Positions 1-64,000 of a stretch of DNA of 64,000 bases are shown here, one piece after another. The position numbers were made by a program, and so were the translations under genes. The notes beneath the pieces are model-generated. The model made no database searches. It saw nothing but the letters and a program-made list of their open reading frames with translations, and was not told where the DNA came from. Numbering within the stretch: the stretch's first letter is position 1; the number at the start of each line of letters is the position of its first letter. The stretch spans positions 124,001-188,000 of the forward strand of contig NIVC01003103.1 of assembly GCA_002269645.1 (NCBI GenBank). Reading direction: 5' to 3'. The stretch comes from Macrostomum lignano (Eukaryota).

Positions 1-397
1 GGAGATGACGGAGACAGCCTGGAACGCCTACCCCTACTGCCGCACTGTGGTGGAGAACCCCGGCTACATGAAGGATAATTTCTTCATCAAGATCGAGTCC
101 ATGCACGTGCAGGACGCCGGCACGCAGGAGAATGTGCACCAGCTGCCGCCGAACCTGCTTCAGAAGCGCGAGGTTGTGTACATCGACATCGCCAACGACA
201 AGCTGTACTCAAACTCCGACTACAAGCGCGAGTTCGACCCCAAGCTGTTCAAGTCGTCCAAGACCGGCCGCGGCCCGCTCACCAACCGGCCCTGGTGGGA
301 GAACTTCGACGGCCCGGTGATGTGCGCCTACAAGCTGGTCACCTGCGAGTTCAAGTGGTTCGGCCTGCAGGGCCGCATCGAGAGCTTCATCCACACT
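1..397 (+). CDS. PITPN: Class I phosphatidylinositol transfer protein (PITP alpha/beta-like), internal exon truncated at the window start
   Basis: Translation [15 protein letters not shown]...VYIDIAND...[11 protein letters not shown]...PWW...[26 protein letters not shown] carries the hallmark PITP motifs. Donor ACT|GTGAGT at 398, phase 0. Confidence 0.95.
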
Positions 398-499
398 GTG
401 AGTTGCGAACTGCTGCTGTGCGCTGCTACCGGTGTAGCTGGGCCCTCCCAGTGCTGCTTCTGCTTCCAGTCACTGTCATCGTATCTCACTGGGCTACCC

Positions 500-1636
500 C
501 TCACTAGATAGCCTCATTAGATACCCCTGACTAGATACCCTCATTAGATACCCCTCACTAGATAGCCTCATTAGATACCCCTCACTAGATACCCTCATTA
601 TATACCCCTCACCAGATACCCTCATTATATACCCCTCACCAGATACCCTCATTAGATACCCCTCATCAGCTACCCCTCATCGGATACCCCTCATCAGCTA
701 CCCCTCACCGGATACCCCTCATCAGCTACCCCTCACCGGATACCCCTCATCAGCTACCCCTTACCGGATACCCCTCATCAGCTACCCCTTACCGGATACC
801 CCTCACCAGCTACCCCTTACCGGATACCCCTCACCAGCTACCCCTCACCGGATACCCCTCATCAGCTACCCCTCATCGGATACCCCTCATCAGCTACCCC
901 TCACCGGATACCCCTCATCAGCTACCCCTCACCGGATACCCCTCATCAGCTACCCCTTACCGGATACCCCTCATCAGCTACCCCTTACCGGATACCCCTC
1001 ACCAGCTACCCCTTACCGGATACCCCTCACCAGCTACCCCTCACCGGATACCCCTCATCAGCTACCCCTCACCGGATACCCCTCATCAGCTACCCCTTAC
1101 CGGATACCCCTCATCAGCTACCCCTTACCGGATACCCCTCACCAGCTACCCCTTACCGGATACCCCTCACCAGCTACCCCTCACCGGATACCCCTCATCA
1201 GCTACCCCTCACCGGATACCCCTCATCAGCTACCCCTTACCGGATGCGCCTCATCAGCTACCCCTCATCGGATACCCCTCATCAGCTACCCCTCACCGGA
1301 TACCCCTCATCAGCTACCCCTCACCGGATACCCCTCATCAGCTACCCCTTACCGGATACCCCTCATCAGCTACCCCTTACCGGATACCCCTCACCAGCTA
1401 CCCCTTACCGGATACCCCTCACCAGCTACCCCTCACCGGATACCCCTCATCAGCTACCCCTCACCGGATACCCCTCATCAGCTACCCCTTACCGGATACC
1501 CCTCATCAGCTACCCCTTACCGGATACCCCTCACCAGCTACCCCTCACCGGATACCCCTCATCAGCTACCCCTCACCGGATACCCCTCATCAGCTACCCC
1601 TCACCGGATACCCCTCATCAGCTACCCCTCACCGGA
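500..1636. repeat. 28-bp minisatellite filling the PITP intron
   Basis: Unit GATACCCCTCATCAGCTACCCCTCACCG; it ends about 20 nt before the acceptor. Confidence 0.95.
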
Positions 1637-1656
1637 TGCGCCTCGCCCACCCGCAG

Positions 1657-1824
1657 ATGGAGCGCCGGATCTTCACGAACTTCCACAGGCAGGTGTTCTG
1701 CAGCATGGACCAGTGGTACGGCCTCACCATGGAGCAGATCCGGAAGTGGGAGGAGGAGACCAAGAAGGAGCTGGACGACCAGATCGAGAAGGGACCCGCC
1801 CGCGGCGTCCGCGAGGACGACTGA
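1657..1824 (+). CDS. PITPN: PITP last coding exon
   Basis: Acceptor cccacccgcag|ATG, phase 0. MERRIFTNFHRQVFCSMDQWYGLTMEQIRKWEEETKKELDD...DD* matches the PITP C-terminus (FTNFHRQLFCW..KW..LTM.DIR..EEETK). Confidence 0.93.
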   Translation: MERRIFTNFHRQVFCSMDQWYGLTMEQIRKWEEETKKELDDQIEKGPARGVREDD

Positions 1825-2482
1825 CGCTCCAAGCCAGACCGCGGCTTCCTCCATTTCTAAGACTGACTGATTGCCTGTCTCTGAACTGCCTGCTCAAAGC
1901 TCTGCAACTCTGTGATGAAGCTGGCGCAGCATTACGGATGGGGCGAGGTTAAGTTCTGTAATCCGCTTTCCACTTTTGTTACAAGCCAGGCTTTCTCTTA
2001 GCTATTTTCAGTGTCCGGACTTCGACCGCCCTTCTGTTAATTTGTCCATCTATCTCAATTGGCAGACCGAATCTTTCAGCTCTTCCCAGCACAGCCGCCA
2101 GTACCGTCTTTATTTTTAATATGCGATTTTTCATATTTATATGTAATAATGATTTTGCCTGCTCTGCCAAGTGCCATCGATTATTGATTAAACTGTGCGT
2201 GCCTTTCGTGTCTGTTTTGATTGTAGTTTGGGTTCCTGCTTTCGATCCAACTTACTGATTCTGTTACGATTATTATTAATTCATAAATATATATGGAATA
2301 CTCTTCGCACCTTGATGTCGCTGTTCTGTCGCGGACACTGGGCCGGATCGGCAGGGTGCGTGCGGCTCGGCTATCTCGTTTCTTAGAAAATAATTGCGCT
2401 GTTGCGGCTTCGGTTCTTTTTTATCTTCTGCTGCTTTTTGCTTGGCTTTTTTGTGCCCCTGTTTTGATTCAAGTACAGCGGT

Positions 2483-4140
2483 GTGCTAGTGCTGTGCTGA
2501 GTGTACTATGGGTGTGTGCTAGTGCTGTGCTATGGGTGTGCTAGTGCTGTGCTATGGGTGTGTGCTAGCGCTGTGCTATGGCTGTGTGCTAGTGCTGTGC
2601 TATGAGTGTACTATGGGTGTGCTAGTGCTGTGCTATGAGTGTACTATGGGTGTGCTAGTGCTGTGCTATGAGTGTACTATGGGTGTGCTAGTGCTGTGCT
2701 ATGAGTGTACTATGGGTGTGTGCTAGTGCTGTGCTATGAGTGTACTATGGGTGTGTGCTAGCGCTGTGCTGAGTGTACTATGGGTGTGTGCTAGTGCTGT
2801 GCTGAGTGTACTATGGGTGTGTGCTAGTGCTGTGCTGAGTGTACTATGGCTGTGTGCTAGTGCTGTGCTATGAGTGTACTATGGGTGTGCTAGTGCTGTG
2901 CTATGAGTGTACTATGGGTGTGTGCTAGTGCTGTGCTATGAGTGTACTATGGGTGTGTGCTAGCGCTGTGCTGAGTGTACTATGGGTGTGTGCTAGTGCT
3001 GTGCTGAGTGTACTATGGGTGTGTGCTAGTGCTGTGCTGAGTGTACTATGGGTGTGTGCTAGCGCTGTGCTATGGGTGTGTGCTAGTGCTGTGCTATGGC
3101 TGTGTGCTAGCGCTGTGCTATGGGTGTGTGCTAGTGCTGTGCTATGGCTGTGTGCTAGCGCTGTGCTATGGGTGTACTATGGGTGTGTGCTAGCGCTGTG
3201 CTGAGTGTACTATGGGTGTGTGCTAGTGCTGTGCTGAGTGTACTATGGCTGTGTGCTAGCGCTGTGCTATGGGTGTGTGCTAGTGCTGTGCTATGGGTGT
3301 GTGTTAGAGCTGTGCTGAGTGTACTATGGCTGTGTGCTAGCGCTGTGCTATGGGTGTGTGCTAGTGCTGTGCTATGGCTGTGTGCTAGCGCTGTGCTATG
3401 GCTGTGTGCTAGTGCTGTGCTATGGCTGTGTGCTAGTGCTGTACTATGGCTGTGTGCTAGTGCTGTACTATGGGTGTGCTAGTGCTGTGCTATGGGTGTG
3501 TGCTAGCGCTGTGCTATGGGTGTGTGCTAGCGCTGTGCTATGGCTGTGTGCTAGCGCTGTGCTATGGCTGTGTGCTAGCGCTGTGCTATGGCTGTGTGCT
3601 AGTGCTGTGCTATGGGTGTGTGCTAGTGCTGTACTATGGGTGTGTGCTAGTGCTGTACTATGGGTGTGTGCTAGTGCTGTGCTATGGCTGTGTGCTAGTG
3701 CTGTGCTATGGGTGTGTGCTAGTGCTGTACTATGGGTGTGTGCTAGTGCTGTACTATGGCTGTGTGCTAGTGCTGTGCTATGAGTGTGTGCTAGTGCTGT
3801 ACTATGGGTGTGTGCTAGTGCTGTACTATGGGTGTGCTAGTGCTGTGCTATGGCTGTGTGCTAGCGCTGTGCTATGGCTGTGTGCTAGCGCTGTGCTATA
3901 GCTGTGTGCTAGCGCTGTGCTATGGGTGTACTATGGGTGTGCTAGTGCTGTGCTATGGCTGTGTGCTAGCGCTGTGCTATGGGTGTACTATGGGTGTGCT
4001 AGTGCTGTGCTATGGGTGTGTGCTAGTGCTTTGCTATGGGTGTGCTATGGCTGTGCAATAGATGAGCTAGTGCTGTGCAATGGATTTGCCAGTGCTGTGC
4101 AATGGCTTTGCCAGTGCTGTGCTATGGGTGTGCTATGGCT
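2483..4140. repeat. ~24-bp minisatellite
   Basis: Unit GTGCTAGTGCTGTGCTATGGGTGT with variants; source of the LWVCASAV/CYGCVL ORFs. Confidence 0.95.
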
Positions 4141-5469
4141 GTGATAAGCTACACGTCAAGAAAGGCAGCAGTGCCACCGAAAGTCAAGAAGCAGATTTGT
4201 GGCTGTATGGCCGCACAAAAACATCTGCTCATGTTTCAGTCTCAAAATAATTTTGTATTTACAGACATGGGGGGAATCTTCCCATTCACAGTGAGTATTG
4301 AGTAAACAGATGGCGTGTACGAGTACTTGCTTGTACATTGCACACCTGTTTGTACATTGTTGAAAATATCAGGTTTGTGAACAGAACGCAGCGCTGATGC
4401 TTTAACAAGATCCTTGAAATCCCATTTCAAGATTAAATCGACACTGACGCAAATGCTTATGATGAGAAACACCTGTGTATTCTTGCCAGCCAGTGCGGAG
4501 CAGAGAAAAATGATGACAGGCGACGATTGCCAGTGCATTGATTTTGCTCGGTGATTGCTGAGCACGCGAAAGTACTACGACATTGCGTGTTACTGTATGG
4601 CTCTGATGGCCTGGCTGATGCGGGGGCGGAGGAGAGGAGTGAGCAGATGAGCTACATGTAATAAAGTATTTTATGAAGGGGTATGGATGAGCATAGGTGG
4701 GCGGATGATAAAATGGTGCGCGGAGGGTGAGGAGTGAGGGAAGTTGAGGGGTGAGGGTGAGCGAAGGGTGAGGGGTGAGCGGAGAGTGAGGGGTGAGCGG
4801 AGTGGGAGGGGTGAGCGTCGTCAGGGGCTAGCGGATTTGAATGGGCGGTCTCCTCCGCCTCCTCGCTGCATATCCGCCGGACGCCCCTGCAGCTAAGTCA
4901 AAGTAAGTCAAGAGGGGTGAGGGGTGAGCGGAGGGCAGGGGATCAGCTCAAAGAGTCGCTCAACAGGCGGATGACAGAGTCAAACAGCGGCGCAGAGCAG
5001 AGCTACTAAAATGATGAAAAAATGCATTTCAGTTGTGCCTCGAGGACGCCTGCGGGCAAGTGCCGCAGAGAAGTGCAACATATTGTCAAGTGACAGTCAT
5101 GGCGCTGCCCCTTACATAGCAGGAATGCCTGAACATGAGCAGACAAAGCAGAAAGTAGAAAATGTTGCATTATGAACGCGGGTTGAAAGGACGCGCGAGT
5201 TCGGAGTGCTGCTGGCAATTCGCGGCAATTCAAAATGGTCTACGGGGAAGAGTTGTCAGAAATTAGCTCCACTTCATCGAAACAACTGCTAATATTTAGT
5301 ATTAGAAGGGCGGTTGCTAGGCAAAATTGGCGCGTTTCGGCGAGCATGGAGTTCCGGCGTCGGCGGATCTGCAATCGAAAGTTGTGGACGGACTTCGAGC
5401 TCAGCTATCGAGTGGACCACTGTGTGCTGTTGAGATGGCACTGAGAGTTCATGCCTTTGTGTGAGAGAT

Positions 5470-5960
5470 GGGGGAGCTGGGCTGAGGGGAACTAGGCTGG
5501 GGGGAGCTGGGCTGGGGAACTGGGCTGAGGGGAACTGGGCTGAGGCCTGAGGGGAACTAGGCTGGGGGGAGCTGGGCTGGGGGAACTGGGCTGGGGGGAG
5601 CTGGGCTGGGGGAACTGGGCTGGGGGGAGCTGGGCTGGGGAACTGGGCTGGGGGGAGCTGGGCTGGGGGAACTGGGCTGGGGGTGCTGGGCTGGGGGGAA
5701 CTAGGCTGGGGGAGCTGGGCTGGGGGAACTGGGCTGGGGGAGCTGGGCTGGGGGGAACTGGGCTGGGGGGAGCTGGGCTGGGGAACTAGGCTGGGGGGAA
5801 CTGGGCTGGGGGGAACTGGGCTGGGGAACTAGGCTGGGGGGAACTGGGCTGGAGGGAACTGGGCTGGGGGGAGCTGGGCTGGGGAACTAGGCTGGGGGGA
5901 ACTAGGCTGGGGGGAACTGGGCTGGGGAACTGGGCTGGGGGGGAGCTGGGCTGAGGGGGT
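5470..5960. repeat. G-rich ~15-bp minisatellite
   Basis: GGGCTGGGGGAACT-type units with dense G-runs. Confidence 0.9.
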
Positions 5961-6180
5961 GCAACCGGCAGCTGTACTGGGGGGAATTAGCTAGGCTATG
6001 TCGCTATTCTGACTTGCAGTTTAGTCGGGTCGAAATTCTTTTGAGCAGAGCTCCAACATGGCACTGATCCTTCCAGCCCCAGTGAGTTGCCAAATTCGAT
6101 GAAATAGAAATCGGGATAAAATCCCCAAAACACACTCGCCTTGAGCGGCGCTCGCTGGTCGAGGGGCAGCGGCCATCCGG

Positions 6181-42158
<35,978 letters not shown>

Positions 42159-43224
42159 TTGATGCTGGATGCTGGCGGGTTGGTTGAAGAATTCTTATCT
42201 CTTTCACACAGTCGGACTGCAGCTCCCGATCCAGCTTCATCAGTCACCTGGCGCCGCTGATCCCATATGGAAATCAGGGGAGGGGGCGGCGCCGCCATTG
42301 GCTGACGGCCGGCCTGCGAATCCAGCGCGGTTCTCGGCCGGCTTTGGCCCGAATGTCTCCCTCTCGCCTCCCCAACTTTGCCGCGAGTTCGCCAATTTGT
42401 CCCGCGAACCTCTCGGCTGGGCTGGGCTGAGAAATCAAGGCAAAAATGCAGAGTGGCGCAGCTGCTGGCCCGCCAACAACAGTCTGCTAGAGGGCCGGGG
42501 GATCTGAGAGCTCTCCTTCATCCCTTTCCAGCCTCCCCCTTTGGCTTCGATAATCATTTTTCCGTGTTCCACTCGGCCCGGCCCAGTGCTGAGCTGTGTT
42601 GGGCGGGGGCTAATCCCCCGCGATGGATAACTGCTCATTAGGCTGCGGTGGCGGCTTCAGCAGCTCCGTGTGCCGTCTTGAGCCACCACCGCCTTCAGTG
42701 ATTCGCCGACTTCCCACCGCTGACAGATGGCGATGGATACGCGGCTGCACCGTCTGCTGGAAACTCTCCCACAATGCCAGCCTCCACCACCTCCGATATC
42801 TGCCTGACAAACCCCTCCTCTCCTTGCCCCCGCCCGCCATCAACCCAGCCAGGCTCCCTTTGTGGGATAAATTTCCCTAAGCCGCTTTCTTTCCGGCAGC
42901 CGAGCTTCGAGCGGCATTCGACTTCAGCGGCCGCTGACTAAGAAGTGCACAGGGGGTGCTGGCAGGCTGACCCTTGTCAAGTATCCCCGAAATCCCCAGA
43001 TGCGGCTCGCGGGCGGGCAGAGCTGTCAGACCCAGTTTCTGGTGACACGGCTGCCCGGCTTGCGTAACTGTTGTTGCCGGCTTCGCAGCAGGAGGGATTC
43101 CTGCCGAGCCTCGGCTGCCAGTCCGTTTGACCGCTGGCGCGAGGCCTGCCTAAATACTGCCGCAGCTGCGCCTTGTCTTGCGGCCTGGGGCCCCGAGCCA
43201 CGGGGAGACAAGGGGAAGCACGGA

Positions 43225-44870
43225 ATCCCCTGCCATCTCCCCTGCCATCTACTCTGCCATCTCCCCTGCTATCACCTCTGCCATCTCCTCTGCCATCTCC
43301 TCTGCCATCTCCCCTGCTATCACCTCTGCCATCAATTCTGCCATCTCCCCTGCCATCGCCTCTGCCATCGCCTCTGCCATCTTCTCTGTCATCTCACCTG
43401 CCATCACCTCTGCCATCTCCTCTGCCATCTCTCCTGCCACCTCCCCTGCTATCTCCTCTGCTATCTCCTCTGCCATCTCCTCTGCCATCTCCTCTGCCAT
43501 CTCCTCTGCCATCTCTCCTGCCATCTCCCTGCCATCTCCTTTGCTATCTCCACTGCCATCTACTCTGCCATCTCCCCTGCCATCGCCTCTGCCATCTCCC
43601 CTGCCATCACCTCTGCCATCTCCACTGCCATCTCCCCTGCCATCTCCTCTGCCATCTCCCCTGCTATCACCTCTGCCATCTCCTCTGCCATCTCCTCTGC
43701 CATCTCCCCTGCTATCACCTCTGCCATCAATTCTGCCATCTCCCCTGCCATCGCCTCTGCCATCGCCTCTGCCATCTTCTCTGTCATCTCACCTGCCATC
43801 ACCTCTGCCATCTCCTCTGCCATCTCTCCTGCCACCTCCCCTGCTATCTCCTCTGCCATCTCCTCTGCCATCTCCCCTGCTATCACCTCTGCCATCAATT
43901 CTGCCATCTCCCCTGCCATCGCCTCTGCCATCGCCTCTGCCATCTTCTCTGTCATCTCACCTGCCATCACCTCTGCCATCTCCTCTGCCATCTCTCCTGC
44001 CACCTCCCCTGCTATCTCCTCTGCTATCTCCTCTGCCATCTCCTCTGCCATCTCCTCTGCCATCTCCTCTGCCATCTCTCCTGCCATCTCCCTGCCATCT
44101 CCTTTGCTATCTCCACTGCCATCTACTCTGCCATCTCCCCTGCCATCGCCTCTGCCATCTCCCCTGCCATCACCTCTGCCATCTCCACTGCCATCTCCCC
44201 TGCCATCTCCTCTGCCATCTCCCCTGCTATCACCTCTGCCATCTCCTCTGCCATCTCCTCTGCCATCTCCTCTGCCATCTCTCCTGCCATCTCCCTGCCA
44301 TCTCCTTTGCTATCTCCACTGCCATCTCCCCTGCCATCTCCTCTGCCATCTCCCCTGCCATCACCTCTGCCATCTCCACTGCCATCTCCCCTGCCATCTC
44401 CTCTGCCATCTCCCCTGCTATCACCTCTGCCATCTCCTCTGCCATCACCTCTGCCATCTCCTCTGCCATCTCCTCTGCCATCTCCTCTGCCATCTCCCCT
44501 GCCATCACCTCTGCCATCTCCTCTGCCACCTCCCCTGCTATCACCTCTGCCATCTATTCTGCCATCTCCTCTGCCATCTCCTCTGCCATCTCCTCTGCCA
44601 TCTCTCCTGCCATCTCCCTGCCATCTCCTTTGCTATCTCCACTGCCATCTACTCTGCCATCTCCCCTGCCATCTCCTCTGCCATCTCCCCTGCCATCTCC
44701 TCTGCCATCTATTCTGCCATCTACTCTGCCATCGCCTCTGCCATCTCCTCTGCCATCTCCCCTGCCATCTCCTCTGCCATCTATTCTGCCATCTCTCCTG
44801 CCATCTCCCTGCCATCTCCTCTGCCATCTCCACTGCCATCTACTCTGTCATCTATTCTGCCATCTCTTCT
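43225..44870. repeat. 12-bp minisatellite with higher-order blocks
   Basis: CTCTGCCATCTC family; the same variant blocks recur near 43325, 43725 and 43890. Confidence 0.95.
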
Positions 44871-45305
44871 GCGCCATCAGCACCTAGTCCAGCTCGGACA
44901 CTGGCGCCATCAGCACCCAGTCCAGCTCGGACACTGGTGCCATCAGCACCCAACTCAGCTCGGACACTTGCGCCATCAGCACCCAACTCAGCTCGGACAC
45001 TGGTGCCATCAGCACCAAACTCAGCTCGGACACTGGTGCCATCAGCACCAAACTCAGCTCGGACACTGGCGCCATCAGCACCAAACTCAGCTCGGACACT
45101 GGCGCCATCAGTACCCAGTCCAGCTCGGACACTGGCGCCATCAGCACCCAGTCCAGCTCGGATACTGGCGCCATCAGCACCCAACTCAGCTCGGACACTG
45201 GCGCCATCAGCACCCAGTCCAGCTCGGACACTGGCGCCATCAGCACCCAGTCCAGCTCGGACACTGGCGCCATCAGCACCCAGTCCAGCTCGGACACTGG
45301 CGCCA
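44870..45305. repeat. 33-bp minisatellite
   Basis: CGCCATCAGCACCCAGTCCAGCTCGGACACTGG units. Confidence 0.93.
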
Positions 45306-46289
45306 TTCAACCAGGAACGAAAAGTCCACTCGAGCAACGAGTTTCGCAATTCCCGGAATTGGCAATCTGAGAAATCGCCAAATGGAGAGGCAGATGGGGA
45401 TGCGGAGTCAGAAGTCCCCGGCCAGGTGAAGGGCAGCTGGAGGAGGCGGTGAGCAGGCAGTGAGTCAGTGCTGCTCAGCATCGCCCCGGCCAGCCTCCTC
45501 CGTGTGGAGAGGCAGTTTTCTTGGGCCCTCCCTCGGGTTATCGAATTTTCGAGGCAGGCGAGAGGCCAGTGAGGGAAGGTGGAGCCCGGCTCCGAAATCC
45601 CAGCCCCAATTACCGAGGCCTCCGCGGTCCTCAGCGGCCCTAACTCAATCAGAGGCTGCCCTGCCTGCCAGACTCGGCCCTTCAGCCCGAGCTGGGAGTA
45701 GTGGCAGCGAGTTCTTGATCTCGCACTCCCGCTCTCTTTCTCTCTGCCACTTGAGCCCCCCCCCCTTTGCCGTGGGAAACTTGTTCCCCAGCGCGTCGGA
45801 GGATAAGATTCCCTCCTGATGGGGAGGGAAGTTTCTAGCCGTGAGAGATACTGAGGATTCTGCAAGTGCGGGGATATCGGTGGGGGCAAGCGGCTTCATC
45901 AGCTCTCGCTGTGTTTCTGCATCTGTCTCCGAATCGACTCGGACGCTTGTGCTCTCGCCTCTCCTGCGGCACAGAAGCCCCGCCCCCCCTATGTTGGGAT
46001 CCGCACGGTGGGAAAATAATTGAGAAGCAGCTAATCCCGCAGGGCTCAAGCAGAAGACAGACGGATGAGCGCAGCGGTGCTTTGATCTGCGAAGCCCCGC
46101 GCTGCTGCCGCGGCGGAGTCCCGTCGGGGACCCGGCCGCTTCTCTTGAGCAGTCAAAGCGAATTCTTAATGACGCAACTTTCTGCCTCTTGTAGCTTCCC
46201 GCTGTCTGGGGTGCCACGGACTGCCGCGCTGCATCAGGCTGGCTGCTTTGGGACCTTCAGGCGTTGGGAGTAGCAGCTTGGTGCGGTCT

Positions 46290-46878
46290 GAGTCTGGGCA
46301 GGGTCTGAGTGTCTCTGGGCAGGGTCCGAGTGTCTCTGGGCAAGGTCTGAGTGTCTCTGGACAGGGTCTGAGTGTCTCTGGGCAGGGTCTGAATGTCTCT
46401 GGGCAGGGTCTGAGTGTCTCTGGGCAGGGTCTGAGTGTCTCTGGGCAGGGTCTGAGTGTCTCTGGGCAGGGTCTGAGTGTCTCTGGGCAGGGTCTGAGTG
46501 TCTCTGGGCAGGGTCTGAGTGTCTCTGGGCAGGGTCTGAGTGTCTCTGGGCAGGGTCTGAGTGTCTCTGGGCAGGGTCTGAGTGTCTCTGGGCAGGGTCT
46601 GAGTGTCTCTGGGCAGGGTCTGAGTGTCTCTGGGCAGGGTCTGAGTGTCTCTGGGCAGGGTCTGAGTGTCTCTGGGCAGGGTCTGAGTGTCTCTGGGCAG
46701 GGTCTGAGTGTCTCTGGGCAGGGTCTGAGTGTCTCTGGGCAGGGTCTGAGTGTCTCTGGGCAGGGTCTGAGTGTCTCTGGGCAGGGTCTGAGTGTCTCTG
46801 GGCAGGGTCTGAGTGTCTCTGGGCAGGGTCTGAGTGTCTCTGGGCAGGGTCTGAGTGTCTCTGGGCAGGGTCTGAGTC
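46290..46878. repeat. 21-bp minisatellite A
   Basis: CTCTGGGCAGGGTCTGAGTGT units, highly homogeneous. Confidence 0.97.
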
Positions 46879-47612
46879 TAATAGAGTAGAGTCTAAGTCT
46901 AATAGAACAGAGTCTGAGTCTAATAGAACAGAGTCTGAGTCTAATAGAGCAGAGTCTGAGTCTAATAGAGCAGAGTCTGAGTCTAATAGAGCAGAGTCTG
47001 AGTCTAATAGAACAGAGTCTGAGTCTAATAGAGCAGAGTCTGAGTCTAATAGAGCAGAGTCTGAGTCTAATAGAACAGAGTCTGAGTCTAATAGAGCAGA
47101 GTCTGAGTCTAATAGAACAGAGTCTGAGTCTAATAGAACAGAGTCTGAGTCTAATAGAACAGAGTCTGAGTCTAATAGAACAGAGTCTGAGTCTAATAGA
47201 TCAGAGTCTGAGTCTAATAGAGCAGAGTCTGAGTCTAATAGAACAGAGTCTGAGTCTAATAGATCAGAGTCTGAGTCTAATAGAGCAGAGTCTGAGTCTA
47301 ATAGAGCAGAGTCTGAGTCTAATAGATCAGAGTCTGAGTCTAATAGAGCAGAGTCTGAGTCTAATAGAACAGAGTCTGAGTCTAATAGATCAGAGTCTGA
47401 GTCTAATAGAGCAGAGTCTGAGTCTAATAGAGCAGAGTCTGAGTCTAATAGAACAGAGTCTGAGTCTAATAGAGCAGAGTCTGAGTCTAATAGAGCAGAG
47501 TCTGAGTCTAATAGAGCAGAGTCTGAGTCTAATAGATCAGAGTCTGAGTCTAATAGAGCAGAGTCTGAGTCTAATAGAATGGAGTCTGAGTCTAATAGAA
47601 CAGAGTCTGAGT
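46870..47612. repeat. 21-bp minisatellite B, directly continuing A
   Basis: GAGTCTGAGTCTAATAGAGCA units. Confidence 0.97.
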
Positions 47613-49117
47613 CAAGTCACAAAGAGTTACACCAAAAATTTATATTACTTTCATCCATTTTTCAATGTTCAACGACAGTAAAAAAGAACTTGAGAACTGC
47701 TGAAGTCAGACTAAAGATTAATATTGAATGCCACTAAAGTCGATACTGCTAAGCGGCGCACAACATGTATTTGTAAACAGGAGGTCCGTGCCGCCCAGCA
47801 CTGCAGCTGGAGCAGAAATTAAATATATAAAAATAAACATGCTAACAAAATTCTTGCTAAAACTCGGCAGTCTATACTGGTTACTGATGGCGTCAGTAGT
47901 ATGAAAGCGTGCTCTGAAAGCAAATTCTAAATGAAAAAATAGACGCACAGAGAGTTGGTGCACTGCTAGCTGGCTACCGCTAATACAACCTGTGTGAAAT
48001 TTAGCATGGGAAGAACACAAAATGCGGCTGGCACAGTGCTGCGACAAAGACCCAAATATTGGCTGCTGCCCAGAGATGTCAGCCCAGAACTGCGCCAATT
48101 TCTGCAACAAAAGATTTGCGAAAGCAACATGACCACACAGTTTCGGACAGTTGTTGGTCAGGCAAACAGCTTTGGAAAAATTTCCTAGTTGGGAAAATTT
48201 TGACAGGCATGGCAGCGGTGGCGGCGGCCCCCCCGTATCTGACAGGGAGATCTGCGGCTCCCAGCGCCAAGGCCAACTTAAAAGAGAACTTGGACTGACT
48301 GGCACCCCAGTTCCTGATAGTTCTTCAGCTGCCACACAGCAGGCAGGGGAGCTCGTGCCTCATCTTGCATCTTTCATTGAATTTATGAGAAACTTCTCGG
48401 GAGTCTGGCGTTCTGAATGTCGAGTTGCCAACAGTTTGCACAGGGGGCTCTGGTAGACAAGGTCGGACAGCTCCCCTGTCTGCTGTGCAAGCAAATTGAA
48501 ACCCTCCGGACACTCCGGGGCTCTGGTTCGAGCTCTCCATGCCAGATGCCAGCGCCAACAAGCTGGGCCGTTTTCGAGTCAGCTGCCTCTGACCTGTCAA
48601 AAATTCTCGCGTGTGAGAGAGAAAGAGAAGGGCAAACAGCCACTGGTTTTATACTTATTATTATGCTTATTATGTGCAAACAGGTTCGTATTGACTGACA
48701 GGCAGCTCATAGCCTATCTGAGCTGCTGTGTCCAAGGCAAATCCTTAGTTGCTATGGGGATGAGAAATTAACTAGAAAGGCTAAATATGATGAATTAGTA
48801 TTCCACACTCAATCAGCGCGAGTCTATTCTACTCTGAAGTAATAAAAAACAGCACAATAAAAATGTTGATGTGTAACAAAAGCAAAAAGTCGCAGTAAAC
48901 TTGGACGTGTCAAAGCACAAAGTTGCTTTGCTAACTAAAAGCAGATTAACGATTTTGATTAAAAATGTGTAAAATTATGAAATAACAATAAAAATTCCTT
49001 TTAAAGATAACCATATTGAGTATAAGACCGACTAGCCACATTGGCCTCAGTATCCAATGGGAAATCCCCTGTCTAAAAATAGACCCAATCAGAGCCCAAA
49101 AATAGCAACCATTCAAT

Positions 49118-51211
49118 TCAGTCCGCGGCGGGAATTTCCCGCACCCGACCGAACTCCGCCTCCACGGCCGCCCGCAGCTGCTCCAGGCAGTGCGGCTCCG
49201 CCAGGGCGCTGAGGTCGCCGACGCAGCGGGGGTCGCGGCCGGCGGCCAGGAGGCGCAGAACGCGGCGCATCACCTTGCCGGAGCGGGTCTTCGGCAGGGC
49301 GGCCACGCGCAGCAGGTGGTCCGGCACGGCGAACGGCCCGATGACCTCGCGCACCAGGCCACGCAGGCTCGCCCGCAGCCGCTCGTCCAGCCCGCAGCCG
49401 TCGTCCTCCTTCAGCACGAGGAAGGCGCAGGCGGCCTCACCTTTGACGTCGTGGGGCCGGCCGACCACAGCGGCTTCGGCCAGAGCGGGGTGGCGCAGAA
49501 GGGCAACCTCGAGCTGCGCAGAGCTCATCAGGTGGCCGCTGACGTTCATGGCGTCGTCGACCCGGCCGGTGATCCACAGGTAGCCGTCGGCGTCGCGCCT
49601 GGCGCCGTCGCCGCAGCAGTAGTAGCCGGGGAATGCGGAGAAGTAGGTCCGCTCAAAGCGCTCGTGGTCGCCAAGGATGCTGCGGGCCAGGCCCGGCCAG
49701 GCCGGCGGCCCGAACGCCAGGTGGCCTTCGGCCGGCCCGTCCAGCTCCCGGCCGGTGTCCGGGTCCAGCAGCACCGGCCGGACGCCGGGCAGCGGCAGGC
49801 AGGCGGAGCCGGGCTTGGCCGGCGTGGCGCCCGGCAGAGGGGCGATCACGTGACCGCCGGTCTCCGTCTGCCAGTAGGTGTCCACCACGGGGCAGCGGCC
49901 GGAGCCGACCTTGGCGTGCAGCCACAGCCAGGCCTCCGGGTTGATAGGCTCGCCAACGGAGCCGAGGACGCGCAGGGAGCTGCGGCTGCTGCCCTCAAAC
50001 TGGGAGTCTCCGGCCCGCATGAGGGCGCGCAGCAGCGTGGGCGCGGTGTAGAACGACTCGACTTTGTAGCGGTCCACCACCCGCCAGCAGCGGCCGGGCT
50101 CCGGCCAGCAGGGCGGGCCCTCCAGCATGACGCAGGTGGCGCCGAGCAGGAGGGGCCCGTAGACCAGGTAGGAGTGGCCGGTGATCCAGCCCAGGTCGGC
50201 GGTGCACCAGTGCACGGTGGGCGGCCGCATATCAAAGGCCAGGCGGGTGGTGAAGGCGGCGTAGACCAGGTAGCCGCCGGTGCTGTGCAGCAGCGCCTTC
50301 GGCTTTCCAGTACTGCCGCTGGTGTGCAGGGCGAACAGCGGCTCCTCGGCGTCCAGCCACTCCGGCGGCGGCCCGGAGGCCTCGTCAAAGTCCTCGTCGC
50401 CCTCTGATGGGGGCTCCGGCCAGGGCTGGTCGCGGCCGGCCTCCATCGGGCAGGGCTGGTCGTCGGCGCGGCGCAGGACGAAGCAGGCACGGATTTCAGC
50501 GCCGGCCTCGGCGCAGGCGCGCATGGCGGCGTCAGCGATGGGCTTGAGGCCGAGGCGCCGGTGGCCGCGCCAGGCAAAGTCGCAGGTGAGCAGGACTCGA
50601 GCTCCGGCGTCCAGCAGCCGCTCGGCCAGCGACTCGGCCGAGTAGCCAGCGAAGACGACGACGTGAACGGCGCCGAGGCGGGCGCAGGCGAGCAGCGCCT
50701 CCACCTGCTGCGGCACGTTGGCCATGTAGACGCAGACTCGGTCGCCGCGCCGGACGCCGGCGCCGGACAGGGCGCGGGCCAGCCGGCGCACCCGGGCGAG
50801 CATCTGCGCGTAGGTGACGGCGTGGCCGGCGCCGTCGGGCTCGTTGGCCTCCCAGTGCAGGCAGACGCGGTCGCCGAGGCCGGCGGCAACGTGCCGGTCC
50901 AGCGCGTTGTGGCAGGCGTTGAGCCGCCAGCCGGCGAACCAGCGGCAGTCGACGCCGCCCTCGCGCCGCTTGTCGAGATTCTGACGCGTCACCGGTGCCT
51001 GGCGCCAGTCGTCCGGCCTGTGGCGCCAGTCGAGCAGCGAGTCGGCAGCCTCGCGCCAGAAGTCGTCGGGCGCAGTGATGGAGCGCAGGTAGGCATCTCG
51101 GTAGGCTGTCAGCGAGCCGATGTGCGCGCAGCGGCTCAGCTGCTCGGGTGGGTGGAAAACCTGCGGCGGTTGCCCCTGCGGCTCCGGCTGCTGCTGCTGC
51201 TGCCTCTGGGC
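49118..51211 (-). CDS. ACSS2: Acetyl-CoA synthetase, animal cytosolic ACSS2 type; single 2.1-kb exon, initiator Met not in this exon
   Basis: Motifs HTSGSTGKP, CTADLGWITGHSY, FYTAPT, GEPINPEAWLW, DTYWQTETGG, GRVDD, PKTRSGKVMRR. The frame stays open upstream of the track start (YLRSITAPDDFWRE, ACS N-terminal motif) to the acceptor atctcccag|GCC at 51211, with an in-frame TAA just upstream. Confidence 0.93.
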   Translation of the reverse strand, partial: AQRQQQQQPEPQGQPPQVFHPPEQLSRCAHIGSLTAYRDAYLRSITAPDDFWREAADSLLDWRHRPDDWRQAPVTRQNLDKRREGGVDCRWFAGWRLNACHNALDRHVAAGLGDRVCLHWEANEPDGAGHAVTYAQMLARVRRLARALSGAGVRRGDRVCVYMANVPQQVEALLACARLGAVHVVVFAGYSAESLAERLLDAGARVLLTCDFAWRGHRRLGLKPIADAAMRACAEAGAEIRACFVLRRADDQPCPMEAGRDQPWPEPPSEGDEDFDEASGPPPEWLDAEEPLFALHTSGSTGKPKALLHSTGGYLVYAAFTTRLAFDMRPPTVHWCTADLGWITGHSYLVYGPLLLGATCVMLEGPPCWPEPGRCWRVVDRYKVESFYTAPTLLRALMRAGDSQFEGSSRSSLRVLGSVGEPINPEAWLWLHAKVGSGRCPVVDTYWQTETGGHVIAPLPGATPAKPGSACLPLPGVRPVLLDPDTGRELDGPAEGHLAFGPPAWPGLARSILGDHERFERTYFSAFPGYYCCGDGARRDADGYLWITGRVDDAMNVSGHLMSSAQLEVALLRHPALAEAAVVGRPHDVKGEAACAFLVLKEDDGCGLDERLRASLRGLVREVIGPFAVPDHLLRVAALPKTRSGKVMRRVLRLLAAGRDPRCVGDLSALAEPHCLEQLRAAVEAEFGRVREIPAAD

Positions 51212-51379
51212 CTGGGAGATTTTTAAACTTGCCGTTTAGTTGCTAGGCAGGTTCAAGCTAAGGTTAATAAGGCCTATTCTATCCTTATGCTAATCTGCTT
51301 TGCTTTGGGAATCCTGCTCTCAGCTGATGGCTCAACTCAGAACGACCACAGACGGCAGATCCGTTTCCATTGGCGGTTC

Positions 51380-51393
51380 GTTGCCATAGCGAC
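51380..51393. promoter_or_regulatory. Possible RFX X-box upstream of the ACS exon
   Basis: GTTGCCATAGCGAC; its reverse complement GTCGCTATGGCAAC fits GTHNYYATRRNAAC. It lies about 170 nt upstream of the ACS acceptor. Confidence 0.35.
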
Positions 51394-52912
51394 CTTCTCC
51401 CCTTTAGTTTCCAATTTAAGCGAAATCGTTTGAGTCTCATTCAGAAGGATAAAGAAAGAAGGCAGCCCGCCCGCTGAGAAGATGTCTATGGCCAAAGTAT
51501 TGGCACCACTGACTCGGTGGCGTTATGCACTGCGGAATGGGGGGGGGCAGAGGGGCACCTGTCCCTGAAATTTGAGATTATTGCTTGAATTCAATCCGGG
51601 AGCCACTCAGGGGAGGTCAGGGGGCAGGGGGGGGGGTCAGATGCTTAGAAAAAAGCTCTTGCTCCCCTTCCTAGGCAAAAAACTTGCTCCTCGGTCTCTG
51701 CTTCCCCTGGGGATCAGGTATAGCAAAGTAGACATAGAGTTCCTTTGCTGGCTGGATTTCTAATTAAAGTACACGCTGCACTGTGGCACTGGCCGACCCA
51801 CGTTCAGGATGAAATCTGTCGCCCTTATCTGCACTTGCCGCAGCCTGATGGAGCCAATCGAAGCAGTCAATAAACTAAAAAATGGAAATATGGCTCAATC
51901 TCATACCAGCTTGTCAGTTTATCTCCAATCAGCTGTCTCTGTGTAACACTTTTTGAGATGAGACGCATGGACTGCGGCAGTTTTGCCGCTATTGAAAAAG
52001 CGAAACATAGCCTAGGTATTCTACTGCCAGTAGAAACCTAAGCAAATTGCCGATAAATTTACAGGGACTGCTTGGAAAAATTTTGCGGGATTTTTTGTAT
52101 AATTTTGAAAAACTGTGAGTAACATTGAAGGTCATTTTCACGGCAGATTAATGAATTCACCAGCTTATCGACCGGTGCCCTTCTAGTAGTCCTTGCATAT
52201 TAATTGTGATACTACGCACTTGGACTGGAAACACTCGGGCCTAGGCGCTATCGTTCAAACAGAAATAAAGAAGCCAAGCCATGTTTGATTGGTTTTAAAT
52301 AAACATAGATAAATGTATATATATTTATCTATGCCTCGGGCGCGAACTCGTGCCTTTATTATGCAGTCAGGCGGGCAGATGATGCGATGGGGCAATCGGG
52401 GGGACTGCGGGTTGATTAAATCTGCAGCTGTGAGGTCAAGGCGCAGTCAATGCCCCTTCCTAGCTACTTGTAACGCTGGCGCCGGCGTGAGTAGTATGCA
52501 GAGGAAAATTTAACAGAAAATTGACAATCAACTTTTTGCTGAAGCACAGAAAATGAAAACGGCGGAATATTGTAGAAATTTTCGGATAAACGCGGCAATA
52601 TTCGTGCGAACTGATGCAGCTGGGGAGGCGATGAGGTGATGCAGCAACAGGTGCAAAAAACTGAGAGAGGAACTGAAAAATGAATTCGGTAAAAACAAGG
52701 GGCCGGCGGATTTCGACCCCAGCCAGGGTGTACATTCTGAATTCATGTACTTAATAGATATATATATATTAATATGTATAAATATGAATATGCACTGATA
52801 GCAGCAGACAGGTGTGTTCAGTTAGACGCAACAGACTAAGCAGTGAGACGCGATAAAACTCTGTCTGCTGGGATAGGGGAGCCGCTGGGTCCGGGCTCCT
52901 CCGGCTGCCGGC

Positions 52913-52975
52913 TCATTTCAGCATCTTGTTCGCCCGCTCGTTGGCGCCCTCGATGCGCGTCTGGTTGGACGCGGC
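52913..52975 (-). CDS. SNAP25: SNAP-25 exon 7
   Basis: acccgcag|GCC; [20 protein letters not shown]. Confidence 0.92.
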   Translation of the reverse strand, partial: AASNQTRIEGANERANKMLK

Positions 52976-55900
52976 CTGCGGGTGGGCGGGGAGCGCAGCG
53001 TCGCTTGTGCTATGGAGTACATGCGCACTGATGGCAAAGAGCAAACCCCCAGGAAACTAAAACTAGCTGTGAAGTTCGGCTATTAAAAAGTTTTTTTCTT
53101 CAACTGCTTGCTTTGAACTCTGTACGACTGCAGCGCACGAGCCCCGGCTGCTGGTAGGATCAAGCAAACCCACCTTCTCCTGGATGCGGTCCAGCTGCCT
53201 GTTCTGCGAAGTGATCTCGCTGCCCATGTCGATGGCCATGTTGCGCAGGTTGCCAACCATGTTGCCGACCTCCTGGATGTTGTTGTCCATCTCGTCCTCG
53301 CGGTCGTCCTTCGTGATTCTGAAATTGAATAGGACATTGTTTAAGTACTCCTTCCCCAGTGTACATTCTATCCAATCTCGGCCCTCTCCCCAGTGTACAT
53401 TCTATCCAATCTCGGCCCTCTCCCCAGTGTACATTCAATCCAATCTCGGCGTTCTCCCCCAGTGTACACTCTATCCAATCTCGGCCCTCTCCCCCAGTGT
53501 ACATTCTATCCAATATCGGCCCTCTCCCACAGTGTAAATTGTATCCAATCTTGGCTCTCTCCCCAGTGTACATTCTATCCAATCTCGGCCCTCTCCCCAG
53601 TGTACATTCAATCCAATCTCGGCGTTCTCCCCCAGTGTACACTCTATCCAATCTCGGCCCTCTCCCCCAGTGTACATTCTATCCAATCTCGGCCCTCTCT
53701 CCCAGTGTACACTCTATCCAATCTCGGCCCTCTCCCCCAGTGTACATTCAATCCAATCTCGGCGTTCTCCCCCAGTGTACACTCTATCCAATCTCGGCCC
53801 TCTCCCCCAGTGTACATTCTATCCAATATCGGCCCTCTCCCACAGTGTAAATTGTATCCAATCTTGGCTCTCTCCCCAGTGTACATTCTATCCAATCTCG
53901 GCCCTCTCCCCCAGTGTACATTCTATCCAATCTCGGCCCTCTCCCTAGTGTACATTGTATCCAATCTCGGCCCTCTCCCCAGTGTACACTCTATTCAATC
54001 TCGGCCCTCTCCCCCAGTGTACATTCTATCCAATATCGGCCCTGTCCCCCAGTGTACACTCTATTCAATCTCGGCCCTCTCCAACCAGTGTACACTCTAT
54101 CCAATCTCAGTAGTACTCTCCCTGAGAGGACACTGCCGCTCTCACCTGGTGACGTAGCCACCCTGAGGTCCCATTCCGTTGTCGCCGAGCACCACCCGAG
54201 GCCCGTCGGTGTTCACAGTGCCGTCGTCGTCCTTCTTGAAGTTTTTGTCGAACTGGCCTTTGCCGGCTCTGGCAGGAAAAAAGTTCGACAGGAAATTAAC
54301 TATTGGTGCGCGAGTAATTTCAAACGAACTAGATTGACCCTCACTTGTTCCACGGCAGGATGCAGAGGCCGCAGCACTTGTTCAGATCGTCCAGATTCTT
54401 CTCGGCATCTTTCATATCCGTGTTGATCTGGTCCATGCCCTCCTCGATGCGGTCCATTTGCTCTGAGATGGCGAATGAGCACCGGGGTTGTGCCAGGCTG
54501 GGTCGGTGTACACTGGGTCACACTCGGGGGGCATCAATACGCATATTTTTGCTCACCCTAATGGACTACGGGGTCAATTATTCAATACAGAAAGTATGTG
54601 CATGCAAAGAATACAAAAATAACCCGAAGGCTGGTGACATTCTTGCAGACTACAGCATCTGATAAGGACATCCGCCTAGCAGAAGCCTGAGTGTAAACTT
54701 TAAATAATAAATCTCCCAGCTGACCATTTCTATCAGCTGACCAATTATCCCAACTGACCATTTATCCCAACTGACAAATTACGAGCTATCATAACTGACC
54801 AATTATCCCAACTGACCATTTATCCCAACTGACAAATTACGAGCTATCATAACTGACCATTTCTCCCAGCTGACCAATCATCCAATCATGTTGAACAGGT
54901 AAAAATCAATAAAAAACTAAAAGTGCAGAAAAGCAGACATCATGACTGCTACAACAGGAAAGATAGCCATTAGCATAATCAAAGCACAACACGGAAGCGA
55001 GCCTCACCGCCTTGGTCGTCAAGCATCACGAGAGTGGAAATTCCGGCCTCCTTAGCCTGATGAGGCGAAGGCGGGCGGTGGGGAGTAAACAGATTAAGTA
55101 AACTGAACAGCTTGAGGGATATGAAGAGCATTTTATCCACTGGATCACTGGACTACAAACGTTGGGAGAAACTTATACAAGTACCAATAGTGAAACTCAA
55201 CCTGCAAATACCAAATTTACTTGAAATTCTGATGCGTGAAAATTGGAGAGTCAGGGAGTGGGAGAGTCAGGGAGTGGGAGAGTCAGGGAGTGGGAGAGTC
55301 AGGGAGTGGGAGAGTCAGGGAGTGAGAGAGTCAGGGAGTGAGAGAGTCAGGGAGTGGGAGAGTCAGGGAGTGGGAGAGTCAGGGAGTGGGAGAGTCAGGG
55401 ATTGGGAGAGTCAGGGAGTGGGAGAGTCAGGCGATAAGAGAACTTTAGCACCCTCCACCTTGAAAGTAAGCTATGAAGGTGTCACCAACAATATTGATGG
55501 ATTGACAAGTTTGATAGCAGACAAGACAAAAAAAGACAGCACAGATTCCACCGGTAGAGTGGGACGGCGAGACACGGTGCGCTGTAAGCAGTGGGTTGGC
55601 ACAACTGTGCACACCTGTGCCCTTATCTACCTGTTTCTCCCAGTCACCCTCCCTTTCTCTCGCAGCGGCCAATAAGGTGAAGGCACATCAGCCAGGCGCC
55701 TCACTCACCGCTTCGCACATGGACACCATTCGTCGGGTTGACTCCAGCGACTGAAATTGGGGGGTGAGAGATTGAGTGCACTTCAGAGCAGTGTTTTTTT
55801 TTAATTAACGGCCTGTTGAACTGGAGCTGTGTACAGCTGGTACTTGCCGCTGAGGCTGTAGGGGTTGCAGCACTTTGTATCACTGCCGCAGCTCAGAGCT

Positions 55901-58900
55901 GCCAACCAATCACAGGAGGGATAGCTGGAGCTCAGAGCTGCCAACCAATCACAGGAGGGATAGCTGGAGCTCAGAGCTGCCAACCAATCACAGCAGGGTA
56001 GCTGGAGCTCAGAGCTGCCAACCAATCACAGCAGGGTAGCTGGAGCTCAGAGCTGCCAAACAATCACAGCAGGGTAGCTGGAGCTCAGAGCTGCCAACCA
56101 ATCACAGCAGGGTAGCTGGAGCTCAGCCTAATTTGCCACTCGCTCATGGTGGCTGCCTTTGATGGTGTGGTGCAATCAGCCCATTCAGCTGAGTACTAAG
56201 CAGCCCAGACCAGCACAGCTTAACTCTACAGAGCTTTTGGTGAATGCACTGAGCCATCAGCAGCCACTCTCAACTATCAAGCAGCCACTCTCAACTATCA
56301 AGCAGCCACTCTCAACTATCAAGCAGCCACTCTCAACTATCAAGCAGCCACTCTCAACTATCAAGCAGCCACTCTCAACTATCAAGCAGCCACTCTCAAC
56401 TATCAAGCAGCCACTCTCAACTATCAAGCAGCCACTCTCAACTATCAAGCAGCCACTCCCCCTGGTTTACTTCAGTCTGGGCCCGGTCCACCAGCAGCAT
56501 GATCTCGTCCGCCTCAGTCAGAGGAGGCGCGGTGGCGTCGGCTGGCTCTTCGGCTCCAGCCATGTCAGGGGCAGTCGGTCAGGAAGGTCTTTGGCAGCCG
56601 CTGGCACGGGCTGGGGGCGGGGCCGCTCTGCTCCCTAATAATATACAGCCCGGATACATTAAAATGCCTAGCGGGGTGGCGCAGAGCTGATTGATGAGTT
56701 CCTCTGACTCCTTCTCCCTCCCTTCCCGCACCTCCCCGGCAGCAGCGTACGCTGTGGGATCGCTGCAATGTTTTTTCTGGCAGCGGGAGGCATTTGTTTG
56801 TGGCCCTCCCCGCCCCCCCCCCTGCTGGTCCGCCAGCGCTCTCTGCTCTGTGCTCACGGTCAACAAATGCTGGCCGGCCTCAACAATGAACTGGCCTGCT
56901 GGCCTGCCGCTGCCAAGGCTGGTGGGATCTGAATGCGGGAGCTCAGGTGGCCGCGCGCACTCACAGCTGGAATTGCGTCGCGCGCGCTTCCGCCTACTGC
57001 TAGTAGCGATATCGGGGCGAGGCTGCCCGAACGGAGCAGTTTTTCGACGCCGTGGAGATAAACAAGAAAGCGGGGGGGGGGGGGGCCGCGATGGCGCAGC
57101 CTCTCAACGCGGCGAGTCAAATTCCCCTTTCTCCCCTCTCCCTTCGCCCCCTGCCCGGTGAACTCCGAGGCACTGAGGGCATCTATTATATTATATTGGG
57201 CTCGCATCCCCGTCCCACAGCCAGGTCTCATCAGGAATGCAAGACGGGGGGAGGAGGGGAAGGCGGAGTCCCCCAGAGCCTCTTGTAGCTTGGTTGATGG
57301 GGTTCAGGCAGCCTCGCCTCTCCTTTCTTGTCCAGCTTCATCCCTGCGCTGTCTCTTCTCCGGGCTGCCGACTTCCCCAGCCTCCGCGCCTCCTCCTTGA
57401 GCCGTGGGGTGTCCGCACCGTTTAGCTAATGGCCAGGGCACCCCCTTCCCCTCTCCCAGCTCTCATTCCCTCTTCTTTCTCTCTCGTTTTTCCCCCGTCA
57501 CGAGATCCTTCTTCATCCTTCTCCAGCCGCGCGGAGCCTCAACAAGCCGCAGAAGGTGACGGAAGGAAGAGTGCAAAACGGCCTGCCCCTTCGGGCTCCC
57601 GCGGGACTGCGGCAGAATGAGGAAGCGAGGTAGGGATTTAGTAAGCTGGCGGGACCGGTGAGGCTGTCTGCATGGCTAGGGGGAAATGAAAAGGTGCTCA
57701 GAGCCCTTTTTCCCGGCCAGCTGTCAGTCACTCTGCCCCGCCTTCTCGCCGGGTCGGCAAGTCTGGGAAATGCCGGAGGAGACTCGACCTCCCGGGACTC
57801 GAACTCGCACCCGGAGAGAGCCGACACAAAAATAGATGCCTCATCATGACAAGCTCTTCCTCTGCGGGCGTTCGAAGACCAGTTGGAACCGGTTCCAACT
57901 CAGCCACCCCAGCCTCCGCTTCTCCATCTTCTACAGAAATTGGCTGCCTGCCAAGCTAGGAAGGCCAAGGGGCGGGGGAAGAGGGGCTCTGAGCCCGATC
58001 TCGGACCTTCAAATGCACTTTAATCCCCACTTTCCTCGGCCGCTGTGGAAGAGAGCGAGGGATCGGAGAGTGCGGAGCTGCGGGCCCGGCAGCTCACAGG
58101 ACGAACCGCCGCTCACCCGCTGCTCGCCTCTCCCGCCGTCTTGCGTCCCCATTTCTCCCCTCACTCTCCGCTCCCCCAATTTCTCTGTCCGTCCGGGCTG
58201 GGCAGGCGGGGTGGCCCGCGGCGGCGCAAAAAATGAGAAGGGGACGGCTATGCGTGCTCAGCTCCCCCGAGAGGCTGGGCTCCCCGCCTGCCTCATCTCT
58301 CTTCTCTCCTCTCCTTTCCCTTCACCCGGCTCAGTCCTAAAAACATGCCGAGCAGTGAATAGCGGGGAGGCTGGGGATGGGGAGCGGGCAGGCCGGGCTG
58401 AGCACTGCCGCCCCTTCAGCAAAATCAATGCTTAATACTCCGCCCCAGCCTCCCCGGTATGTATATTCTTTATTGGTCCACAGCTCCCCGGCAGCTGCAG
58501 CTTTCTTCTAGCTTCATCATCTCCCTTCCCCGTGTTCGCCAGTTGCAGCGGCCCGCAAGAGAAAGGCAGCGAAGGAATGAGCTTGTCTGCAGCCTCCCGA
58601 CTGACCGGCAGGGTTCGAACAGCTAAGGGGGGGGGGGTATCGGAGCGCACCCAGAATCTGGCATCCCCAGCCACAGAATTCTCCCGCTGCGAGTCCTATC
58701 GATCCGGGGGATCAATCTCCGGCTGAGGTTTTGCATCGCCTCGGGAACCGGATTAAAGTATTTGTCTACGGGGTAGACAGGCAGAGTAACTATAACTACA
58801 ATCAGATAGGCCAATGCGTCGGCATCTAACTAGCACTATTTTTTTATAAGTTGAGTCTCAAACTGCAGGTAATTTGTAAATCATAAAAATTAACAGATGA

Positions 58901-58998
58901 AGCTGGCTCACCTCATCGGTCTTCTGGTTCATGAGCAGCTGGATCTCCTCCAGCTCGGTGCGGGGCACCTCCTGCGCTGGCTGTTCCGGGGCGCTCAT
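52913..58998 (-). CDS. SNAP25: SNAP-25 (Qbc SNARE), whole gene, 7 exons, 208 aa
   Basis: Exons 58998-58912, 55750-55709, 55056-55008, 54462-54345, 54268-54146, 53318-53174, 52975-52913. Motifs [80 protein letters not shown]. Phases are consistent. Confidence 0.95.
53174..53318 (-). CDS. SNAP25: SNAP-25 exon 6 (Qc helix)
   Basis: aatttcag|A; [48 protein letters not shown]|GTGGGT; 145 nt. Confidence 0.95.
53355..54105. repeat. ~34-bp minisatellite in SNAP-25 intron 5
   Basis: CCCCAGTGTACATTCTATCCAATCTCGGCCCTCT units. Confidence 0.93.
54146..54268 (-). CDS. SNAP25: SNAP-25 exon 5 (linker)
   Basis: ttcctgccag|A; [42 protein letters not shown]|GTGAGA. Confidence 0.9.
54345..54462 (-). CDS. SNAP25: SNAP-25 exon 4 (118 nt, palmitoylation cysteine cluster)
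   Basis: catctcag|AG; [41 protein letters not shown]|GTGAGG. Confidence 0.95.
54715..54875. repeat. Short composite repeat
   Basis: CTGACCATTTATCCCAA / CTGACAAATTACGAGCTATCATAA units. Confidence 0.75.
55008..55056 (-). CDS. SNAP25: SNAP-25 exon 3 (49 nt)
   Basis: ctcatcag|GCT; [17 protein letters not shown]|GTGAGG. Confidence 0.92.
55245..55432. repeat. 16-bp minisatellite
   Basis: GGGAGAGTCAGGGAGT units. Confidence 0.9.
55709..55750 (-). CDS. SNAP25: SNAP-25 exon 2 (42 nt)
   Basis: aatttcag|TCG; [14 protein letters not shown]|GTGAGT. Confidence 0.93.
55895..56125. repeat. ~38-bp minisatellite containing CCAAT
   Basis: CTCAGAGCTGCCAACCAATCACAGCAGGGTAGCTGGAG units. Confidence 0.9.
56257..56458. 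repeat. 21-bp minisatellite abutting the SNAP-25 exon 1b donor
   Basis: CAGCCACTCTCAACTATCAAG units. Confidence 0.92.
56471..56563 (-). CDS. SNAP25: SNAP-25 alternative first coding exon (1b), paralogous to exon 1a
   Basis: [31 protein letters not shown]|GTAAAC, 93 nt, phase 0. Aligns with exon 1a [29 protein letters not shown]. Confidence 0.8.
58912..58998 (-). CDS. SNAP25: SNAP-25 first coding exon (1a)
   Basis: ccttccag|acagcATG; [29 protein letters not shown]|GTGAGC, phase 0. Confidence 0.92.
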
Positions 58999-61281
58999 GC
59001 TGTCTGGAAGGTGCAGAATTGGGGGTTGGCCTCGAGTGCTCAGAGAAATTGCTGAATGCTGCCGGTGCTGCATAAAACTGTAGGATAAGAAAGAGCATTC
59101 GGGAACACTGCGTGCTACTGCCTTATTATATACGAGCCCATGAGTATCGGCTGGCTAATAAAATCATACAGCAGTATTGGCAGACGGCCCCGGGGAGACC
59201 CGGCCTCAGCTTAGAGACTGGGGCGAATCCGCGTCCCCCCCCGGACCCTACCAGCCTCCTCCCCAGTACTGGCCGCCCGCTCCCCAGACGAGCGCCGAGC
59301 TCATGAAATCCAGGGATTAAGTATTGGTTTGCTCAGCTCCTGACGGGGCTGAATTAGATTAACGGGCGGGATTTTGCTGACTGAGGTTGGGGTGGATCAG
59401 ATCGGCACAGGGAAGTCCGCAGTGGCTGCAGCTTCAAGCAGGTTCAGATCATTCATCTCTCACTGTGTTTGACTGAGATTTTAACTGGATAAACATGACC
59501 GTTTTGCGGCTGACTTTTAAAAATTAATGTTGAGCCTCAAGGAGATTTCATGCGAAAACCGGAGTCGTAACCAATGGCAACAAAAATTAGGCAAAAATGC
59601 CTAAGTATTCGTAATTAGGCATCAGAGATTGAAAGGGTGGAAAAATTGAGATCTCATTTCTTGTCCAAGACAAACTATAGCTTCAATTTCATTCAAACGT
59701 TAATAATGTGCACAAGAAATATAAAGTAAATATATGCTTTCATTGAAGAGAAATTCAATCATTCAGGCAAAAAATCAATGTTAAACTACAAAGCAGCATT
59801 CGACAGAAAAATCTACCTAAATTTTGAAAAATTGTGCTCCTGCAAGCTAAATCACAAACGGACCATGTCAGTAATAAATCAGATGCATACAATAATTATG
59901 CAATAACTGGTTTATTTTAATATTCTATTCGAATTTCAATTTCAAGAATCCAAGATCTGTTATAAAAAATAGAACACAATACAGATAATTAAAAATCTTT
60001 AATATGGCTTTAAATTGAATTTAATGATTTACAGCCATGTAAACAGCAATGCATATTAAAAAGTGTCTATTTTATTGTCAATTTCTCTATTTTTAATGTT
60101 CCCCCAATTTACATAATAATACAAGATGTTATTGTTGATGAGCAGACTAAGCTAAGTATATAACTGGCAAAATAATTGACTCTAGACCAAACAAACAATA
60201 GAGAACTTTTGTAAGCATATATTTTAGTTATAACTTGAGCAAAGGTTAACTAAAAATAATCGATTTTTTTTGCCTCTGCATTTCTTTCTTTGAACCTGTG
60301 ATTAAAGCAATACAAAGCTACATTGTATAGCACATATCTGCATGTTTTATCTTATTTAGCTAGTGTGATCATCTTATCTTATGATATTTGTGTAGTAGTT
60401 AATTTTATTCATTCTTGTCATTTAATATTTAAGCTGTATATTTAGAGGCTAAAAAGACCCTTAAAAATTAATTTAATGCTATGCAAAAGGCCAAATCATG
60501 AGCTTTCATAATTTTATGTTTGTGTTTACCTTTTAATTAGTTTTGTTGCCTGTCAGATATAAATCGATAAAAGATAGTTCACGAGCTTTTTGCGTCAAAC
60601 GGGAGCTATCAAGAATCTGAGTAGAAGTTCAGTTATTATTTATACAGTACGAAGTAAAAAGAATGAGTTGCGTTGCGCGCTTTCCAGTCGAAAAATGAAT
60701 TTGATTTTATGAATTTAGTATTCCCGATAAATATTTGCTCCTTTTCTTAAGGCTTATTCAAAGAAATAAAGACATAGAATACAATAAAACTCAAAGTTTT
60801 TGCTTTCTATTTTTTAACTTTTAGAAACTTTTCGGTTTCAAAAGATTTTGTTATACCTCATCAAACGATTAGCGAGTATTTTCGGTATTAATAATAAAAA
60901 CATTCTTGGTTCAAATGAATCGAGTAATACATATCACTCAGCTACACTTTGCTGTTTAAGTGAAGCGAAAAAAATGAATTGGATACTCGTGTAACTTGGT
61001 CTTTATTAAAATTTCAAAACTTTTCATAGTGAACGTCGTCAGCACAGCACGCGATAAGAGAAACAGTGAAAATAATTAAACAATAGTTTGCTTGCCTAAC
61101 AGAATTATTTTTATGTACGTTAAGTTTAAATAAAAGCTTTGTTCCACACAAAACTGGTTTATGCCACTTGTACATTTACAACGTAAGGGCAACTGAGTTA
61201 ACAAGGCGAGCGGAGATCATTAATAAAGGGAGCTAAAAAGCAACCAATGCACTACCGTATATTCTCAAGAATTCACATCTT

Positions 61282-62173
61282 CTAATAGTCCGGGGTGCGC
61301 CACACTAGGACCGCAAACCGGCCAACAAAGCAGTGCAGCATGCGACCGACCTCGTGCGTACAGAACGAGCCGTACTGGAAGCGGCCAACGATGGCGTGCC
61401 AGGCCCGCCCGTCCAGATCATCCAGCCCGGCCTTGATGTGCTTGGCGATGTCCTTCTCCAGGCTGTAGACGGCCTGGCCTTCTCGAGCCAGTCGGACAAT
61501 AGTGCGCATCAGGTCCTCCGGCAGCTGATCGTCCACGGCCAAGATTTGAACATTGTCCAGACTGTCGTCAATTTCGCCATCGTTGCCGCTGGATTGAACC
61601 GCGTATTGGTCGGCTTCATCGACTCCTGTGCCTGGAGGCCCGGCGTTCACTCGGCGGGTCTCCACTTTCTCTCTGTGTGCAGCAGGGTTCGTTGCTTGCT
61701 GCTACTTTATGGACGACACTCCTCCGCCCACCTCACTCCATTCAATCTCTTCCCCAAGCGACGCTTTCATTGCATGACACAAGTGCCAACGCATGTACAT
61801 GTAAGTACCTCTTCATATCCCTATTCCTATACTATGAATGCAATATCTATTTCAACTGAGTTGCATACAACGGCAGCCTCACATGTAGTCAGTGTTGGGC
61901 GTGAGTCCTAAGGTCTCGCAGTACTCCTCAACCGTGATTGTGCCGCTGTTGTCGGCGTCGAACAGGTCCAGCCATTTCTAGCAAAAGGCGACAAAGGTTC
62001 AGTTGAACGGGTTGCACTTTTCGAGCTTTGGCAACCAAGATGAACAGTAAACTCACCTGAATGAACCGATCGTCAAACTCCTGCTTTTTGCAATACTCCT
62101 CCAGCTCCTGTTTGGTGATCTCACCGCTGAAGTCGGTGTCGATTGCCTCGAACGCTTTGAGAAAATCAGCCAT
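61282..62173 (-). CDS. TAL: Tegumental-allergen-like (TAL) protein: two EF-hands plus C-terminal dynein light chain-like domain, 3 exons, 200 aa
   Basis: Exons 62173-62057 (EF1 DTDFSGEITKQE), 61977-61883 (EF2 DADNSGTITVEE) and 61672-61282 (EKDIAKHIKAGLDDLDGRAWHAIVGRFQYGSFCTHE...LVWRTP, DLC fold). Phases 0 and 2 are consistent. The EF-hand + DLC architecture defines the flatworm TAL family. Confidence 0.9.
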
Positions 62174-62779
62174 GTTGAAAGCTGCTGAGCAGAAGAGCAG
62201 AACAGATCAGTTCCTATGCGCTTGTCCTTGCAGAGCCGTGAGCGGACACTGAAATGCGGCGGCACAGCTGCCCAGGCGCGTGGGCAGGGGCTAGCTGCCA
62301 CCAATGGGCCGGGCGGGCCCGCCGCAGGGGGGCAGCGGAGGGGGGCGGGCGCGCAGACACTCGGCTCGTCAGTCCATTCTCATGACTCGTCTCACCGAGC
62401 CTCGCCCTACTGAACATTTTTATTGTTACCTGAGTGCAGCGCTCGCGAGGACAGACAGGGCTGGGGAATGCGACTCGTTCTCACACTTTTATTGAGTGCA
62501 GCGCAGAAGCGAAACTCGATGATGGTCACAGATGCCGACTCACTGTGTGTGTTGTGAATACAGCTTTGCTCTGCATGGCTGGATGGTGCGATGTCTTGAG
62601 CCTGAGGCTAGTTGAGCAGAAACTAAAAAAACTGCTGTGTTATTTGAAGGCAGATTTCCTTACCAGGTTACTTTGGAAAACAACAGGAACTTGAGAAGTT
62701 GTCCATCGTGAAGTTCGTATTTTAGAAATTAAACAGCGAGCTTAAATCTCCAGGGGATTCGATATTTACATGATTGACA

Positions 62780-63045
62780 TAAAAATAATAACAACAATTG
62801 ATTACACCTTGCCCTAATTGGCAGATGTGCAACCAACAACTGAAGGTACGGCTGTTCAGTTCAAGGACCGGGGTCGCCACACACACCCTCAATTACTCCA
62901 CACCCATTTTACCGCAATGGATAAACTGAAGCAATGCAGAATTAAGTGGCTGGCTCAAGGACACAAATTGTTCCGAGTTGGGTTGAGAATCGAACCCCTG
63001 ACCTTTCAGTCGTGATTCCGACGCTCCAACTACTAGACTAAAACC
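62780..63045 (-). mobile_element. Probable tRNA-derived CORE-type SINE
   Basis: The minus-strand head GGTTTTAGTCTAGTAGTTGG...GGTTCGATTC has A- and B-box-like motifs. Plus strand 62903-62945, CCCATTTTACCGCAATGGATAAACTGAAGCAATGCAGAATTAAGTGGCTGGCTCAAGGACACA (extending to about 62965), resembles the MIR CORE antisense consensus recalled from memory (CCCATTTTACAGATGAGGAAACTGAGGC..AAGTGACTTGCCCAAGGTCACACA). The 3' boundary is approximate. Confidence 0.6.
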
Positions 63046-63394
63046 CAGCAGTTGACAGCTCTGAGTTCATCAGTTCTCCGTCACGAAGAACAGCTAGAAG
63101 AGTCTGAGAGAGAGCATTTTCATATGCCTCATTTTTGCTGGCATTCCTTGGATGGTCTGAATGACTTCCAGAGTTTCTGACAGATCAAAGCTCAGTAGAG
63201 CTGCTTGCGCTCAATGACGCTGCGCCCCCACCTTCTGGCGACTTGTTTGTCCAGCGCGGCGGAGTCGGCAGCAGCTCACGCGCCCGCACCCTGATGGCCC
63301 GCCAACTCGCGCAGTCATCAAAACAGACGAATCAGCGTCCCCACCCGCTGTGTTTGAAGAGCTCAGCTAAGCTACTCAAACAGCGCCCCAACTA

Positions 63395-63396
<2 letters not shown>

Positions 63397-63491
<95 letters not shown>

Positions 63492-63493
63492 CT
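63397..63493. repeat. (CT)n microsatellite
   Basis: About 95 bp of CT dinucleotides. Confidence 0.95.
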
Positions 63494-64000
63494 CCCACGG
63501 GACAAACAAGAAACGCAAAAGAAGCTGCAGAAGAACTTGAAGAAGAGCTTTGAAGTGCAGCAGAGGGCGGCGGGGGCGCCTAAAAAACTTGAGTGGCATA
63601 ATTAGACCCGACAGAGGGGCCATGGGGGCCTTAATAAGCAAAGGCACGCCCAGCAGGCACTGCCGTACCAAATTCGCTTATTTCTACTGAAAGTAAGCTG
63701 CTGCGACAGCCAGAAAAATTGAATCTGCGCAGACAGCAGAGCGGAAATTAAACAAACCCCAAAAGCCATTGAAAATATTGCGTGAGACTCCGCCGCGAGG
63801 CGCCCAGGTGCTGAACAGAGCCGAGGCAGCAGAGGAGAGAGAATGAGCTCCATTGTGAGCGCAGCTGCACGGTCTATTCAAGACGCTACTCTGATATAAA
63901 AGGCACACAGCGCAAGCTTAGAAAAATTGCAAAAAGCAGTAGAGGGCCGGTCGGCTTCTCAAGTGATGAGGCGCGCCAACTGCCCAGCTGCCGAAGAAGC

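Follow-up and report, generated by a model that had tools for sequence, protein, structure and literature searches.

The SNAP-25 gene of the flatworm Macrostomum lignano raises two questions: does a single gene supply two SNAP-25 N-termini from alternative first coding exons and, if so, is the second exon peculiar to this lineage or a local copy of something older? The window that we analysed is a 64,000-nt stretch of M. lignano contig NIVC01003103.1 (positions 124,001 to 188,000, renumbered here from 1), and the gene (Mlig003741) occupies its minus strand, on which the exons and promoter motifs given below lie, with seven coding exons. The distal first exon, 1a (coding part 58998–58912; 87 nt, 29 aa), ends in phase 0 at a gtgagc donor and is followed by exon 2 (55750–55709; 14 aa, beginning SLESTRRM), exon 3 (55056–55008; 16 aa plus 1 nt, present as a single copy), exon 4 (54462–54345; 118 nt), exon 5 (54268–54146; linker region), exon 6 (53318–53174), where the Qc SNARE motif begins, and exon 7 (52975–52913; 20 aa and the stop codon). 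All of them were matched by a human SNAP-25 query in tblastn, and the spliced product with 1a, which contains CCGLC, is identical to the annotated protein PAA53331.1 (BOX15_Mlig003741g1), which carries PF00835. SNAP-25 PDB chains matched the spliced product over residues 15–209 (phmmer, E=1.8e-61), and the Qb and Qc motifs, the cysteine-cluster linker and the full-length similarity identify it as a SNAP-25 (Qbc t-SNARE, PF00835). Comparison of the exon table with the human protein alignment revealed intron positions in common with vertebrate SNAP25 after ...ADE, after ...VEE and within ...DEQG/E. Exon 5 of human SNAP25, present in vertebrates as an a/b pair, is 118 bp long, and the 118-nt exon 4 aligns to human residues 55–94, that is, to the exon-5 region. 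The original prediction regarded exon 4 as an unduplicated homologue of that exon, and it is indeed the only match in the window to a vertebrate-type tandem 118-nt exon.

Inside intron 1, 2.3 kb downstream of 1a, lies a proximal exon, 1b (coding part 56563–56471; 93 nt, 31 aa), with its own ATG, a 31-codon ORF and a GT donor (gtaaac) in phase 0, compatible with exon 2, whose acceptor (...aatttcag) would be common to both first exons. The window therefore has the layout of the Caenorhabditis elegans ric-4a/b exons, namely two ATG exons that precede the SLESTRRM exon and both reach a GT donor in phase 0, and exons 2–7 placed after 1a or 1b give an open SNAP-25 frame of 208 or 210 aa, respectively. 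Both exons are thus as first described, a second and diverged ATG first coding exon included. The alignment of 1a with 1b, also part of that description, has a local BLOSUM62 score of 48, versus 20.6 ± 4.3 for shuffled 1b (48 or more in 4 of 20,000 shuffles), a likeness beyond chance. As was likewise proposed, the encoded N-termini differ in the first Qb heptads, in a helical segment aligned to SNAP-25 residues ~8–24. Upstream of the 1b ATG the reading frame, bounded by TAG/TGA, extends for only five codons and holds no AG; because of this in-frame stop five codons upstream, and with no AG, 1b could not follow 1a as an in-frame internal coding exon. Among the donors of the gene, that of 1b (GAA|GTAAAC) is the weakest. 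A perfect 21-nt tandem repeat (9.5 units, 56259–56458) begins 13 nt downstream of this donor as intron filler, and between 56300 and 56900 we found no overlapping gene on the opposite strand, the ORFs there being only repeat-derived or GC-driven.

In the M. lignano genome annotation, only the 1a isoform is given for any of the three SNAP-25 paralogues, 1b being unannotated. The exact 210-aa 1b isoform was absent from a collection of 15 billion proteins (exact look-up), and a full-length homologue search with it returned M. lignano matches that were all of the 1a type. A profile search with the three 1b N-termini found mostly short fragments, its sole M. lignano match being the annotated BOX15_Mlig011916g1, whose ORF begins at the 1b ATG of paralogue B; as this ORF reads through the 1b donor into the intron, it speaks for transcription at most, not for splicing. 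Exon 1b looks real.

The M. lignano paralogues bear this out. A tblastn search placed a 1b-like exon between 1a and exon 2 of each of the three paralogue groups, A (that of the window), B and C. Those of B (PLTEAEELMMEIDRAQNE, donor gtgcgt) and C (PLTEAEELLLDVDGCQRV, donor gtaaga) have an ATG upstream and a donor at the same position as in A (donor gtaaac). The first introns of the paralogues are unalignable except at 1b, which gave the only significant blastn match (A–B, E=6e-8; B–C, E=3e-6). In the codon alignment, many synonymous changes lie beneath conserved residues: pN/pS values for 1b between paralogues were 0.18/0.45, 0.30/0.71 and 0.27/0.72, or about 0.4 on a basis of 18 codons, with the A–B pN of 0.18 lying below those of B–C and A–C. 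The two A copies of 1b differ by one synonymous change in 93 bases. Its conservation between paralogues shows selection on 1b, and the three diverged paralogues each probably make a second SNAP-25 isoform that current gene models miss. The 1b exons of B and C share an upstream motif, xNGEPRPLTE, resembling DGTIRPMTE of neodermatans and ANGNPILTE of one further database protein (P0130); the window 1b is without the upstream [DN]G motif that is present in B, C and other phyla.

The order a-exon, b-exon, exon 2 that tblastn revealed in the window gene and all its M. lignano paralogues recurs elsewhere: in Schistosoma haematobium (positions 10001, 12579 and 13092 of the analysed locus, respectively), Biomphalaria glabrata (10001, 26481 and 46355) and C. 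elegans (10001, 17622 and 17877), and likewise in S. rodhaini. The search of other flatworms suggested in the original prediction accordingly yielded the pair in Schistosoma, in both S. haematobium and S. rodhaini. The recurring pattern is a distal a-type exon with 'MNxxTDE', a proximal b-type exon with 'ID/IE' and then exon 2; b-type N-termini are annotated also in ticks, annelids, rotifers and many molluscs. In Schistosoma, four Logan RNA-seq contigs contain the complete 219-aa ORF of the b isoform with the b exon spliced to exon 2, and in these contigs the 5'UTR, up to 233 nt long, matches without a break the genomic sequence upstream of the b exon and does not include the a exon. The b exon is therefore a true first exon in Schistosoma mRNA; those of Biomphalaria and C. 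elegans are first exons as well. In C. elegans the mutually exclusive joining of the first exons to exon 2 is likewise shown, by published work and by a Logan contig, and ric-4a/ric-4b is a published alternative first exon, quantified as such, whose usage differs among neuron types, with a bias between NSM and PVM, junctions and cDNA rescue all documented (PMC12084653, where Hwang & Lee, 2003, J Mol Biol 333:237 is cited for the ric-4 alternative first exons).

Within the flanks fetched, no a-type exon was found upstream of the b-like exons of the acoel Convolutriloba and the tick Dermacentor. A lizard SNAP-25-like gene with a b-looking N-terminus was considered as vertebrate evidence and rejected, no a-type exon having been found for it. 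The a/b first-exon pair is not known from insects or from vertebrate SNAP-25/23. Our literature searches found nothing beyond the C. elegans papers on M. lignano SNAP-25, invertebrate SNAP-25 exon duplication or alternative first exons, nor, among the papers searched, any describing conservation of the a/b pair across phyla. Given the same a/b order and phase across flatworms, molluscs and nematodes, we lean, by a narrow measure, towards the pair being a single ancient SNAP-25 module, one that would date back at least to the protostome ancestor and perhaps further.

To assign the M. lignano exons to either class, we built HMMs for a- and b-type exons from non-Macrostomum exons only and assessed them by leave-one-out on the references. 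All 24 a-type references were classified correctly, and of the 24 b-type ones the b-HMM gave the higher score for 20, one was misclassified and three had no a-HMM score. The signatures of the two classes are (L/M)TE…L…(I/V)(D/E)….E for b-type exons and …LQ…N..TDE for a-type exons. The b-minus-a score was −22.6 to −27.1 bits for the M. lignano 1a exons, and for 1b it was +5.4 (A), +11.0 (B) and +12.0 bits (C); in the window, 1a scored 32.0 bits as a-type and 7.8 as b-type, and 1b 5.7 bits as b-type and 0.3 as a-type. By HMM the window 1b is thus classed as b-type, with a weak signal that is the weakest of the three paralogues. Mean BLOSUM scores of the M. lignano 1b exons to the a and b sets were about equal (differences of −1.2 to +1.7; leave-one-out 21/24), and two-cluster hierarchical clustering of the N-terminal tails failed, with one outlier.

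Taken together, we think it likely that M. lignano SNAP-25 has mutually exclusive first coding exons, 1b being the orthologue of an old alternative first exon. Distal 1a would provide the canonical, highly conserved a-type N-terminus and proximal 1b the b-type N-terminus, with a transcript starting at, or joined just upstream of, 1a or 1b being spliced in phase 0 to exon 2. Since each exon has its own ATG and donor, and 1b is unreadable after 1a, either one could be joined to exon 2 in this way, and we infer that 1b is so spliced in M. lignano. The two products would be identical from SLESTRRM on and would differ in ~2.5 N-terminal Qb heptads and in the short tail that precedes them, a difference that might affect how SNARE zippering begins or how partners are bound.

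How the choice would be made bears on the promoters. Candidate core promoter elements are TATATAA (59126–59132), 134 nt upstream of the 1a ATG, and TATATT (56640–56645), 82 nt upstream of the 1b ATG, the latter within GTATATTATTAGGG, a TATA-like stretch that resembles GTATATAATAAGG upstream of 1a. On the minus strand of 52500–60500, TATAWAW occurs in three places only (59126–59132, 58848 and a (TA)n run at 52764–52768), and A/T-rich TATA-like stretches also occur upstream of the 1b exons of paralogues B and C. With these motifs in the window, and by analogy with the collinear 5'UTR in Schistosoma, a separate promoter for 1b is plausible. Alternatively, a single promoter could serve both exons, 1a and 1b being internal exons, used one or the other, downstream of a non-coding leader exon common to both, or 1b being reached by spliced-leader trans-splicing of pre-mRNA from the 1a promoter, in which case the isoform would be chosen by splicing and not by promoter use. 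Trans-splicing of spliced leaders occurs in M. lignano, and acceptor-like sites precede both 1a (ttctgcaccttccag|acagcATG) and, by 37 nt, the 1b ATG (ccccagcccgtgccag|cggctgcc...ATG); joining 1a to the latter leads to an in-frame TGA, as expected of a mutually exclusive pair. We nevertheless regard a single promoter as rather unlikely, given the TATA-like elements before both exons, the up to 233 nt of collinear b-exon 5'UTR in Schistosoma with no upstream exon, and the description and quantification of the C. elegans event as an alternative first exon (PMC12084653).

Two further readings deny 1b either its function or its ancestry. In one, 1b of paralogue A would be a decaying relic of an ancestral b-type exon, no longer spliced, with the gene making the 1a protein only. 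Its b-type HMM score (5.7 bits, the lowest of the three), the upstream [DN]G motif lost in A, the suboptimal GTAAAC donor and the lack of annotation for the isoform would fit such decay, which is however improbable in view of an ATG, ORF and donor that are intact in both A copies, with the one synonymous difference between them, and of a 1b that can still be aligned where the rest of intron 1 has diverged past alignment. Nor is A the fast-evolving copy, because its pN with B is lower than that of B–C or A–C. In the other, for which we see slightly less room still, the proximal exon would have arisen by an independent duplication in the Macrostomum lineage and converged on the b-type heptad pattern. 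That 1a and 1b are detectably alike, and that 1b is about equally close to the a and b sets by mean BLOSUM, would be expected of such a duplication, but 1b is older than the split of the three paralogues, which are close to saturation at synonymous sites, and the order of distal a and proximal b recurs in trematode, snail and nematode. Moreover, the Macrostomum-free HMMs assign 1b of A, B and C alike to the b class, and the upstream motif of B and C is common to neodermatans and P0130.

On these comparisons of sequence, then, M. lignano 1b is best described as an unannotated local copy of a known old exon and no flatworm invention. For M. lignano it amounts to a gain in annotation, and for ric-4 it means that the N-terminal choice is no nematode peculiarity but is widely conserved in invertebrate SNAP-25 genes. 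If the ancient module is true, invertebrate nervous systems would have had two SNAP-25 N-termini for more than 500 million years, and M. lignano, with three paralogues and both exons in each, would be a tractable system for the role of the b-type N-terminus. Because the encoded segment is the membrane-distal beginning of the Qb helix, at which zippering sets in, a pair conserved and used in different neurons suggests that t-SNARE assembly or the binding of partners has a tunable step. Such a step is amenable to study in worms, snails or flatworms, and it adds no new category of mechanism. Isoform choice in M. lignano may, by analogy with ric-4, be cell-type specific. The division of labour originally suggested, neuronal versus glandular and akin to a SNAP-23 split, found no support, as the C. 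elegans isoforms are both neuronal and differ between neuron classes.

Among known systems, C. elegans ric-4 is like the window gene in that both exons have their own ATG, run in phase 0 into the SLESTRRM exon and come in the same order, the distal one encoding the canonical N-terminus (…INLKMNATTDD) and the proximal one the 'ID' type (…LNVGIDEKTIE), with which the HMMs group M. lignano 1b. At 51 aa, the b exon of the nematode is the longer one and carries the motif 'NGLVLPADMSDEL', whereas the window 1b has just 'PPLTEADEI', and isoform use is documented for ric-4, whereas M. lignano 1b is known here from the genome. Schistosoma, of the same phylum, has products of 219 and 206 aa in S. haematobium and of 219 aa in S. 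rodhaini, joined in the same phase; in neodermatans the b exon extends further at its N-terminal end (CGYDEVQLDDGTIRPMTE…), a part that the window copy does not have, and Schistosoma, unlike M. lignano, has both isoforms annotated. RefSeq genes of molluscs and ticks (for example Biomphalaria glabrata X1/X5, Physella, Pomacea, Haliotis, Liolophura, Dermacentor andersoni X8 and Ixodes scapularis X5) have, as in the window, a- and b-type N-terminal exons before SLESTRRM in one gene, but they also have a second alternative pair, at exon 3, and very long introns, whereas exon 3 of the window gene is single. Vertebrate SNAP-25a/b are likewise two proteins of a single gene that uses one or the other of two duplicated exons, but these are exons 5a/5b, an internal pair chosen by splicing with no choice of first exon, and the changes fall in the cysteine cluster and towards the C-terminal end of the Qb helix, not in the N-terminus. 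Since the 118-nt exon is single in the window gene, its route to two isoforms differs from the vertebrate exon-5a/5b duplication; of the independent route originally proposed, the distinction from vertebrates thus stands, while independence within flatworms gives way to a pair that M. lignano shares with Schistosoma, Biomphalaria and C. elegans.

A tblastn search with human SNAP-25 as query revealed a complete minus-strand SNAP-25 gene in the window, whose exon boundaries were set by sequence reading and exon assembly: exon 1a (58998–58912), exon 1b (56563–56471), exon 2 (55750–55709), exon 3 (55056–55008), exon 4 (118 nt, 54462–54345), exon 5 (54268–54146), exon 6 (53318–53174) and exon 7 (52975–52913), with GT–AG borders on all introns. 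The peptides of the two first exons, their ATGs, the phase 0 of each donor and the presence of one copy of the 118-nt exon (54462–54345) are all as originally predicted. Joining 1a to exons 2–7 yields 208 aa identical to the annotated PAA53331.1 (BOX15_Mlig003741g1, P0001), and joining 1b to the same exons an open 210-aa SNAP-25, an isoform absent, by exact look-up, from a collection of 15 billion proteins. As judged by shuffling, the likeness of 1a and 1b exceeds chance, their local score of 48 (shuffles, 20.6 ± 4.3) being reached by 4 of 20 000 shuffles. Because an in-frame stop lies five codons 5′ of the 1b ATG, with no AG between them, 1b cannot be read as a coding cassette continuing from 1a and is usable solely as a first coding exon.

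Near-perfect tandem repeats fill every intron of this gene (56259–56458, 55890–56126, 55245–55431, 54714–54883 and 53353–54108), with units of 21 nt × 9.5 (100%), 38 nt × 6.2, 16 nt × 11.7 and 35 nt × 21.7. Differences in array length make up most of the gap in gene span between two copies, L001 (7496 nt) and L002 (6086 nt; contig NIVC01003103.1 of assembly GCA_002269645.1, 100% identical to the window across the 7.5 kb compared). The upstream same-strand neighbour (~61282–62173, minus; L002 6826–7717), which encodes a 200-aa EF-hand and dynein-light-chain protein (P0121, BOX15_Mlig026868g3), stops ~2.3 kb ahead of the SNAP-25 start, and the two genes are merged into one in an older UniProt model (A0A1I8H4G5, P0123, 433 aa).

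SNAP-25 of M. lignano falls into three diverged paralogue groups: A (the window gene and L001, 97.8% identical), B (Mlig011835/006889) and C (Mlig006816/016640). By tblastn, a 1b-like exon sits between 1a and exon 2 in all three; in each case an ATG lies upstream and a GT donor falls precisely on the homologous codon boundary (A, an 18-residue end, then gtaaac; B, MSNRRNQPADVGGVHLDENGEPRPLTEAEELMMEIDRAQNE, then gtgcgt; C, SGEPRPLTEAEELLLDVDGCQRV, then gtaaga). The first introns, of 3.2, 6.3 and 1.0 kb, are unalignable apart from 1b, which is the top and only significant blastn match between them (A–B, E = 6e-8; B–C, E = 3e-6). In the codon alignment, most degenerate sites under conserved residues carry synonymous changes, as in PLTEA (A, CCT CTG ACT GAG GCG; B, CCG CTC ACC GAG GCC; C, CCC CTA ACC GAA GCC), and the two A copies differ in 1b by one synonymous change in 93 bases. 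Over the same 18 codons, pN/pS between paralogues is ~0.4 for 1b versus ~0.05–0.1 for 1a. At the level of sequence comparison, this is strong evidence that selection was already acting on the 1b peptide when the three paralogues split and has done so since, a conservation that bears on the peptide and says nothing on splicing in the living animal.

Homologue N-termini across animals are of two kinds, a tightly conserved a-type (...ELQE(I/L)Q...N..TDE) and a more variable b-type (...(L/M)TE...L...(I/V)(D/E)....E), and in many species one gene provides both. When exon order was mapped on genomic loci of four species, the a exon, b exon and exon 2 lay at 10001, 12579 and 13092 in S. haematobium, 10001, 26481 and 46355 in B. 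glabrata, 10001, 17622 and 17877 in C. elegans, and 3001, 6109 and 6624 in S. rodhaini, which is also the distal-a, proximal-b, exon 2 order of all three M. lignano genes. With HMMs trained on 24 a-type and 24 b-type exons, Macrostomum left out, M. lignano 1a scored 30–33 bits on the a-HMM versus 6–8 on the b-HMM, and 1b scored 5.7 (A), 12.2 (B) and 11.3 (C) on the b-HMM and ~0 on the a-HMM. Leave-one-out assigned 24/24 a-type references correctly; among the b-type, 20/24 scored higher on the b-HMM, one was misclassified and for three the a-HMM gave no score. Mean BLOSUM similarity, a cruder measure, did not separate b from a for M. lignano 1b; the b class is heterogeneous. A motif upstream in the B and C 1b exons (LDENGEPRPLTE and NASGEPRPLTE) recurs in neodermatan flatworms (LDDGTIRPMTE) and a Logan sequence (LDANGNPILTE), with a looser match in nematodes (INGLVLPADMSDE), and is absent from the window's 1b. 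When 1.84 billion representatives were searched with a profile and clusters then looked up, b-type N-termini also emerged from ticks (Dermacentor andersoni Snap25 X8, Ixodes scapularis X5), and the acoel Convolutriloba proved to have a b-like exon; in the flanks searched, neither Convolutriloba nor Dermacentor showed an a-type exon upstream.

All bdelloid rotifer SNAP-25 matches (P0048, P0106, P0113, P0118, P0129, P0131) have a b-type N-terminus alone (…PPRILTEEEQILLSIDQGVHE), and none of the searches returned an a-type rotifer sequence. In the lizard Phrynosoma platyrhinos (CM034707.1), locus L013 holds at 18042–18122 a SNAP-25-family first coding exon, MAANGVAGPAFGNLEERIHQVNME, seemingly more b-like than a-like, in a poorly modelled gene distinct in sequence from SNAP-25 and SNAP-23; the preceding 8 kb yielded no a-type exon.

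The C. elegans isoforms ric-4a and ric-4b were reportedly treated by Hwang and Lee in 2003, whom the ric-4 paper cites for them. In this nematode the distal exon gives ric-4a and the proximal ric-4b, a published alternative first exon with mutually exclusive junctions, used ~90% as a in NSM and ~80% as b in PVM (PMC12084653). The complete 219-aa b isoform of Schistosoma is carried by four independent contigs assembled from RNA-seq; their 5′UTR, of up to 233 nt, is collinear with the genomic sequence immediately 5′ of the b exon and contains no a exon, and splicing to exon 2 follows, so that in a flatworm the b exon is a true first exon that has a start of its own. By analogy, M. lignano 1b would likewise be an alternative first exon, transcribed from a separate start site. 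A TATA-like element precedes each ATG, by 134 nt at 1a and by 82 nt at 1b. Acceptor-like sites shortly before both ATGs would also fit a less likely variant with a single promoter, in which 1a and 1b are preceded by a common leader exon or joined to a spliced leader in trans. Since the site at 59004–59005 (ttctgcaccttccag, then acagcATG), directly ahead of the annotated 1a ATG, is strong, a non-coding exon or trans-spliced leader may precede coding exon 1a. An in-frame ATG also lies 25 codons 5′ of that start, with no intervening stop (59073–58999). The surroundings of the TATA-like elements are alike on the minus strand (GTATATAATAAGGCAGTAGC, 59134–59113, 5′ of 1a; GTATATTATTAGGGAGCAGAGC, 56647–56624, 5′ of 1b), which could reflect a common core-promoter motif or chance.

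In paralogue B, the 58-aa annotated 'hypothetical protein' BOX15_Mlig011916g1 (P0143; L008 10001–10177, NIVC01001428.1) is the 1b ORF continued past its donor into the intron; the contig breaks 772 nt beyond it, and exon 1a sits unannotated 4.4 kb upstream on the same contig. If the annotation is transcript-based, as we presume, the model is a hint of transcription in the region and says nothing on a 1b–exon 2 junction.

The stretch in which a and b differ aligns to SNAP-25 residues ~8–24, part of the N-terminal helix in solved SNARE complexes (e.g. 1sfc_C, query 16–90 to chain 9–83) and N-terminal to layer −7. The difference would plausibly affect initiation of SNARE assembly or partner binding at this end.

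Exon 3, single in the window gene and paralogue B, occurs as a second pair of alternative-looking exons in paralogue C (L005 8029–8076 and 9623–9670; L006 7800–7847 and 9627–9674; a 16-residue peptide and ARESGLQAIVMLDDQG), Biomphalaria (L010 47144–47191 and 74558–74605; SKEAGIKTLVMLDEQG and SRDVGVRTIVMLDEQG) and the tick Dermacentor (L020 96637–96684 and 98232–98279; SKEAGIRTLVALDEQG and ASDAGVKTIVELDKQG). This would seem to be a further ancient pair of mutually exclusive exons in SNAP-25.

M. lignano 1b is an unannotated exon of a kind already known, and the most interesting by-product is the conservation of the a/b exon pair across phyla. Our literature searches found no paper on it; most subscription journals were outside their reach and we claim no priority. 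The original prediction of a second, diverged first coding exon holds, whereas its independent invention in flatworms does not, the same pair being present in C. elegans, B. glabrata and Schistosoma; the suggested neuronal versus glandular split of the isoforms found no support. The route is, as also predicted, unlike that of vertebrates, where SNAP-25a/b come from exon 5a/b, whereas M. lignano has alternative first coding exons.
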